From IMG/VR virus record IMGVR_UViG_3300032397_000006, positions 32,001 through 96,000 of that record: 64,000 nt of DNA, one strand, 5' to 3'. The stretch's first letter is position 1. Each line of letters opens with the position of its first letter. Positions 1 through 64,000 of the stretch are shown here, in pieces. The translations under genes and the position numbers were made by a program. This DNA is from a virus. Below the pieces are notes generated by a model, which was given only the letters and a program-made list of their open reading frames with translations, made no database searches and was not told where the DNA came from.

Positions 1-307
1 CCTGCGTAACAGGTTCGGCTCGTAGCCCGTCGCGCCAGTCGAACCACGCGATAAACAGCACGTTGCAGGTCGCGTGTGCGAGGTGCGGCAGTCCGGTCTC
101 CGGATCTAGGAGCTCGCCCCTACGCCACGCAACGAGGTGCCTCTCTACTGCGCCGAAATACTGCTCGCGCGCGTTCGGCACTTTCTGCCAATTCCAAGGC
201 TCGTATTTGTTGGCCCCGTACCACAGTACACGCACGACGTCGCGAACCTGTTCCCACGGTAGAAGCTGCCACGGCTCTTTATCTCGAAATTCTTTAAAGC
301 CTTGCAT
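1..307 (-). CDS. dATP/dGTP diphosphohydrolase domain protein (DUF5664-like), truncated by the window edge
   Basis: Not in the ORF track. Manual translation from ATG 307: MQGFKEFRDKEPWQLLPWEQVRDVVRVLWYGANKYEPWNWQKV...YFGAVERHLVAWRRGELLDPETGLPHLAHATCNVLF, matching the GAxKY..NW / RH..W..GE..DPExGLxHLAHA.C motif. Confidence 0.85.
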   Translation of the reverse strand, partial: MQGFKEFRDKEPWQLLPWEQVRDVVRVLWYGANKYEPWNWQKVPNAREQYFGAVERHLVAWRRGELLDPETGLPHLAHATCNVLFIAWFDWRDGLRAEPVTQ

Positions 308-312
308 CCCGT

Positions 313-873
313 CTATCTATCACTGAACGCGGCGTGTGCCTCGATCAAGCTCGCGTAAAGGCCCTCGACATTGGATCGATTGCGAGCTCGCTCGAGTGCT
401 GCGCTGCCGACCAACAAACTGCGCGCCTTGAATCGAGCGATCCGATCCTCCGGCCAATCGGGAGCGTAACGTTTCAGATCGCGGAGATTCGCGATCTTGT
501 CCGCGAGCTTTACGCAGCGCACGAGATCCGAGGTCTCTGCGCGCAACATCACGCCGATCTGGTGATCGGTTTTCGCGGTGCCCTTCACGTGCGGATCGGT
601 AGTGAGCAGCTGGACGTCGCGCGCGATGTCCTCGCTAAACTCGCGTGCGATTTCTCGATAGCCGTAGGGAGTGTCCTCGATCACGTCGTGCAGAAACGCG
701 ACGACGTAGACCTCGTTGCCGAGCATGCGTGGCGCGAAACTCCCGCGCAGGATCGAAACTACGTCGCACGGGTGCTGTAGGAACGGCACGCCCTCAGCGC
801 CGTCGCGCACCTGCCCGCGGTGCGCCATCGCGGCAAATTCCAGAGCCTTTAGAACGTCCTCAGTTCTGTGCAC
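313..873 (-). CDS. HD-domain (p)ppGpp hydrolase-like protein (SpoT HD / Mesh1-type small alarmone hydrolase)
   Basis: Motifs AH.GQ.R..G.PF..HP, LHDVIEDT, VKLADKIANL. Probable GTG start at 873 after GGAAGG. Confidence 0.85.
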   Translation of the reverse strand: MHRTEDVLKALEFAAMAHRGQVRDGAEGVPFLQHPCDVVSILRGSFAPRMLGNEVYVVAFLHDVIEDTPYGYREIAREFSEDIARDVQLLTTDPHVKGTAKTDHQIGVMLRAETSDLVRCVKLADKIANLRDLKRYAPDWPEDRIARFKARSLLVGSAALERARNRSNVEGLYASLIEAHAAFSDR

Positions 874-1039
874 GGCTACCTTCCATTCCGCTTCCACCAC
901 CCGCACCGCCTTTGGCCTTTGCTCGGAGACACGCCCTCCCGTCCGGGCGATCATGATCTCGCATGAACGCAGCCCAGTTCTTACTCCAAGTTCGAACCTT
1001 GCAATGTGGACATTGCAGCCTGCTGTCTTTCTTTTCCAT
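860..1039 (-). CDS. small Cys/His (Zn-finger-like) hypothetical protein
   Basis: ATG 1039 follows the repeated promoter/RBS cassette; CPHC...H..C. Confidence 0.55.
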   Translation of the reverse strand: MEKKDSRLQCPHCKVRTWSKNWAAFMRDHDRPDGRACLRAKAKGGAGGGSGMEGSRAQN

Positions 1040-1091
1040 CGAACACCTTCCCTTCACTCCAGAGCTTATCGCGTCCTGCGATAACCTGCAA
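1032..1091 (-). promoter_or_regulatory. repeated promoter/operator/RBS cassette
   Basis: Minus strand TTGCAG-N17-TAAGCT; palindrome TTATCGC-N5-GCGATAA at 1066-1084; SD GAAGGGAAGGTG. Confidence 0.85.
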
Positions 1092-1232
1092 GCGCTTTCA
1101 AAGGCACGAGGAGAATCACCCGCTCCCACGCCTCGAGTGCGGCCCGGTACTCGGCTGAGCTCAGCCCGTGGCGCTCGCGTGCCGCGCGTACGCACTCGGC
1201 CGCGGCCTCTACGCGGAGCTCTCGCTCAGTGC

Positions 1233-1472
1233 TCACAGCTTCGGGCATCGCGCAATCGCCTCCGGAGTGAAATGCCACGCCTGCAGGCGCTTGGTGCACA
1301 CGGGACAAGTGAGCTCGTCTTCGTGCACGTCGCACAGGTTACCCGCCTTCACGCGCCCGCACAGTGCGGTTTTCCCGCCATCCTGAGACGCGTGCGTCAA
1401 GAGCGTGCCTGCAAGCGAGCTGTCCGCGTACGCGCCAGCGAGCACGCCGTGGAATGTGACGGGCGCGCTCAC
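1233..1472 (-). CDS. hypothetical Cys-rich protein
   Basis: Start overlaps the upstream stop; H..ALC...C..CPVC. Confidence 0.55.
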   Translation of the reverse strand: MSAPVTFHGVLAGAYADSSLAGTLLTHASQDGGKTALCGRVKAGNLCDVHEDELTCPVCTKRLQAWHFTPEAIARCPKL

Positions 1473-1852
1473 GACTCACACTCGAATTGCTGGCGCTGCT
1501 TGCGAAAGCCGTCGTAGCCGTGCAGAGCAATACAGCGGTATGTACGAAAACCGCACGCCTCGATCCGTGTGAGTGCTTCGGCAGCAAGTGCTTCGTCCGC
1601 GTTGTGGCTAAGCAACGAGATAGCCGACAGTGTGTCGTCGATGAATTCGACGGTAAGTGCGTGAGCGCGCAAAGGCTTTACAGCGCTAGCTATTTCGGCG
1701 CGTGATACAAGCGCGGCAGTATGCCGCCCTGCGTACTCCCTGTTAAACTCATACACGTTCGCAACGTGCGCGAGGTACAGGTCTCGTATTTCGGCACCTG
1801 TTAGATAGGCGATAGCCGCCAACTCTTGCACCGGCATGATCCGAACACTCAC
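1469..1852 (-). CDS. hypothetical protein
   Basis: Translationally coupled by GTGA overlaps. Confidence 0.6.
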   Translation of the reverse strand: MSVRIMPVQELAAIAYLTGAEIRDLYLAHVANVYEFNREYAGRHTAALVSRAEIASAVKPLRAHALTVEFIDDTLSAISLLSHNADEALAAEALTRIEACGFRTYRCIALHGYDGFRKQRQQFECES

Positions 1853-2253
1853 GATGCCACCTCCCGCACCTGCGAAGCCACGCCAACACCGCGCACGTAC
1901 CAGTACGGCTCCACCTCGAGGGGCAAGGCCAAGCTATGCCCCGGGCTGAAATCCACCGGGCCTGCGCTTGCTGCATACTGCCGCGCTTCCCCGTAGGTCC
2001 GCCAGCCCCCGTGATGCACGGTCGCGCCGAACACGCGGTCACCGTTCGCAGTCACAATCATCACCACGAAGTGACACAGCAACGCACGTGCCTCGCTGGT
2101 TTTGCCCTCGTGCGCGTGCTCGAGATCAGTCAGCCAGCCCATTTTATCAACGCCCATGGTTGCCACGGCCTCACGACGTTCCGGCGCAAACCGCCAGCTC
2201 TGCGCATCGCCTACCCGCCGCCACTCACGATCCATTTCCCGCTCATTTTCCAT
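1849..2253 (-). CDS. hypothetical early-type protein
   Basis: ATG 2253 follows the cassette SD. Confidence 0.65.
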   Translation of the reverse strand: MENEREMDREWRRVGDAQSWRFAPERREAVATMGVDKMGWLTDLEHAHEGKTSEARALLCHFVVMIVTANGDRVFGATVHHGGWRTYGEARQYAASAGPVDFSPGHSLALPLEVEPYWYVRGVGVASQVREVAS

Positions 2254-2305
2254 CGAACACCTTCCCTTCACTCCAGAGTTTATCGCACGCTGCGATAAAC
2301 AGCAA
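2246..2305 (-). promoter_or_regulatory. repeated promoter/operator/RBS cassette
   Basis: TTGCTG-N17-TAAACT; palindrome 2280-2298; 33 nt identical to 1032-1064. Confidence 0.85.
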
Positions 2306-2313
2306 GCCTCGAA

Positions 2314-2946
2314 TCAGCCGTCGTCGTCCTGCAAGAGATTTTGCAGTCGTTCCCGCAGCTTCGCGTCGCGCTCGTCGTCGTCTGCATCGTCGTCGTGTTT
2401 CTCGAGCCACTTTGCTGCGGCGCCGAGCAGCCACTTGCGCACGTCGTCTGCGTCGAGGGCCGCATCAGCGTTCGCGTTCGCGACCTCGTTAGCAACGAGC
2501 TCGCCGAGCTCAAGATCCGAGGTCACGACATCGTACAGAGTGACCGGCGCGAACCAGTCGGAGGCCTCCCAGTAGGTTCGCGCGCTTCCTACGGCCTCTC
2601 CGATTTTCTCGCACAGCCGATCCATGCGGTCGCGATCGGCCTCGCCGCCCCACGAACCCACGTGATTATTTCCATTCCACTTGGCGCCGCGATAGAAGCC
2701 CGCGAGCTCCACCAATTCAGCCTCGTGCGCCCGCAGCACGGCCTCAACCTCGTCAGGCACTGCGGTGGCCGACACGCGGCACACGCACAGCCAGCGGTGG
2801 TGCCAGGCGGGCTCTGGGCAGCCCGCGCCAACGGTGCCCCACACGAACACCTCAGGCGCTGGCCCGTCCGCAGGGATCAGGTACACGCTGTTGTTTGCAC
2901 CCGAGGTCTGCACGAGATCCATGTTTCCGTAACGCATCTTTTCCAC
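2314..2946 (-). CDS. hypothetical acidic protein
   Basis: Long ORF directly after the cassette SD; GTG start about 2946. Confidence 0.7.
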   Translation of the reverse strand: MEKMRYGNMDLVQTSGANNSVYLIPADGPAPEVFVWGTVGAGCPEPAWHHRWLCVCRVSATAVPDEVEAVLRAHEAELVELAGFYRGAKWNGNNHVGSWGGEADRDRMDRLCEKIGEAVGSARTYWEASDWFAPVTLYDVVTSDLELGELVANEVANANADAALDADDVRKWLLGAAAKWLEKHDDDADDDERDAKLRERLQNLLQDDDG

Positions 2947-2949
2947 GAT

Positions 2950-2997
2950 CACCTACCCTTCACCCTTGAAGTTATCGCGCTTTGTGATAACTGTCAA
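2950..2997 (-). promoter_or_regulatory. repeated promoter/operator/RBS cassette
   Basis: Consensus TTGACA-N17-TAACTT; near-palindrome 2972-2990; SD GAAGGGTAGGTG. Confidence 0.9.
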
Positions 2998-3215
2998 GGG
3001 AGTACCTCCGTTATTCCACGCAGCTCGGCGAGGGCCGATCGAAGTGCTTTGATGGCGGCTTCTGCGTCCTGCAGGGGAAGGGCGCCTCGTATTTGAGGGC
3101 GCACTCGCTCAAGCGCGCAAACTGCCTCGAGTAGTAGCGCGTGCAAATCCGCGGCTGTGATTTGCACAACTTCGGGAGTGCCCCGAGTCGGCAAATGGTA
3201 GCGCGAGATAATCAC
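2994..3215 (-). CDS. hypothetical protein
   Basis: Coupled small ORF. Confidence 0.5.
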   Translation of the reverse strand: MIISRYHLPTRGTPEVVQITAADLHALLLEAVCALERVRPQIRGALPLQDAEAAIKALRSALAELRGITEVLP

Positions 3216-3409
3216 AGCTCACTACTCAGCACGCCGTTACGCAGCCAACCACAAGCCTGCACCGGGCGCTTTCCGTTCCTCTGCACAACAAACTTTTCCT
3301 CGGAAGCAAGATGCACGTAAACGGCGTCACCTTCCTTGCAACCAACTGCGAGCACCTTCCAGCGAGCTCCAGCAATCAGCAACGCGGTGCCTTGTTTAAT
3401 TTCGTCCAT
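3212..3409 (-). CDS. hypothetical protein
   Basis: ATG lies 7 nt after a degenerate palindrome (3417-3435). Confidence 0.6.
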   Translation of the reverse strand: MDEIKQGTALLIAGARWKVLAVGCKEGDAVYVHLASEEKFVVQRNGKRPVQACGWLRNGVLSSEL

Positions 3410-3447
3410 GCTTCATTTATCGCACGCTTGGATAACAGCGGTCAACC

Positions 3448-4119
3448 CTAAAGCTCGATCTCGCACGAGCGCTCGACCGCGCCCTGCGCTTGCGCGTAAG
3501 ACTCGGCCTTGCCCTCAGTCGCCCGCGTACAGTAGCGCCAGCCCGCAGAGAGCGGCGCAAGGTCGTAGTAGACCAGGCCTAGCGGGAGCTCGTCGAAAAC
3601 ACCGGGTAGCGCCCAGCCGCTGCGATGGAGCTCCGTGGGAGCCTTACGCAGTCTGGCGATGGCCGCTGCGGGCACTCGGCCTACGTGCGTCCGACACTCC
3701 GGAGACAGCCCTGTCAGTGTCACGCAGCCAAGCCGTGGCACAATGGCCACGGCCGCAGGAAAGCTCGACGTGAGCTGCGACGCCTCGTAAAGCACGATCA
3801 GCCCTGGCACGCAGTTTTTCTCGGTCACGGTATCGTTGCAGCGCTCGCCTGCCTGCAGCGGCTGAAACGCGCTAGACAGGAGCTCACCCTCGAGTTGATA
3901 GCGCCACTTCGCGGAGTCCGAACCTCCGATCTCGACCTCGCGAGCAGGCGACGATTTCGCAGTTTCTGAAAACAGCAGATCGGATGCGAAAGTCATCACG
4001 CACACACGGTAAGGCCTCAGCACGCCTGGCACCGCAACGCGAACGGGCCACACGCCAAACCGAGCGTGCAGCCATTGCACCGAGCGTTGCAGACTGCGCG
4101 GATCAACGGGCTGCGTCAT
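3448..4119 (-). CDS. hypothetical protein
   Basis: ATGA overlap with the upstream gene. Confidence 0.6.
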   Translation of the reverse strand: MTQPVDPRSLQRSVQWLHARFGVWPVRVAVPGVLRPYRVCVMTFASDLLFSETAKSSPAREVEIGGSDSAKWRYQLEGELLSSAFQPLQAGERCNDTVTEKNCVPGLIVLYEASQLTSSFPAAVAIVPRLGCVTLTGLSPECRTHVGRVPAAAIARLRKAPTELHRSGWALPGVFDELPLGLVYYDLAPLSAGWRYCTRATEGKAESYAQAQGAVERSCEIEL

Positions 4120-4358
4120 TTACGAGCGCCCGCGTCCGCAGCAATCCGGGCGATCACGCGCTCGAGGCACTGCGGACAACCGAGCAACCTTCCTTTCTGC
4201 ACACTGTTGTAAAACCAGTGATCTGTGTCGACGAAAACAAACTCAGTAGCCCGTAGCTCGCCGTCGACATTACTGCCTATGCGGCGCCCGCACAAAGATC
4301 TGCCTATCCTGTCGGCGTGCGTAGCAGCAATGCACTTAACGTATCCAGGTCTGTCCAT
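4116..4358 (-). CDS. hypothetical Cys-containing protein
   Basis: Compact gene packing; C..SLCG...CPQC. Confidence 0.6.
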   Translation of the reverse strand: MDRPGYVKCIAATHADRIGRSLCGRRIGSNVDGELRATEFVFVDTDHWFYNSVQKGRLLGCPQCLERVIARIAADAGARK

Positions 4359-4361
4359 TGT

Positions 4362-4595
4362 CTAGATCCACGTTTCGATGATCTTCGGATCGTCTTGCTC
4401 GCAACGCTCCAAACGAGAGAGCCCCTTCTGCGAAAGGAAAGCGCGCAACGCTTCTAGCGTTTCGAATAGGTAGCACTCTTTCGGCGCAGTCAATTCCCAA
4501 CGCCTCGTCACGTAATGCTCCGGGTAGTCGCCTGGATGATCATAGACCGTCCAGATATCGAGAAGGTTCTGATCACTCACGACGGATCCCACCAC
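4362..4595 (-). CDS. conserved small phage protein
   Basis: WTVYDHPxDYP..YV.R.W ... DDPKIIETW motif typical of phage hypotheticals. Confidence 0.7.
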   Translation of the reverse strand: MVGSVVSDQNLLDIWTVYDHPGDYPEHYVTRRWELTAPKECYLFETLEALRAFLSQKGLSRLERCEQDDPKIIETWI

Positions 4596-4808
4596 ACGTC
4601 GCCGGGCTCGATATCGAACGCAGCTGTCGCGTGAATCGCTACGTTACTATTCGTGCCGTGCTTTTCGATAATCGTAGGCAACGTATTACGCAGCGCCGTT
4701 ACGACTGCCGTTGCTTCCTCCGCCGCAAGCACAGGATCGCTGTGCTCTTTAATGCTGCGCACATAAACCATGGACCAGATAACGATCGCACTTTCCACAG
4801 AGCACCTC

Positions 4809-5321
4809 TTACTGTTCCAAAGGGGGGTATTCGTGATCATATGCGTCGAGGTTCAAATCCTCGTCATCGATCTCGGCCTTTTCGTGGAAAACCTCCAAGA
4901 TCGCAGCCCGCACAATAGCGTCGTGCTCTTTATCGGAAAGCATGCCCTTGGATTTTTTCAGCGCCGCCCGTATGCGCGCAGTTAACATGGAAGCATCCGC
5001 TTCCATTAGAGCGATCGTTGCAAACACGTTTGCGCACCCCTCATAGTGTTCGAATACCTCTTGCAGATCGTGGAAAAACTCCTCACTTAGCTTTGACATA
5101 AGAGGGTGCAGCAACTCCTCCGCAATTTCACGCGCGAGTTGTACCGGCGGAGAATAGGGAGGTCTGCTCGCCAAGCCTCTACTCTGATCAGCAAGCTCTC
5201 TGTAAAATACAGACGCATCCTCGTGCGAATGAATTGACGCTTTGCGAACTTTATCGATCGCGTCCAGCACGTTATCGTGTAGCGCTTCTTCTTTATCGCG
5301 ATCTCGTTTTGTGTGCTTCAT
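4809..5321 (-). CDS. hypothetical protein
   Basis: Probable ATG at 5321 (MKHTKRD). Confidence 0.6.
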   Translation of the reverse strand: MKHTKRDRDKEEALHDNVLDAIDKVRKASIHSHEDASVFYRELADQSRGLASRPPYSPPVQLAREIAEELLHPLMSKLSEEFFHDLQEVFEHYEGCANVFATIALMEADASMLTARIRAALKKSKGMLSDKEHDAIVRAAILEVFHEKAEIDDEDLNLDAYDHEYPPLEQ

Positions 5322-5384
5322 AGTTTTCGCTCTGTACGATAAGCGCTCAGTGCGAGCAAGGCAACGCGAAAGCACCGCCACAAC

Positions 5385-6125
5385 TCACGTCAAAACGTCG
5401 CCCGCGATGGCCACGCGCACCGTCGTCACCTTCGCAGTCTCGAGACTGCTCAGCGTGATCGAGCTCGTGACCGCCGTAAGCAACGCGTACACGTACACGC
5501 CATCCGCACTCGACGCCGCGGCGTCGATCGGCTTGCGCAGCTGGATCGGCGCCGAGCCGATCAGCGGATCGGTCCCGAGGTCACTCGTCAACGCAGCGAA
5601 ACCAAGCACCGCATTGATGGTCAGCACCTCGACCTTGCCGGATAGCGAGGCGTTCGCGCCGCTCACTCGGATCTGCCCACCGTCGACCGTGAACGGTAGG
5701 AAGGCCAGCCCCGCCAGCACCGCGGCAGAATTGAGCCGCTGCGCGCACTGCGCGGCAGACTGATCGCCCGACAAGAACGTGCCCGAAACCGTCACGCCGT
5801 CAACCTTGAAACTGAACGCCTGTCCGCCCGTAAACGCAGTGGGGAACGTGCCCCCCACACCGAGCAGCGTGGCCACGGTGCCAACCGTCCCGCCCAACGT
5901 GACCTCGAGCGCCCCGTCCGCGTCGATCCAGATCAGGCGCGCTTGCGCGACGTCGCCAAAGTCGACCACCACGTTCTGCTCGCCCGCGTTCAGGGAGTAC
6001 GTCCCCGACTCCGCGCGTGCGAGCGAATCAAGTGCCTGCGACACACTGCCCGCAAACAAAGCAGGCGTGAGGGTCGCGCCGAGGCCCACGTCGAGAGTCA
6101 TTTCTACGCTATGCCGGACGCCCAT
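5385..6125 (-). CDS. putative virion structural protein
   Basis: Immediately downstream of the portal; Gly/Ala/Thr/Val-rich beta-type composition. Confidence 0.6.
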   Translation of the reverse strand: MGVRHSVEMTLDVGLGATLTPALFAGSVSQALDSLARAESGTYSLNAGEQNVVVDFGDVAQARLIWIDADGALEVTLGGTVGTVATLLGVGGTFPTAFTGGQAFSFKVDGVTVSGTFLSGDQSAAQCAQRLNSAAVLAGLAFLPFTVDGGQIRVSGANASLSGKVEVLTINAVLGFAALTSDLGTDPLIGSAPIQLRKPIDAAASSADGVYVYALLTAVTSSITLSSLETAKVTTVRVAIAGDVLT

Positions 6126-6128
6126 TTT

Positions 6129-7877
6129 TCAATCCTCCGTGATCTCGATCGTCTGCTCAGCGCCACGCACTACTCGAGTCACGCGCGCCTTACGTAGCTC
6201 GTTCGTCGCAAACTGCGCGATCGCCCTCGCCGATTTCCGCGCTTGCTGCGAAATCAGCTTGTCGTCGCCCTCGTCGTCGTCGCCCTGTGCGGCCCACGGC
6301 GGCGTCTGCCCGTCCTGGTGGAGCAAGTTATCGTCGGGCTCCTCGTCGGGCTGCGCTGGCCCCGCCGCGCCTGCGCCCGGGGGCTGCCCGGGCTCCCCTT
6401 GCCCAGGCTCCCCGCCTTGCTGCTGTTGCTGCGCGGCTGCGTCCTTTTGAAGCGCCCACTGGATCCAGGTGGAATTCAGAATCGCCTTACCCTGTTCGCC
6501 GGGCAGTGGCTTCATGTCCTCTTGAGCTCGGATCTCGTTGACCGTCTTGTAGGTAGAGCCGTCCTTCGACAACGCTTCGCGATCCGCTTCCTCACCCGAG
6601 CCGAACATACCGCCGAAAATGAATTCGAAGTCGGGCGCGAGATCCCAAATCAGGTGGCTGTTGATCACGTCCGTAAAGTGATCGGATAGCGGACGCAGGC
6701 CCTTGTCTTTCGACTCCGCGAGTTTCGATTCTTGATCGCCCGTGTTGAGCGAACTCGACTGCCCAGTGTTGCCGAACTGGAAATTGATCTCGAGCGGATC
6801 GACGCCGTACACCGCGCAGATCAGCTTAGTCACCCAATCCATCCACGCCGAGAATTCCATTTCTCGGTTGTTGGAGTGCATCGACACCCATTGAATGTCT
6901 TCGCTGTTTAGGATCGGCGTACGCCACGCATTCTCGACGCCGGAGATCATCGAATACCACTGGCGCCGGAAGGCACGCATTTGCTTATCCGGGATCGTAC
7001 CCTTGATATTAAGCAGCCCCTTTACCGCGCTGCCTTGCTGGAAAAAGGCCTGGTTATACTGGAATCCGAAAAGCCACGCAGTCACGAGGCGAATGATCTG
7101 CTCGATCGGCGAAAACCCAAACCCGTTCGTACGCAGGTCAGAGCGGGGATTCATGATGCACCACGCGAGCTCATCGTATGCGAACTCAGCGATCACCGTG
7201 TTTTCGTAGACCTGGACGTAGCTCACGCGCTGCCGCATTTCCGCCATGCCTGCATGCTCAACGTCGAGCACCGCGGGACGGATCGTTTCGCTTGGTAACG
7301 CAATGAAACGCGACACGCGCCCTTCTCGATCGGAGAGCTTTTCAAAGGCCCACTGATCGTAGGTCAGGGTGTCGCGCAGCCCCTTTTTCAAGAACGAGCG
7401 GAAGCTATCCCGGTCTCGAGCTCGCTCGCCGGTCTGCAGCACGCCGGTAGTCTCGAGCATGCGCTCAATTTCCATCGCGCGTTTACGCTCGACCGGAGTC
7501 ATGCTCCGATTTCGATCACGCCGATCTCGCAAGATCACGCGATAGCCCTTGTCATACTTCCCTTGTTGCGGGCGAGCGAACTGCGCCATTTGATTCGTGC
7601 GCAGCTGAATGATCGCAGCGAGGGGGGCGCACGTCATGGACATGTGCCGCAAAGCCTCGTAGGTCAGCATGGACGGACGCTGGCGCCACCCTCCCCAATC
7701 GTTGATCGCGTAGGGATCGAAGAACATCGCCTTAGGCTTTTCTTGCGTAGGCTCCGCGAGCCCACGCGCCTGCAGCGCCTTCACCATTTCATCGGCGGAG
7801 ATATCCTCGTTGCTCCCATTTGCCCACGCGCTGAGCGCGTTAACAGACCGTCGCCGGATATCGTCAATGATCCCCAT
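6129..7877 (-). CDS. phage portal protein
   Basis: GFSPIEQ, YNQAFFQQGSAVKGLLNI, MEFSAWMDW..KLICAVYGVDPLEI, KDKGLRPL, TVNEIRA motifs. Confidence 0.93.
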   Translation of the reverse strand: MGIIDDIRRRSVNALSAWANGSNEDISADEMVKALQARGLAEPTQEKPKAMFFDPYAINDWGGWRQRPSMLTYEALRHMSMTCAPLAAIIQLRTNQMAQFARPQQGKYDKGYRVILRDRRDRNRSMTPVERKRAMEIERMLETTGVLQTGERARDRDSFRSFLKKGLRDTLTYDQWAFEKLSDREGRVSRFIALPSETIRPAVLDVEHAGMAEMRQRVSYVQVYENTVIAEFAYDELAWCIMNPRSDLRTNGFGFSPIEQIIRLVTAWLFGFQYNQAFFQQGSAVKGLLNIKGTIPDKQMRAFRRQWYSMISGVENAWRTPILNSEDIQWVSMHSNNREMEFSAWMDWVTKLICAVYGVDPLEINFQFGNTGQSSSLNTGDQESKLAESKDKGLRPLSDHFTDVINSHLIWDLAPDFEFIFGGMFGSGEEADREALSKDGSTYKTVNEIRAQEDMKPLPGEQGKAILNSTWIQWALQKDAAAQQQQQGGEPGQGEPGQPPGAGAAGPAQPDEEPDDNLLHQDGQTPPWAAQGDDDEGDDKLISQQARKSARAIAQFATNELRKARVTRVVRGAEQTIEITED

Positions 7878-7886
7878 TTGCCTGCC

Positions 7887-9860
7887 TTAGCCGTGAGGGC
7901 AGGAACATGCCCCGAATGCGTGCGTGAGCATATCCGTTTGCTGCACCGCACGGTAACCGTGGATCACGCAGTCGCCCGCGATCGAAGCTTTTGCTACACG
8001 GTCGCGCTCGCTGTAGTCGAGCGCCACGTTTGCGGCGCGCCCGAAAGTCGGCACCTGCCGATCGTCTGCGAATCGCACCAACTTGAGATGCGAGGGGGCG
8101 ACAGAGAGCCGCGTCGAGGAACTGTGCGCGTGCTGGTTTGCGTCGAGCGCTTTGAACCAATCGTTTCCCTGACTGAGCTGAAACACCGCACCGCCGATGC
8201 CCGCCGATCCTGTCGCCGTGTGGCTGTCCTCGTCGGTGGGTAGCGTGCTTTTCGCCGCCAGCGCTTCGGTCACACCGATGATTTGTCGCTCGCGCAAGAT
8301 CTTGGCTACCGCGTCCTGCGTGACCTTGTAGCGCGACGCGGCTGCTCGCAAATTCTTACTCGTGCCCAGCGACTGCACGAGCTGCCCCATAATGGCTTGA
8401 GCCATTGCTTGCTCGTTGTACATTTGCTGCGGCGATTCTTGCGACACCACGCCGTAGCTCGTCTCGATAAAGCTCACGAGATACGGCATGAGAAACCGCT
8501 CCGGAATCGCGACGTCGGTACCGTCGTCTGCAAAGCCGTCGAGTCCCTTGCGCAGCACGTTGCGCTGCAACGCGTGGAAAAGTGATTTCCCAAGAGCACG
8601 CGCGCTTTTCTTGACCCTGAACGGATTCTGCTTTTCTTGCTCAGCTGCGTACTCGCGATCGAGGCGCTCTGCATACTCGCGCGCTTCCGCTTGCGGTTCG
8701 TACGTGTCCAGGTGTTCCTTGGCTGCGGCCTCGTGCTTCTCCGCTTCAGAATGAAAGCCGTACTTCCTGTGATCCTCTGCGACGATCAAATGCGCTTCTG
8801 CTGCGCGTTTGTGTAGCACTTTCTTGTTTTTTGCGCGCTTATTCGACGCTTCCATATCCGCAATCTCTGCGTCTGCTTTCTTAGCGCGCAGCAGACGGTG
8901 GATTTTCTCGTCGACCGCAACGGGCGCGGGAGGCGCAGAGCCCTCGATATACGCGTATTGCCAGCCTCCCTTACCGTCTGGCTTGCGCGTAATGTACTTG
9001 TGCCCAGGTCGCTCCGAATTCCAGCTCGATCCCTCCGCCTTAAACATGGAGGATTTTCCGAACGGCTTCTTTCCGCCGAACGCGGGAGGCTTCTTTTTCG
9101 GCTTGGCCTGATCGCCACCGAACGGCTTAGCCTTTGGCTTCGCGCCGAACTGCTGCGCGGGCTTTCCTGTACCGCCGTCTGCATCCTGATCGTCAGGTAC
9201 GCCGTCGTCGTCGGCATCCACGTCCTGATCGTCGGGCACGCCGTCCCCGTCCTGATCAGCATCCTGATCGTCAGGCACACCGTCCCCGTCCTGATCGGGC
9301 GCGTCCTGATCGGGCTGCTCGTCGCCGGGACCACCGCCGCCAGCCTCGAGCCCTTGCCCGCCCTGCACCGCACGCACGAGCTTGCGCACAAGCTTGTGGT
9401 ACGTGTCGAGCAGCGCCATGGAGTTATGGTGCTGCGCGCCGTGAAATCCCTTCGCGGCGTAGTAGTCGCGCTCTGCATCGGCGATTTGCTGCACGAGTGC
9501 CTGAGGGTCTTCGCTCGCGTCGCCACCTGCGTCCGCGCCGTCGTCGCCCTCCGGCAGATCCTCCCCATCGCCCTCGTCGTCGAAGCCCTCGTCGTCGCCT
9601 TCCTCGCCCGCGCCGTCGTCGAGCTCGTCACCGTCACCATCACCAGGCCCGGGCTCGCCCTCGTCGCCATCGGGCTCCTCGCCCTGATCGTCGCCCTGCC
9701 CGTCGTCGGGTGCCGTGTCAGACGCGTCCGGAGCTCCGCTGTTCGGATCCTGATCGTCGGGCACACCGTCCCCGTCCTGATCATTCTCCTCGTCAGCGCC
9801 CGCCTTTTTCTTGGCGAACGGCGGCACGGCTTTCAGCAAAAGATCGATCGCGTCTAGCAT
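7887..9860 (-). CDS. tagged head-associated protein with acidic DxDGDGVPDDQD repeats
   Basis: 657 aa; thrombospondin type-3-like Ca-binding repeats; one GHKY..PDGKGGW tag; many phi-x-K-[AS] sites; adjacent to the portal. Confidence 0.7.
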   Translation of the reverse strand: MLDAIDLLLKAVPPFAKKKAGADEENDQDGDGVPDDQDPNSGAPDASDTAPDDGQGDDQGEEPDGDEGEPGPGDGDGDELDDGAGEEGDDEGFDDEGDGEDLPEGDDGADAGGDASEDPQALVQQIADAERDYYAAKGFHGAQHHNSMALLDTYHKLVRKLVRAVQGGQGLEAGGGGPGDEQPDQDAPDQDGDGVPDDQDADQDGDGVPDDQDVDADDDGVPDDQDADGGTGKPAQQFGAKPKAKPFGGDQAKPKKKPPAFGGKKPFGKSSMFKAEGSSWNSERPGHKYITRKPDGKGGWQYAYIEGSAPPAPVAVDEKIHRLLRAKKADAEIADMEASNKRAKNKKVLHKRAAEAHLIVAEDHRKYGFHSEAEKHEAAAKEHLDTYEPQAEAREYAERLDREYAAEQEKQNPFRVKKSARALGKSLFHALQRNVLRKGLDGFADDGTDVAIPERFLMPYLVSFIETSYGVVSQESPQQMYNEQAMAQAIMGQLVQSLGTSKNLRAAASRYKVTQDAVAKILRERQIIGVTEALAAKSTLPTDEDSHTATGSAGIGGAVFQLSQGNDWFKALDANQHAHSSSTRLSVAPSHLKLVRFADDRQVPTFGRAANVALDYSERDRVAKASIAGDCVIHGYRAVQQTDMLTHAFGACSCPHG

Positions 9861-9921
9861 AGGTCTCCCCTCGGATTCTCGCCGAGAGTACCCTAGCGCC
9901 TACGCGAGCGCGAGCGTTGAC

Positions 9922-10095
9922 CTACTTCGCCGCGGACTCGCGTGCAACGCACGCACGGAATCGGACAACATCCTCGCTATCCTCGAGACTTGAATCCGCC
10001 CTGTCGTCGCTGTCGTCGCGCACGTAGTTTTTCAAGCGTTCAAGCATATCCTCGCGACTGAACGAGGCCTTTCTTGGTTTCTGATCCTCCATCAC
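9922..10095 (-). CDS. small acidic hypothetical protein
   Basis: Start overlaps the stop of the zeta-domain gene. Confidence 0.5.
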   Translation of the reverse strand: MMEDQKPRKASFSREDMLERLKNYVRDDSDDRADSSLEDSEDVVRFRACVARESAAK

Positions 10096-11387
10096 ACCCT
10101 CCGGAGCACGAGCTTTACAGCTCGCATAGACTTCATCCAACCACGGGCGCGCGCGATCAAATGTCGGCGTAATCCCGTCTGTTTGAATTTTCGCACATAG
10201 TTCGGATCAATAACAACGTCGGGCTGATTTTCTCCGCCCGCCCACACTAGGCGCGGTTTCGGGCCTGCGTTGTCAAATAGCGAGAATTCATGAGCTCTAC
10301 GCGCTATCTGCTCGAAATTCCCAGGAATGACGTGGTGCGCTTCCCGCACGAAATTGTCAGGCACGTAACGCCCGGTATTCCGCGCTCGGGAGCCCACGCG
10401 GGAGACAGCCTCAGCGAGCGGAATGTGTGGCATCACGAGGTGCACGTGGTAGCCCGCGGCTTTCAGTGCCTCGATTCGCCCAATGAATTTCTCCGTGTTT
10501 TTCCCCGTGCCGTCGAGAATCAAATTCTTGCGCTCTGCCACAGCGCGAGCTCGGACCTTTTCGCCGAGGTCGCTGGACTCCTCGTGTGCCATGGCCGCGG
10601 CATCTTTCGCCGTCACCGTCGATCCGTCCGCTGTGAGTCCGTACGCGAGAGCTCGCTGATACTCAGGTAGCTTTTCCTTACACGCGTCTGGATCGGACAC
10701 GACGAAATCATTGTGGTCGCCCACTAGCGTGGCGAGGATCGAGCCCTTGCCGACGCCGGAGCCTCCCATGGTGACGATCGCCGTGGGCGTGCGATCGAGC
10801 GGCACGGGCTTCACGTGCTTGGTAAATGAATCCACGATCGCCGCGTGGAGCGCTTTACGCTCAGGCGTGTAATCCTTGAAGCGCACCGGGCGAATACGAC
10901 CGACCTCGATTGTGTGCGCGGTTTTCGTTTCCGCAGGAAGCCCGATCGAAGTCGCGGATTCGAGCCAAGCGCGATCGCGCTTGGTTGCGTGCGTTGCGCG
11001 CTCCGCGTCTGAAAATACGTGCACCACTTCGGCCGGGCTCACGATCGGGAAACTGCTGGGCGCCTCGCGACGCTGCACCGGCTTTGTGCCCGTGTGTCCG
11101 TAGTCGTAGTTCCAGCCGCCCTTACCATCTGGCGTGCGACGAATGTATTTATGCCCGGGCCGCTCCTCGCCCTTTTCCGACTTGAGCAAATCGAGCGGGA
11201 TCACGTGCGCCTTTTGTGTCGGCTGCTGCTGCGCTTGCTGTCGAGGAAAGCGAGCTCGAAATCCGCGCTCCCTCGAGCGTCGGATGTCCGAATATTTCTT
11301 AGGCTGCGCGAGCCCTTGTGCGAGGCCTCCGCGCAGCATATCGGCGAGGCGTGCCGTCTCGCGTGGATCCTTCGGCGGTAGGCTCAC
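10092..11387 (-). CDS. tagged zeta-toxin-family P-loop kinase
   Basis: GGSGVGKG Walker A, DPDACKEKLPEY, AHEESS, NLILDGT, GRYVP, FSLFDN; one tag; GTGA-coupled start at 11387. Confidence 0.88.
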   Translation of the reverse strand: MSLPPKDPRETARLADMLRGGLAQGLAQPKKYSDIRRSRERGFRARFPRQQAQQQPTQKAHVIPLDLLKSEKGEERPGHKYIRRTPDGKGGWNYDYGHTGTKPVQRREAPSSFPIVSPAEVVHVFSDAERATHATKRDRAWLESATSIGLPAETKTAHTIEVGRIRPVRFKDYTPERKALHAAIVDSFTKHVKPVPLDRTPTAIVTMGGSGVGKGSILATLVGDHNDFVVSDPDACKEKLPEYQRALAYGLTADGSTVTAKDAAAMAHEESSDLGEKVRARAVAERKNLILDGTGKNTEKFIGRIEALKAAGYHVHLVMPHIPLAEAVSRVGSRARNTGRYVPDNFVREAHHVIPGNFEQIARRAHEFSLFDNAGPKPRLVWAGGENQPDVVIDPNYVRKFKQTGLRRHLIARARGWMKSMRAVKLVLRRV

Positions 11388-14300
11388 GTGTCCCCCCAAA
11401 TGCGCTTTCCTGCGGTCGCGCCCTGATAAATGTGCGAGGCGATTTTGCCTGCACGGTGCTGATCTTCAATGTAACTCATGGAGTCTCGATAAATCGAGTC
11501 TGCATTTATTGCGCGCGCACTGTCTGGCATGCTGTCGCCCAACGCTACGTTCGGTTTGCCCCCTGGAAATGTCACCTCAGCGAATACGAAATCCGCGTGA
11601 TCCTTGTGCGCTTCGTGGAATTTCGAGAAGTTTTTCGCGCCCTCTGCGTAGCTGTCGGCGAATACGCGTGCGTCGACCATACGCCCCGCGCCCACCGCAC
11701 GTGCGACAGCGCCTGGCCAAGCGCGCTTTGGATCCGAGTGCACAAACATGAACGTGGGCTTTATCCCACGTTTCGCGCACTCAGAAATCAACCACTCGTT
11801 CTCCGTTGCGTTCTGCTCGCCTGCCGCGTCCCAGGTAGCAGCTACTGACTTCGGCAGATCAGGACGCGCGGCAAGGCCTACGCCTTTGCCCGCCGCACAG
11901 CCGCCGCTCGTGACCAAGATCTTACGGTCTCCCGGTGCCATTTTCGCGATCTCGTCAAGGCGCGTGATAAAGGCACGCTTCGCGATCGCGTTCGCAGTCT
12001 GATGCAGCGCAGTGTTGTACAAGCTCCGCGCCTTGGCACGCTCGAGATTCATCGGCTCGCCTGGCTTATCCGGAGGCAAGTCGTCGCGCTTCCAGTCGGC
12101 GAGCAATGCCTTCGCGCCATCTGTTTCGAACACGTAATTGTTCTTTTTCGCGATCTCGCCGAAAGCCTGAGCTGTACCGTTCGGGTCGCGCTCGAATGCG
12201 TCCGCGAAACGCGTCTCGATCGCACGCTCCTCGTGCGTGAGGTTAGGCAGCTTCGGCACACCAGGCGGGGGCAGCACAGCATCGCCCGGAATGCCGACGC
12301 GTGCGGCTTTCTCGTTCGGCTTCTGCGGCGTGGCGCTCCTCGAGAGCGGCTTACGCTTGACGGCTTGGCCTTGCGCAGATCGCGCCGTGCGTGGTGGCGC
12401 GTTCGTGTAGAAATACTGCCAGCCGCCCTTACCATCTGGCTTGCGCCGCATGTACTTGTGGCCGGCGCGTTCTTGCCCCGGTACAAATGCCTTTTTCATC
12501 GCACGACGGCGCACGCAAAACGTCGTCTGCGATTCCTTCGCACCGGCTTCTACACTGCGCAGTTTCTTGTAGTAGTCCGGACGCTCGCACAGGTGATCGA
12601 GGGCGATATCCGCGGCTTTCTCGAGATCCTTTGTGTGCTCGAGCTCGACCTGCATTCCTGCCTGTAGATCGGTCGCTGTCCAGCGCGCATGCTCCCACTC
12701 CACACCGAGGCGCTTCGCAGCGCTCATAGCTGCATCGTGCGAAACACGAAGTGCTTTCGACTTCCGCGTAGTGTCAGTGGCGCAGCTCGCGCAAGGCACA
12801 ACGGGATCGCAGCCAGAGCAGCTCTTTTTCAGCCCCTTTTTCGCCTTCGCGCGAGCTCGGGCCTTACGCCCCTTTGCGCGGTGCGACCACTCGAGCGCCT
12901 TACCTTCTGGCAGCTTGCCCTCAGCTTCTGCAGCGAAAGCCCAACGGCGCTGCTTTTCGCTAAACGGGTGCTGCATCTTGCCCTTCGCGAAAGCTTCAAG
13001 CTCGTCGAGCGGATCGAGTGATTTCTTTTTCTCAGCTGCCGCCAGCTGCTTTGCTACGCCGTGCGCATAGCTTTCAGCCAGCAGAGAAGCTCCGCCAAAT
13101 TCGACATCCTTTGGTGCCACGTGCGACATCTCGCGCACAAAGTGCTCGGCCTCCGCTTTGCTCGTGAGTGCTCCGCCCGCGTTGATGGAGTATCCGCTCG
13201 GAATATGCGTGACGTGGTAAATGCCGTACTGCCCGCGCGTGATTCCGTAATCGCCGATCGCCGGCATGGACGTGACCTCAGGATCGCGGATTTCCTTACC
13301 GTCTTTATCGCGGATCGCCAAGTGCACGTCGACCGTGCGCAGCTTCTCAGGCTTGATGCCCGCGACCTTTTCAGCTGCGCGCATAGCGTCGCGGTGCTTC
13401 GCGACCTTTTCGAATGCAGATTCCATCGCCTCGTTCAGACCAGGCGCCGCTTTGCGTGAAAACACGTAGGGGTGGCTGTTCTCCCAAGACTCGCGCCGCG
13501 CCTTTGAAGCGACGTCGAGATCCTTACGCGCTTCGGAGAGCTGCTGACTGTGGGAGGCAGCCTCGCGCGCGTGCTCGTGTGGCGTATCGCCCGCGACGAC
13601 GTGTGAATAGACGTAGTGCCAGCCCCCGCGACCATCGGGCTTGCGAGTCAGGTATTTGTGCCCTGCAACCTCGTCGCCCTTCGCGGCCTTGCTGAGCTCG
13701 CCGAGATTGTCTAGCGCATCGCCACTCTTGAGAGCCAGCATTCCCCATTTTTGCGACTCGGCGAGGCCTGCGCGCATGCCTGAGAACGCACCCTCAGACA
13801 TACCTGCCCGCTCGAGAGCAGCATCTAAACGCTCGCGTGTGACCTTCGCATGCGCCTTGGCCTCAGCGTGCCGCGTCGAACCCGGAGTGTGCGCGTATTG
13901 GCTGGCGACACGCTCTGCGCTCGCGCGCTCGTGCTCGCGCGACGCTGCCACCACAGCGCGCTGTGCAAGTGGCGCCTTACGCTTCGCATGCGCGTCTGCG
14001 TAGTCGTAGCGCCAGCCGCCGTGCCCGTTCGGCTCGCGCTTGAGATACTTGTGGCTGGTTGCCTCGTCGCCCTTGGAGGCCTTGATCAAAGGCAAGAGTG
14101 CATCGATCGCGTCGGCTGATTTATACGCGAGCGAAGTCGTCTTGAGGGCAACCCTACGCACGGTGCTAGGACTCGCGCGCAAACGGGACACGGTTTGCTT
14201 GTTCCAGAAATGCTCGATCTTACGTTTCGCTTTGCGCTTGGCTTTACGCGCAGCGAGCGCGCCCTTGATCTTTGCGTAGACGTAACTCCAACCGCCCTTA

Positions 14301-15586
14301 CCGTCAGGCTTGCGCTCCGTGTACTGATGCCCTGCCTGCTCCCCGCCGCGTACAGCATCAGCCTTCGCTGCTTTAATAAACAGCACAGGTGCCGATTTCT
14401 CGACTTTTGCCGGACGCCACGCATCGGGCTTCGTGTCAGGCTTTACGCCGTCTGCATTCTTGTCGTAGGAGCTGTCTTTTATGTAGCCACGCGGCACGAC
14501 GTCGAACGTGCAGTAGATGCCCATAATACCGATCGTGCTCCCCCAATTTTCGGTTGTGATCGGCGACGCTTTGTAGACGCTGTGCCGCTCAGTAAGGATC
14601 TTTTTTCGCATCTCTTTCACAGCACCCCACAGAGCATCTTTCTCGCCCTTGTTCGCGTAGGTGCTGTGGAACTTGATCGTCGCCTTAGCAGTCGGGCGAA
14701 ATGTCTTCGGGTGCGTTTCGCGTATCACGCTAACGGTCCCTTTTTCGCCGAACGTCTTCGGTCCTTTCTCGATATCAGAGAGCAGCTTGTCTATTTCCGG
14801 TGGCGGCAGCTCGCCCTCTTTTTTAGAGGCCGCATGCTCCGCGCTACCCTCTGCGGGATATTCATAATCCCAGCCGCCCTTACCGTCTGGCTTGCGCGTA
14901 AGGTATTTGTGCCCCGGGCGCTCCTCGCCCTTGGCTAGAGATTTCTCGTATTTGAATTCCGCGGTCTCCCGCTCGTATTTCGGCACTTGATAAGGATCTA
15001 CGTGTTTCCACCGCCCCTCGTGCCATACGGGCTCGAGATTCTTTTTCTTGCGCGCAGCTGGTAAAGGCGCCGTAAATAGCGGCGTAGCCGGCTTGTGCTC
15101 ATCGATTCGCGCTTCGGAATAGCCGCCAGGCAAGCGCCGCGTGCGCACATACGAAGGGTAATTGCCGAGACTGCGCGGCATGTCGAAATCAACGTTGTCG
15201 GAAGTCGCGCCGTCTCCCTCCAATAGGTGCCCGAAAACCTTAATCTCTTTCGAGTGCCAGCTCCCGCCCGCCGTGGCCAGGTACACCTTACCGTTATGCG
15301 GCAGCAGAAAAGGCGCGCTGTGCCCCTCGGTCGCGGCTTGCTCGATCGCTTGCTTGAGCACGCTCGGATCAAAGGCGCCCACTTGTTTCTTGTGATCGGC
15401 GGGAGGCTTGTAGCTGTATTTCCATCCGCCTTTACCATCTGGCGAGCGCAGCAGATATTTGTGCCCCTCGACCTCTACGCCCTTCGCCGCTTTCTCGAGT
15501 AGCGCTAGGGGATCGAGCTCAGGCTGAGCTCTCACAAGGCTCAAGCCGATTGCGTGCTTTCGAAGTGCTGAGATCGCATCAGTCAT
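11384..15586 (-). CDS. tagged multi-module (polyvalent) protein: six tags, DUF5661-like domain, C-terminal zeta-like kinase
   Basis: ATGA-coupled start 15586; GMQVELEH...ALDHL.ERPDYY (DUF5661-like); VTSGGCAAGKG P-loop and GRMV motif. Confidence 0.85.
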   Translation of the reverse strand: MTDAISALRKHAIGLSLVRAQPELDPLALLEKAAKGVEVEGHKYLLRSPDGKGGWKYSYKPPADHKKQVGAFDPSVLKQAIEQAATEGHSAPFLLPHNGKVYLATAGGSWHSKEIKVFGHLLEGDGATSDNVDFDMPRSLGNYPSYVRTRRLPGGYSEARIDEHKPATPLFTAPLPAARKKKNLEPVWHEGRWKHVDPYQVPKYERETAEFKYEKSLAKGEERPGHKYLTRKPDGKGGWDYEYPAEGSAEHAASKKEGELPPPEIDKLLSDIEKGPKTFGEKGTVSVIRETHPKTFRPTAKATIKFHSTYANKGEKDALWGAVKEMRKKILTERHSVYKASPITTENWGSTIGIMGIYCTFDVVPRGYIKDSSYDKNADGVKPDTKPDAWRPAKVEKSAPVLFIKAAKADAVRGGEQAGHQYTERKPDGKGGWSYVYAKIKGALAARKAKRKAKRKIEHFWNKQTVSRLRASPSTVRRVALKTTSLAYKSADAIDALLPLIKASKGDEATSHKYLKREPNGHGGWRYDYADAHAKRKAPLAQRAVVAASREHERASAERVASQYAHTPGSTRHAEAKAHAKVTRERLDAALERAGMSEGAFSGMRAGLAESQKWGMLALKSGDALDNLGELSKAAKGDEVAGHKYLTRKPDGRGGWHYVYSHVVAGDTPHEHAREAASHSQQLSEARKDLDVASKARRESWENSHPYVFSRKAAPGLNEAMESAFEKVAKHRDAMRAAEKVAGIKPEKLRTVDVHLAIRDKDGKEIRDPEVTSMPAIGDYGITRGQYGIYHVTHIPSGYSINAGGALTSKAEAEHFVREMSHVAPKDVEFGGASLLAESYAHGVAKQLAAAEKKKSLDPLDELEAFAKGKMQHPFSEKQRRWAFAAEAEGKLPEGKALEWSHRAKGRKARARAKAKKGLKKSCSGCDPVVPCASCATDTTRKSKALRVSHDAAMSAAKRLGVEWEHARWTATDLQAGMQVELEHTKDLEKAADIALDHLCERPDYYKKLRSVEAGAKESQTTFCVRRRAMKKAFVPGQERAGHKYMRRKPDGKGGWQYFYTNAPPRTARSAQGQAVKRKPLSRSATPQKPNEKAARVGIPGDAVLPPPGVPKLPNLTHEERAIETRFADAFERDPNGTAQAFGEIAKKNNYVFETDGAKALLADWKRDDLPPDKPGEPMNLERAKARSLYNTALHQTANAIAKRAFITRLDEIAKMAPGDRKILVTSGGCAAGKGVGLAARPDLPKSVAATWDAAGEQNATENEWLISECAKRGIKPTFMFVHSDPKRAWPGAVARAVGAGRMVDARVFADSYAEGAKNFSKFHEAHKDHADFVFAEVTFPGGKPNVALGDSMPDSARAINADSIYRDSMSYIEDQHRAGKIASHIYQGATAGKRIWGDT

Positions 15587-18500
15587 CGCTTCCCCGTTTC
15601 CACAGCGTCCCGGATCGTAGCCCATTCTCGCACGTTGAAGCGTATCGAAGGCTTCTGCGGCGCCGCCCCATGGAAAGCGTATTTACCACTGTTCCGGCGT
15701 GCGAGGGCCTTCCTTCGGCGCCTGGAGGCCTTCACTTCCTTTTCGGTCTGCACGGTCCCGTAGATGCCCTCGAAATCGGGGGACTCCTGCGAAGGGCTGT
15801 AGCGCTGCACGACGTAGGATTTCACGAGAGCTCCGTGGTTGCTCGGGTCGGTCACGAACGCGGCGAAATCTTCGAACGCGACCGCGCGCACTTGCCCCAA
15901 GAATCGAGGATCGTCGTAGTGCGCTTGGTAAGCCTGCACCGCGGCACCGAGATTCGAAAACCCGAGCATGCACTTCTGTTCGTCTACGTGCACGAAGTCG
16001 GGCGACTTGAGCTGATCGATCACGAACACGTAAGGCGCCATCTTGTCGGGCCCGACGTAGACGTCCACGTGATCGCCATCCGTGCCTTGCGTGCGCCGCA
16101 CATAGCCGTAGTCGTGCACCATCTTTGTTTTGCCTGCGCGCTTCGCGTGTGCGTCGTACCAGTGCCGGTAAGATCCTGCCTGGTTTTCGACGCTCACCTT
16201 TAGCCCGCGGAAATCCCGACGCCTGTGCAGCTTGCGCGACTTCTCGAGCGGAGCTTTCAAGCTGTCGATCACTTCTGTAATCGCATCGTCGCTGTCCTCA
16301 ATATGCGCGCCGAAACGCGCGAAAGCCTGCCTGATCGCAGGTTCAATCATGCGCCGCCCCCCGGGCTCGCTCGCGAGCTCTGCGTACTCCTCTCGATATT
16401 CAGCCAGCGCATTGATCGCGTGCGACACTGCTTGCTTTCTGCCCTCAGGCGAAGCAATAGGCTGCAGCTCGTAGGAGCGTTGATCCTCTTTTGATAGAGG
16501 CGCGTCGTAGGTCACGGTGCCGTGCCGAAAAGCAGGATGCTTTCCAATCGAGGAAAATCCTTTAGGCGCTGTGAACGTACCGATCGGCCTATTCTGCATA
16601 CCGTACACGTAGTGCCAGCCTCCCTTACCATCAGGGTGACGCTCCGCGTAAAGGTGCCCCGCTTGCTCCTCGCCCTTTGCCGCTTTACGCAACACGAGCA
16701 GCGCCTTCAATACAGCATCCTGAAACGCGTGGCGCTTATCCCAATCGAAATCGAGCGCGAATTTCGACGGTCTGCCGGGTGTCTCGACGCGCGTATAGAA
16801 ATCCTCAGCTGCGGGCTTATATTCGTAGCCCTTGCCTTTATGGTGCTCGCCCGCGTGTCCGCCCGTCGTGAAATGCATCTCATGCGCTCCGCGGTGCGAA
16901 TGAATTACTGAGTCTTGATTAAACTGCTTTCCGAGCGCGCGCATAACACCAAACTCGCTAGGCGAATCGTGGTGCACCATGAAGGCATTACTTTTCTGCG
17001 GCTTCGCGCTCTCGTGATGCACGATAAAGCTCGCCTCACGCGAACCATAATGCCCCTCGACCTCGGTATAGCGGAGCTTGCGCTTTTTCAGCTCGCCTCG
17101 CAGGCGTTCGTGTCGCGCTTTGAATTCCGCGTGATCCTCAGACATGTCCTTTTCGCGCGCGTCGTTTCCGTTGCGACCTGCGCTGATAATCGAATAGGTG
17201 CCGTGCTCGAGCAGATCGTCCAGCTGCGGACGCGTGAGACGCACCTCGCCCGCGGGTTTGCGTGGAGGTCTGTCGCTCGGGTGCCCGGGCAGATCATAGC
17301 CGTAGCGCCAGCCTCCCTTACCGTCTGGCGTGCGGCGCACGTACTTGTGCCCCGGACGCTCGCCTTCGCTGCCCTCGCGCGCTTTACGGATCGCTTCGCC
17401 CCACGGAATGATATGCATACTTTTCTCCGTACCCTCTGCGCGGGCTTTGACGGCTGCGTAAGTGTCAGGGTGCACCGCAGGCGCATCGCCATCGTCGCGC
17501 GTCGCGTTGCCCTTCATGTCCACGCCCAGCCACATTCGCCAGTGTCGATCAAGCTGCCCGATCGAGGAAATCACTCCGGGCTTAGCGAGCAGTTCCTTTG
17601 CCATCTTTTCGCGCTCGGCCTTCGGCAGCTTGCTCGCGTGATACTGCTCGACCTCGAGTTTCTGTTGCTGCTCTGCGGCAACCTTGTCCTGCGCTGCGCG
17701 CTTCGCTTGCGCCGCTTCGCGTTCGGCCTGCGCGGCTGCCTCGCGTGCTGGAGCGCCCGCTTCCCACTCCGCTTGCTTTTGCTTCTCTGCAGCCTTCGCG
17801 GATTTCTTTTCAGCCTCTCGCCGCGCTTCGCGTTCGGCCTCGACCTTCTCTGTCTCGTGCGGCAACGAAATACGATGGCGCTTGAAAGCATCCGGATCCG
17901 GATCGCCGAGCTCCCCTTGTGCTTCCTGAATCGCTGCTGCGGGGACCTGCAAATCATCGCGTGCCATCACGAGCGTTTCTTCTTCGCCCTCGTACGCACC
18001 TAGATCAGCCTCGTGCTCCGCGTGAAACAAGACGGCTTCAACAGGCACGTCGAGCGTGACCACGGCGCCGCGCGTTGCGTACTGCGTGCCGAAGTCGTGC
18101 GCGCTTTCGTGGTCGCTGGTCCAGCTCGACAAGCTGCGCACTGCAACGGGAACGGTGCCGCCCTGCGCTTGCTTCGCTTGCTCGACAAGGGCCTTACCCT
18201 GGTCGTGCGCAATGCCGCGATGAATGCGCACTGTGCGCTCGCCCTTGGCAGCGAATAGCGCCTGCGTCGCTGCGTACTGCCTGATCGCCATCGCTTCGCA
18301 GTCGTCGATTTCCTTTTTCGAGATACGGGACGCACGCGTAACCGCTTCTGCAAACGTACGCTTTTCGTCTGCGCTTGCGCGACCTCGAGCGATCTTGCCG
18401 ATCAACGCGAGTTGTGGCGTGGTTTTCGTCATCCATTCATTTCGCCAAGCGTTACGCACGTGTGACTCGTCGGAATGATCGGCGAAAGCATCATCCGTGT

Positions 18501-20835
18501 GGGAAATGCCTTTCATGGACGCGGCGAGCGCTGCGATTTTCTTTTTATGCGCAGGCGACATGCCGAGATCAGGAGATACCGCGTAAGTGTTCTGCGCTGC
18601 CGGCGTGCGCACGCCCTTACTGTCCTCGTAGAAGTAGTTATGCCCGCCCTTACCATCGGGCTCACGGCGAATGTATTTGTGTCCCGGGCGCTCGCTGCCT
18701 TCGCTCTTTTTCAGTTTGAATCTGGCGAGCACTTCTGGCTTGCGCATTACGCGCTCGATCGGACGCCCAAAACGGTCAGTATCTTCTCCCTCCTCGGATG
18801 ATTGCGAGCCCAGCAGGAGGGCGTACTTTCCTTGATAGGCTTTTGCGTGATCTAATGCCCGCGAGACGTCGCTACCGTCTCGGCTACCTAGATCAATTGC
18901 GCTAGTCCCGTCGAGAACATCATCCGTAGGTTCACCATCCTCCCAGCGGCGGGACTCTGCTAAAATAGAACCGACCTCAGGTGGATCTGCGTCGTCAACA
19001 ATGCGCAAGCCGATCGTATGAAATTCAGGCGCATATTCTTTCAGTATCGACTTCACGGCGTCTATGTGCAACGGCGAGATGTCAGTTCTCTCGCGCTGCT
19101 TGAGTCTATCTTCGAATTGGAGGTCGGAGAATTGCCGCGTAGGCGCGAGCTCGCGCACTTTCGCAACATGCTCGCGCAGCTGATCGAGCGACATCGCGCC
19201 TTCATCGAAAGTCGCGAATAAATCGAGGCTCAAGTCGAGCGCGAGGTGCGGCTCAATCTGAAAATCAATTGCGCGTAGCCCTTTGATCTTGGTGTTGAGC
19301 TCTGCTGCTGCACGCTTACCGATCGGCTGCACGTAGCCGATATCGATCATCTTCGGTTTATCGCCCTCGATCACGAATGAGTTTTCCTTGAATTCAGGCG
19401 CTGTGAATTCGTGCTCGCGCAGCACCTTCGCAATCGTCTGGTGCGCCTCCCACAAGCCTTTCGAACCCCACCCCCCGGGTCTGCCCTCGACCTCAGCGCG
19501 CACGAGCGTGTCAGTGTCCGCGTCGTATTTTTCGAACGAGGGCACGAGGTCTTTCGTGCGCGGATCCTTGCTCAGCACCTCGAGAGCGTGCGCTTCATTC
19601 TTGCGCGAGCTCACGCCGCGGCGACCGACCTTGTACGCGGAGGCTCCATCCGTGAACACGATGCCCTCAGCGCCCGCCCCTAGCAGGCTCAGGGTGCCCG
19701 CTCTCGCGCCAGCCTTCACGGCACGTGCCGCAGCCTGCGGGAGCTCCGCGTGGACGGCGGCAGGCGCGTCCTCGAGTAACTTTGCGACGTCGACCTGTTC
19801 CGGGCGCTCCAACTTTTTCAGCGCTTCGGCCAGATCCTGATCAATGACCAGCTTACCGAAGGCGTCGGCATCCTTGCGGAGCGCGTGCGACATATCGATC
19901 AACTCGAGTGCGAATTTGTCCCGTTGCGCGTCTTGCTTCGGCGGGAACTTCAACACGTGTCGTAGCTGCGCTTCCCACTCATATTCGAGATTCGCGCCGC
20001 GAGGCGTGTAACGCTGTCCATTGCGTGCGTACAGACTCTCAAGTCCGTCGAGATCACTCTGCTGCGGAGACAGATGCCGGTAGCCGTCGTAGGGCTCCGC
20101 CTTGCCCGCCTTGCCTACGTCGAACATGAAGGCCTTACCGTCGTCATCGACACCGATCTGCGGCGTGTCGCCGAGCACGTAGCCGGCTTTGTGCATCGCG
20201 AGCACCGTATCGTGGGCCGCGTCGAGCTGCTCTAGCGTGAGCTTGTCGGGAATGCCGAGATAGCGCTTGATCGTGTAGCCGCGCCCGTCGTGCTCCACGA
20301 AGCGCTCAGGCAGTAGCCCGGGCACTCCGGCATCGCGGAGAGCTTGCTGTGTCTCGTGCTGCTCGCGTGCGACCTCGACAGCTTTCTGCGCTGTCTTGTA
20401 CCAGGGGTTTGACGGCTGATAGGGGACAACCGTGCTGACTTTGACAACGTTGTCCCCTGACTTGAAAACAAGACCGTCGTCGCCCTTACCAAGAAACTCG
20501 GCAGTACCTCCGGTCACGGCGTCGATATCCGGATCTCCGCTTTTCTTATCGCTGACTACGCGGCCTTCTAAATCATCCTTGTACATAGCAAGCGCGTCGT
20601 GCGAAATCTTGTGCCCGTAGCCAGGCACCGTCGCGTGAAAGCCGACGCTCGCGTGCGTGTCGTCGGAATCAAATACTTTCCATTTGAGCGTGCCGCGCAT
20701 TCCGAGCTTTTCGTGCGGCGTAATGTCGATCTCATGCCCCGCTAAATAGCGATAGAGCCAGCCGCCCTTACCATCAGGATGGCGCTCGAGATACTTGTGC
20801 CCCTCTACGGTTTCGCCCTTGGCTGCCTTCTGCAT
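15583..20835 (-). CDS. tagged polyvalent protein: two kinase-like, ART-like, SAM-lyase-like, DarA_C-like and inorganic pyrophosphatase domains
   Basis: 1750 aa with four tags. LGKGDDGLV..VVK..FDVG; LGAGAEGIV..AYK..IDIG; IHRG..SSWT..EEE; IISAGR..GHY..EAS..QDSVI; NRP..APKG..RHG.V.Y..PL..YEL; VENQAGSYR..YGYV..DGDHVDV..DEQKCMLGF. Confidence 0.85.
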   Translation of the reverse strand: MQKAAKGETVEGHKYLERHPDGKGGWLYRYLAGHEIDITPHEKLGMRGTLKWKVFDSDDTHASVGFHATVPGYGHKISHDALAMYKDDLEGRVVSDKKSGDPDIDAVTGGTAEFLGKGDDGLVFKSGDNVVKVSTVVPYQPSNPWYKTAQKAVEVAREQHETQQALRDAGVPGLLPERFVEHDGRGYTIKRYLGIPDKLTLEQLDAAHDTVLAMHKAGYVLGDTPQIGVDDDGKAFMFDVGKAGKAEPYDGYRHLSPQQSDLDGLESLYARNGQRYTPRGANLEYEWEAQLRHVLKFPPKQDAQRDKFALELIDMSHALRKDADAFGKLVIDQDLAEALKKLERPEQVDVAKLLEDAPAAVHAELPQAAARAVKAGARAGTLSLLGAGAEGIVFTDGASAYKVGRRGVSSRKNEAHALEVLSKDPRTKDLVPSFEKYDADTDTLVRAEVEGRPGGWGSKGLWEAHQTIAKVLREHEFTAPEFKENSFVIEGDKPKMIDIGYVQPIGKRAAAELNTKIKGLRAIDFQIEPHLALDLSLDLFATFDEGAMSLDQLREHVAKVRELAPTRQFSDLQFEDRLKQRERTDISPLHIDAVKSILKEYAPEFHTIGLRIVDDADPPEVGSILAESRRWEDGEPTDDVLDGTSAIDLGSRDGSDVSRALDHAKAYQGKYALLLGSQSSEEGEDTDRFGRPIERVMRKPEVLARFKLKKSEGSERPGHKYIRREPDGKGGHNYFYEDSKGVRTPAAQNTYAVSPDLGMSPAHKKKIAALAASMKGISHTDDAFADHSDESHVRNAWRNEWMTKTTPQLALIGKIARGRASADEKRTFAEAVTRASRISKKEIDDCEAMAIRQYAATQALFAAKGERTVRIHRGIAHDQGKALVEQAKQAQGGTVPVAVRSLSSWTSDHESAHDFGTQYATRGAVVTLDVPVEAVLFHAEHEADLGAYEGEEETLVMARDDLQVPAAAIQEAQGELGDPDPDAFKRHRISLPHETEKVEAEREARREAEKKSAKAAEKQKQAEWEAGAPAREAAAQAEREAAQAKRAAQDKVAAEQQQKLEVEQYHASKLPKAEREKMAKELLAKPGVISSIGQLDRHWRMWLGVDMKGNATRDDGDAPAVHPDTYAAVKARAEGTEKSMHIIPWGEAIRKAREGSEGERPGHKYVRRTPDGKGGWRYGYDLPGHPSDRPPRKPAGEVRLTRPQLDDLLEHGTYSIISAGRNGNDAREKDMSEDHAEFKARHERLRGELKKRKLRYTEVEGHYGSREASFIVHHESAKPQKSNAFMVHHDSPSEFGVMRALGKQFNQDSVIHSHRGAHEMHFTTGGHAGEHHKGKGYEYKPAAEDFYTRVETPGRPSKFALDFDWDKRHAFQDAVLKALLVLRKAAKGEEQAGHLYAERHPDGKGGWHYVYGMQNRPIGTFTAPKGFSSIGKHPAFRHGTVTYDAPLSKEDQRSYELQPIASPEGRKQAVSHAINALAEYREEYAELASEPGGRRMIEPAIRQAFARFGAHIEDSDDAITEVIDSLKAPLEKSRKLHRRRDFRGLKVSVENQAGSYRHWYDAHAKRAGKTKMVHDYGYVRRTQGTDGDHVDVYVGPDKMAPYVFVIDQLKSPDFVHVDEQKCMLGFSNLGAAVQAYQAHYDDPRFLGQVRAVAFEDFAAFVTDPSNHGALVKSYVVQRYSPSQESPDFEGIYGTVQTEKEVKASRRRRKALARRNSGKYAFHGAAPQKPSIRFNVREWATIRDAVETGKR

Positions 20836-20856
20836 GGGCGAGAGCGTAGCAAAAGG
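20836..20856 (-). promoter_or_regulatory. extended -10 promoter giving a probable leaderless mRNA for the tagged-protein operon
   Basis: TGcTACGCT-7 nt-ATG, with no SD. Confidence 0.5.
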
Positions 20857-21299
20857 CCTGACACGCGTGCGGTTTGAATGTCAGGCCCGGGGGAAGCTGT
20901 TATGTAACCTCAACTGCCCGGCAATTAAAACAGCACACCGAGAACACCTGAGGGGCGGGCGCAACCCGCGCGCATAAACCCGGAGTAGGTTTTGCCCTAA
21001 TGGCACAGCGCTTATATTGCCTGGTGTGTATGGATGCGGCAAACCGCGTTTCAGCGCGCGGGCGCAAGTGGCAAGTGACGTGGCGCGGCTGTGGGCTGAT
21101 CTCGCAGTGCTGCGGCGTAGCTCGGTCTATTTTCGAAGGTGGCGGCAAAGCTCCCGCGAAAACGAGAAAGCAAATCAGCAGTGCGAAGATCAGCGCCACG
21201 CGTTGATCCGTACACGAAGGGAGGCTGCGCTGTCTAGTCGATCAGTACGGGCCGATTATCCCCGTGCGGTCTGTGTTAATTGCAGAGGCGTTTTTGCGT

Positions 21300-22040
21300 T
21301 CAGAGCTCGTCGAGCGCGATATGAGCCGCTTCGTGATCGGGCAGCCCTTGCGAGACGAGGCGGTAAAAATCACTCAGCAGTTTCGGCGCCAGTATGCGCG
21401 ACGAGTAAGAAATCATGTAATCAGCCCACGTATCGTAATCGCTAGGCACCGTCGCAAATCCTGTCCATTCCATATGGCAGCCGCGGCAGTGGAAGCGCCC
21501 TACCGCACACGCGCTCGAGAGCGAGATATGAAGGCAGCGCTCGTAAAGCTCCTCGTGCAGATGCCGGTACTCGACTTCGCGCCCTTCGCTCAGCGCAGCC
21601 TTTATGGCCATTTGCATACCAGGAGAAACACCTCGATCCCTGTAAACAACGTGTGCCGCAGAGGCCGCACGAGCCCAGGCAAAGCCCGCATTCATACCCT
21701 GTGCACGCTCGCCCGGATCGAGATCGTCGAGCGCCTCTGTGTACATCTGGTGCGACGCGAAAGGGGCCTCGCCACGCAGGATGCTGTCTCGAATACAGCG
21801 CTGCAGATATTCCCTATTCGCTGCGACGTCTACAGCTTTATTCTCTGTCGCACCGCTCGCGTAGGGACTCTCGATCACTACGAGCCTAGGCACGCGCGGC
21901 ACAACGAGCGTTTCGCTCGGCAGCGGTTCACCCAGACAGTTAACAGCGTGCGTCTGCTCCATCCGAGACAAGCGATAGTCAGGATCGACGATGGAGTAGT
22001 AAATAGAGTTGCGACATTTTTTGCAGATGAAGTGAGCCAT
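21300..22040 (-). CDS. nucleoside deoxyribosyltransferase-like fold protein (DUF4406/DUF7768-type) with Cys motifs
   Basis: LVVIESPYA..N..Y...CIRDS..RGEAPFASH..Y...ER..G...VVY.DRGVS.GM. Confidence 0.7.
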   Translation of the reverse strand: MAHFICKKCRNSIYYSIVDPDYRLSRMEQTHAVNCLGEPLPSETLVVPRVPRLVVIESPYASGATENKAVDVAANREYLQRCIRDSILRGEAPFASHQMYTEALDDLDPGERAQGMNAGFAWARAASAAHVVYRDRGVSPGMQMAIKAALSEGREVEYRHLHEELYERCLHISLSSACAVGRFHCRGCHMEWTGFATVPSDYDTWADYMISYSSRILAPKLLSDFYRLVSQGLPDHEAAHIALDEL

Positions 22041-22474
22041 TACGCCTCTTTTGATAACCAATATTTTCGCACCACGCGAGGCGACACACCGAGCTCACGC
22101 CCCGCAGCGCGTGCCGAACCTGAGTGCACTCGGATCCTGCGAATAAGCGACGAGGGCAGTTTCTTGCACGCGCGCTTGTCCTCTTTCGATCGTGTGTTCT
22201 GGAATGACGCGGGTACCTTACGCGGCTGATCTGTACGCCCGTGCTCGAGCAGCCACGATGCCAAAGGCATGCACGCGAAACCCTCGTTGATCACCCAGCG
22301 TGTCTCGAAATCATCCTCGCTGATTAGCGCGGCGACCGGACGCACGACTACTTCGACACTTCCGCGTGTACCTTGGTAATGCCAGCCGAAACCATTTCGC
22401 ACCGCGCACCATTCCCAGTCCGGAGCTCGCTCGCGAAGGTAGGCCGCGTTCACGGTATCGACTCCGCGTCCCAT
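22040..22474 (-). CDS. hypothetical protein with C-terminal HTH
   Basis: GSARAAGRELGVSPRVVRKY. Confidence 0.55.
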   Translation of the reverse strand: MGRGVDTVNAAYLRERAPDWEWCAVRNGFGWHYQGTRGSVEVVVRPVAALISEDDFETRWVINEGFACMPLASWLLEHGRTDQPRKVPASFQNTRSKEDKRACKKLPSSLIRRIRVHSGSARAAGRELGVSPRVVRKYWLSKEA

Positions 22475-22725
22475 ATAGGTTCGAACGAAGTAATTCCTAC
22501 CCTGAAACGATAAAGCTCGCCGCTAGCAGCACGCACTGATATCGGCTGTCCTTGCCCTTGCCCTGTGGCGATCTCCCTTCCGTGGTCAGCGCAATACAAC
22601 TCCTCGCGCAGGCCCTCAGTATCCTGTTTTGCGTACGCGATCGCCGCGTCGTAGGGCTCCTCAACAAAAAACTCTTTCGCGTCCGACTCGTCCGCATTTA
22701 GCTCATCCCACACTCGATAAATCAT
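22450..22725 (-). CDS. hypothetical protein
   Basis: ATGA-coupled start at 22725. Confidence 0.55.
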   Translation of the reverse strand: MIYRVWDELNADESDAKEFFVEEPYDAAIAYAKQDTEGLREELYCADHGREIATGQGQGQPISVRAASGELYRFRVGITSFEPIWDAESIP

Positions 22726-23039
22726 ACGCTCTGATTCCCTTCGCTCGGCATAAATGACAGATCGATAGCGCAATCGCCGTGCCCCACTGAAAGCGTCCAC
22801 GCAACGCGCCCGTGATTCTTTTTCTCAGAAGCACCCACGACAATAATCGCGAACGTGCGCGTGATAGCGGCGACGACAAGAGACGGATCGGCAACACGCT
22901 CAGCCCAGGGGACACAAATCAGATCCATGTCGCGCCCGAGTGTCCCGTGTATCGCTAACGCGTAACCATAGGAACGCGCGATCACAGCGAGCTCCGGATA
23001 AAGCGCGCAGTACACGGGCGCGTAGGTCGGATCTTTCAC
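22722..23039 (-). CDS. conserved phage protein, minimal nucleotidyltransferase-like motif
   Basis: GYALAIHGTLGRDMDLICVPW. Confidence 0.55.
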   Translation of the reverse strand: MKDPTYAPVYCALYPELAVIARSYGYALAIHGTLGRDMDLICVPWAERVADPSLVVAAITRTFAIIVVGASEKKNHGRVAWTLSVGHGDCAIDLSFMPSEGNQSV

Positions 23040-23275
23040 GGCTCGTCTCCCTGCTCCTCCGCTAGCTCGGCCTCGACTTGCGCGAGAATCCGATCGAGCA
23101 AGAGTTTCGTTTCCAGCAGCGCATTACGCTGCATGCTCGAACCCCACACTCCCTCAAGCGACGTCTGCGAAATGTAGTGCTGCATTAATTCTTTCACTGA
23201 TCCGAACACGTCAACCTTTACGGTGCTCGGACTGTGAATAATCAGAGTCACGTGACCTTGCTTGATCATTCCCAC
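23036..23275 (-). CDS. hypothetical protein
   Basis: Coupled ORF. Confidence 0.5.
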   Translation of the reverse strand: MGMIKQGHVTLIIHSPSTVKVDVFGSVKELMQHYISQTSLEGVWGSSMQRNALLETKLLLDRILAQVEAELAEEQGDEP

Positions 23276-23279
23276 GGTA

Positions 23280-23480
23280 TTACTCCCATCCGATCGGCGC
23301 GCAGACGCACACCTGTTCGTACTGAGTCACAACAAATTCCGGACGCAGGCCTAGCGGGCATTTCGTACGCGCGCATTCGCGATGCTTATACGTCAAGCCC
23401 GCCACAGCACCGATTATCGCGACGATTAGGACGATCCAGATCGCGACGAAATACTTTTTAGTCGCTTGTACGCTGTCCAT
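23280..23480 (-). CDS. small membrane protein
   Basis: One hydrophobic helix and a Cys-rich tail. Confidence 0.6.
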   Translation of the reverse strand: MDSVQATKKYFVAIWIVLIVAIIGAVAGLTYKHRECARTKCPLGLRPEFVVTQYEQVCVCAPIGWE

Positions 23481-23492
23481 ACGGCGGAGCTC

Positions 23493-24137
23493 CTACTCGT
23501 TATCTAGTATCGCGAGCGCTGACAGTAACTGCACAGGCGCGTACGCAAATGAAACGACGTCAGCGTGAGACATAATGCGCCCTCGCAACGCGTGCCCCAC
23601 ACCGAGATCGAGCACGTCTACTTTGGTGCCTGATGGAGCTCCGCAAAGCGCGGGATCGGAGGTCACGAAATACGTGCGGCATGCGACGGGACGCACCGCG
23701 TACACGCTGCACGTATTGTCCGGCCGCAAGAACACGCAGGCTTCGTTTTCCTCCCACCACAACGTGCACAGTGCGTCGTTCTTTTTCGTGTAGTCGTCGA
23801 GGTCTTCGGTGCTCGCCAATTCCGTGTCAGGATTATCGCCGAACGTCTTCGCGTAATGCGGCTTGAGCTTTTCGACTTGAGCTAGCAGCTGCTTTCGCTT
23901 CGCGCGTAGCTTGTGCGGATAGGCCGCTGCGATGGCGAGAGCTTCCTCCGCGCTGATCAGAATCAGCATCTTGCAACAGTGCGCGCAGCCTTTTGTACAC
24001 GAGGGCTCGGCCTGCGCGAGCACCGCATCCATCGCAAGATCGGCGCGTAAGTATTCGTGCGTCAGCTGCTGTCCGATTATCGCCAACGAGCGCTTTCTTG
24101 ATTCAGGGACACCAGGAGCTTTCATGTGTCCCCTCAT
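23493..24137 (-). CDS. YkgJ-family CxxCxxCC Zn/Fe-chelating protein
   Basis: CTKGCAHCC ... CVFL....CSVY.VRP.ACR.Y. Confidence 0.88.
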   Translation of the reverse strand: MRGHMKAPGVPESRKRSLAIIGQQLTHEYLRADLAMDAVLAQAEPSCTKGCAHCCKMLILISAEEALAIAAAYPHKLRAKRKQLLAQVEKLKPHYAKTFGDNPDTELASTEDLDDYTKKNDALCTLWWEENEACVFLRPDNTCSVYAVRPVACRTYFVTSDPALCGAPSGTKVDVLDLGVGHALRGRIMSHADVVSFAYAPVQLLSALAILDNE

Positions 24138-24805
24138 AGCGCGTCGAGCTGCTTACTCTTGAATTGGCCAGGGTTGCTCCGCGGTGAGTTGCGGTATTTC
24201 TTGATCGTACTCTCTGCAACGCCGAGCTCTTTCGCCGCGGCCTTCACGGTGCCTTCGTGTTGTTTGATTTGCGTGATTAGCTCCGCAGACAGCACCTTGC
24301 GCGTGGACGCAGGTAGCTTGTGCCCCGTGACGGCACCGTGGCTCACGCCACGCTTAATGCAACCTACGTGCGCGGGAGACAGATCGTATTTCTGCCCGAT
24401 CTCCTGCAGCGTCCCCTTTGCAGCGTAGATCTCGAGCACCTGTTTCTTGGTCAGCTTTTCCGGCATCTTTTCCCCCAATGTGGCCGCGAACGTCTTGTGC
24501 TGCTCTCCTACTGTCACCATTTTACCGAAGCGCCCACCGAGAGCAGCAAAGCGCAGCGCTATATTGTTGCCCGGGCCTGCCTGATTTACGAACCAACCGA
24601 CGCACACTTGCTCGGCACCCGCCTCTGTTTCGTGGCACGCCATTAAGCGTAAGGCGCCGTCGCTGTTATAACCGCGATTCTCTGGCGTCGCGATCGTGCG
24701 CACGAGCGCAGCGTGTTTCGTTGCGCAATAGTTACCCGGGATATCGCGCTCGGGAACAGTGCTCGTTTTCCACGGGCACGCTTTACACTGCACGCGCGTT
24801 TTCAT
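24134..24805 (-). CDS. DUF6283-like Cys domain fused to tandem HTH motifs
   Basis: CKACPW...MACH...C.GW; LQEIGQKYDLS; VKAAAKELGVAESTI. Confidence 0.7.
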   Translation of the reverse strand: MKTRVQCKACPWKTSTVPERDIPGNYCATKHAALVRTIATPENRGYNSDGALRLMACHETEAGAEQVCVGWFVNQAGPGNNIALRFAALGGRFGKMVTVGEQHKTFAATLGEKMPEKLTKKQVLEIYAAKGTLQEIGQKYDLSPAHVGCIKRGVSHGAVTGHKLPASTRKVLSAELITQIKQHEGTVKAAAKELGVAESTIKKYRNSPRSNPGQFKSKQLDAL

Positions 24806-24817
24806 TCGATCACCTCA

Positions 24818-25081
24818 CTAGGGACTCAAAACGCTGCGTACCGCGCAGTCCTTCGACTCCAGCAGCTTGCGCAACGCTACCGTCGCCTCAGCGTTGGCAG
24901 GCATTGTATCCGCCATCTCGTACGCGAGCTCGCAGTAAGGCCTACTCACTTCCTGCAGGTTCTTCGGCAAGTGCTCGTACTTAAAGAAGCTCAAAAGCTT
25001 CCGTACGACGGGGTTATCGGACGCACAACCATTCACCTTGTACAAATCCTCAACGCTTTGCTTTACATCATCGTTACTCAT
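24818..25081 (-). CDS. small helical-hairpin protein, putative Acb2/Tad1-like nucleotide sponge
   Basis: FF.Y.HLP..LQ.VS.P..ELA...P.NAE.TVALRKLLESKDCAVR; adjacent to the Tad1 homologue. Confidence 0.55.
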   Translation of the reverse strand: MSNDDVKQSVEDLYKVNGCASDNPVVRKLLSFFKYEHLPKNLQEVSRPYCELAYEMADTMPANAEATVALRKLLESKDCAVRSVLSP

Positions 25082-25127
25082 TCTGTCACCTTTCTACACT
25101 GCACGTCCTCATCGCTAAGCGTGCGCG

Positions 25128-25499
25128 TCATATAACGTTCGTGCCTTCCACACCGCGTGCCACGCGCGCCCTCGTTCGTTCCTGCAGCCAGCGCATTGCA
25201 TTAAGCAAGCACGCGAGCACTTCGCGGTTATCCTCGCAAGCAAACGCTCCGGACTGAAATCCATCCATGCGATCAATAAGGATCGCTAAAAGCGCTTCGT
25301 TCGTAACGCCGTTGACGCCGACTTCCTTGATCGGGCCTCGCTGGAACTCGATGTCGCAGCCCTGAGGGTCGCCGTGCTTAGGCTGAAACCGAACCTTGTA
25401 GACGTGGCTCGCGTTGCCGTACTGCTCATCGCGCGCGTCCGCAATGATCGTGATCGCCTCGTTGCAGGCGTTGCTTTTATGTGACGTTACTTCGTGCAT
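25128..25499 (-). CDS. tad1: Thoeris anti-defence Tad1-family sponge protein
   Basis: H.Y...IEFQRGP..E.GVNGV....LL.I..DR...FQSG.F.C.DN....WL..RT..R..RGVEGT follows the Tad1 pattern along its length. Confidence 0.85.
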   Translation of the reverse strand: MHEVTSHKSNACNEAITIIADARDEQYGNASHVYKVRFQPKHGDPQGCDIEFQRGPIKEVGVNGVTNEALLAILIDRMDGFQSGAFACEDNREVLACLLNAMRWLQERTRARVARGVEGTNVI

Positions 25500-25524
25500 T
25501 ACTCGAGTACCCTTTCGCTATGGC

Positions 25525-25761
25525 TTACGGCATCACTCCCACAGACACGATCTCCGCGTAGCCCTGTGAGCGGATCGCGTGCTCTGCGAATTTCGCTCCG
25601 TGGAATACGCGCACGACATAGCAGCCGTCGCGACGCTCGGGCCCCTCAGGCGTCCCGCAACCCACGACGCGCGCCATACATACAGGCAGCATGGTTAGCG
25701 TCGCGTCGAGCGCATCAGGATTCGCCACGCGCACCAAGATCTCTACAATTTCATCCGCCAT
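25525..25761 (-). CDS. hypothetical protein
   Basis: ATG 25761 downstream of a degenerate cassette with TTGACA. Confidence 0.55.
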   Translation of the reverse strand: MADEIVEILVRVANPDALDATLTMLPVCMARVVGCGTPEGPERRDGCYVVRVFHGAKFAEHAIRSQGYAEIVSVGVMP

Positions 25762-26005
25762 ACGCACCCCGCAATTTCGGCGGTTATCGCGCGCAAGGGT
25801 AAGCTTGTCAAGCTGCGTGATTGCGTAGCAGGGCAAGCGCCTACGCATTCGCTACGCAATCTTTACGGGCCGCGCCTGCGCTGCGTGTACGCCTCATAGA
25901 GGCGCAGCGCGACCTTGAACAGGGCAGCACTCGCCCGCGAGCCTAGGGCGCCTGCAAGGAACAGCGCGAGGGCAAGCAACGCGTACAAAAGCCAGTCGTG
26001 CACTG

Positions 26006-26647
26006 TCAGAGATTCCACGCTCGTGCCTCCGCGCTATCGCGCCCTCCGGACATCTCCCACACAAAAGCGTTCGCGTGCAGCACGTCGCCGTCTGCGGCCA
26101 GCCCCGTGCACATTAATAGCACGTGCAAAGTCTCGTGCCGGATCGACGAAAGCACGTGCGTATTGTCTGGCGCGAGGTGCGCCGTGTAAACGACCGCTTG
26201 CCACGGTGCGTGGCTGAAAACCGAAGTTATGCAGCTCGTTGCACGCAGCGGATCGTCGTGCCTCAGCGCAGCAGCACACGTCTCTGCAAATGCCATGGAG
26301 TTGAGCTCACGCACAACGCGCAAATCGTCAATGCAGCTCGACCTTGGCATCGGGAGGCCTACGGCAAGCCACGCGTTACGCGCCGAAATGATCGCTGCTG
26401 TGTCCTGAATATCGCGCTCCGGTGTACAGCTCTCGAGCAGCACGATCACGCACACGAGAAACACGAACGCAGCGAAGGCCCACACCAGGCGGCGCACACG
26501 TTGAATGCGTTCACGCTCGCGCTCACGAAGTTGAGGGTGTTCGAACAGCACGCGATTACGGGCAGCGTTTCGAGCTCGGCGCCGTTCGAATTCATTCGTC
26601 GACAGTCGAATCGCGCGCAGTGCTCGCTCTCGTTCCGGACGGCTCAT
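26006..26647 (-). CDS. membrane-anchored protein with HExxH motif
   Basis: TM segment LVWAFAAFVFLVCVIVLL; RHETLH. Confidence 0.55.
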   Translation of the reverse strand: MSRPERERALRAIRLSTNEFERRRARNAARNRVLFEHPQLRERERERIQRVRRLVWAFAAFVFLVCVIVLLESCTPERDIQDTAAIISARNAWLAVGLPMPRSSCIDDLRVVRELNSMAFAETCAAALRHDDPLRATSCITSVFSHAPWQAVVYTAHLAPDNTHVLSSIRHETLHVLLMCTGLAADGDVLHANAFVWEMSGGRDSAEARAWNL

Positions 26648-26656
26648 GATTCCCCC

Positions 26657-27154
26657 TCAGTCGTCATAGGCAGCACGCAGTAGTTTACGCGCAGTGTGGA
26701 GCCTCGAGTACACGGTGCCTACCGGGATATCGAGCTCTGCCGCGATATCCTCGCACGTGTAGCCCATGGCAAACGACAGCAGCGCGTCTCGGTAGTGTGC
26801 GGGTATCGCGTCGAGCTCCGCACGTAGGCGCGCTACGGCTTGCTCTTGTCCTAGCTGCGCGTCCTGTGATGGCGTGCTGGCGACACGGTAGCGTGCGTAG
26901 CTCATTTCGCTGAATATCTTACGCTGTCTTGCTCGCCGCATATTCGCCGCGATTCGAATTGCGATAGCGCCAAGCCACGTGCGCGGTGCTGCAGCGCCTG
27001 GGCGATATCCGCCGTAGTGATTCGCCACAATAAACACGGACTGCACGCCGTCGTCGACCGCGGACGGGTGCACGCCTGAACGCAACAGTAAGGCCGCAAC
27101 GTAGTGCGAGTGCTGCCGGAATAACTGCCCCGCGTCTGCGGCTGCGTGTTCCAC
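26657..27154 (-). CDS. ECF (sigma-70 family group 4) RNA polymerase sigma factor
   Basis: Region 2 VDDGVQSVF..RTWL..IA; region 4 GYTCEDIAAELDIPVGTVYSRLHTARK. Confidence 0.92.
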   Translation of the reverse strand: MEHAAADAGQLFRQHSHYVAALLLRSGVHPSAVDDGVQSVFIVANHYGGYRPGAAAPRTWLGAIAIRIAANMRRARQRKIFSEMSYARYRVASTPSQDAQLGQEQAVARLRAELDAIPAHYRDALLSFAMGYTCEDIAAELDIPVGTVYSRLHTARKLLRAAYDD

Positions 27155-27170
27155 AGCTGCAAGAGTAACA

Positions 27171-27419
27171 CTACGGCAACTTTCGGATCTCGCGCTGAAT
27201 CTCTAGCAGGAAGTTCTGCACTTCCTTGGCTAAGCCTGAGAATTTCGGCTGCAACGAAACGAGACGCAAGTCTTGATCAAATTCGAGCATTTCCCCGCAC
27301 GCTACACAGAACGTAGCGTCCCCCGCTTCAGGCGCACTCTCGCCGGCAACGCGCATTGCGCCTACTGCCGCAAGCGGTGCGCTGCACGTCGGGCACAGGT
27401 CTCTGTCAGGCACTTTCAT
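27171..27419 (-). CDS. small Zn-ribbon protein
   Basis: CPTC...P..GD...CVACG. Confidence 0.6.
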   Translation of the reverse strand: MKVPDRDLCPTCSAPLAAVGAMRVAGESAPEAGDATFCVACGEMLEFDQDLRLVSLQPKFSGLAKEVQNFLLEIQREIRKLP

Positions 27420-27937
27420 TTCGTAGCTCTCATGCGATTCTCGAGTCCAGCGATGTCCCTATCGCGCAGGTGCACTTGCTCTGTGAGCGCGTCGACCGTG
27501 GCGTGCAGTCGGATAAATTCGCGGTCCCTCTGCGCGAGCACCGTTTGCAGCCTGACGATCTCTTTATCCTGTGCCTCGACCACCAAGCGCGTCACCTGCA
27601 GACGTAACGTGTCAGCGAGCGAAACAGGATCGGAAGGCTCCGCTGCAGTAATTCCGCGCATTACGTTACGTGCGAGCACAAGGTAGTGGAGCGCATCCTG
27701 TTTATGCAGCACCTCAACCATGCGTAGCCGATCGATCAGGATAGCGAGCAGTACGTCCTCAGTGATTCCATTGACGCTGCCGTTCGGCATTTCGCCTTCG
27801 TGAAACTCAAGTACGAAGCCGCAGCACTTGTTATCCGGGCCGCGCCACGTCACGGCATAGACGCGACTGGCGGTCACATCATCACCGTTACCCGTGATTG
27901 CGATCGCTGAATTGCTCGCGTGTTTTACGTCGCGCAT
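27416..27937 (-). CDS. diverged Tad1 paralogue fused to a coiled coil
   Basis: LEFHEG....SVNGITEDVLLAILIDRL aligns with 25128-25499; C-terminal heptads. Confidence 0.65.
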   Translation of the reverse strand: MRDVKHASNSAIAITGNGDDVTASRVYAVTWRGPDNKCCGFVLEFHEGEMPNGSVNGITEDVLLAILIDRLRMVEVLHKQDALHYLVLARNVMRGITAAEPSDPVSLADTLRLQVTRLVVEAQDKEIVRLQTVLAQRDREFIRLHATVDALTEQVHLRDRDIAGLENRMRATK

Positions 27938-27942
27938 TAGCG

Positions 27943-28131
27943 CTAGCCTTTCCGCTTGCCCGGAGCTCGGATCACGAGGCGTGAACCATCCGTGAATTCG
28001 ATTGTCGTTCCTACGCCCGGATTAAGCCTGCGGTAGGCCTGCACGAGCTGCGCGGCTGCAGTGACCATATTATCCGCGCGAATGTTGTACGCCCACGCGT
28101 GCTCTGGCGCTTCGTCCTCAGTCGACATCAC
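27943..28131 (-). CDS. hypothetical protein
   Basis: Coupled ORF. Confidence 0.5.
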   Translation of the reverse strand: MMSTEDEAPEHAWAYNIRADNMVTAAAQLVQAYRRLNPGVGTTIEFTDGSRLVIRAPGKRKG

Positions 28132-28553
28132 GTCACCCTCAGTGCGCGTAGTGCGCAGTCCCGGGCCTCGAGCAGTCTGCGCACTGCAACCACTGACTCA
28201 GCGTTCACGGTCAGGTATTGCGCGAGCATTTGCGCAAACTCGAAAAAGTCGCGAGTTACGTTCGGAGATTCAGGGCTGTACTCGAAAAAGCTCAAGATGG
28301 TTTGCACTGAGCTGTGCTCGCTTGCTGCACGTAGGCCGTGCTGCACGGCGCTGCGATCCAGGCGCTGCGAACGTAGCGCACAGTCCTGTGACTCAAGTAG
28401 CTTGCGCACCATCGTTGTTGCCTCTGCATTTGCCGGCAGCTGTGCGGCGATTACGCGTGCGAATACTCCAAACAGTGTTTCCTCGAAAAGCTGTAGCAAG
28501 CTCTGCACTGAGGGGTGCTGTGCCGCCGTTACCTTGTTATCGTCAGGTGTCAT
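28128..28553 (-). CDS. tandem-duplicated paralogue of the 24818-25081 hairpin protein
   Basis: Two repeats: PANAEATTMVRKLLESQDCALRS and VNAESVVAVRRLLEARDCALRA. Confidence 0.75.
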   Translation of the reverse strand: MTPDDNKVTAAQHPSVQSLLQLFEETLFGVFARVIAAQLPANAEATTMVRKLLESQDCALRSQRLDRSAVQHGLRAASEHSSVQTILSFFEYSPESPNVTRDFFEFAQMLAQYLTVNAESVVAVRRLLEARDCALRALRVT

Positions 28554-28819
28554 TCGCTCCCTTTACTCGCGGGTTGCGGCATCGCGTCTTTCAAGAGTTG
28601 CAACATGCGTTCTTGTACAGGCGCCACTTCTCCTACGTGCGACGCCACTTCCTTTTCTTTTCGTCCTACGACCAGAATGCGCGCCGTAATCGCTTCCGGC
28701 TGCACACTCACTCGCGGGAACTGCACGTGCAACAGGCTACCTGTGATCCTGACGATCTCGCCTGTATGCTGCTCACCTGCATATTCGAAGTCGACGATAT
28801 CTCCCACTGAGAAACTCAC
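28550..28819 (-). CDS. SH3/KOW-like hypothetical protein
   Basis: FSVGDIVDF....GEIVRI. Confidence 0.5.
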   Translation of the reverse strand: MSFSVGDIVDFEYAGEQHTGEIVRITGSLLHVQFPRVSVQPEAITARILVVGRKEKEVASHVGEVAPVQERMLQLLKDAMPQPASKGSE

Positions 28820-29043
28820 GGCTTATACCTTTCTAACGCGTCGACTAGGACATCGGTCAACGCGTCGGGCTCGTCCCTTACGTGTATGTGATTCGTTAGA
28901 ATGCCAGCAAGCTCGAGTAGCGTTTTACGCATAGCGGCATTCTCTTTTCGTAGCCGCTCCACCGTACCAGGCTCCTCGACATCCGCCAACTTTCCGAATG
29001 CTGCGTGTAGGGCTCTTACTATTCCGCGCTCGGTTTCGTCCAT
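28816..29043 (-). CDS. hypothetical protein
   Basis: SD GAGGT; downstream of a degenerate palindrome at 29066-29084. Confidence 0.55.
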   Translation of the reverse strand: MDETERGIVRALHAAFGKLADVEEPGTVERLRKENAAMRKTLLELAGILTNHIHVRDEPDALTDVLVDALERYKP

Positions 29044-29257
29044 TTTATACCTCTACGCTGGCGCCTTATCGCACGGTATTATAAGTGTGCATTGATCGAC
29101 TGCGCGGGATTTCCGAGTCTTGGTTTATGCGCTCCACTCGAGAGCCTTATCGCAGCGAGGACAAGCAATCATCGCCCGTTATCGAAATGCGCCCACGTCC
29201 ACACCAACCAGCACAGCAGCAGCGCTAACGAAAAAACAATTAGCGCATCGTAGCGTG

Positions 29258-29641
29258 TCATTTGTAGCGATCACTCAGCGTGCGGGCTGCGTCTAACCAC
29301 TCGTCGAGATCGCGTGCGAGACGCGCTGCGCTTTCATCCTGCAACGTGTACGTACCTATTCCGAACGCGAGCGAAGTCGAGTATCCGATCAGCCGGCCTT
29401 CGCCATCATGTAGTGGGAAATGATGCTGTCCGGATACGTGCTGAATCGCATCTTGCTCGTAGAGCTCGCACGCTCGCTTATGCGCCTCCATTTGTTCCGG
29501 TGCGCAGCTCTCTGGATCAGGGAAAAAGTCGCGCGGATCTCCGCCTGGAAAAAAGCCGTAGCTTACTATGCCGCTCTCCTCGCGGATCTTGTCTGCGATA
29601 GCGCGGAGCATGGTGATTTCGTCCTCGGGCAGTTCGTACAC
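29258..29641 (-). CDS. hypothetical protein
   Basis: GGDPRDFFPDPE.C..E...HK.AC motif. Confidence 0.6.
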   Translation of the reverse strand: MYELPEDEITMLRAIADKIREESGIVSYGFFPGGDPRDFFPDPESCAPEQMEAHKRACELYEQDAIQHVSGQHHFPLHDGEGRLIGYSTSLAFGIGTYTLQDESAARLARDLDEWLDAARTLSDRYK

Positions 29642-29949
29642 CGCGCGCCTTTCAGTGCGTTGCCGAATCCACGCGCTCCGAGATAGCCGCGAGCGCGATC
29701 TTTGCCGTGTCTGCTACGAACGTCTTTTCGTCGGCTAATTTAGCGCTCGCTCCCGTTAGCAGGAACAGCACGGCATTATGTCTACGGTGCCAGCGCTCGT
29801 GATCGAGCTTCGCCGTGCACTCGCTATCGTTGTCCGCATTCAGCACGCCCTCGTGTGCGTCCTGCCACTCCGTATCGAGCAGCATTAACGCCACTGCTAG
29901 CGTCACGACTCCGGTAAATAGACCCGTTGCATCCTCGTCAGTTTCCATT

Positions 29950-30513
29950 TTAGCTAGTCTCCATTCCCCACGCGTCCCAGCCGCTGACACGCGCACGCGC
30001 AAACAATTCAATTCGCGGCCTGTCGCCGTACAGACTCACGATCTTGTCGCGAATCACCGGAGGCTTCTCCGAGTGCCTTCCGCGACCGTGCAGCACGACC
30101 TGCCCCATTGCACAGTCCAGCAACGGAAAAGGTCGCCCGCGAGGCCTCAGCGTCGCCAGCAGGCATAATTCAGTCGTGGGCTTGGTGCACGTCGGAGGCA
30201 CGCCTTGCCCGTTGATTATCGCGCCTGATTTATTCGTTTTCACCCACACGAACGCGACACCTCGATAGTGCAAGCCCCACGATGCGATCGCGCGAAATGC
30301 GAGGTCCGCACGAGGACACGTGCACCACAGAAACAACGCACCTTCGCGCCCTCGAAACAGCGCGCGGATCGGCATGTCGCAAATCTCGTCGATCGACATC
30401 AGATCGTAGTGCTTACCCGCAGCTCCATCCTTTGTCGCCGAGCCGTACATAGGCCAGGGCGGATCGGCGTAGATCAGATCGTAGCCGGCTGCGTGCTCAC
30501 TGAGCGCGATCAT
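29950..30513 (-). CDS. MT-A70 family N6-adenine methyltransferase
   Basis: YADPPW, HY.LMS.DEI, LFLWCT, FVWVK, HSEKP, IELFAR, GWDAWG; ATGA start at 30513. Confidence 0.92.
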   Translation of the reverse strand: MIALSEHAAGYDLIYADPPWPMYGSATKDGAAGKHYDLMSIDEICDMPIRALFRGREGALFLWCTCPRADLAFRAIASWGLHYRGVAFVWVKTNKSGAIINGQGVPPTCTKPTTELCLLATLRPRGRPFPLLDCAMGQVVLHGRGRHSEKPPVIRDKIVSLYGDRPRIELFARARVSGWDAWGMETS

Positions 30514-30803
30514 TTGCGACACCGCGGCATCCTGCGCGCTAGCGGCACGGTGCGAAGTGCTGCCGTGTGCTCGCGTAGAAAATCGAGCACGTACCGCGTG
30601 GCCTCGGCCTTCGCGTCCTCGATTCCCTTGTGCTCTAACGGCACGCGCGAGATCCCTAGTCGGGGGCAGCTCAACAGCCACTGCGTAGCGGCAAAATCAA
30701 TATGCCGGTGCACGCACAGCTCGCACTGCCCGAATTTCACGCGATGCGCGTACGCGATCGTCGTGCCTGCCCTCGTGTCCTCGATCCAATCGCCCACGCT
30801 CAC
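30510..30803 (-). CDS. hypothetical protein
   Basis: Coupled ORF. Confidence 0.5.
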   Translation of the reverse strand: MSVGDWIEDTRAGTTIAYAHRVKFGQCELCVHRHIDFAATQWLLSCPRLGISRVPLEHKGIEDAKAEATRYVLDFLREHTAALRTVPLARRMPRCRK

Positions 30804-30851
30804 CCCTGCGCGCGGCTTTACTACGGCGTACGATAACCGTCAAGCTGCAGA

Positions 30852-31433
30852 TCAACGCTCGATAAACGCGAGCAAACGATCTATTGCTTCGACCTCCGGA
30901 TCGGGCGCTTGCGCGGGCACTAGGCGGAGCACCGCGGCTTGCCTAGGCGCGTGCAGCAGTCGCACCGGAGGTGCTGCTACAGGCGCTTCGAACGAGGCCA
31001 AGGTGCGCGCCTTATCGTCGCGCTCAAGCTCCCAATCAAACGAGACCGAACCGTAAAAGTTCACGTCGAAATAGTCGGTCATCCTGTCCGATCGGTCATA
31101 GTTGTAAGCGTCTCGAATGCCCTCTAGCGCGTCCAGCAAAGCCCGCGCTGCGTCGGTGTAGCGGCCTCCCGGGTGCGAGGTCGAGTGCGGGTAATCCCGT
31201 TCGTACAGCACGCGTTCAGGGCTGCAAATCACGAAACCCTCAGGCGCCGCAGTGACCTCCACGTCGAGACTGCGCCCTCCGCTATATTTTCGTACGCGCA
31301 CCGAGATTTTGCAGTCCGGCATCGCGCCCGACTTGATCGAGGCCTTGATCTCCGCGCGCACACGCTTTGCGATGGCCACGATCGACAAGTCGCGATCGTA
31401 TTTCGAACCTGAGCTATTGCAGTTTTCCATCAC
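30852..31433 (-). CDS. large polyvalent protein-associated (LPD29-like) domain protein
   Basis: AKRVRAEIK..KISVR..YSGG.SLDV...YN.D.SD.MTDYF; SD AAGGGAAGGG. Confidence 0.65.
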   Translation of the reverse strand: MMENCNSSGSKYDRDLSIVAIAKRVRAEIKASIKSGAMPDCKISVRVRKYSGGRSLDVEVTAAPEGFVICSPERVLYERDYPHSTSHPGGRYTDAARALLDALEGIRDAYNYDRSDRMTDYFDVNFYGSVSFDWELERDDKARTLASFEAPVAAPPVRLLHAPRQAAVLRLVPAQAPDPEVEAIDRLLAFIER

Positions 31434-31452
31434 GGTACCCTTCCCTTTTTAT

Positions 31453-31710
31453 TCACACGCGCTTGTACGAACTGCTCAGTGCGTACTCAGCGGCAACGCG
31501 CCGGCACGCGGATTTCAGAAAGCTTTTCGAGTACCCGCGCAGCACCTTCAACTCGTGCGCCCAGCATCCAAGAATACTCCCGCCAAGCACCTTCACTTCG
31601 ACGCGAACATCGTCCGCCCAAACCACTTCGCCCTCGAGACCAGCCCAGCTCGGACACTGCACACCGACGTACCGAACGATCGCGCCTTTTTTGACTTCCT
31701 TGTTTCCCAC
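31453..31710 (-). CDS. hypothetical early-type protein
   Basis: GTG after the cassette SD. Confidence 0.6.
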   Translation of the reverse strand: MGNKEVKKGAIVRYVGVQCPSWAGLEGEVVWADDVRVEVKVLGGSILGCWAHELKVLRGYSKSFLKSACRRVAAEYALSSSYKRV

Positions 31711-31714
31711 AAAG

Positions 31715-31761
31715 CACCTTCCCTTCAATCTAGTTATCTCACGACGCGATAACTCGCGCAA
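31715..31761 (-). promoter_or_regulatory. repeated promoter/operator/RBS cassette
   Basis: Near-palindrome 31734-31752; SD GAAGGGAAGGTG. Confidence 0.8.
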
Positions 31762-31777
31762 GCGGAAACGCCCGCGG

Positions 31778-32200
31778 TCAGGAGACCGAGCGCGCCAGAT
31801 CTTCGACCGCTCGCCGCAAGTCAAACCGATTCAAGTCTTCGTCCAGACTTTCGCGCCCGAGTACGCGCTCAGCGAGAGCTCGCACTTTCAAGATGTCGTC
31901 ACTGAATTCCTCGTTCACACACTCGAGTTTTTCCACCTGATCTTCGAGCTCGCTGATCTCGCCGCGCAAGCGCTCGATCACGTTGCGTTCACTCACGAGC
32001 TCGTCAACCAAGCACTGCGCCAGCTTCGCAAACTGCAGCGCGATAGGCCCCACGTCCCGCGCCACGCCGTTATCGACAACACACACGCCTTCACTTTGGA
32101 GCACTGAGACGAACGCCCGAAAATCCTCGATCTTCCGGTCAGCCGCTTCCTCGAGTGACAGCGCCTTCGGTCGCGCCTTCGCTTTTACGTTCCTTGCCAC
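31778..32200 (-). CDS. coiled-coil hypothetical protein
   Basis: GTG after the cassette SD. Confidence 0.65.
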   Translation of the reverse strand: MARNVKAKARPKALSLEEAADRKIEDFRAFVSVLQSEGVCVVDNGVARDVGPIALQFAKLAQCLVDELVSERNVIERLRGEISELEDQVEKLECVNEEFSDDILKVRALAERVLGRESLDEDLNRFDLRRAVEDLARSVS

Positions 32201-32204
32201 GACT

Positions 32205-32251
32205 CACCTTCCCTTCGATTTAGTTATCGCATGTTCCGATAAGCTATGCAA
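32205..32251 (-). promoter_or_regulatory. repeated promoter/operator/RBS cassette
   Basis: Near-palindrome 32224-32242; same SD. Confidence 0.8.
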
Positions 32252-32260
32252 GATCAAAAG

Positions 32261-32584
32261 CTAGTCGCTTGCGGCATCATCGTACGCTGCGATTCCGTGC
32301 CGATTCAGCACCTCAGCGAACACGCGCGCTCGTCCGAGAGCTCGGCCGTCCGCATTGTCGTAGCCCATGTAAATCGCGTTCTTGCCCACGCCGTAGCCTT
32401 GCGCGTTGAAGATCAGGCCAGACTGCTCACACACCTTTTTGACCGCTTTGATCAGAGCGCGGTCACCCGACACGCATACGTAAGCACGACCGCAGCCGGA
32501 CGCGCGAGCAGCAATGTAGGGCGCGTCATTTGCCTCGCGGATTGCTACGGCCACCTTGCTCTCGAGCTCTGAATTCTTTCCCAT
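32261..32584 (-). CDS. conserved phage early-type protein
   Basis: GCGRAYV...IYMGYDN..G...FAEVL..HGI.AY. Confidence 0.7.
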   Translation of the reverse strand: MGKNSELESKVAVAIREANDAPYIAARASGCGRAYVCVSGDRALIKAVKKVCEQSGLIFNAQGYGVGKNAIYMGYDNADGRALGRARVFAEVLNRHGIAAYDDAASD

Positions 32585-32588
32585 GAAA

Positions 32589-32635
32589 CACCTACCCTTC
32601 AATCTAGTTATCGCACGAGACGATAACAGCGGCAA
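32589..32635 (-). promoter_or_regulatory. repeated promoter/operator/RBS cassette
   Basis: Near-palindrome 32608-32626; SD GAAGGGTAGGTG. Confidence 0.8.
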
Positions 32636-32667
32636 CGCTTTTCGACCGCTAACGTAGGAGCGCTCGC

Positions 32668-34077
32668 TTAACTCTCGACGCTGTGTCTGTGAGCGGCGTG
32701 CCTCTCGGCTGCCTGCCGGCTGCCGGTCTCTGCGATCACGCTGCCTGCGCGGCGCACTTGCCAGAGCCCGTCCGATCCACGCTGTACCGTGTGCTGCCCG
32801 TGCGTCGCCACGACGGGCCCTGTAGCGCTCGCTGGATCGCGCACGGGCAAAGGGGGTGGCGTACCGCCAGCCTTGCCCGGAAGGGGCGGAGGCTTGGCGG
32901 CGTCGGCCTGTTTCGGCAACGGCGGAGGCACGCCCGCGGCACGCGTCGGAGGTGTCTCGCGCTTGCGCTGATCCACAGCCGCGAGCGCTGCCGCTTGCGC
33001 CGCAGCACGCTTTGCCTTCGCACCTCGAGGCTTCGCGCCCTTCGCGCCCTGCAACGAGGCCAACAGCTTCGCGTGCTGCGCGAGCTGCGCGCCTTGCTGC
33101 GCGAGCTGCGCCTGTAGCTTGCCCTCCCTGCGCGTCGATTTCGCATGCTCCGCGGTCAGTGCTGCGTGTCCATTCGCTTGCGCTGCTGCGTGCTCTCGCA
33201 ATTGCGAGCGTGCCGCTTTCGCTGCTCTCTGATCGCCTGAGCGTTTCGCCTGCACGAGTGCACTGCGCGCGATCTTGTGCTCGCGCACGAGCGCTTGCGT
33301 CGAGGCCTGATGCTGCGCGTGCTGTTGCGCGAGCTGACCGTGCAACGCCTTAAGCTGAACCTGAGTCTGTTTATGGGCTGCGATCAAATGCTGTTGCGCG
33401 ATCGCGTGCGCCTGCATTTGTTTCGCATTACGTTTCTTCGACTCTGCGAGCCGTCCCGACGCGGTGCGCTTATGTGCCTGCAGTTTTTTCGCGAACGCTT
33501 TCTGATGCGAAAGCAACGCGCCCGCAGAGATTCGCTTCTGCTGCTCGAGTCTCTTACTGTGTGCGCGAACCGTAAGCTTGAGCTTTTTCTTGAAGGCCTT
33601 CTGATGCGCGAGGAGCTTCTCTGTGTGCTGCTTTTTCTGCTGCTCAAGTTTCTGCTTAGGCGTGAGCTTTTTCGCCTTACTGCGCGCAGGCACGTGCAAC
33701 GGCATGCGGGCAAGCTTGCTCCACTTACCGCCAGCTTTACGACCTACCCATTTCTTACCGTCGAAACGAAACTCGTGCCGCTGGCCGCGCGACTTGACGT
33801 GAAAGGTGCTCGCCTTTCCGGAGTGCTCGATCTTGTGCACCATGCCCGCGGCACCCGTCCGCATCGCAACGGCGGTACCTACGCCTAGTCGTCGAGGAGC
33901 GCCCTGCGGCGCTGCGTAGACGTAATTCCAACCACCCTTACCGTCTGCTTTACGCGTAAGGTATTTATGACCAGGCATTTCCTGCCCGGGCACAGCAGCT
34001 TTACGCAAGGGCTCCGCAAAAGACAGCACGTCGAAGTGCGTCACGTCTTGTGCAGTCAACGGAATTACCAGGAGCAT
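32668..34077 (-). CDS. tagged, highly basic coiled-coil protein (putative internal head protein)
   Basis: LRKAAVPGQEMPGHKYLTRKADGKGGWNYVY tag; K/H/Q/A-rich; PPPLP repeats. Confidence 0.75.
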   Translation of the reverse strand: MLLVIPLTAQDVTHFDVLSFAEPLRKAAVPGQEMPGHKYLTRKADGKGGWNYVYAAPQGAPRRLGVGTAVAMRTGAAGMVHKIEHSGKASTFHVKSRGQRHEFRFDGKKWVGRKAGGKWSKLARMPLHVPARSKAKKLTPKQKLEQQKKQHTEKLLAHQKAFKKKLKLTVRAHSKRLEQQKRISAGALLSHQKAFAKKLQAHKRTASGRLAESKKRNAKQMQAHAIAQQHLIAAHKQTQVQLKALHGQLAQQHAQHQASTQALVREHKIARSALVQAKRSGDQRAAKAARSQLREHAAAQANGHAALTAEHAKSTRREGKLQAQLAQQGAQLAQHAKLLASLQGAKGAKPRGAKAKRAAAQAAALAAVDQRKRETPPTRAAGVPPPLPKQADAAKPPPLPGKAGGTPPPLPVRDPASATGPVVATHGQHTVQRGSDGLWQVRRAGSVIAETGSRQAAERHAAHRHSVES

Positions 34078-34598
34078 TATCCGGCGTCTCGCTTGCGCGT
34101 TACCATGATCACCAGGCGCTTCTGTGCAGGCGCGTAGAACTGCTCTGCCTTGATCACCGTACGTAGCGCAGGCGCGCGCTTTACGTCAGTGCTCTGATTT
34201 TTCCGCCAGAACGCGAGAGCTCTGCGCGTGATTTCGCCGCGCACGTCAGGATCAGGCACCATCACGCGCAGCGATTCGATCAAATGTCCTCGCCCGAGCG
34301 CGAGCCTTTGCTGACCTGCACGTGGCGCGTACTGCACGTTACTGCCTGCGACCAAGCGCTGCACTCGATCGCTCACGGTCGCGTCAAGGCCGAGCCCGCG
34401 CGTGATGTCCGCAACCGTGACAACGTGCCGCGGTTGCGGTGACGAGAAATCTTCGATCTCAGTCTCGAAAAGACGCGAAGGTCCGATCTCCGACTGCATC
34501 TCACCGAGGCCCATTCCAGCGCGAGCTCGCATCTTGTGCGAGCTCAGAGCGCTACCGAAACCGGGCTCGCTTAGACTGCGTAGCGGCTCTTTAATCAC
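34077..34598 (-). CDS. hypothetical protein (head-operon context)
   Basis: TAATG coupling; SD GGAGG; VIKA site. Confidence 0.65.
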   Translation of the reverse strand: MIKEPLRSLSEPGFGSALSSHKMRARAGMGLGEMQSEIGPSRLFETEIEDFSSPQPRHVVTVADITRGLGLDATVSDRVQRLVAGSNVQYAPRAGQQRLALGRGHLIESLRVMVPDPDVRGEITRRALAFWRKNQSTDVKRAPALRTVIKAEQFYAPAQKRLVIMVTRKRDAG

Positions 34599-34720
34599 GC
34601 AACCTCCAGAAAGTGCCGCCCAGCCCCCACCCTACCGGGTAGCGTGCCACGCTGCTAAGCGCGGCGCCCTATGCTGCGCGATTGGGGGACGCCGATCGCG
34701 CAGCATCACGCCAACAGCGC

Positions 34721-35122
34721 TTACTTCGATCCGTTCACGTCACGGAAGCCATACGCGATCACCTGCACCACTTCGGTGTTCGCTGCAACGGCGACGGCAA
34801 GCGTGACACGGCGTGGCTTTCCAGCTGCGTCGTTCGCGATGCTCAATCCCGTGGCTGCCGCGCCCGTGGCATCCACTTGCACCGCGGTACCCACGAACAG
34901 CTGCCGCTTGCGCGGAGTGCCTGCCGGGTTGACGATTTCGACGTAGCCGGGATCGAAGGGCAGATCCAGCGTACCTCCGACGCCGCCCGCACCCGTGATG
35001 GTCCCTGCGAAGATTTCGCAGGCGTGCTGCATGTAGCCCTGCGCGACCTTGTAATGATCGGTCGTCGGCACATCCGCTTTCGCGGTGGGAATGAGACTCT
35101 GCGCAAACGTAGTTCGTGGCAT
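34721..35122 (-). CDS. putative structural/decoration protein
   Basis: Beta-rich; LDLPFDPGYVEIVN; own promoter TTGACC-N17-TACCTT near 35186-35214. Confidence 0.55.
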   Translation of the reverse strand: MPRTTFAQSLIPTAKADVPTTDHYKVAQGYMQHACEIFAGTITGAGGVGGTLDLPFDPGYVEIVNPAGTPRKRQLFVGTAVQVDATGAAATGLSIANDAAGKPRRVTLAVAVAANTEVVQVIAYGFRDVNGSK

Positions 35123-35227
35123 CTGATTTTTCTCCCCTTGGTTTCAGTGAGCCGCGCACTCAGCGCGAGATCCCCAACGCGGGAAAAGGTATCGCGATCC
35201 TGCATAGCGGTCAACGCTGACAAATAG

Positions 35228-36820
35228 TCAGAATAATGGAGCGTCCTCAACAACCTCGCTATCGCCTAGCAGCACAGACTCCCAATTTTCGCCCAACACC
35301 TCGTCATCATCGTCCGCGTCCGCATCATCGAACGCAAAACCGAACCCACCCAGACGGGACGCCTCGGTCGCGATCCACCACGCCATAACGGTGTCATCAT
35401 GCGATCCAACGCCCTGCAATTTACCGTCGATATAACCGAATTGTCGCGACTCCTGAATCCATATATCGGTCTGCACGATGCTGTACTCGTCGCCCCTAGG
35501 GATCACGAGCTTACGATTCTCGAGCAGTAGCCGCTGACCAGGCACGCCTCGATCAAGCGGGTATTTGTTCGTCGCAAGCGTCACGAATTCCTTGATCGGT
35601 AAATCCGTTTCACGACGCAGCTCCGAACTGTAGAGCTGCTGCATAGCGTTCGACTCGATCAAAATCAGCGCCGGATCGTAAAGCTGCGCAGCGAGCTCGA
35701 TCTCATGCAACTGCGCGCGGAACGGAAGCCCTTTGCTACGCCGAATATCGAGCACGTATTGATTACCCTTACGATCGCGCCCGATCACGAAGATCACAAA
35801 GTAGTCGGCGCCTACGCTCGCACTGCGTGCGATATCCACGCCGAAATAAACAGTAAGGCCGTGCGCCTGAATCTCCGCCTTCGACATGCGCAAGCGCAAA
35901 GTATCGTCAAAGCACGGCGGAAACAGATGCTCAGGAAAGATCGAGACGTCATCAGAGATCGGTTCGCACATAATCTCGCGAGCAAAGGAAACGCTCCCGA
36001 TTTCAGCACGCCTTGCTTTCAGCTGCGGGAGCGTCCAGCGATAAGGGAACAGCGCGCGCTCAGTACCATCAGAAGATCGAACGATGCCTGGAAATTTCGC
36101 GAACACGTAAGAGCGATTCTTACGCAGGTACCCGTAAAGATCATTCGAGCTAAACGGCGTACCTACCACGACCAGCTGCCCGTCAGGCGGCACCATGTTA
36201 GTTATGGCGCTCTTAAAATATTCGATATTCTTTCGCCGTACCGTCTCGCTCCACATATCCTCGTCGTTAATCGGATCGTCGAGCACGACGTACTTAGGAT
36301 GCCGTCCGCGCATGGCTTTACCGTAGCCGGCCACTCGGATACGCGAGCCGTTGGTAAATCGAGCGTCGCTCCTATTCAGACGCAAACGGGGATCACTGCG
36401 GTGAAAGCCGACGCGCTCAGGTACCATTTTCGCAACGAGCGGAATATCGACCATTCCTTTCAGGTTGTTGCGCCCGTAAAGAATAATGTCTAGGAATTCC
36501 TGCGCCTGCTCGAGCGTGTTCGAAAAGACGTAGACCTCGCAGCCTGGCTCACGCCATGCACGCCAGATTGGATACGCGTACGAAAAGAACGCGGATTTTC
36601 CGTGGTCCCGAGCTGCGTTCAGTCCGATCCTGTTCTGCGCTGAAACGAGGTCGGACCACGCCACAATATGCGGGCCGATCTCGAGATTAAGCACCTCTTT
36701 TGAAAACAGGGCTAAATCCGTACGCAGCAAAGCTTCGAATAACTGAGCTCGATCCTTCTCGTCCAGCGACTCGTACAGCTCTGTGAAATAAGCCTCATCC
36801 CGAGCACTCACGGCGAGCAA
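35228..36820 (-). CDS. terL: terminase large subunit
   Basis: Walker A AARDHGKS, MRGRHP, Walker B VVLDD, VVGTP, nuclease GVDIA and HDDTVMA. Confidence 0.95.
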   Translation of the reverse strand: MLAVSARDEAYFTELYESLDEKDRAQLFEALLRTDLALFSKEVLNLEIGPHIVAWSDLVSAQNRIGLNAARDHGKSAFFSYAYPIWRAWREPGCEVYVFSNTLEQAQEFLDIILYGRNNLKGMVDIPLVAKMVPERVGFHRSDPRLRLNRSDARFTNGSRIRVAGYGKAMRGRHPKYVVLDDPINDEDMWSETVRRKNIEYFKSAITNMVPPDGQLVVVGTPFSSNDLYGYLRKNRSYVFAKFPGIVRSSDGTERALFPYRWTLPQLKARRAEIGSVSFAREIMCEPISDDVSIFPEHLFPPCFDDTLRLRMSKAEIQAHGLTVYFGVDIARSASVGADYFVIFVIGRDRKGNQYVLDIRRSKGLPFRAQLHEIELAAQLYDPALILIESNAMQQLYSSELRRETDLPIKEFVTLATNKYPLDRGVPGQRLLLENRKLVIPRGDEYSIVQTDIWIQESRQFGYIDGKLQGVGSHDDTVMAWWIATEASRLGGFGFAFDDADADDDDEVLGENWESVLLGDSEVVEDAPLF

Positions 36821-37604
36821 TCCCCTCTGCGAAATCTAACCGCGCAAATGTCAGAGCAAACTTCAAAGTGCCCAATCCACCCGGGTAGCGAGAACGCACG
36901 CCACGGCAATCGCAGCGGCACGTCGACCTCAAGGCAGATAGAAGCACCGCAGCAGTCGCAACGATACAAGATCAGCTTGCCTATTTCACGGTGCACCACA
37001 CCGCGAACGTAACACGTAAGGGCTCCTCGCAAGTTCGAGGACATGCGAGGAGCGCGGACACGGCAGCAAGCAATAAAGCTTACCAGCGGCGGGACCGCTG
37101 ATTTACCGCTATGTCTACGCTGGGCAGTCTAGCCCGGGACTACGCCAGTACAGAAACTCATTTCCAGAACGCGACAGCCTGGCAGCTCGTGCAGAAGTAG
37201 GGACCTCGACCGTCCCGACTCTTAGGCGGGATCACCTTGCTCCGGCAGCACGGGGATATGTTCCGAGCGATCGCTATGCGTCTCTGCTTCTCAGCTGCCT
37301 GCGCGGCAACATCGTCTTGCTGCTCCACACTTTGCATGCGCCTTATTACCCTTATCGCTGCGTGCAGTCAAACAACACGATCTGCGCACGCGGGAGTGTC
37401 GACGCGCAGGCTCCAAACAATTTCGCTCGTCCAGTAGCAGCGCACCTCGAGCGACTCTGCATTGGCAGCAAACGATCGCAAGCATGCTTTCGCCGCAGAA
37501 AGCGTCGCGAAAGGTGCCGCTGCTACGTAGCCGTCTACCTCGGCTATATAGCGATATTCGATCAGCTGGCCCATGGGGGATAAACATAGCAGGCCAACCG
37601 GGCT

Positions 37605-37793
37605 TTATCCAACGCAACGCCAACGGCGCGACACCCTATCGAACGAAACACGCCCTGATTTTTTCAGCCGGCGAAGCGCGAGATCGATTTCGTTGTCCGC
37701 AAATGGGCCCACCTCCAATCGAACACGACTTAGCGTCGTGCCCAATTTTCCAGCTTCCTTGATCACCCGTGCGACCCGTTCCTCGTCTAGCAT
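37605..37793 (-). CDS. small winged-helix DNA-binding protein
   Basis: EIDLALRRLKKSGRVSF....RW wing motif. Confidence 0.6.
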   Translation of the reverse strand: MLDEERVARVIKEAGKLGTTLSRVRLEVGPFADNEIDLALRRLKKSGRVSFDRVSRRWRCVG

Positions 37794-37887
37794 TTATCAC
37801 TCCGTAACGTAACTGCGCGCGGCACCGAGCACACACGGCCAAACGCGCGGTGTGTACCAGGCGCCGCGTACGGCGCGCAAGCATTCC

Positions 37888-38256
37888 TCAGCCTAGCCGC
37901 TTCCCGCCGTGCCGATACGATCGCGTCGCATTAAACGCGATCTTCTCAGCGAGCACAGGAGCAAGGATCAAACCTCGCGAAACGGCTGTGCTTGCTACGC
38001 GTAGCAGGACGTCCGCCAATTCAGAGCGCACCCCCTCAGGACCGCGATCAGACGACAACCGATCTGCAAATCCGAGCTCGCGATACGCCTCGAGCGCTTC
38101 GCTACACTCGGAATGCAACAGCGCCACCTGATCTCCGAACGTAAGCGGCTGATCGTACCATCCGCGCGCACGAGCTTCCTCGTAGACAAGGATCGCAAAT
38201 CGATCGAACGCTTCTCCGAATTCAAGTGCCGCTGCTAGCGTGGCCTCCGAAATCAC
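37888..38256 (-). CDS. MazG-like nucleotide pyrophosphohydrolase
   Basis: ALLHSECSEALEA.R...SELADVLLR...K..FN..R.YRHGGK. Confidence 0.88.
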   Translation of the reverse strand: MISEATLAAALEFGEAFDRFAILVYEEARARGWYDQPLTFGDQVALLHSECSEALEAYRELGFADRLSSDRGPEGVRSELADVLLRVASTAVSRGLILAPVLAEKIAFNATRSYRHGGKRLG

Positions 38257-38888
38257 GCAGACGGGCTGCCGTGGAAGTCGACGAAGCCCCCCTCAAATTT
38301 CAGACGAAGCCCACCACCTTCGATCAACTCGACAGCGGCACCTTCGGCACGCAGCCTGTGCCCGCCAAGGGCCATCATGAATCCGGGGACCGCGATCGAC
38401 GTCGCAATCGACGCCTTCGCGGGCTTTTCGACACGCACCTTAGGTGCGGCAGCCTTAGCCGGGGACGCGGGAGACGCCTCGATTTTCGCGGGAGCCTCGG
38501 CTGTTCGCAACTTCGGCGGACGTCCGCGACGCTTCGGTGCGGCAGCCGCAAGCTCGGAATGATGCCCGTTGCCGTTGCTGTGCCCGTTGCCGTTAGAAGC
38601 TGCGGCAGCCTTCGGCGGACGTCCGCGACGCTTCGGCGCGACAGCCGCAGGCGCAGCGGACGCTGCAGACGCAGCCGCCTTCGGAGGCCTGCCCCGACGC
38701 TTCGGCGCCGCGGCCCCATCGTCCGAAACAGCGGGTAGCTTTTGCTGCGCCGCAAGGCCCAGCGCAAACATACGCACCTGCACTGCGGTCGGCGTGCGAC
38801 CAAGAGTGCTTGCGATCTGCTCATAAGACTGTCCGGCCGCGAGCCCTTCGCGCACCGCAGCATCATCCGTTGAATTCCACTCAGCCAT
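38253..38888 (-). CDS. HTH plus triple AT-hook (HMGA/CarD-like) nucleoid-type protein
   Basis: W...DD...G.SYEQIASTLGRT..AV..R; three PKRRGRPPK repeats. Confidence 0.8.
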   Translation of the reverse strand: MAEWNSTDDAAVREGLAAGQSYEQIASTLGRTPTAVQVRMFALGLAAQQKLPAVSDDGAAAPKRRGRPPKAAASAASAAPAAVAPKRRGRPPKAAAASNGNGHSNGNGHHSELAAAAPKRRGRPPKLRTAEAPAKIEASPASPAKAAAPKVRVEKPAKASIATSIAVPGFMMALGGHRLRAEGAAVELIEGGGLRLKFEGGFVDFHGSPSA

Positions 38889-39035
38889 TTTTTCGTCCCC
38901 TTATCCGCAACTCAGGGACGATCCCCCGTCCGGAAGGTTGCGCTAGCGCGAAGCTCGATAATTCAGCGCGCCGTGTATTCCTATCACGTTAACTGCGGCC
39001 CTAATGAAAATCAAGCTACGCGTGTCTTTTGCGCG

Positions 39036-39413
39036 CTAGTGCAACTGCGAATTCGTAGGTAGCGCAAACAAAGCCTCCCGCAGCCCAGGGGGGAGATCTG
39101 AAAGTAACGCGGGCTGTGAGTCGAGCATGCGAACGACCTCCGCCAACGTATCGGCCTCGTCGACATCCGCGCAGTTTTCGACCAGTCGCGCAAACGCTAC
39201 CGCTCTAACAAGGCCAACGACGACAGCCAGATAAGGCGCACGCGCTCCAATTGCCACGTGCACGTGTCCGTGCGCGCACACCGAAAGATCAACAGTGAGG
39301 GTCTCAAGTTCCACACTCACGTAAATCGGCACTCTCGACATGCAGGGCGCAAGCTGCTGCAGCAACGCAGGCACACCCAGCGAATCCCAGAAAATAGATC
39401 TGCCCTTACTCAC
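39036..39413 (-). CDS. hypothetical protein
   Basis: Coupled ORF. Confidence 0.5.
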   Translation of the reverse strand: MSKGRSIFWDSLGVPALLQQLAPCMSRVPIYVSVELETLTVDLSVCAHGHVHVAIGARAPYLAVVVGLVRAVAFARLVENCADVDEADTLAEVVRMLDSQPALLSDLPPGLREALFALPTNSQLH

Positions 39414-40191
39414 GCAGGCACCCGGAGCGCGGCTTGGTCACGAATGGTGTTTTCGAGGCGCGAGGCAACACGCTGTGCGGACGCGCGTGGTCAATCGTCA
39501 ATTGCGCAAGTGCTGCCACCTCAGGATCAATCTCGTAACCAAGGCCTGCACGTCCGAGCTCTGCCGCAGCTAATAACGTCGAACCGCCTCCCGCAAAGGG
39601 ATCAAGGATCAGTTCCCCGGGTTGCGTGAAGTCAGCGATCAGCTGGCGCATCAGAGACGCGGGCTTCTGCGTGGAGTGCCGCCGATAGCGACGCTCGGCC
39701 GCGTCTCGGTAGACGCCAGCCATGCCGCGGCAGTTCCAGATACTGCGCTCTTGCCCTGCCCATACGGCGACGATCGCCTCTGCTGCTGCCGCGGGCCCGT
39801 CCCCTGAAAATTTAGGCGCTACGTTCGGCTTTACCCAAACCATCGTAGTTCGGCGCCGAGCTCCCGCAGCCAGTAGCAACTTTTGCCAGGCGGCAACTCC
39901 CTCGAGAGCGCTAAACACGAGGATCCACCCACGGCTCAGTCGCACAAACTCATGCGCGCACGCAAACCGCTCAGCCTCCGTAATTGCCGCAAACGGCATA
40001 GCCGGCTTAACGATTACGCCTCCATTGTAAGATCGCCTGTTCCCCGGAGCGTGCACGAACTCCTCGTAAGGCGGATCAGTGATCACGTGATTCACGCTCT
40101 TGTCCGCAAGCTGCGTGAGCCCGCGGGCAGGATCGAAACACGACAGCGGGTGCACGATGCTATTCACAACCCGAGCACCTGATACTGCCAC
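39406..40191 (-). CDS. N4-cytosine/N6-adenine DNA methyltransferase (beta class)
   Basis: VITDPPY, H.TQKP, ILDPFAGGGST, GYEID. Start may be about 40167. Confidence 0.92.
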   Translation of the reverse strand: MAVSGARVVNSIVHPLSCFDPARGLTQLADKSVNHVITDPPYEEFVHAPGNRRSYNGGVIVKPAMPFAAITEAERFACAHEFVRLSRGWILVFSALEGVAAWQKLLLAAGARRRTTMVWVKPNVAPKFSGDGPAAAAEAIVAVWAGQERSIWNCRGMAGVYRDAAERRYRRHSTQKPASLMRQLIADFTQPGELILDPFAGGGSTLLAAAELGRAGLGYEIDPEVAALAQLTIDHARPHSVLPRASKTPFVTKPRSGCLRE

Positions 40192-40448
40192 TCCTCGACC
40201 GCGCAGACCTCAGCCTCTGAAACTTGATCCGGGTAGCGAAACGCTTTCAGCTCCACCACATCCATCTCAATGCCCTGATCTTGCGGCTTGCTCACGACCG
40301 AAATCAAACCAGGCTCACGCGCGCACACGCGGGCAATCTGTTTGCCGTCCACCTCGACGATCACCGTGATCGATTTCGCTGCGTCTAAGCCAGCACCTTC
40401 AATCACGTAACGGCGTCGCTGAAAATACGCACGTGTCCACTCAGTCAT
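40164..40448 (-). CDS. hypothetical protein
   Basis: TGATG coupling. Confidence 0.5.
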   Translation of the reverse strand: MTEWTRAYFQRRRYVIEGAGLDAAKSITVIVEVDGKQIARVCAREPGLISVVSKPQDQGIEMDVVELKAFRYPDQVSEAEVCAVEEWQYQVLGL

Positions 40449-40954
40449 CAGTGCCCCTTCACCTGCCAGAACTCATTCATAGCCTGCCCGCACGGGATTT
40501 GCGTCCAGCCTGCACGCACAGCGCGCTCGTGATCCCCGCGGGAGTCTCCCCAATGGTCAGGATCGCATGCCGCGCGCACGCGCCCGTCGACGATCTCTGT
40601 CGCATGCGCAAGCATGGATAGCCACTTACCGCGGTGCTTTTCCCAATCCACAGTATTGGGCCACGACGACGGCTTATTACCCTGTGCGTCCAGCTCCTCA
40701 AGCCACGCACGATTCGCGGCAATCTTGCTGTAACGCTCAAGCATTTGTTCGTAGTAGGTGTGGCTTTCCATATCGGCTCGCTTTTGCACCACGGCATGAA
40801 TCGCTGCACAGTCGTCTGTGATTTTCCAGCCCGCTTCTTTTACGCAAGTGCGAGCTAGCAATAGTGCCGCCTGCAATCTCGACGCGGGCGGTAAAGCTCG
40901 AGCGGGAGACACACTGGCAAGTAGCACAAGACAGATCAATAGTGTTTTCGGCAT
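40448..40954 (-). CDS. secreted cell-wall hydrolase-like protein (SleB/Hydrolase_2-like), candidate endolysin
   Basis: Signal peptide ending ARA; LARTCVKEAG..AI..VV..R motif. Confidence 0.55.
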   Translation of the reverse strand: MPKTLLICLVLLASVSPARALPPASRLQAALLLARTCVKEAGWKITDDCAAIHAVVQKRADMESHTYYEQMLERYSKIAANRAWLEELDAQGNKPSSWPNTVDWEKHRGKWLSMLAHATEIVDGRVRAACDPDHWGDSRGDHERAVRAGWTQIPCGQAMNEFWQVKGH

Positions 40955-41182
40955 TCAGTCCTCATCTTCGAAGAACCGAGGATAACTGCGCGAGTCAGCT
41001 GCCCCCGGCTCCTCCGGTTGTTGTGCTCGCCGCTGTTCTAAAACAACAGCGAAGCCCTCCGTTGTCGCTGAAAAATGGATCGGCGCGTAGCCTTCCATAG
41101 CAGCCTTGTTTAGCCCAGAGATAAGTGCACGGAAACCATCGCTCGATAAATTATGCCAAGCTCCCGCATATCTCGGTTTCAC
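40955..41182 (-). CDS. hypothetical protein
   Basis: Coupled ORF. Confidence 0.5.
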   Translation of the reverse strand: MKPRYAGAWHNLSSDGFRALISGLNKAAMEGYAPIHFSATTEGFAVVLEQRRAQQPEEPGAADSRSYPRFFEDED

Positions 41183-41946
41183 TCGTCATCTCCCGATCGG
41201 CGCTCCGCATTAATCACGATCTCCGGTTGATCGTTTAGTTCGGGCTGCCGACGGCGCACGAGAACACGCGCCATAGCGCGCAGATCCTCTGAGCTCATTG
41301 CGCTAACGCCACCGCTCTCGTGCGCGTCTACGTCAGGAAGGCGTTCATTCGCGCCAGCAGAGCGCTCGATCGCCTCTCCTCGCTTCAACATGATTTGCTT
41401 ATCTAGCGCGATAAAAGCGGCAACAAACCGATCCAGCGACGGCATGCGCAAACCGTACATAGGAAGCCCTGCCAAAGGATTAGGCTCGTTATCCTCGAGA
41501 AACTCCGGATGCAGCTTGATCGCGCCGCCTCGCGAGGTCAGCGGGAATAGGTAGCGCGCCATATTATCGCGGGCGCTTTCCATCGCCTCAATCTCAGAAA
41601 CACGTTGATTCGCGATTTGCTCGGCACGCTTCGCCAGAATCCGAGCCTCGATCTGGCTCCACCACTGCGCGCGCCGATCCTGCCACTTACCGTCATTCGC
41701 CCAATTGTAAAACGTGGTCGTTGACACGTGCTTACGCCACGGGCGATCCAGCCTGGAGTAATGCTCCAACACGCTGCGTTGCTCTGGATCCGTGACGAAA
41801 TCAATCGTCGCCATTTCGCGAAGGCGTGGGCCTGTAATCGGAGCATCAGGCCGCACCTCTAACTGCAGCGGTACACCCGACTCGATCACAGTCGCTTCAG
41901 CGACACGCATAGCCCGCGCACGCTTTAACGGCTTCGGCTTAGTCAC
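41179..41946 (-). CDS. putative terminase small subunit
   Basis: VS.TT.YNW....W..RR HTH followed by helical segments; start estimated. Confidence 0.5.
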   Translation of the reverse strand: MTKPKPLKRARAMRVAEATVIESGVPLQLEVRPDAPITGPRLREMATIDFVTDPEQRSVLEHYSRLDRPWRKHVSTTTFYNWANDGKWQDRRAQWWSQIEARILAKRAEQIANQRVSEIEAMESARDNMARYLFPLTSRGGAIKLHPEFLEDNEPNPLAGLPMYGLRMPSLDRFVAAFIALDKQIMLKRGEAIERSAGANERLPDVDAHESGGVSAMSSEDLRAMARVLVRRRQPELNDQPEIVINAERRSGDDE

Positions 41947-42499
41947 GACGACACGTCTGTAGCAAAGTGCGGAGTACGTCTGAGTCCCGTGCCGCAAGCA
42001 CGCTCGCAGCGGCGTCGTAGCAATGCTCGCGCTTCCCCCGAGGTACCCGCGCGACCTCCACATCAATGCCGGACATGCGAGCAGCTACACCGCGGGCGAC
42101 GTCTTCTTTCGAGGCACTCTTATTCGAGGCCACTGCGAGCTTGATAGCCTGCGGAGAAATCGAAACGATCGGCAACGAAAAGCGCTCGGCTTGTGCGGCA
42201 ATTACTCCCCACGACATCGCCATTTTCGCAGCCACGCTCGAGCTCCGCGGAAAGCTCATAGCCTCGAGACACAAAGCAAGCGGCGTAAAGGCCTCGATCA
42301 ATTCGCGGAGCAACGCTGCTATTTCTCGCGCCCTTCGCACGTTGTCATGCGCTGCGTACGTGTTCTGTTTTTTGTCGGCTTTCTCTGTGCTGATCAGACC
42401 AGCCAACACCGCGCGAGGCTGCACGTCAAATAGGTCCACGACAGCCCACCCGAAATTGGCAAACCCCGGATCGATGCCTATGACACGCAGCGCTTTCAT
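41939..42499 (-). CDS. ruvC: RuvC Holliday junction resolvase
   Basis: IGIDPG...GWAV, LEA, PQ.IK.AV....ASKEDV, H.YDA. Confidence 0.92.
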   Translation of the reverse strand: MKALRVIGIDPGFANFGWAVVDLFDVQPRAVLAGLISTEKADKKQNTYAAHDNVRRAREIAALLRELIEAFTPLALCLEAMSFPRSSSVAAKMAMSWGVIAAQAERFSLPIVSISPQAIKLAVASNKSASKEDVARGVAARMSGIDVEVARVPRGKREHCYDAAASVLAARDSDVLRTLLQTCRRD

Positions 42500-45417
42500 A
42501 CCCTCACCAGCACCGAACCTTGCGGCGTCGAGCGCATTTCGATCACGTGATCAAATTCACCCTGAACGCTCAGATCGTGATCCACCACAATCACGGTATC
42601 ACGCTGCAGCGTGCGCAGCAGATTCACAGCTAGCGCTTTCTGCTGCGCGCCCAAATGCGTAGTGAGCTCATCGATCAAAAGCAACTTCAGGCGCGAGCCT
42701 AGCCGCGAGAAAATAAGGGCTGCGATTCCGAATGGCGAAAACGAGAGCTCCGCGCAGCGACGCTCGCCGCCTGACAATTGCTCGTAACGTCGTTCTCTGA
42801 TCTGTCGCGTGAACGGATCAAACTGCCGGAACAGCACGCGCAGATCGTCGTCACCCATCTCGAGCGCTACGTAAATCGAGCCCTGTGTCAGCTCACCGAG
42901 AAAGCGATTTACGTGCATTTCAAGATCCGAGATCGCCGAGCGCAGCACGAGGACGGGCAGTCCCTTTGCGCTGAACGCGCGCACCCAGAAAGAAAGCGCG
43001 CTCTCCTCAAGCTCTAGCGCCTGCCTTTCGTCTGTTAGCCGTTGAAGCTCAAGCGTTAACGCGCGCTCGCGTTCTTTCTGCTCGCTTTGCTTCACCAACC
43101 ACGGATTAATCGCGCCCTTCATTTGCGCGAAACTGGCCGTAATTCGCGCGGTCTGCTGCTCAGCATTCGCCAAATTTGAACGCAGCTGTGCGAACGTGGT
43201 CAACGCTTGCGCGATCTGCGCGAGCGCGCGCTGTACGTCGTCGAGCTGCGCACGCACGCCCTGCCTTTGCGCGTCGTGCTCCGCCGTGAGCGCGCCCAGG
43301 GCTACAACGGCGTCGCTCATGCGTATATCGTAAGATCGGAGCTGATCACTCAGACCGTTGATCTCTCTTTCGAGCAGCTCTAAGTGCTCCTCCGCTGCCG
43401 GCGCGTCGAACAAGCGTTTGCACGTAGGGCACGCAACGCCTTGCCCCGCCTGCCGCGATTCCATCGCCTTCTGCAAATGTCGGCGTTTTTCGAGGCCTGC
43501 ATTCTCGAGCGCCGTCTTTTCGGCGCGGTGCCCTGCCAGCTGCTGCTGCAGCTGCGCGATGCGCTCCGCTGCGGGAAACCGCACGAGCTGATCAGACAGT
43601 AAGGTCCGGTGCGCCTCGTGCTGACCCCGCGAGAGCTGCCAGCTCTCCTCGCCCTCGAGCCCCTGTTTACACTGCGTAATCACATTCTGATGATGCGCGT
43701 ACTCTACAACGAGAGCATCCCATTGCGACGCTTGCTCACTATCCCAGCGCTGCGCGGCTGCGGTGTAGTCCTGCGTCTGAATTTCGCTAAGGCTCCCATT
43801 ACAGGTAGAAACCTGATGCTTCGTTGTGTCGAGCCGCGTCAAAACACGTGCGAGACGTTCCCTTGTCAATTTCGCCGCGGGCTCACACGCGTCAAGCCCG
43901 TACGCAGTCGACAGAATTTCTTTTCTCCGCTTGTCTGCTGCGATCAAGAAATTCCCGACTGCACCCTGACCGAGCGACACGCACGCGCGCCATAGCGTGA
44001 AATCGAGCCCTATTACTCGGTCAATCCGTTCCTGCTGATCACGCACACCGTCCGCGTCGGCCGCTCCCTCGATCGTTACCTTCGCGCCCTTACCTCGCTT
44101 TTTCACGCGCTCCACTGAAAAGGGCTGATCGTCTACGAGCAGAAAAACATGCACGCTCGTACTCGAGGCGTCATCGTGGATCACGTCGTCGCCAGATAAT
44201 GACGGCGCATCAGCCCCTACTTTACGCGGGGTTGTTGCGCCGTAGAAACACCACGTGATCGCGTCGAGCAGCGCTGTTTTTCCAACGCCTTGATCTCCGC
44301 GCAATAGCAGTAGCCCTTGCTCCGCAAGGTCAATGGAAACCTCCCCGCGCAACGCACAGAAGTCACGCGCGGTAGCTCTCACAAATTGAACCGTCTGCCC
44401 GATCGGTGCGAGATTCCGGACCTGAGAAACATCGTGCAGTAGTGCGTGCCCGAGCTCGACAAGTTGTTCTGCCGGCATCGCGGGCAACGGATCAGCAAGC
44501 GACACGTAGACAGGCAGCGCCGCTTCAAGCGCCATCGCCGTAGCGGAGCTCGATTGGCTTTCCGCGCGCACAGGACGAGGGCGCACGTCGCGCGCGGGCA
44601 GAAGTGCTAGCGACGACTCGAGTACGCCCTGAGGCGTCTCTGCTGGCCACAGCACCTCGACAACATCCTGTGCACGCACGCTTGCCGCACGCACGGGGAT
44701 CTCGTGCAGATCCATCCGTACGTGTTTCGGCATGTCGTCGAAATCCACGAAATACGGCTTGATATCGTGCGACGTGACGATCGCAACACCGTGAGGCGTG
44801 TCCCGCTCGCCAAAATTCATTTCAAACGGCGAACCTACGTACCAGGTGCAAGCGCCTAGCTGCTGGCGCTTATGATAATGCCCCACGTAGCAAGCGCGAG
44901 CGCAGGCCTCGATATCAACGAGCGTCACTCTGCCGGCCGCGACGTGAGCCTGATTCGTAACCGCGCCCTGCACCTCAGCATGCGCAAAGATCGTCCACTT
45001 CTCATCTCCCGCAAGCGCCCAGAACAATTCAGCCTGCGCCTGCGGACTCTCACGCCACGGCAAGAACACCGTGCGTTCTTCGAAACGCACCATCGGCTCG
45101 GTGGCGACTTGGATATTAGGAAACGCTGAAAACACGTCGACACCGTGCACGGTGCCGTCGACAGTCACCTGATCGTGGTTGCCCGGAATCAGGATCAGGT
45201 CGAGGTTATCCTTTTGCCACTGCTCGAATTCGCGCTGCACCGCGTGCAGCTGGCGCACCTGCAGAGTACCGCGCCGTTCCCAGAAATCACCCAGGCACAC
45301 AACCTTAGATCTCGTTTTCAACGCGAGTCGGCGAACACGCTGCAGCACTTCAAGGCAACGATCTAGCGTGCGCGCCTCGACGTGCAGATCTGTAAACACC
45401 ACGTAGCTGAAATTCAC
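42496..45417 (-). CDS. single-chain SbcD(Mre11)-SbcC(Rad50) nuclease/ATPase
   Basis: TDLH, GD, GNHD, GHYH; Walker A GDQGVGKT; hook CPTC; LSGGE; LLIDE. Confidence 0.92.
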   Translation of the reverse strand: MNFSYVVFTDLHVEARTLDRCLEVLQRVRRLALKTRSKVVCLGDFWERRGTLQVRQLHAVQREFEQWQKDNLDLILIPGNHDQVTVDGTVHGVDVFSAFPNIQVATEPMVRFEERTVFLPWRESPQAQAELFWALAGDEKWTIFAHAEVQGAVTNQAHVAAGRVTLVDIEACARACYVGHYHKRQQLGACTWYVGSPFEMNFGERDTPHGVAIVTSHDIKPYFVDFDDMPKHVRMDLHEIPVRAASVRAQDVVEVLWPAETPQGVLESSLALLPARDVRPRPVRAESQSSSATAMALEAALPVYVSLADPLPAMPAEQLVELGHALLHDVSQVRNLAPIGQTVQFVRATARDFCALRGEVSIDLAEQGLLLLRGDQGVGKTALLDAITWCFYGATTPRKVGADAPSLSGDDVIHDDASSTSVHVFLLVDDQPFSVERVKKRGKGAKVTIEGAADADGVRDQQERIDRVIGLDFTLWRACVSLGQGAVGNFLIAADKRRKEILSTAYGLDACEPAAKLTRERLARVLTRLDTTKHQVSTCNGSLSEIQTQDYTAAAQRWDSEQASQWDALVVEYAHHQNVITQCKQGLEGEESWQLSRGQHEAHRTLLSDQLVRFPAAERIAQLQQQLAGHRAEKTALENAGLEKRRHLQKAMESRQAGQGVACPTCKRLFDAPAAEEHLELLEREINGLSDQLRSYDIRMSDAVVALGALTAEHDAQRQGVRAQLDDVQRALAQIAQALTTFAQLRSNLANAEQQTARITASFAQMKGAINPWLVKQSEQKERERALTLELQRLTDERQALELEESALSFWVRAFSAKGLPVLVLRSAISDLEMHVNRFLGELTQGSIYVALEMGDDDLRVLFRQFDPFTRQIRERRYEQLSGGERRCAELSFSPFGIAALIFSRLGSRLKLLLIDELTTHLGAQQKALAVNLLRTLQRDTVIVVDHDLSVQGEFDHVIEMRSTPQGSVLVRV

Positions 45418-47030
45418 GACTGCTCACTTTCCTGCAAGAACAGCGTAGCAAGCAACTCGTAAAGCTTCGGTTGCTCGCGCAGTAATGCGCTGAATCCTAA
45501 ATAGGTGCCTTGCCACTGCTGCACCTCGCCTGTATCCGGCATCGTCAGATAACACCAGGATCCGCGCTGCTCGATCCAGCGGTGTTTCTCCCCGACGCCA
45601 TTTACCTTGCCCCATTCAAACAGCGTCCACGCGTTGTCGAAGCCACTACCGAAGATCAGCCCGAGCTCGATCGGAGGCTTCGGGCTGCCAAGGCGCGTCT
45701 TTCGCATCTTGACGTTGACGATCTGGCCTACGTCCGTTGTGCCCGACTTGAGATAATTCCCTTTTGTCATCCACAGGCGTAGTGACGTAAAATAGCGAAC
45801 GCCTGATCCTCCGGAAGTAGCGAGGCCTCCCATACCTCCTATTTTCTCGTAGAATTGATTCGCGAACACGAGGCAGCCGCGGAGCTCGTTAAGTCGCATA
45901 CACAAGCGCCTGAAATTCTGCTTAATCATGATCGCTTGCGTTGCGACGTGCCGATCATCCGCTGCACCTTCGAGCTCTGCCTTCGTGGGAGTGCCGCCGA
46001 GCGAATCCCAAAACAACATGAAGGGTCGCGCCCGTGCTTCACCCTCGAGCATGATCGCTTCCTGCACCGCAAGCATACTGTCAGCCGCCTCGAAACCCTG
46101 TTCCAGTGTGTCGATCGAAGCGATAATCAATTCGTCGAGATTTACACCGAGGCGCCTCGTGTATTCGCGGTCGCGCGCTTTCTCGCTATCGATCAACGCC
46201 ACGATCGCGCCAGACTGCTGCGCCATAGCAATGGACTGATCAATAAGGGTCGAATTGTGAGTAACGATAAAGTCTTCGATTACGAACAAGCCGTCAGCCG
46301 CTTCGACACGAATACACTGACACTCGGCCTCCCCTGCAGGTTCAATCGAAGTTAGTACACGGGAAGGAAAAAGAGAATCTGTCCACTTCAGCTCGTTTGT
46401 CGAAGATGCCGCGGACTGCATAATAGGAATCGAAACCTTAGTGTGCTGCAATTCACGTAGCGGTCTCGTGCTAACGGTACCGTCGTAATAATTACGCACT
46501 GTCCACAGATGATCGGCGGTGCTGTGTGTCTGCGCCCCGTCTGAAAACGTAAGCCTGTAAATAGGCTGCAGCCCTTGCGGATACACGCCTAGCACCTTCG
46601 TCGGGAGCCCATTCTGCCCCAGCACAGAACTGCCCTCTTTAACATCCCGCATGGGAACAAAACCAGCCGGCGTGAGCACAGGCGTATCCAGGCTGAGCGC
46701 TTTGCCGATATTCTCCCACGCGGCGAGCTCTACAATTCGACCTACCGGGTACCCTCCGCCGATGAATTTGTCGAGCTCTAGTAATCCGGTACTTACGCGC
46801 TCTTTTACGGGCTGCAAACCCGCGTCCTCGTCGGCCGCGAGTACGAATGCGATATCGCTGTCAGCAGACCTCGATCTACTTTTCAGAGACATTAGCCGCG
46901 CTAAATAAGAGTCTACCGCGTAGCTTCCCCCTACTACCTTCGACGCTTTCTTTCTGCGCTTAGGTGCAGGATCGGCTAACTCAGCCTCGGCTGCCACAGC
47001 GGCAGCTTTCGGCTTCTTTCGTCCCTTCAC
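45414..47030 (-). CDS. recA: RecA/UvsX recombinase with intein
   Basis: STG..ELD..IGGG.PVGRIVE, split GK/ST, IDSE, WDSLG, FANQ, GGSGVRYF.S.R. Confidence 0.92.
   Translation of the reverse strand: MKGRKKPKAAAVAAEAELADPAPKRRKKASKVVGGSYAVDSYLARLMSLKSRSRSADSDIAFVLAADEDAGLQPVKERVSTGLLELDKFIGGGYPVGRIVELAAWENIGKALSLDTPVLTPAGFVPMRDVKEGSSVLGQNGLPTKVLGVYPQGLQPIYRLTFSDGAQTHSTADHLWTVRNYYDGTVSTRPLRELQHTKVSIPIMQSAASSTNELKWTDSLFPSRVLTSIEPAGEAECQCIRVEAADGLFVIEDFIVTHNSTLIDQSIAMAQQSGAIVALIDSEKARDREYTRRLGVNLDELIIASIDTLEQGFEAADSMLAVQEAIMLEGEARARPFMLFWDSLGGTPTKAELEGAADDRHVATQAIMIKQNFRRLCMRLNELRGCLVFANQFYEKIGGMGGLATSGGSGVRYFTSLRLWMTKGNYLKSGTTDVGQIVNVKMRKTRLGSPKPPIELGLIFGSGFDNAWTLFEWGKVNGVGEKHRWIEQRGSWCYLTMPDTGEVQQWQGTYLGFSALLREQPKLYELLATLFLQESEQS
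46254..46700 (-). mobile_element. 149-aa class 3 mini-intein in the RecA Walker A motif
   Basis: Starts ALSLDTPVLTP, block B TADHLW, block F CQCIRV, ends VTHN followed by Ser; no endonuclease domain. Confidence 0.9.
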
Positions 47031-47039
47031 GTTAACACC

Positions 47040-48584
47040 TCAGAACGGAATGGAATCTCTACCCACAAGCTGCTCAAGCTGATCAGGTGTCATCGGGCCG
47101 TTAGGCTGAGGCACAGCTCCTAGGCCAGGAGGTAAGCCCGGGGCTACTTGCTGCGGAAATGCCGGAGCTCCGGGCGGCCCTACAGGGGGCAAATTGGGAG
47201 CGGTACGCGGCGGCTGCCACGCCTGAGGTGGTTGCTGCGGTGGCGCCTGCGGCGGCTGCCACGCCTGAGGTGGTTGCTGCGGTGGCGCCTGCGGCGGCTG
47301 CCACGCCTGAGGTGGTTGCTGCGGTGGCGCCTGCGGCGGCTGCCCGTAGGAGGGAGGCTGCCCGTGCTGCGCGGGCTGCGGTGTGTACGCGGCAGCGTGC
47401 GGGGCAACCTGTCCGTAAGCTACAGGCGGAGGGGGCGCGGCCTGACCGTAAGGCGCCGCCGCACCCTGCATCGGTCGCGTCTGCTGGTAGCGCGGATTGT
47501 ACTCAGTCCCCGGGCCCGGGTTGTTTTGCATCCAGTCGCCAGCCCCGCGGGACTGCACAAGCACCGCGCGCAGAACGTCCGCTAGCGCGTGCATTTCCTC
47601 CGCAGGCTTGAAATGGATCAACTGATCATAGAGCGGGAACAGGTGGTAAAGCGCACTCTCGTAAGTGCTGCCGCGAAGCGGCAAAACATCCTCAATATAA
47701 GCTGCGTACTCGACCTCGAGGTCGCCCGCTCCCATTTTCGTACGCACTAGCTTGACGACGTAACCGCGATCCACGTGCGTAGGATCGACGTTATGCGCAC
47801 GTGGATCGTCCATCAGCTGAGCGACCTTACGGTACGCGGTATTGTTCATGCTGATCACGCCAGGCTGAATTTTCAGAACGGGCTGTCCGTTGGCGTCGTA
47901 TTGCGGGCGTCCGTCCGGCTGCAGAACAGGCACGTAATGTCGAGCAGGATTCCCTAGATCGAGCACGAGGGCGTAGATCTTTTTCGTAGCACCGCAGACG
48001 CTACGGTAGCGCTTCAAGGCCTCGCCATCCTCGCCGAGCGATTTACGAATCGCGCAAATCGGACAATCCCCGGGACCGCCCACCGAATCGTAGCAGTCTA
48101 CGAACAGCATCTGTCTTTTCGGATTCTGCGCTTGCAGTGCAGGGACGTGCTTAAGCATGATCTTGTGCTTCGCGCCGAGCACGAAGTGATCCCGTTTATC
48201 GAGGACGGGCAGAAAACGCAGATAAAGCACGTTCTGCGATCCGACATGGCGATCGAGCTTCCCCATGTCTACCCAGATCACATCTTCTCTGCTGTCCGAC
48301 TGAAAGAAATTGTGCCTCATTTTCGGAGGCTCCTCGAAAGCGGGTAACGCTTTCGGCGGCTCTTGTCGCGGCTGCTGCGCGGGGGCATAGGCAGGCGCGG
48401 GAGGCTGAGCTCCGTAAGCGGGAGGCTGGTACGACGCAGGTGCAGGCGGTGCGCCGTACGGGGCCTGATACGGCGCGGGCGCGGGAGGGCGAGCCAATTC
48501 TTGAGCCTGCGCCTCAGAGATCCATTGATTCGTCTGTGTATCGAACAGGTAGCCCGGGTATTGTGGGTGTTGCTGAAATCTCAC
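47040..48584 (-). CDS. gp32-like single-stranded DNA-binding protein with Pro/Gln-rich extensions
   Basis: LRFLP, H..C....CPIC, DP....GY.V.L..TK....VEY; C-terminal DSIPF. Confidence 0.75.
   Translation of the reverse strand: MRFQQHPQYPGYLFDTQTNQWISEAQAQELARPPAPAPYQAPYGAPPAPASYQPPAYGAQPPAPAYAPAQQPRQEPPKALPAFEEPPKMRHNFFQSDSREDVIWVDMGKLDRHVGSQNVLYLRFLPVLDKRDHFVLGAKHKIMLKHVPALQAQNPKRQMLFVDCYDSVGGPGDCPICAIRKSLGEDGEALKRYRSVCGATKKIYALVLDLGNPARHYVPVLQPDGRPQYDANGQPVLKIQPGVISMNNTAYRKVAQLMDDPRAHNVDPTHVDRGYVVKLVRTKMGAGDLEVEYAAYIEDVLPLRGSTYESALYHLFPLYDQLIHFKPAEEMHALADVLRAVLVQSRGAGDWMQNNPGPGTEYNPRYQQTRPMQGAAAPYGQAAPPPPVAYGQVAPHAAAYTPQPAQHGQPPSYGQPPQAPPQQPPQAWQPPQAPPQQPPQAWQPPQAPPQQPPQAWQPPRTAPNLPPVGPPGAPAFPQQVAPGLPPGLGAVPQPNGPMTPDQLEQLVGRDSIPF
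47207..47344. repeat. perfect 42-bp tandem repeat (about 3.3 copies) encoding QPPQAPPQQPPQAW
   Basis: gcggcggctgccacgcctgaggtggttgctgcggtggcgcct three times plus a partial copy. Confidence 0.95.
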
Positions 48585-48589
48585 GTTCG

Positions 48590-49174
48590 TTATCCCTTCG
48601 GCATGTACGGTTTAGGGGGCTGCGAAACCACGGGAGGCGCACCGCGTGGCATCTGGAATGTTTCCGGTACGCGATCTTCGACCGCGAAGTTAGCCTGCGA
48701 ACGCGCGAGCGCTTGGTACTGATCGCGGATCACGTTGGCCTTAATGGCGAACGCCTTTTGTACGTCCTCCATCACGCCAGCGATAGCACGCAACCGAGCA
48801 CCTTCCGTAGACATCGCCTGATAATCAGGCAGTCCGCGATAATGATCCTCGACCTCGGCGACTGTGAATTTCGTGCCCTTACTGCCCGCACGCAATTGCG
48901 CGCTCTGTCCACTTTTCCATTTCGCGTAGGCGAAGTCTGCGCGCTCGGCAGCGAGCTCAGCGCCGCGGCGAGCTCGTGAAAACGTCGCATACTGAGCTGC
49001 AACGAGCTGCGCCTCCTGATGCAAGTGCGGCGTATCCACGACAAGCGACGCTAATACGTCGTCGCGATCAAGCTGAAAAGGTTCGCCTGTAATCGGGTCA
49101 GGCAACGTGACTTGAATCGGCATCGTTGCGCGCAAGACGCGCACGAGCTCTGCCGCCGAGTAGTAAGGCCCCAT
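48590..49174 (-). CDS. UvsY-like recombination mediator
   Basis: Helical; K.TVAEVE...PDY; lies between the polymerase and SSB. Confidence 0.55.
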   Translation of the reverse strand: MGPYYSAAELVRVLRATMPIQVTLPDPITGEPFQLDRDDVLASLVVDTPHLHQEAQLVAAQYATFSRARRGAELAAERADFAYAKWKSGQSAQLRAGSKGTKFTVAEVEDHYRGLPDYQAMSTEGARLRAIAGVMEDVQKAFAIKANVIRDQYQALARSQANFAVEDRVPETFQMPRGAPPVVSQPPKPYMPKG

Positions 49175-49218
49175 CTCTTTATCGCTCCCCTCGAAAACGA
49201 GAGAGCGACACTAGCGAC

Positions 49219-51402
49219 TCACTCACCCAATTGCAAGCCTCCATCAGGCGTGATTTTCAATTCGCGCAAATGCTCCCAATCTACGGTCGCGAGTTTGCAA
49301 GCTACGCGGATCGGAACACCGCGATCCGAAAACATAGGCCAATCCTCCATCGTCCGCTTAATGTCGACCGCGAGGCTTGCCCAGCCGGCTGTGGCACGCA
49401 GATCGAACACAAGCTCGTCGTGAATAGACTGCACCATTTTCGACTCCGGCGACCGCGCACGCAGCAACGCATCGCAGCGCAGCATGCACTCTTTCAGCAG
49501 ATCAGCGGCTGTGCCTGAGATAATCGACGACATCATCCTGCGCTCGGCTCGCTCACGCTTCCACTGTTCAAATGCTCCGATTTCTGGCAAACGGCGCGGA
49601 CGTCCGAACGGATTCACGAACATATTGCCGTGTGCACGCATGTCACGCGCGAATTCCAAACGAAAGCGTGGGACGCCTGCGTAGACAATGAAGTAGCGGC
49701 GCAAGATCTGCCGTGCAAGCACGCGCGTGCCCTCAGGATCAGCGTAATAACCGCTAATTCTTTTCGCGAGCCCCACCTCAGTCATGCCGTAGTTGTTTCC
49801 GAAATTGACCTGTTTCGCGATCTCCCGATCATCGTTCGTCACCTCGGCCGCGGTAATCGCGTGCACGTCGAGATCATTCGCGTAGCACTCGAGTAGCCGC
49901 GGATCGCGTGAAAACCAAGCGAGCACCCTCAGTTCGATCTGCGAGAAATCGAATAGCAGCCGCACAAATCCCTTCGGCACCGTAAAATAGCGACGAACCG
50001 AGATCGTGTCCGCGGGACCGATCAAAAGCTTTTCAGCCTCGTCGAGGTCCTTCGCCTGCTTACCTAGCTTTTCGGCGACACAAGCTGCGCAAGAACAACG
50101 GCGCAAGTGCACCGGCTTTTTCGCGCAGTTCTGAATGTTCGGATCACCTGAGGAAAGGCGGCCTGTTACAGGTACGCCTCCCTCGTCGCGGCGCTCGACC
50201 TGATTATAACTAGGGTGGATGCGCTCGGTCGTTTCAGACCAGTGACGCAAGAACGCATCGGTGTACGTCGACACGAGCTTTTCGACACGGGCCGCTCGAT
50301 CGACTGCCTTAATCAGTGGTGCAAATTCCGGGTACCTGTGCGCGAGCAATTGCCGGGCTTCCCGATCTGTACTGTCTGCGCCTGTTTTGGTTTGCTTTGG
50401 CGGCTCAAGCCCGAAGCGCTGGTAAAATAGCTCTTTTAGGAACTCAGGCGACAGCTCGATCGTCTCGATCGGAGCCTGCGGCGGGACCGTTTCATCGAGC
50501 ATGATATTAGCGAGACGTGTGGACTCGCCTACCCAATACGCTAAATCCTCGACACACGCGGCGTGCGCTCGCAAGATCTCCTGTCGGTCTGCGGGTAATC
50601 CCGTCCACTCCATTTCATGCAGTATGTGCATGACGCCGTGCTCGCGTTCGACGACGGCGGGATATTCATACTCGACCTTTGCGTATTTGTCTGTGTACAG
50701 GTGCAGCGTGTAAAACACGTCCTTTGCGCCGTAGAAACCGCACAATGTAATGGGGGTGCGCGCGTAACCAAAACGCTCGAGATAGGTAGGCTCGTCGGGC
50801 TTATTTTTCGAGCGCTTCTTGTAGGAGAACTTCAAAATGCGCGCGTCTTTTTTCATCCACGCGTCGAGCTGCTTTTCCTCAGCCTCAGCATCTACGCAGC
50901 TGTATTTCGAAGCTAGTCGTTTCAGTCCGAAGCCTGTCTCATTCTCATTGTCGGCCGTCGCGAGAATCACAGTGTCTCGGATTTTCCGGCGTATGAAAAT
51001 CCCGTCTGCCCGCGCCATAGCGAGATCGAATTTCGCATGATGCAGCACTGCCCTGTCCGTAGGCGAAATGCCGTCAAGCACTTCCTGCACCACAGGCACG
51101 ACCACTTCGATCGGCAATTGCGGCAAACTCTCGTCATTCGTGTGCCGCACTGGAATGTAATAAGCGGTGATCACGTCCGGAGCGGTTAGCGCGGCCAAGC
51201 AATAGCCTATCGCTCGAGCTCCCAACGAGACCTTAAGCCCGCTTGTCTCCGTATCGAACGCAACCAGCGGCGCGTGCTTCAAGCGACGAACGCCCTCGAG
51301 CTGCTCTGCCGTCGTGACGATCGTATACGAGAAAGTCAACAGCTTGCCGGTAACGGTCGGAATTACACAAGCGCCCTCAGTCGGTAGTTTCGCTGCCTCC
51401 AC
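49219..51402 (-). CDS. family A DNA polymerase with 3'-5' exonuclease
   Basis: FDTETSG, HAKFD, YGAKD, TGRLSS.DPNIQN, DFSQIELR, AKQVNFG..YG, IHDEL. Confidence 0.95.
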   Translation of the reverse strand: MEAAKLPTEGACVIPTVTGKLLTFSYTIVTTAEQLEGVRRLKHAPLVAFDTETSGLKVSLGARAIGYCLAALTAPDVITAYYIPVRHTNDESLPQLPIEVVVPVVQEVLDGISPTDRAVLHHAKFDLAMARADGIFIRRKIRDTVILATADNENETGFGLKRLASKYSCVDAEAEEKQLDAWMKKDARILKFSYKKRSKNKPDEPTYLERFGYARTPITLCGFYGAKDVFYTLHLYTDKYAKVEYEYPAVVEREHGVMHILHEMEWTGLPADRQEILRAHAACVEDLAYWVGESTRLANIMLDETVPPQAPIETIELSPEFLKELFYQRFGLEPPKQTKTGADSTDREARQLLAHRYPEFAPLIKAVDRAARVEKLVSTYTDAFLRHWSETTERIHPSYNQVERRDEGGVPVTGRLSSGDPNIQNCAKKPVHLRRCSCAACVAEKLGKQAKDLDEAEKLLIGPADTISVRRYFTVPKGFVRLLFDFSQIELRVLAWFSRDPRLLECYANDLDVHAITAAEVTNDDREIAKQVNFGNNYGMTEVGLAKRISGYYADPEGTRVLARQILRRYFIVYAGVPRFRLEFARDMRAHGNMFVNPFGRPRRLPEIGAFEQWKRERAERRMMSSIISGTAADLLKECMLRCDALLRARSPESKMVQSIHDELVFDLRATAGWASLAVDIKRTMEDWPMFSDRGVPIRVACKLATVDWEHLRELKITPDGGLQLGE

Positions 51403-52072
51403 GTAAGATCACCTCTCCTAGTTCGTTTCGTACCTCCGTTCGCTTGTGCGAAAGGTGGAAAAACTCATTACCAGACACGCTGCGTTTTTCTAGCGCAATC
51501 GCTGCAGTGCTCAGCGAGGGATATTTCGTACCTTCAACCTCGAAACCGTCCTCGCGTAGTACCACAATACTTTCGCTGCCATTCAATTTGCGGCGCACAA
51601 GCTGCATTCCGATACGCAGCGGAATCGACTGGCCTATGCGGACGCCGCGATCTTTATAGCCGTGGGGGCCCTGCAGCTGGGCGAGCATATACTCAGGCGC
51701 GATCGTGCCAGCCTGCGCTTTCCACTCGCGGCGCACTCGCTTTTTCGCCTTCGGCTCAATAGGCGTCGTGTGCCGCAACGCGAGCGGGATCGGAGCATCG
51801 CCCAGAGCATGCCTGCGCAGCATTCGATTAATCCCCGTGCTGTAATTGATCAGGCCTCGCGAAAGCGCGAGCACTTCCTGATCGACCTCTAGCCCGTGAG
51901 AAGGGCCTAGGCCCTTTTCGATCGAAGCGGGTAAACACGAGAACTTATCGCGGCAATTAGGACACGCGGTGCTCCGTGCAGAATAGCCCTCAGGCGCTTC
52001 GCCTAACGCGTGGCATTCTGGAAGCCATTGCGGATCTACCGCAGGCACTCCTGGTAATAATCCCATCGTCAC
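51377..52072 (-). CDS. Cys-rich N-terminus plus DUF2924/RAMA-like domain protein
   Basis: C...CPNC....C; DGFEVEG..Y.SLS.AA......SGNEFF. Confidence 0.6.
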   Translation of the reverse strand: MTMGLLPGVPAVDPQWLPECHALGEAPEGYSARSTACPNCRDKFSCLPASIEKGLGPSHGLEVDQEVLALSRGLINYSTGINRMLRRHALGDAPIPLALRHTTPIEPKAKKRVRREWKAQAGTIAPEYMLAQLQGPHGYKDRGVRIGQSIPLRIGMQLVRRKLNGSESIVVLREDGFEVEGTKYPSLSTAAIALEKRSVSGNEFFHLSHKRTEVRNELGEVILRGGSETTD

Positions 52073-52133
52073 CCCTTGATCGAACGGTTATCACTCCGAG
52101 CTATAGGGCAACGCGCGCGATTGCGCAAGAGAT

Positions 52134-53165
52134 CTACAGACCGACTCCAAGCAAGCGCGCGCGAGCAGCGTCGTAGCGTACAGCGCGCTCGATCACGTAG
52201 TTGTTCTGTTCGAACGTCAAAGCGCCTGGATCGTAGCCTTCCGGAGGCGTCGCGATGAATGTTGGCGCATACGTGCTCAGCTCCCCCGCAAGCTTCATTG
52301 CTGCTTTTGCTTCGGCTTCGCCGCGATCTAGATAGACCGTATAGCGAGCTGCGCGCATGCGTCTCAGCAAATTGATCTTGCCGTCGCTCGCCGATTTGCC
52401 GAGCAGCGCTACCGCGTGCGGCCCCACCTGCATAGCGTCGAACGGGCCCTCATTAATCACGACGTGTTGCGACTGGCAGGCGCGATCGTAATTAAACAGC
52501 ACGTCGGCAGCCGTCGCATTCTCGCCGACACTGACCGGATTCAGCGTCTTTCGAAAGTGATTTTCCTTAATCCATTCTTTCCGCTGCGCCGGATACAGCT
52601 GGGCAGGCGGATCCCATGTCGCGCGCGCCTGCCAATACACGAGGCGCCCGTCCTGATAACACGGAAAAACGAGGTACTTTTCCAGCCTCCCGAACCGCCC
52701 GATTCCCACGCGATACGAGAGCGCAGTAGCGGCAGACACGCCGCGCTTGGCAAGGTACCGCCACGCGAAGCGGTGCGCGTCCACGTCCGCGAGCACGTCT
52801 ACGCCAGTAGGCCAGGGCATCGCAGGCAGATCGCCGATCGAGCGCACCGGACGTGCGACGACAAGCGGCGTGAGCTCTAGCGACGCGTCCCCGCCCACGT
52901 AGAGTTTCTCGACGTAGCGCATCGCCTCGAGCAGATCGAGTTTCTCTAGCGCCTGCACGAGATCGAGCGTCGATCCAGTGCGACGGCAGCCCCAACAGAT
53001 CCAGAGCTGTTTCGTCGGATGATTCCAGCGCAAACGATCCGACGAGCAGTAAGGACACGGCAGTAGGTACTCACTCGACGACGGCGACGGACTCTCTTTA
53101 TAGCCGCCGTGCCGCGCAACAAAAGCCCGCGCGTCAAAGGCGCGCAGTGCTCGATCGATATTCAC
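52134..53165 (-). CDS. DnaG-type DNA primase
   Basis: CPYC..CWGC zinc finger; YL..RG; TOPRIM EGPFDA, ALLGK, YLD. Confidence 0.9.
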   Translation of the reverse strand: MNIDRALRAFDARAFVARHGGYKESPSPSSSEYLLPCPYCSSDRLRWNHPTKQLWICWGCRRTGSTLDLVQALEKLDLLEAMRYVEKLYVGGDASLELTPLVVARPVRSIGDLPAMPWPTGVDVLADVDAHRFAWRYLAKRGVSAATALSYRVGIGRFGRLEKYLVFPCYQDGRLVYWQARATWDPPAQLYPAQRKEWIKENHFRKTLNPVSVGENATAADVLFNYDRACQSQHVVINEGPFDAMQVGPHAVALLGKSASDGKINLLRRMRAARYTVYLDRGEAEAKAAMKLAGELSTYAPTFIATPPEGYDPGALTFEQNNYVIERAVRYDAARARLLGVGL

Positions 53166-54493
53166 GACTCCGCCCGCGGCGCCATTTCTTCGGCCCAGTC
53201 CAGCATGCGCATGGTTGATAGATCATTGCGACACCCGTAAAGTTTATTGACGGCTGCGTCGCGGTGATTTTCCCAAAATACCCGCATTTCCCCTCGTTCC
53301 CATTCTGAATCTGTTGCGTTGATCGATCCGTAAGAATCCACGATCCGAACTTTCGCAAATGCGTCTGCGACGCTTGCTGATGTCAGCACGTGCTCTTTCA
53401 GATTATCACCAGGCCGCCCGCGCTGTGCTTGCCAGGCTGTCCATCCTTGAATTTCCTCCTCGTTCACGAAGCGCTTCAAATCTCGGCTCGCTTCGACTTG
53501 GTGCTGTGTCTCCCCCTCGACACGGGTATCTCTACTTCGCAGCAAATCGACATAATCCACGATCAACCTACGAGGCTTGAATCCGCGGGCCTTCAATTCG
53601 CGATATTCAGCGAGCACGTGATCCATCGTCACGCGCCAGTCATTCAAGGTCCGGATCACGAGCAGCGATCGCAGTCTCATGAATTCGGCCACCATGTCAT
53701 TGTACGTGTCTGGCCTTATTTCCCCTAACTTGACCAAGTTGTATTGCTCGCGTGAAAACCACGAATCATATTTCGCCGCGATCTGCTTACCGTGTCCCTC
53801 GAGCTGTATGTGCAGCGTAGGCTGTCGCTCAAGTCGGCACGAGCGCCCGCCCTGATTCACGAGAAACGTCGTCTTTCCGCGCTTCGCGTACGCCAGCACA
53901 GCCCAGAGCTCGCCCTCTTGCACGCCGCCATTTGTCGCGCGGTCAAGCTGCTCTATTCCCGTCGACCACGGCATTCTCGTTAGATCGTTGCGCTCCTGAA
54001 AACGAGCAAGCTGCCGCTCGGCTAGCTCCTCGAAATACCATTGTCGCTTAGGCCGCTCGAATGTGATGTCGCGGATCTTATCAAGAGCCGTCGACATCAC
54101 GTCGTAACTCTGCATGTACTGCCCTCGCGTAAAGAGCTCAGCACTCGAGCGGTGCGCCTGCGCAAACAGATTCACGCGCGCGAATTCCGTTAGCCGTTCT
54201 TTCACGTAGTCGGCCTCAGGAACACCGCCCGGGTACAGGAGCCATTCGACCTCGACCTCGTAAAGCACCCGCTTTTCCGCGGCCAAGCGACGTAGCTCCT
54301 CACGCAGTACCATGCCTGGAGGCGCGGCGAGGTGCGCCTTCCAATAGCCAGCGAAGCACTTAAAACTCCAACCTAGCGCCTCGACTGAGAAGAAACTCTC
54401 ATCTATGTAGCGCAAAGTCTGTTGCGCGAAGATCTCATCGGACAGCATGAGTCGCAGCACTGAGCGCTGAAATCCTACTCCAAAGTCGTGCAC
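53162..54493 (-). CDS. DnaB-like replicative helicase
   Basis: STG...LD..T.GG...GEL, GKTT, LE, IVDYVDL, TAWQ..R. Confidence 0.9.
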   Translation of the reverse strand: MHDFGVGFQRSVLRLMLSDEIFAQQTLRYIDESFFSVEALGWSFKCFAGYWKAHLAAPPGMVLREELRRLAAEKRVLYEVEVEWLLYPGGVPEADYVKERLTEFARVNLFAQAHRSSAELFTRGQYMQSYDVMSTALDKIRDITFERPKRQWYFEELAERQLARFQERNDLTRMPWSTGIEQLDRATNGGVQEGELWAVLAYAKRGKTTFLVNQGGRSCRLERQPTLHIQLEGHGKQIAAKYDSWFSREQYNLVKLGEIRPDTYNDMVAEFMRLRSLLVIRTLNDWRVTMDHVLAEYRELKARGFKPRRLIVDYVDLLRSRDTRVEGETQHQVEASRDLKRFVNEEEIQGWTAWQAQRGRPGDNLKEHVLTSASVADAFAKVRIVDSYGSINATDSEWERGEMRVFWENHRDAAVNKLYGCRNDLSTMRMLDWAEEMAPRAES

Positions 54494-54502
54494 GGACAGA
54501 CC

Positions 54503-55132
54503 TTACTTTTTGACCACGGCCAGCACCTCAGCGGGCAGCCTCGAAAAAAGCCCAACACGCAGCGCGCCTACGTCGAATCCATGCCGACGATTTGTGCCGA
54601 GCAGGCACCCGTATTTATTGGGGCAGGCGGGACATAAGCGCGAGCGCGGATCATATCCTCCGGTGGTCGGATCGAGCATGCACAACGAATAGCGGTGAGA
54701 ACCTGCGTAATCTGCGCGGGCGGCTTCCTGTGCTTTCGTTGGCTTTGCGCGAAGCCTCGTAACATCGCGCTCTAGCTTAGATCGTACGACACGGACCTGT
54801 TTACGAAACGTCTCCTGCTCGAGAGCACGACCCTCGTATTTCTCGCGCCAAGCAGGTAACAACTTTTTCGCGCGCATTCCCGCGAGTCCTGGTGCGGCGC
54901 CTGAGCGAGCGTGCGCAAATATCTCGAAAACATAGCGCATAAACAAACGAGGATCTACGTGCTCCGCCTCCGCCCACGCTAAATAGCGAGCGCCGTATTC
55001 TAATGCCCGTTTTTTTGCACGTGCAGGCCGTGCTATTCGAGCGTACTCAAGCCTGAAATCGTAATAATCCGTGACAATAGCCCACGCCGCGGGCTCTACC
55101 ACTTGCGCTGTGTCCCCCATCATCTCCCCCAC
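54503..55132 (-). CDS. hypothetical replication protein (possible helicase loader)
   Basis: Lies between the two helicases; C-terminal C..CPAC...C. Confidence 0.5.
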   Translation of the reverse strand: MGEMMGDTAQVVEPAAWAIVTDYYDFRLEYARIARPARAKKRALEYGARYLAWAEAEHVDPRLFMRYVFEIFAHARSGAAPGLAGMRAKKLLPAWREKYEGRALEQETFRKQVRVVRSKLERDVTRLRAKPTKAQEAARADYAGSHRYSLCMLDPTTGGYDPRSRLCPACPNKYGCLLGTNRRHGFDVGALRVGLFSRLPAEVLAVVKK

Positions 55133-55135
55133 TAA

Positions 55136-56521
55136 TCACGTTGCGTAAACATACCTCGCACCCAATTGCTCTCTTGCAAAGCGCAGACGATCCTCACTCT
55201 GCCCACGCAGCATTTCCGCATGGGAATCCCAGAGATCGTAAATCCGCCCAATAGGCTTACCACTGTGCCCCGTCAGTGGTCGAAAATAAGACTGCATCAT
55301 CTGCACGCCACCGTTGCCGCCCGCGGCATAGACAAGCGCACTCGCCCTTGGAAGGTCCACACCTTCGCCTATTACTGTCGTGCCGATCAAGACAGAGTAA
55401 CGTCCGGCTAGAAAATCACGGATCGCGTTCGCTGTCTGAGGGCCCTCACCGCCCTTCACGACGATTGAATCCGCGATCTCACGCCCTAGTAGATCCGCGT
55501 GCGCGCGACGCCTCGTTAGCACGATCGTAGGCTCGCCATGGTCACGCAGCGCGCTCGCGATATTCACGACGGCCGCATTGCGTGGCTCGTACTCAGCAAT
55601 ACCCGCTTTATAAATCGCTGGGAAGTTGTTGCCGGATGGCAGCTTGATCTTACCTTTGCTGTGCCTCATCCAGATCACACGAGGCACGGCAAGAAAACCC
55701 CCGCTAATCAATTCGACGAGCGGAATATCCGCGATCACCTCGCCGAGCACGGCGTGCATAGCAAGCGCGTCCTCGCCCGATCGGTAATGCGTGCCTGTAT
55801 AGCCGTAGCGATGGTAAATATGCTCAGCTCTCTGATTTATCGAGTGCCAAGTATCGGCCGCGGAATGGTGCACCTCGTCGAAAATCAGCACCTGCCTCGT
55901 GTGCCACCACTCGAGCGGCAGCGCGAGCGCGCTCGGGATCGTCGCGACGACGATCGGGCGCGACGGATCACGCTCACTATCTGCAGCGTCCCCGTCGAGC
56001 CGCGACACTAGATCGGCGCCCCAGATCTCAGCGAAGCGTCGATAGGTCTGCGCCACGATAGCGACCGTGGGGGCAAGCACGATTGCGGGTAGTGCAAGCA
56101 CGTCGAGCAAGCGCGCTTGCAGTAGCGTTTTGCCGGCGCGCGGTGGGGCCACGATCACACCCGATCCGTGCTCGACCGCGGCAGCGTGCGCGCGCTCCTG
56201 GTACGGCCTCCAGGCGACGCCGGAGAGCGAGTGCCACGGATAGCCCTGCGGCGGGCGAGCTCGTGTGTCCCGCAGGTCGCACGCGAGCCCGTAGTGACGC
56301 GCAATCGCCTGCGCGCGAGCCGCCAGACCAGCCGGCAAGCGGTCAGCCCAGACCATGGAGCCCCACCATTGATCCGCATGCAAAAACGTCCGCGAAAACC
56401 GCACGCCCTGCGCGACAGTCGGGTTGATCGGCACAGCCAAGTGCCGAGCCAGGCACTGCAGAAGCCATTCCGGCGCGTCGCGGACATGAGCCCACGCGTT
56501 CCCCCTATCGATCGACACCAT
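55136..56521 (-). CDS. superfamily 2 DEAD/DEAH-like helicase (UvsW-like)
   Basis: RPYQ, APPRAGKT, DEVHH, TGT, GEGVDLP; probable ATG at 56521. Confidence 0.9.
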   Translation of the reverse strand: MVSIDRGNAWAHVRDAPEWLLQCLARHLAVPINPTVAQGVRFSRTFLHADQWWGSMVWADRLPAGLAARAQAIARHYGLACDLRDTRARPPQGYPWHSLSGVAWRPYQERAHAAAVEHGSGVIVAPPRAGKTLLQARLLDVLALPAIVLAPTVAIVAQTYRRFAEIWGADLVSRLDGDAADSERDPSRPIVVATIPSALALPLEWWHTRQVLIFDEVHHSAADTWHSINQRAEHIYHRYGYTGTHYRSGEDALAMHAVLGEVIADIPLVELISGGFLAVPRVIWMRHSKGKIKLPSGNNFPAIYKAGIAEYEPRNAAVVNIASALRDHGEPTIVLTRRRAHADLLGREIADSIVVKGGEGPQTANAIRDFLAGRYSVLIGTTVIGEGVDLPRASALVYAAGGNGGVQMMQSYFRPLTGHSGKPIGRIYDLWDSHAEMLRGQSEDRLRFAREQLGARYVYAT

Positions 56522-57059
56522 CCCAATTAAGGGAAACCCCGATCCAGCGAACAGCACTGGATCGGGGCAGGGGGGTGCGCGACTCCGCAGGGAAGCAAGT
56601 GTCGAACGAGGCAAACGTGCACTTATCGCAGACTGGAGTCAAGCGACTTTGTTTGCACTCGCGAAATCGCGAGGGTAGGCTCCGGCCGCCTGAATCGGTG
56701 ATCTCCGAGGACACCGAGGACCACTGGGCACGATCTGGATACTGATCCTATGAATTCCACGAAAATGGAACTAGGCACGCGGGCGAGGGGTGGCTCCCCC
56801 CCGTGGATCACTACGTCGTGCACAGCCGTTACTCGTGCGCCAACGAGAGCTATCGCAGCCCCTAGCAAGGCCTCCTAAATTGTGACCCGACACAAGTACC
56901 ACCGTACCGCACCACGTGAAACGCTGACATTGGCGCAATTACGCGCCCAGCGGGGACGTGAGAGTGCGTGCGAATGGCGGGGTTACAGGAGTGCACCGAT
57001 TTCGGCGGTGCACGTCGCGCGTTCGCGCGTCGAAAAATGCGAGCTCTTTAAGCACACCA

Positions 57060-57390
57060 CAAACCCGCTAGCGCATTTCTCTTTTCTGCTTTCTCCTGAT
57101 CCGGAAACCGAAGGTTTCTCCGTGGTTTTTTTTGAGCGCGAGCGCAAGCGAGCTCTCTGCTCAAAAAAAACTTCTTTAAGCGGGGATTTATTCCCGCTTA
57201 AAGACTGAGCCAGATCGAGTCTGATCAAGATCCTAAGGTCCTTAGTTCCGGTTTCCCTAGAAGCTCACGAAGTGAACTTCAAACGAGTCCCGAACTGAAC
57301 CTTAGGAAAAAAAAGCAAAACGAGAAATGCACTAGCCGGGTGCCCGCGCTTTTCGCTATTGAACTTGGTTCAATAAGGAACGAAAAGCCC
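57060..57390. other. hairpin-dense non-coding element (candidate replication origin or structured RNA)
   Basis: Several perfect stems plus an enclosing long-range inverted repeat; AT-rich runs. Confidence 0.6.
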
Positions 57391-57485
57391 AACGATATCA
57401 GCAGCTTAGGCTACTGAACGCAGTTCCCACGAACCTTACTCTGTTTGACCAGACTTATTACAGCCTCGCCCGGTGAGTTACCGTG

Positions 57486-57929
57486 TCACTGCGACAAAGC
57501 GTAAGCTCCGGCTGCTACGGCTAATGCGCTTAGGGCAGCACCGACGCCGAACCATAGGGCGGGCGACCTGTGCCAGGCGTCGCGCTGTTTCTCGACCTCG
57601 AGTCTCGCGAACACTGCGCGGTCAAGCGCGTCCGACGCGCGCATTTCGCCCTGTTCGGCGAGCGCGAGTAATCGCTGAGACGCCGCAATCTCCTCGTCTA
57701 GTAATTCGATCTTACGCTCGTACAGCGTCTGCAGATCGATCGTGAGTTTTGCCGTTTGCAGATCGCGCAGCACTCGTTGCGCGACGTCGGCACGAAACCA
57801 TATCCCGTCGATACCCTCTCGGCGCATAGGCACTTGCGTAGCGCCTACAGGCGGATCTTCGCCGTGCTCAACATCAGCTCGAGCTGTGGCGCACGCGAGA
57901 CTCAGCAAAACGATCAGAATTTTTGACAT
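57486..57929 (-). CDS. signal-peptide plus coiled-coil plus C-terminal TM protein (spanin-like)
   Basis: MSKILIVLLSLACATARA; C-terminal LWFGVGAALSALAVAAGAYAL. Confidence 0.55.
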   Translation of the reverse strand: MSKILIVLLSLACATARADVEHGEDPPVGATQVPMRREGIDGIWFRADVAQRVLRDLQTAKLTIDLQTLYERKIELLDEEIAASQRLLALAEQGEMRASDALDRAVFARLEVEKQRDAWHRSPALWFGVGAALSALAVAAGAYALSQ

Positions 57930-57951
57930 AGCGCCCGTGTACCATGGGGGC

Positions 57952-58284
57952 ATGCTTTGGCTGTCGATACGCAAGCGCGCTCGGGCGTTGATCTGGGCAG
58001 TCCTCGGCCTGCTCGGCGTGGGCGCTCTGCTGTCGCTGCGGCGACGCAGGCAAGCGCTACTGCTCGCGAGCGCAGACAGTACCGTGATCGAGGCGCGGGC
58101 GAAGGTGCGCGAGCTTCGTGCGACACGAGCTGCACTTGCTGAGGACAGCACCGCACGCCTCGACGAGATCGCGCAGATCGATCAGTCGATCGAATCTCAT
58201 AAATCGAGGATTGCAGCGGTGCAGAAACAGCACGGCCTCACGGCGGAGGAAATCTCCGCGGAGTTTTCGAAACTCGGCTACTGA
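57952..58284 (+). CDS. N-terminal TM plus coiled-coil protein (i-spanin-like)
   Basis: LIWAVLGLLGVGALLSL followed by heptads. Confidence 0.55.
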   Translation: MLWLSIRKRARALIWAVLGLLGVGALLSLRRRRQALLLASADSTVIEARAKVRELRATRAALAEDSTARLDEIAQIDQSIESHKSRIAAVQKQHGLTAEEISAEFSKLGY

Positions 58285-59084
58285 CCTGCGTCCGCATACT
58301 CGCGGGCGATCAGCCTGGCCTCGTAACGAGCTCGCTCGCTCGACATGCGCTGCCACGCTCCGGTGGACGGGGCCCAGCGAAAGCCCGCGCGCTTCAAGCG
58401 CTCCCTGATTGCATCCGGGGGTTTGCCCGGAAACACGAGCTGAGTCCTATTGTCCTCGTCACGCAGGGTGACCTCGCCGATCTCCTCGTCTGCGATCTCG
58501 CCGCGCTTCTCTGCCGCCTCGAGTACGACCAAGCGCTTTCGCAGTCTCCGGATTTCGGCCCCGTCGTTAGTCAGCTGGTACGGGGCAAACCCGATCCGCC
58601 CTGCGAAATCCGGCGCTATGATTTGCGCGGCGAGCACTGGCGAAAATCCGAGCGCTTGCAGGCTAGTGCGTGCCTTACTGTTGTCGCCCTTGGCTGCGCG
58701 GATTGCTTTGTTCGCCGCCTTCATGCGCGCGACATCGTTCTCGAGTTTCGCGATTTTCTCGCGGATCCGATCTGCTGCACTCGGATCGTCCGAGCTGATC
58801 ATGTTGTTTCGCTCCGCGCTCGCTGCGCGGCTCACGAGAGCCTTGGCTTTATCGAGCGCTTCGAAGCCCGCGCGATAGCACGAATCGATTCGTGCGAGGT
58901 CCTTGCGGTGCCTGCGCTCACTGTGATGCCCGATCAGGATCGGTTGCCCCATGGGAATCATCGCCCCGATCCTGCGTGCCGCGTTGATCCGGCTGTGCGC
59001 TGCGCCCTCGACCTCTGCCGCCCGTGAGCGCAAACGATCGATCCGCACGGCCTTACGCTCTGCGTAGTCTGCTCGACCAGTCAC
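58278..59084 (-). CDS. DUF3560 domain protein
   Basis: IPMGQPILIGHHSERRHR, ISSDDP.A, F.GKP...R..LK..GFRWAPS..AWQR. Confidence 0.9.
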   Translation of the reverse strand: MTGRADYAERKAVRIDRLRSRAAEVEGAAHSRINAARRIGAMIPMGQPILIGHHSERRHRKDLARIDSCYRAGFEALDKAKALVSRAASAERNNMISSDDPSAADRIREKIAKLENDVARMKAANKAIRAAKGDNSKARTSLQALGFSPVLAAQIIAPDFAGRIGFAPYQLTNDGAEIRRLRKRLVVLEAAEKRGEIADEEIGEVTLRDEDNRTQLVFPGKPPDAIRERLKRAGFRWAPSTGAWQRMSSERARYEARLIAREYADAGQ

Positions 59085-59320
59085 GACACCACCGCAATTC
59101 GGCAGAGCTCAACCAGCTGTGCTTCGGCCGCGAGCTCCGCCACCACAGCAGCGTGATCTTCACAGCGCACCCAGCAGTCCTTATCTGCAACCCAGACCAA
59201 CCTGCTAGCGCTGAACTCAACCCCCACGCAACCGACCAGCACGCGGTCAGCTCGCAATTCAGAGACAGTCCAGTAACCGCCGCAACGCACCGCGTCTCCC
59301 ACCGCTATTTTCTTTTCCAT
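59081..59320 (-). CDS. hypothetical early-type protein
   Basis: ATG after the cassette SD. Confidence 0.6.
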   Translation of the reverse strand: MEKKIAVGDAVRCGGYWTVSELRADRVLVGCVGVEFSASRLVWVADKDCWVRCEDHAAVVAELAAEAQLVELCRIAVVS

Positions 59321-59324
59321 CGCA

Positions 59325-59371
59325 CACCTTCCCTTCATTTCCAGATTATCATACGCCGCGATAACTGCAAG
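59325..59371 (-). promoter_or_regulatory. repeated promoter/operator/RBS cassette
   Basis: Near-palindrome 59346-59364; SD GAAGGGAAGGTG. Confidence 0.8.
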
Positions 59372-59695
59372 CTAGCCGTGCGCCGCCCCGTGATTTTTCC
59401 CGCCGCACGCGCACTCGCACACGTGACCAGTGGCGCCCATGCAGCGCCCGTCGCATTTTTTGTCTGCCACCACTTTGCCGAACACGGGCTTGAGCCTCGC
59501 CGATCCACCGCAGCCGCACGGATATTCGAGCTCGAATACGTTGGTGCCCATCGGCGGAGAATAGAAAAGGGAGCTGCCGCTCACGAACTTCCCGCACCAC
59601 GCACCGCGGTAAAAAACAGTGTTTTTCTCGCGCTCAGCCAGCACACTGAATCGCTTTTTGCAGCGGAGGCACTTCCCGTTGTAACGCTTTTCCAT
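59372..59695 (-). CDS. Cys-rich Zn-binding early-type protein
   Basis: KCDGRCMGATG..CECACGGKNHG. Confidence 0.75.
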   Translation of the reverse strand: MEKRYNGKCLRCKKRFSVLAEREKNTVFYRGAWCGKFVSGSSLFYSPPMGTNVFELEYPCGCGGSARLKPVFGKVVADKKCDGRCMGATGHVCECACGGKNHGAAHG

Positions 59696-59699
59696 CACA

Positions 59700-59747
59700 C
59701 ACCTGCCCTTCACTCAGAAGCTTATCGCGTTACGCGATAACACGCAA
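59700..59747 (-). promoter_or_regulatory. repeated promoter/operator/RBS cassette
   Basis: TTGCGT-N17-TAAGCT; palindrome 59722-59740. Confidence 0.85.
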
Positions 59748-59774
59748 GCACAAAGCCTCGTGATACCGTCACAC

Positions 59775-60260
59775 GTGGCCTACGACTCCGAACGTCCGAC
59801 CATTCCGATCGCCGTGAGGCGTGAGGTGCGCCTCGCCCGGGCAAAGGACGCGCTAGCGGTACTCGGCACCTCTGGCGCGCTGATCGGGTCTGCGTGGGGC
59901 CTCGCGTGGTCCGCGATTGACCATTTCGCGACGGACGCTGAGGTCGCGACGGCGACCTCGACACACGACACGAGCGCGCAGGCCCATTTACGCCTGCGCA
60001 ATCGCATCGATGACCTCGAGTCCACGACGCGAGCTCAGCACGCGGCCTTGCTCGCTGCGCAAGATCAGCTGCTCGCACTCTGGCGATGGCAAGTCGGATA
60101 CGCAGCGGCTGACCGCGAGGACGATCACCGACTGCGCGCAGCTGCAGCATCTTACTATCGCGAGATTTTCGATCGGCTCGTCCGCGAAGGGGTGCCTCCG
60201 GAGCAAGCGTTTCGCGATAGCCTGACAGAGCGCTGGTCAGATCGGCCGCGCCTACGATAG
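59775..60260 (+). CDS. membrane protein with coiled coil (holin/lysis-associated candidate)
   Basis: One TM segment; preceded by TGaTACCGT-5 nt-GTG. Confidence 0.5.
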   Translation: MAYDSERPTIPIAVRREVRLARAKDALAVLGTSGALIGSAWGLAWSAIDHFATDAEVATATSTHDTSAQAHLRLRNRIDDLESTTRAQHAALLAAQDQLLALWRWQVGYAAADREDDHRLRAAAASYYREIFDRLVREGVPPEQAFRDSLTERWSDRPRLR

Positions 60261-60270
60261 GAGCTCCCCT

Positions 60271-60945
60271 GTGCTAGTTCTCGCTCCATTACGCGACACT
60301 GAGGGCAAGCGCGACGTAACCGGCGCATTCCTGCCTGAGGCTCGAGCGCTCGCCGATCGCCATGGCGGGACTCTGCGGCAGATCGAAAACACGGTGCCCT
60401 TCACCGCACGTCGTGCGCTGTCGCTGCGTGAGATCAATCGGTACGTACAAGAGCGCGGTGCGCTCGACGCATTTGCCATGTGCTGTCACGGATGGCCGCA
60501 GGGCGTGCAGCTCGGATTCAGGATCGAGGACGCGGGACTACTCGCGCGAGCTCTCGCGCAAAAGCGCAGCCTGCGCACCGAGCCGTTCGCGGTGGGGCTG
60601 CTCTGCTGCGATACGGCGCGCGACGCGGACGCGGATCGAGCTGACGATCTCGCGGATGGGCCCGGGGGCATCGGCGGGTTTGCGGACACGTTGTGCGAGG
60701 CGATCGGGAATCTCGGATTCCACGCACGCGTGACAGCGCACGCAACGCTCGGCCACACGACCTCGAATCCACACGTGCGCGTATTCGACTCGGCCGATCG
60801 GACACCGGGAGGCGTCTGGATCGTGCCTCCGCGCTCGCCGCGGTGGGTGCGCTGGACTCGCGCGCTACGCGATACGGATTTGCGTCTGCGTGTGCCCTTC
60901 ATGCAGCAGGACGCGATCGAGCGCGAGCTAGACGCCATCGCCTAG
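60271..60945 (+). CDS. caspase/CHAT-fold (clan CD, DUF4347-like) His-Cys protein
   Basis: FAMCCHGWP and VGLLCCDTA, GFA..L; SD AGGAG. Confidence 0.55.
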   Translation: MLVLAPLRDTEGKRDVTGAFLPEARALADRHGGTLRQIENTVPFTARRALSLREINRYVQERGALDAFAMCCHGWPQGVQLGFRIEDAGLLARALAQKRSLRTEPFAVGLLCCDTARDADADRADDLADGPGGIGGFADTLCEAIGNLGFHARVTAHATLGHTTSNPHVRVFDSADRTPGGVWIVPPRSPRWVRWTRALRDTDLRLRVPFMQQDAIERELDAIA

Positions 60946-61335
60946 GTAGTCGTAAATCTCAAGCGGCACTTTCGAGCGCTCTCGAAACGCCTGCAGCGAC
61001 GCTCGGAATTCCTTGGTCCACTCCGGGCTGAACGAGCTGTGCCGAGTGATGCTGCTGCCGTCGCCGTTGGCCTCTAGCGCGCCCGCGATAAAGTCAGGGT
61101 GCCCCCACCCAGCGATCACCACTACGCTGTGCCCAGGCTCGTAACTTGAGGCCACGAAGCCCTCACGCGAGCGCTTGCGTGGCCTCCGGTAGCTCACGTG
61201 CAGGGCCTCTTTATATTGCGCGTAAGGGCCTTTCTCGACCGAGACATCGTTTGCCTCGACCGAGGTCCAGCCGAACATGCTGGATCTGTAAACGGTCGCC
61301 TTCGCCAACTCGAGCACTTTGATTTTTTCTCCCAT
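60928..61335 (-). CDS. hypothetical phage protein
   Basis: YAQY..AL.V.Y..PRKR; GWGHPD. Confidence 0.65.
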   Translation of the reverse strand: MGEKIKVLELAKATVYRSSMFGWTSVEANDVSVEKGPYAQYKEALHVSYRRPRKRSREGFVASSYEPGHSVVVIAGWGHPDFIAGALEANGDGSSITRHSSFSPEWTKEFRASLQAFRERSKVPLEIYDYLGDGV

Positions 61336-61366
61336 GGCACTCCCCTAATCTGCTCGCCGCGCGAGC

Positions 61367-61558
61367 TCAACCCATTGCGGTGATCACCAGAAAAGTTGCG
61401 AGGTCTGCGGGCTTGGTTTTCCCGATCTCGCTCGCGGCCAACTTCCGCACGATCGGAGCGTTGTGCTCCGAGGCTGCCCACGCGCGGATCGAGTTGCTCT
61501 CGATTGCCGCAAGAACCGCCGCTACGTACGCATCTAGTTTTTTCTCCGAGACCTTCAT
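61367..61558 (-). CDS. hypothetical early-type protein
   Basis: SD GGAGGT; follows a cassette. Confidence 0.55.
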   Translation of the reverse strand: MKVSEKKLDAYVAAVLAAIESNSIRAWAASEHNAPIVRKLAASEIGKTKPADLATFLVITAMG

Positions 61559-61565
61559 GACTTCA

Positions 61566-61606
61566 ACCTCCGATCTAGTTATCGCACGTCGCGATAACTC
61601 ATGCAA
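61566..61606 (-). promoter_or_regulatory. repeated promoter/operator cassette
   Basis: Palindrome 61579-61597. Confidence 0.8.
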
Positions 61607-61613
61607 CACGAAA

Positions 61614-61853
61614 TCAGCAGCCCTCGAAAAAGATGCTCAGGTCCAGTTCGGGCAGCGCAGGCTCCTCGAATACCGGGCCTGCGAACGGCTCGACCACGGG
61701 CACCTCGGTGTAGCTGCCGTACGCGCCCTCCACGAAGCTGGTTACGACGCAGAAGCCCAGCGGTCTCTCTGCCGAGCGGGAGCGCGCTCCCGCGCACACG
61801 GTCACACGCACGGTCCCTTTTACGTCCTCGTAGCTCAGGATATCTTCGTACAC
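61614..61853 (-). CDS. hypothetical early-type protein
   Basis: GTG after the cassette SD. Confidence 0.55.
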   Translation of the reverse strand: MYEDILSYEDVKGTVRVTVCAGARSRSAERPLGFCVVTSFVEGAYGSYTEVPVVEPFAGPVFEEPALPELDLSIFFEGC

Positions 61854-61855
61854 AA

Positions 61856-61902
61856 AACACCTTCCCTTCGATCTAGTTATCGCACTTCGCGATAACTTGC
61901 AA
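61856..61902 (-). promoter_or_regulatory. repeated promoter/operator/RBS cassette
   Basis: TTGCAA-N17-TAACTA; palindrome 61877-61895. Confidence 0.85.
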
Positions 61903-61906
61903 TCCC

Positions 61907-62173
61907 TCATTCGCCTGGATGGCGGTAGTCGATCGCCATCACGAAGGGAGCAGCCTCCCCGCGAGCAGCGGCCTCGCTTTTGTGCGCCTTCACGAAAGCT
62001 TGCGCGTCTTTTTTGGCACGGAACAGCACTTGCTCGCCTGCGGCGTACACAAACCGCTTTTCCGGTACATCGCAGATTTTCGAAGTCACTCCGTTACAAA
62101 CCGAAACAAGCTCAGTCGCAGGGATCACCTGTTCAAACGAGCGCACACAAACCACGATTGCCTTTGCCATCAC
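61907..62173 (-). CDS. hypothetical early-type protein
   Basis: Follows a cassette. Confidence 0.6.
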   Translation of the reverse strand: MMAKAIVVCVRSFEQVIPATELVSVCNGVTSKICDVPEKRFVYAAGEQVLFRAKKDAQAFVKAHKSEAAARGEAAPFVMAIDYRHPGE

Positions 62174-62220
62174 AACACCTTCCCTTCGATCTAGTTATCG
62201 CATATCTCGATAAGCCGCGC
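62174..62220 (-). promoter_or_regulatory. repeated promoter/operator/RBS cassette
   Basis: 29 nt identical to 61856-61884; near-palindrome 62195-62213. Confidence 0.8.
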
Positions 62221-62228
62221 ACCTGAAA

Positions 62229-62696
62229 TCAACCGAGTGAGGCGATTACCTCGAGTTGCCGCGGCGAGGGCGCTTTGCCTGACCTGATCTGCCCCGCTAC
62301 CGATTCCGCGAACATGCCAGGAAATCCTGGGCGCGCTGACATGCCGTCAAGCCTCTCGAGCAGCGATGCGAACCGCTCGCGCATCGCTGCCGCCTTGGCT
62401 GCCTTCCGGGCCTTCCTGAGCTCGCGTTCGTGTTTCTTCTGCCAGTCCTCGACTCGCTTCTGCATGCCTGCACCGCCCGCGCTCAGGGCGCAGTCGCACC
62501 CCACCTTGAAGCGAGCTCCACACGCACCCTGCAGCTGCGCGGCATACATGATCGAGGCGCCGCAGTAGTCGCACGATCCACCAGGCTTGATCGGCTCACC
62601 AGGCGCCGCCTGAAACTTGTGCTCGCTCACACCGAGAAATCTGTACGGGGCCTTGCCTAGCCCCGCCTTTTCGAACTTGTGCACCATTTCGTCCAT
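62229..62696 (-). CDS. Zn-finger early-type protein
   Basis: HKFE.AGLG.APY, CDYCG..I, FKVGCDC, S.RQ. Confidence 0.75.
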   Translation of the reverse strand: MDEMVHKFEKAGLGKAPYRFLGVSEHKFQAAPGEPIKPGGSCDYCGASIMYAAQLQGACGARFKVGCDCALSAGGAGMQKRVEDWQKKHERELRKARKAAKAAAMRERFASLLERLDGMSARPGFPGMFAESVAGQIRSGKAPSPRQLEVIASLG

Positions 62697-62703
62697 CTCG
62701 CTA

Positions 62704-62747
62704 CCCGTCCCTTCGATCTAGTTATCGCATGTCGCGATAAGGCTTGC
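62704..62747 (-). promoter_or_regulatory. repeated promoter/operator/RBS cassette
   Basis: Palindrome 62722-62740. Confidence 0.8.
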
Positions 62748-62755
62748 ACGCGAAA

Positions 62756-63025
62756 TCAGCCCACGACGACGATTTCGATGGCGCGTGTCGGGTTTCCGTC
62801 CAGCAAACGAAGGACGTTGGCCTGCAGTCTGTTAGGGTGCCGCGCCCACAACGTCTTACGCTTGCCCGCTTTGTAGCCGTTCGTGAATTCGAGCGTAACG
62901 GCCACGTTGTGGCAGTAGTCCGCGCCTAGCTCTTTAATCTCGGTCACTTTGGCCGAGGCGTTTTTAGCGATGTCCAGGGCTTTGCAGCCCCTGGAAATTT
63001 TGACTTTTGCTCCGACTGTAATCAT
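62756..63025 (-). CDS. SH3-like hypothetical protein
   Basis: ATGA-coupled start at 63025. Confidence 0.6.
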   Translation of the reverse strand: MITVGAKVKISRGCKALDIAKNASAKVTEIKELGADYCHNVAVTLEFTNGYKAGKRKTLWARHPNRLQANVLRLLDGNPTRAIEIVVVG

Positions 63026-63345
63026 ACGCCCCCCGCCTCTTTCTCGAGCTTCGCCGCGCAGCGTCCCGCCCACTCGCCCGCGGCATGCTGATCGTCCTCG
63101 TCGAGAGCTGCATCCCAGCACGCTACGGCGATCTCCCACTCTTGCTCTGCGGAGTAGGGCGAGAACACCTCGAGCACGCGGTACGCGCTCAGCACGCGGA
63201 TCCAAGGGCGCACCACGCGCCCGACTTCTGCCTCACTCAGGCGACACTGCACCTCGCTCTCGGTACCCTCGAGCAGACCCGAGACGTACAACGCTTTGAC
63301 TCGCACGAACGGGTCAACCCCCGCAGCTGGCTTTTTCGCTTCCAT
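63022..63345 (-). CDS. hypothetical protein
   Basis: Coupled ORF. Confidence 0.55.
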   Translation of the reverse strand: MEAKKPAAGVDPFVRVKALYVSGLLEGTESEVQCRLSEAEVGRVVRPWIRVLSAYRVLEVFSPYSAEQEWEIAVACWDAALDEDDQHAAGEWAGRCAAKLEKEAGGV

Positions 63346-63348
63346 GAC

Positions 63349-63588
63349 CTACACCGCCTTTTCGAACTTGGGCGCAGTGCCCGACGCAGCGCTTGCTTGA
63401 GCGTTTTTGATCGCGTCGTGACGTGCTGCCTTCGGAGTCGGGCCCCAACCGATCGCCACCGAGGTCCCGTGGTTGCTCACTTCTGCTACCCAGGCATACG
63501 CGGGATTGCGCCCGTGAAATTCTGCCGCTTTGCTGGCGCGCACGCCCACGCGCCCGGTTACGTTGTTTGAGAATCCCTTCGCCATCAC
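63349..63588 (-). CDS. hypothetical early-type protein
   Basis: Follows the cassette SD. Confidence 0.6.
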   Translation of the reverse strand: MMAKGFSNNVTGRVGVRASKAAEFHGRNPAYAWVAEVSNHGTSVAIGWGPTPKAARHDAIKNAQASAASGTAPKFEKAV

Positions 63589-63638
63589 AACACCTTCCCT
63601 TCACTCAAGAGGTTATCGGAGAACGCGATAACTGTCAA
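63589..63638 (-). promoter_or_regulatory. repeated promoter/operator/RBS cassette
   Basis: TTGACA-N17-TAACCT; near-palindrome 63613-63631. Confidence 0.88.
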
Positions 63639-63721
63639 CGCTAAATCAGTGCCCGCTACGTGTGCCTCGCACGCCGCAACGGGACTGAAAGGGCGCTCTG
63701 TCTGGATCGCCGGCTGCGACA

Positions 63722-64000
63722 CTAGCGCGCAGGGGGGCCCGGAGGCAACACGGGACGCTCCGAATCTCCGGGCAGCGTGAGCAGCACGCCCTTGTGCTTC
63801 GCCCAGGCCTTGACCGCGATCCAGGCAAACAGCGAGGTCGCACCGCAGAACGTCCAGTAGACCGCGCTCACGATCCAGGCCCAGCCCTGGCCCTCAGGAT
63901 CACGCCAGAGCAGCGCGAGCACGAGGCCAGCCGCGATCGGATGCGCGGGTAGCGTCTCGCGGCCCCACCAGAAAAATCCGTGCAGCCACGCACCGCGCCC
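63722..64000 (-). CDS. membrane protein (holin-like), 5' end beyond the window
   Basis: Frame open to the edge; two hydrophobic segments; Pro-rich tail. Confidence 0.5.
   Translation of the reverse strand, partial: GRGAWLHGFFWWGRETLPAHPIAAGLVLALLWRDPEGQGWAWIVSAVYWTFCGATSLFAWIAVKAWAKHKGVLLTLPGDSERPVLPPGPPAR

Follow-up and report, generated by a model that had tools for sequence, protein, structure and literature searches.

A Tad1 gene, a small helical hairpin protein as a candidate immune-signal sponge, and divergent relatives of both within 3.7 kb of a phage genome

Organisation of the locus and the Tad1 gene

The window analysed is a stretch of 64,000 nucleotides of a 104-kb phage genome, in which four ORFs, here named A, B, C and D, are all encoded on the minus strand between positions 24818 and 28553, each with a purine-rich SD-like site 6–12 nt upstream. 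ORF B (25128–25499) encodes a 123-aa Tad1 protein and ORF A (24818–25081), located 46 nt downstream of it, encodes 87 aa and belongs to a family of helical hairpin proteins carrying the motif RKLLE[SA]KD. ORF D (28128–28553, 141 aa) is a tandem double of the same hairpin domain, and ORF C (27416–27937, 173 aa) joins a Tad1-like N-terminal half to a helix of about 70 residues. Between D and C lies an ORF of 62 aa (27943–28131, minus strand), which has no family match in the Pfam/NCBIfam and PHROG searches; its GTG start overlaps the stop codon of ORF D, and it ties D and C into one translationally coupled run. The stop codon of ORF C is overlapped by the ATG of an 82-aa zinc-ribbon-like ORF (27171–27419, minus strand), the match of which to DZR is weak (E 0.003, under the Pfam cut-off). 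Across the whole 104-kb genome there are exactly three domains of the hairpin type and two genes of the Tad1 type, and all of them lie within this 3.7-kb segment. No promoter or terminator signals above the shuffled background were found at the locus. Pfam and NCBIfam scans assigned no family to any of the four ORFs, and the models PF13876 (Acb4), PF21825 (Sequestin), PF24729 (Acb2), PF11195 and PF25185 had no match anywhere in the genome. A quite possible, if still tentative, reading of the stretch is that of an accessory region carrying a single working sponge for immune signals and, probably, a module that partners it.

ORF B is by homology a canonical Tad1 (Thoeris anti-defence 1) protein: it matches CmTad1 (PDB 8kbb) with E 1.7e-16, residues 8–122 being aligned to 14–131, the structures 7uav and 8kbg with E 8e-10 (8.4e-10 for 7uav) and phrog_2428 with E 1.2e-33. 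The pocket residues F82, N92, R109 and R113 of CbTad1 and its C-terminal lid have been described (10.1101/2023.11.15.567273). Their equivalents in ORF B are F81, N91, R108 and R112, the RGVEGT lid is retained at 115–120, and these pocket and lid residues recur in 82–91 of 95 Tad1-like sequences. The earlier note, which had called a Tad1 homologue here, was thus correct. Since Tad1 is a hexamer (10.1101/2023.11.15.567273), the ORF B product should by homology also be a hexamer, sequestering gcADPR and cyclic di- and trinucleotides.

The hairpin family of ORF A

ORF A matches phrog_1761 (E 3.5e-27) and phrog_5120 (E 6.9e-19), a widespread family of helical proteins of 60–80 aa for which Pfam has no model; the main texts of the literature searched contain no paper on these PHROG numbers or on the RKLLE[AS]KD motif. 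The family is very widespread and very conserved. We found 74 stand-alone homologues of 60–87 aa and at least 250 longer ones, and its 296 phage records include phages of Vibrio, Erwinia, Acinetobacter, Gordonia and Mycobacterium, so the hosts span at least two phyla (Pseudomonadota and Actinomycetota). Members from phages of Actinobacteria and of Proteobacteria are about 50% identical to each other, and the family sequence is almost frozen. ORF A carries all the columns that are invariant in an alignment of 40 sequences, among them the polar residues H37, E65, R71, K72, E75, K77, D78 and R82. Its AF2 model (pLDDT 90.5) comprises a short helix, a loop and two long antiparallel helices. Searches with this model against the PDB (Foldseek) and with VIA gave no significant match, the results being generic helical bundles only (best Z 7.4) and none of the chains listed belonging to a sponge.

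Two of the seven families of sponges were discovered by the very fusion logic that we apply to the hairpin family. Among the 120 best long hairpin proteins, the domain is recurrently fused to the established sponges Tad1 (12 cases, in both domain orders) and Sequestin (4–5), as well as to Clp_N (19), MazG/dCTPase-like proteins (9–10) and Tad3 (3); other partners include proteases, nucleases and outer-membrane barrels, many of them singletons. The recurrent fusion of the hairpin to Tad1, Sequestin, Tad3, MazG-like pyrophosphatases and Clp_N is new here. In Tal et al. 2025, the Sequestin list (Table S1) contains at least 12 further entries with the hairpin motif, the ones displayed being hairpin–Sequestin fusions. 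At the level of neighbouring genes, 2 of 80 independent Tad1 loci have a hairpin gene immediately next to Tad1, where the rough chance expectation is about 0.1 because the hairpin family is present in 0.6% of phage records. Seen from the hairpin side the adjacency is rare, with Tad1 at one of 80 loci; a conserved hairpin neighbourhood was rejected, the neighbours of these loci being heterogeneous (terminase, portal and others).

The family has also been picked out independently. Tal et al. 2025 include in their Table S2 at least seven hairpin members, chosen as short proteins predicted to form homo-hexamers and passing a filter for sponges with basic pockets at the interfaces between protomers. 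These seven homologues inhibited none of five systems (type I and type II Thoeris, cGAMP-CBASS and two Pycsar systems), the readout being that culture collapse was absent; only five of the seven were introduced into the cCMP-Pycsar strain (Tal et al. 2025).

As of April 2026 the sponge families number seven: Tad1, Tad2, Acb2, Acb4, Sequestin, Lockin and TadIV-1 (PMC13243611). Against Acb2, Tad1, Sequestin, Acb4 and TadIV-1 the hairpin domain gave no significant match in sequence or fold, with weak hints towards Acb2 only. The hhalign comparisons with Acb2, Tad1, Sequestin and TadIV-1 all fell at E 0.05–0.7 with probabilities of about 1% or less (Tad1, E 0.74; Sequestin, E 0.2; TadIV-1 as T4 Vs.3, E 0.26 over 11 columns), and the Sequestin model PF21825 likewise had no match in two other hairpin-bearing phages.

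The divergent second pair

Two hairpin-domain matches (E 1.8e-13 and 1.6e-15) bear out the earlier description of ORF D as an internally duplicated hairpin protein. Both halves match phrog_1761/5120, and ORF A and the two halves match each other (E 2e-15 and 2e-12). ORF D is the sole tandem form among the 74 short homologues, and both of its copies are divergent. In repeat 1 the model positions of the Y.HLP..LQ.VS.P segment are missing, and in repeat 2 YS-P replaces Y.HLP; the HLP loop, invariant in the family, is thereby gone from both. In the last helix, Q/R stands in place of the invariant K and L in place of the invariant V.

The earlier description of ORF C as a Tad1-like domain without the FQSG.F and RGVEGT segments and fused to a coiled coil also holds well. 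ORF C is 39% identical to ORF B over 69 residues (BLASTP E 1e-10), and phrog_2428 matches its residues 21–74 only (E 3e-6). Both segments are absent, and in the HMM alignment ORF C is gapped at all ten pocket and lid columns. Residues 104–172 are modelled as a single long helix with pLDDT above 90, probably a coiled coil, while the N-terminal half appears as a beta-sheet with two helices at low confidence (pLDDT 41–68). With this model Foldseek found nothing significant in the PDB, Tad1 chains appearing at ranks 7, 11 and 17 with E of about 0.2 only. ORF C is nearly an orphan, with fragment-level relatives only among 1.8 billion representatives. The nearest of these are separate proteins, P0197 for the N-terminal half (48–51%) and P0196 for the helix part (55%), together with P0199; both P0197 and P0199 come from elsewhere. 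No usable match was obtained in the ESM Atlas with residues 1–105, and no close relative was found in IMG/VR. Elsewhere there is a Tad1-like lineage without pocket residues (P0197, P0199 and P0201).

The two pairs had been described as a duplication. Paralogues of both genes are indeed present, but the relative rankings do not bear out a recent event: the ORF D repeats are no closer to ORF A than to homologues from other phages, and among Tad1-like sequences ORF B ranks ninth for ORF C while ORF C ranks last of 95 for ORF B. A recent in-genome duplication of A/B into D/C was rejected, C and D being nearer to proteins of other phages. The suggestion that the paralogues widen the range of ligands or may hetero-oligomerise finds no support in the residues, given that ORF C is without every Tad1 pocket and lid residue and ORF D without the HLP loop. 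Judging from their sequences, C and D look remodelled or degenerate rather than retuned.

Possible functions and relation to known sponges

The earlier proposal that the hairpin family is another sponge draws real but indirect support from the fusions to Tad1, Sequestin and Tad3 and from the independent shortlisting; its weaker side is that seven homologues were negative in the screen and that no significant link by fold or profile to Tad1, Acb2 or Sequestin emerged. We consider it plausible but unproven, because the fusions and the shortlisting are set against the negative screens and the lack of a significant fold match. On this view ORF A would add a second module of anti-defence to the locus, in all likelihood a small homo-oligomeric, by prediction hexameric, binder of a nucleotide immune signal beyond the five tested, and its pocket may be built from the conserved R, K, E, D and H residues together with the aromatic residue preceding the HLP loop. 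The B–A gene pair may represent the split form of the Tad1–hairpin fusions of other phages. ORFs C and D would be old divergent relatives that have lost the canonical binding residues yet remain intact and coupled in translation, and their role is probably a different one, possibly played by oligomers formed via the long helix of C and the internal pseudo-dimer of D. In its full form, the proposal is possible but less likely than not: the RKLLE[SA]KD hairpin would be a further sponge family, a mini-hexamer for a messenger beyond the five screened (for example cA3/cAAG, cA4/cA6, N7-cADPR, 2'3'-type dinucleotides or dITP), which phages would pair with, or fuse to, Tad1, Sequestin or Tad3 so as to deal with two pathways at once, with D and C as a remodelled second pair directed at a different target. 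A hexamer is found in Tad1 and predicted for the hairpin family, a parallel that we counted in favour of a sponge module; the very mixed list of partners we counted against it, since a general-purpose module also fits.

Tad3–Tad8 bind ThsB or ThsA, Tad3 being a ThsB binder, and the fusion of the hairpin to Tad3 and, with high frequency, to the protein-binding domain Clp_N would also suit an anti-defence protein that blocks a host immune or proteostasis protein instead of a small molecule. The negative results in five signal-based screens are in line with such a function, and the strictly conserved surface charges could equally form a protein interface. We nevertheless find it unlikely, as the identity of about 50% between phages of Actinobacteria and Proteobacteria needs a near-universal target, whereas defence proteins are rarely so conserved, and if the hairpin inhibited one of the five tested systems directly, the screen should have revealed that as well. 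Still less likely is that the hairpin serves its fusion partners as a general oligomerisation or stabilising scaffold without a ligand of its own. The extreme mixture of partners with its many singletons, the predicted hexamer and the fold matches to generic helical bundles only would all fit a scaffold, but most members stand alone as proteins of 60–80 aa, which a pure scaffold leaves unexplained, and the invariant H, E, R, K and D residues exceed the needs of packing.

The family might instead be a shortened divergent branch of Acb2, in which case ORF A would be a cyclic-oligonucleotide sponge of a known family. Over 34 columns the C-terminal helix of the hairpin shows 35% identity to T4 Vs.4 (hhalign E 0.049), PF24729.2 gives E 0.03 for 2 of 40 members, PF24729 occurs on 10–24% of the members of the nearest ESM-Atlas clusters, and ranks 9 and 11 in BFVD are "Acb2/Tad1 hairpin domain" proteins (probability about 0.9, E 0.5–0.7); both are helical-hairpin protomers with hexamers solved or predicted. 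Against these hints, a 9-sequence Acb2 alignment gave only E 0.15 over 16 columns, the family HMM retrieved no Acb2 chain from the PDB at E up to 10, and PF24729 was silent on ORFs A and D, the rest of this genome and 49 hairpin-bearing contigs although it scores T4 Vs.4, our positive control, at 2.2e-20. With cGAMP-CBASS also uninhibited in the published screen (Tal et al. 2025), a branch of Acb2 seems improbable. As for the second pair, it is rather doubtful that C and D are decaying remnants without a function of their own. The stripping of all pocket and lid residues from C and of the family-invariant residues from D, and the near-orphan status of C, would be expected of remnants; both, however, are open over their full length and have SD sites as well as stop–start overlaps with their neighbours, the C helix has a high-confidence model and a stand-alone relative of 55% identity, and the pocket-less Tad1-like lineage exists elsewhere.

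Returning to the sponge proposal, the hairpin family is a strong candidate in view of its presence in phages of at least two bacterial phyla, its near-frozen sequence, its three anti-Thoeris fusion modules and its prior shortlisting. The locus adds a natural pair of Tad1 and hairpin, a natural tandem in the form of a pseudo-dimer, and a pocket-less Tad1 on a coiled coil, and these three forms could guide the choice of ligands and oligomers. If nothing binds, sponge fusion and the prediction of a hexamer with a basic pocket would be insufficient to call a sponge.

Among known systems, Tad1 (CmTad1, 8KBB–8KBD; CbTad1, 7UAV, 7UAW and 8KBE–8KBH) aligns with ORF B over its full length; the 123 aa of ORF B are a typical length, and there is no notable difference. 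ORF C shares with Tad1 the N-terminal sheet and the LLAILIDRL helix, but the five-residue FQ.G.F region is missing, none of the pocket and lid residues remains, and where Tad1 has its C-terminal hairpin ORF C has the single long helix. Acb2 (T4 Vs.4, 7UQ2; PaMx33 Acb2, 8H2J; PF24729 Acb2_Tad1_hairpin) is, like the hairpin family, a short phage protein with two long antiparallel helices after an N-terminal segment bearing aromatic residues, and the last helices of the two share a similar A..KL.E....A.R.V pattern. The helices, however, are about 35 residues long in Acb2 and about 20 in the hairpin family, the similarity stays under all significance thresholds of the HMM and profile–profile comparisons, and 3'3'-cGAMP CBASS stayed active against the tested hairpin homologues. 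Sequestin (PF21825, T4 Y16O) is likewise an all-helical phage protein of 60–80 aa and was discovered via its fusion to known sponges; it is also a frequent fusion partner of the hairpin domain. The two differ in that they share no sequence similarity, and Sequestin is a dimer or tetramer binding 3'cADPR (Tal et al. 2025) whereas the hairpin homologues had no inhibitory effect on type I Thoeris. The candidates of Table S2 (for example Ga0105238_10000067168 and Ga0196981_100024141) are members of the ORF A family and share with ORF A both the F.Y.HLP..LQ.VS.PF and the RKLLE[AS]KD motifs. Those candidates are metagenomic stand-alone genes assayed in isolation, whereas ORF A adjoins a Tad1 gene in a genome that also carries its tandem, degenerate relative.

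Gene order in the accessory region

The source record is 104,085 bp long and complete by CheckV, the window corresponding to its bases 32001-96000; its GC content is about 59% and the minus strand carries nearly all long ORFs. All four ORFs of the earlier note are present at the coordinates claimed, and each has an SD-like site. In minus-strand order, ORF D (28553 to 28128), the tandem hairpin protein, comes first and is followed by a 62-aa ORF whose GTG overlaps the stop of D, by ORF C (27937 to 27416), a Tad1-like protein with a long helix, and by a zinc-ribbon-like ORF of 82 aa that begins with an ATG overlapping the stop of C. Then come an ECF-type sigma factor (26657-27154, Sigma70_r2 and r4_2), a 213-aa protein, ORFs of 51 and 107 aa, the Tad1 gene ORF B (25499 to 25128) and, after a 46-nt gap, ORF A (25081 to 24818), the single hairpin protein. 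The sigma factor and the 213-aa protein, which has one hydrophobic segment, occupy 26006-27154 (minus strand) between both Tad1/hairpin pairs.

The stretch sits inside a run of small genes whose character seems accessory or regulatory rather than structural. Around it are genes for a DUF6283+HTH protein (24134-24805), a CxxCxxCC protein (23493-24137) and, 3 kb downstream, a DUF7768 protein (21300-22061, minus strand, E 2e-23). Just upstream lies an MT-A70 methyltransferase gene (29950-30681, minus strand, E 2.9e-19), likely serving self-methylation or anti-restriction. Genome-wide profile searches yielded exactly three hairpin domains, one in A and one in each half of D; the only Tad1-like genes were the two known ones, B and C.

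A canonical Tad1 and a pocket-less relative

The identification of ORF B (123 aa) as Tad1 was borne out by matches to CmTad1 (8kbb, full length, E 1.7e-16), CbTad1 (about 8e-10) and phrog_2428 (1.2e-33). In CbTad1 the pocket for gcADPR and cyclic dinucleotides consists of F82/N92 and R109/R113, its lid of residues 116-122, and the hexamer has two additional trinucleotide sites (Li et al., bioRxiv 10.1101/2023.11.15.567273). Pairwise alignment places the pocket and lid equivalents of ORF B at F81, N91, R108, R112 and RGVEGT (115-120). The HMM alignment of 95 Tad1-like sequences has the same residues in these columns in 82-91 of them, the final T of the lid in 71. ORF B is an ordinary, canonical Tad1; that neither the Pfam scan nor the genome search with PF24729.2 reported it is taken as a limit of these models, casting no doubt on the protein. 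The C-terminal half of a solved phage protein of 230 aa ('gp184', PDB 8y6v chain I) also matches ORF B 46-120 (E 1.9e-12), with both FACEEN and GTEGT conserved, and phrog_22140 and phrog_23843 have the same layout, so that larger proteins also contain Tad1-like C-terminal halves.

Residues 6-71 of ORF C (173 aa) are 39% identical to B (E 1e-10) and include the common LLAILIDRL helix, after which the FQ.G.F segment is deleted in C; C has also lost its counterpart of N92, and another sequence stands in place of the R..R..RGVEGT tail. The description of C as lacking the FQSG.F and RGVEGT segments holds, all ten key Tad1 columns being gaps in the HMM alignment. The AF2 model comprises four strands and two helices of low confidence and one helix that spans 104-172 (pLDDT >90). 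In the Foldseek comparison suggested by the earlier note, Tad1 chains ranked 7, 11 and 17 for this model at E ~0.2; with a match so weak and a fold of such low confidence, the Tad1 assignment of C rests on sequence.

The relatives of C were only fragment-level in an exhaustive search of 1.8 billion representatives. One of 102 aa (P0197) is 51% identical to its N-terminal half, keeps LQNGPLAC.EN and ends ahead of the lid; another of 79 aa (P0196) is 55% identical to the helix part, and the lid is absent from both P0199 and the tandem P0201. Two repetitive proteins among the matches were regarded as spurious. ORF B is only ninth among the matches of C, and C is the last of 95 for B. Given this ranking and the fragment-level relatives, ORF C is placed in a rare and older Tad1-like lineage without the pocket, here joined to a coiled-coil-type helix. 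In P0201 (258 aa, metagenomic), a second example of this lineage, the lid-less module is tandemly duplicated within one protein.

The hairpin family and its fusion partners

ORF A (87 aa) matches phrog_1761 (3.5e-27) and phrog_5120 (6.9e-19) and no model in scans of Pfam and NCBIfam. Its stand-alone homologues (n = 74, 59-142 aa) share the consensus LL.FF.Y.HLP..LQ.VS.PF..LA......LP.NAE.TVALRKLLESKDCAVRSVL, with H37, E65, R71, K72, L73, L74, E75, K77, D78, V81 and R82 invariant. The AF2 model (pLDDT 90.5) shows a short helix, a loop with Y.HLP and two antiparallel helices of about 20 residues. By tblastn, 296 of 50,697 phage records carry the family; identity is about 50%, and every match is annotated as hypothetical. 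Among these records are phages of Vibrio, Erwinia (jumbo), Acinetobacter (T4-like), Gordonia, Mycobacterium, Brevibacterium and roseobacter (N4-like). In the T4-like Acinetobacter phage 133 the hairpin gene (L001:3078-3272) lies between rIIA and the topoisomerase gene, within the early region; PF24729 (Vs.4-type Acb2) has no match in that genome.

ORF D (141 aa) is indeed internally duplicated, as its two domain halves in the genome profile search confirm, and it is the sole tandem form among the short hairpin homologues. Both repeats appear degenerate: the model positions of Y.HLP..LQ.VS.P are absent from repeat 1, YS-P replaces Y.HLP in repeat 2, and the invariant K77 and V81 are changed to Q/R and L. 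The repeats are 56% (over 36 columns) and 42% (over 60 columns) identical to A, and neither is nearer to A than to homologues from elsewhere. Given this and the ranking of C, the view of B/C and A/D as recently duplicated pairs was not upheld. Nor did the proposed widening of ligand range find support, since the loss of canonical residues in C and D speaks against simple retuning of a pocket. That both frames are intact and translationally coupled speaks against pure decay.

There are at least 250 longer hairpin-bearing proteins, and in the best 120 the partners were defined by excising the hairpin domain and clustering the remainders. The most frequent were Clp_N (19/120), Tad1 in both orders (12; Tad1-hairpin in P0113 and P0082, hairpin-Tad1 in P0132 and P0161) and MazG/dCTP-pyrophosphatase-like domains (9, plus one MazG), followed by Sequestin PF21825 (4-5), an outer-membrane barrel (4), Tad3 PF25185 (3) and many singletons (DUF6166, trypsin-like, nuclease and others). 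Tad1 and Sequestin are 3'cADPR sponges. Tad3 acts directly on ThsB, blocking it (PMC13728456). The hairpin domain is recurrently fused to anti-Thoeris and nucleotide-handling domains. Two homologues share a domain of about 70 aa at the N-terminus, ending in YISWSP.DVF..Y and having no Pfam or PDB sequence match; it is joined to the hairpin alone in P0031 (142 aa) and to Sequestin and the hairpin, as a triple fusion, in P0176 (219 aa).

Sponge candidacy of the hairpin family

Sequence and profile comparisons placed the hairpin family in no known sponge family. PF24729 (Acb2), PF21825 (Sequestin) and PF13876 (Acb4 in the citation of Tal et al.) have no match in the genome, whereas T4 Vs.4, the positive control for PF24729, scores 2.2e-20. 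The hhalign E values were 0.74 against Tad1, 0.2 against Sequestin, 0.26 against TadIV-1/Vs.3, 0.049 against T4 Vs.4 alone and 0.15 against a 9-sequence Acb2 alignment, and the family HMM found no sponge chain in PDB at E up to 10. That the family is a divergent, distant Acb2 is hinted at weakly by a last helix similar to its counterpart in Vs.4 (35% identity in 34 columns), PF24729.2 matches in 2/40 hairpin members (E 0.03), PF24729 on 10-24% of members of the nearest ESM-Atlas clusters, and 'Acb2/Tad1 hairpin domain' proteins at BFVD ranks 9 and 11. Such a distant relationship is possible, at a low probability.

The family has been a sponge candidate before, and the earliest published tests of it were negative. 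The hairpin motif occurs eight times among the 124 candidates in Table S2 of Tal et al. 2025 (bioRxiv 10.1101/2025.07.12.664507). The pipeline behind that list admits a protein only if it is short, has a homo-oligomer model of high confidence and shows several positively charged pockets where protomers meet. In seven of the eight rows (Ga0075156_1000059123, Ga0105238_10000067168, Ga0376690_0012638_6060_6341, Ga0134127_1000015879, DTR_864865_68, Ga0196981_100024141 and Ga0268264_1000035966) the predicted oligomer is 'hexamer' in six and 'dimer/hexamer' in one, and culture collapse is 'n' for all seven in each system transformed into; the cCMP-Pycsar strain received only five of the seven. The reach of the screen is limited by its testing genes in pairs, in heterologous hosts and solely in liquid culture, and by a transformation success that the authors put at about 80%. 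At least 12 further hairpin-motif entries occur in Table S1, the Sequestin list; those displayed are hairpin-Sequestin fusions carried by prophages in Burkholderiales and in other hosts (10.1101/2025.07.12.664507). In literature searches neither RKLLE[AS]KD nor the PHROG numbers turned up in the main text of any paper, and the sponge literature examined gives the family no name.

The sponge function proposed in the earlier note is partly supported: the fusions to Tad1, Sequestin and Tad3 and the predicted basic-pocket hexamers favour it indirectly, and the seven negative homologues oppose it. A new sponge family with a ligand outside the signals of the five systems screened (type I and II Thoeris, cGAMP-CBASS and two Pycsar systems) is a tentative reading; an inhibitor that targets proteins seems improbable, and a generic oligomerisation scaffold less probable still.

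Tad1 adjoins the hairpin gene in 1/80 hairpin loci, and the hairpin gene lies directly upstream of Tad1 in 2/80 Tad1 loci (L145:3270-4420 and L116:319-997). In L145 the hairpin stop overlaps the Tad1 start codon; the long Arg-rich N-terminus of this hairpin ORF looks like an over-extended call. The adjacency is rare, yet above the roughly 0.1 expected by chance from the 0.6% record frequency, a rough estimate and no formal test. The remaining neighbours at the 80 hairpin loci are heterogeneous, as usual for accessory genes; at 3/80 unrelated viral loci a DUF7768-like gene neighbours the hairpin gene at a distance of up to 2.5 kb (e.g. L013:1669-2004).

The favoured reading of ORF A is an anti-defence role, in first place as a small sponge of a messenger outside those already screened; a hexamer, as predicted for the family, would sit well next to hexameric Tad1 or in one chain with it. 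Since Tad1-hairpin fusions exist elsewhere, the B-A gene pair would be their split version.
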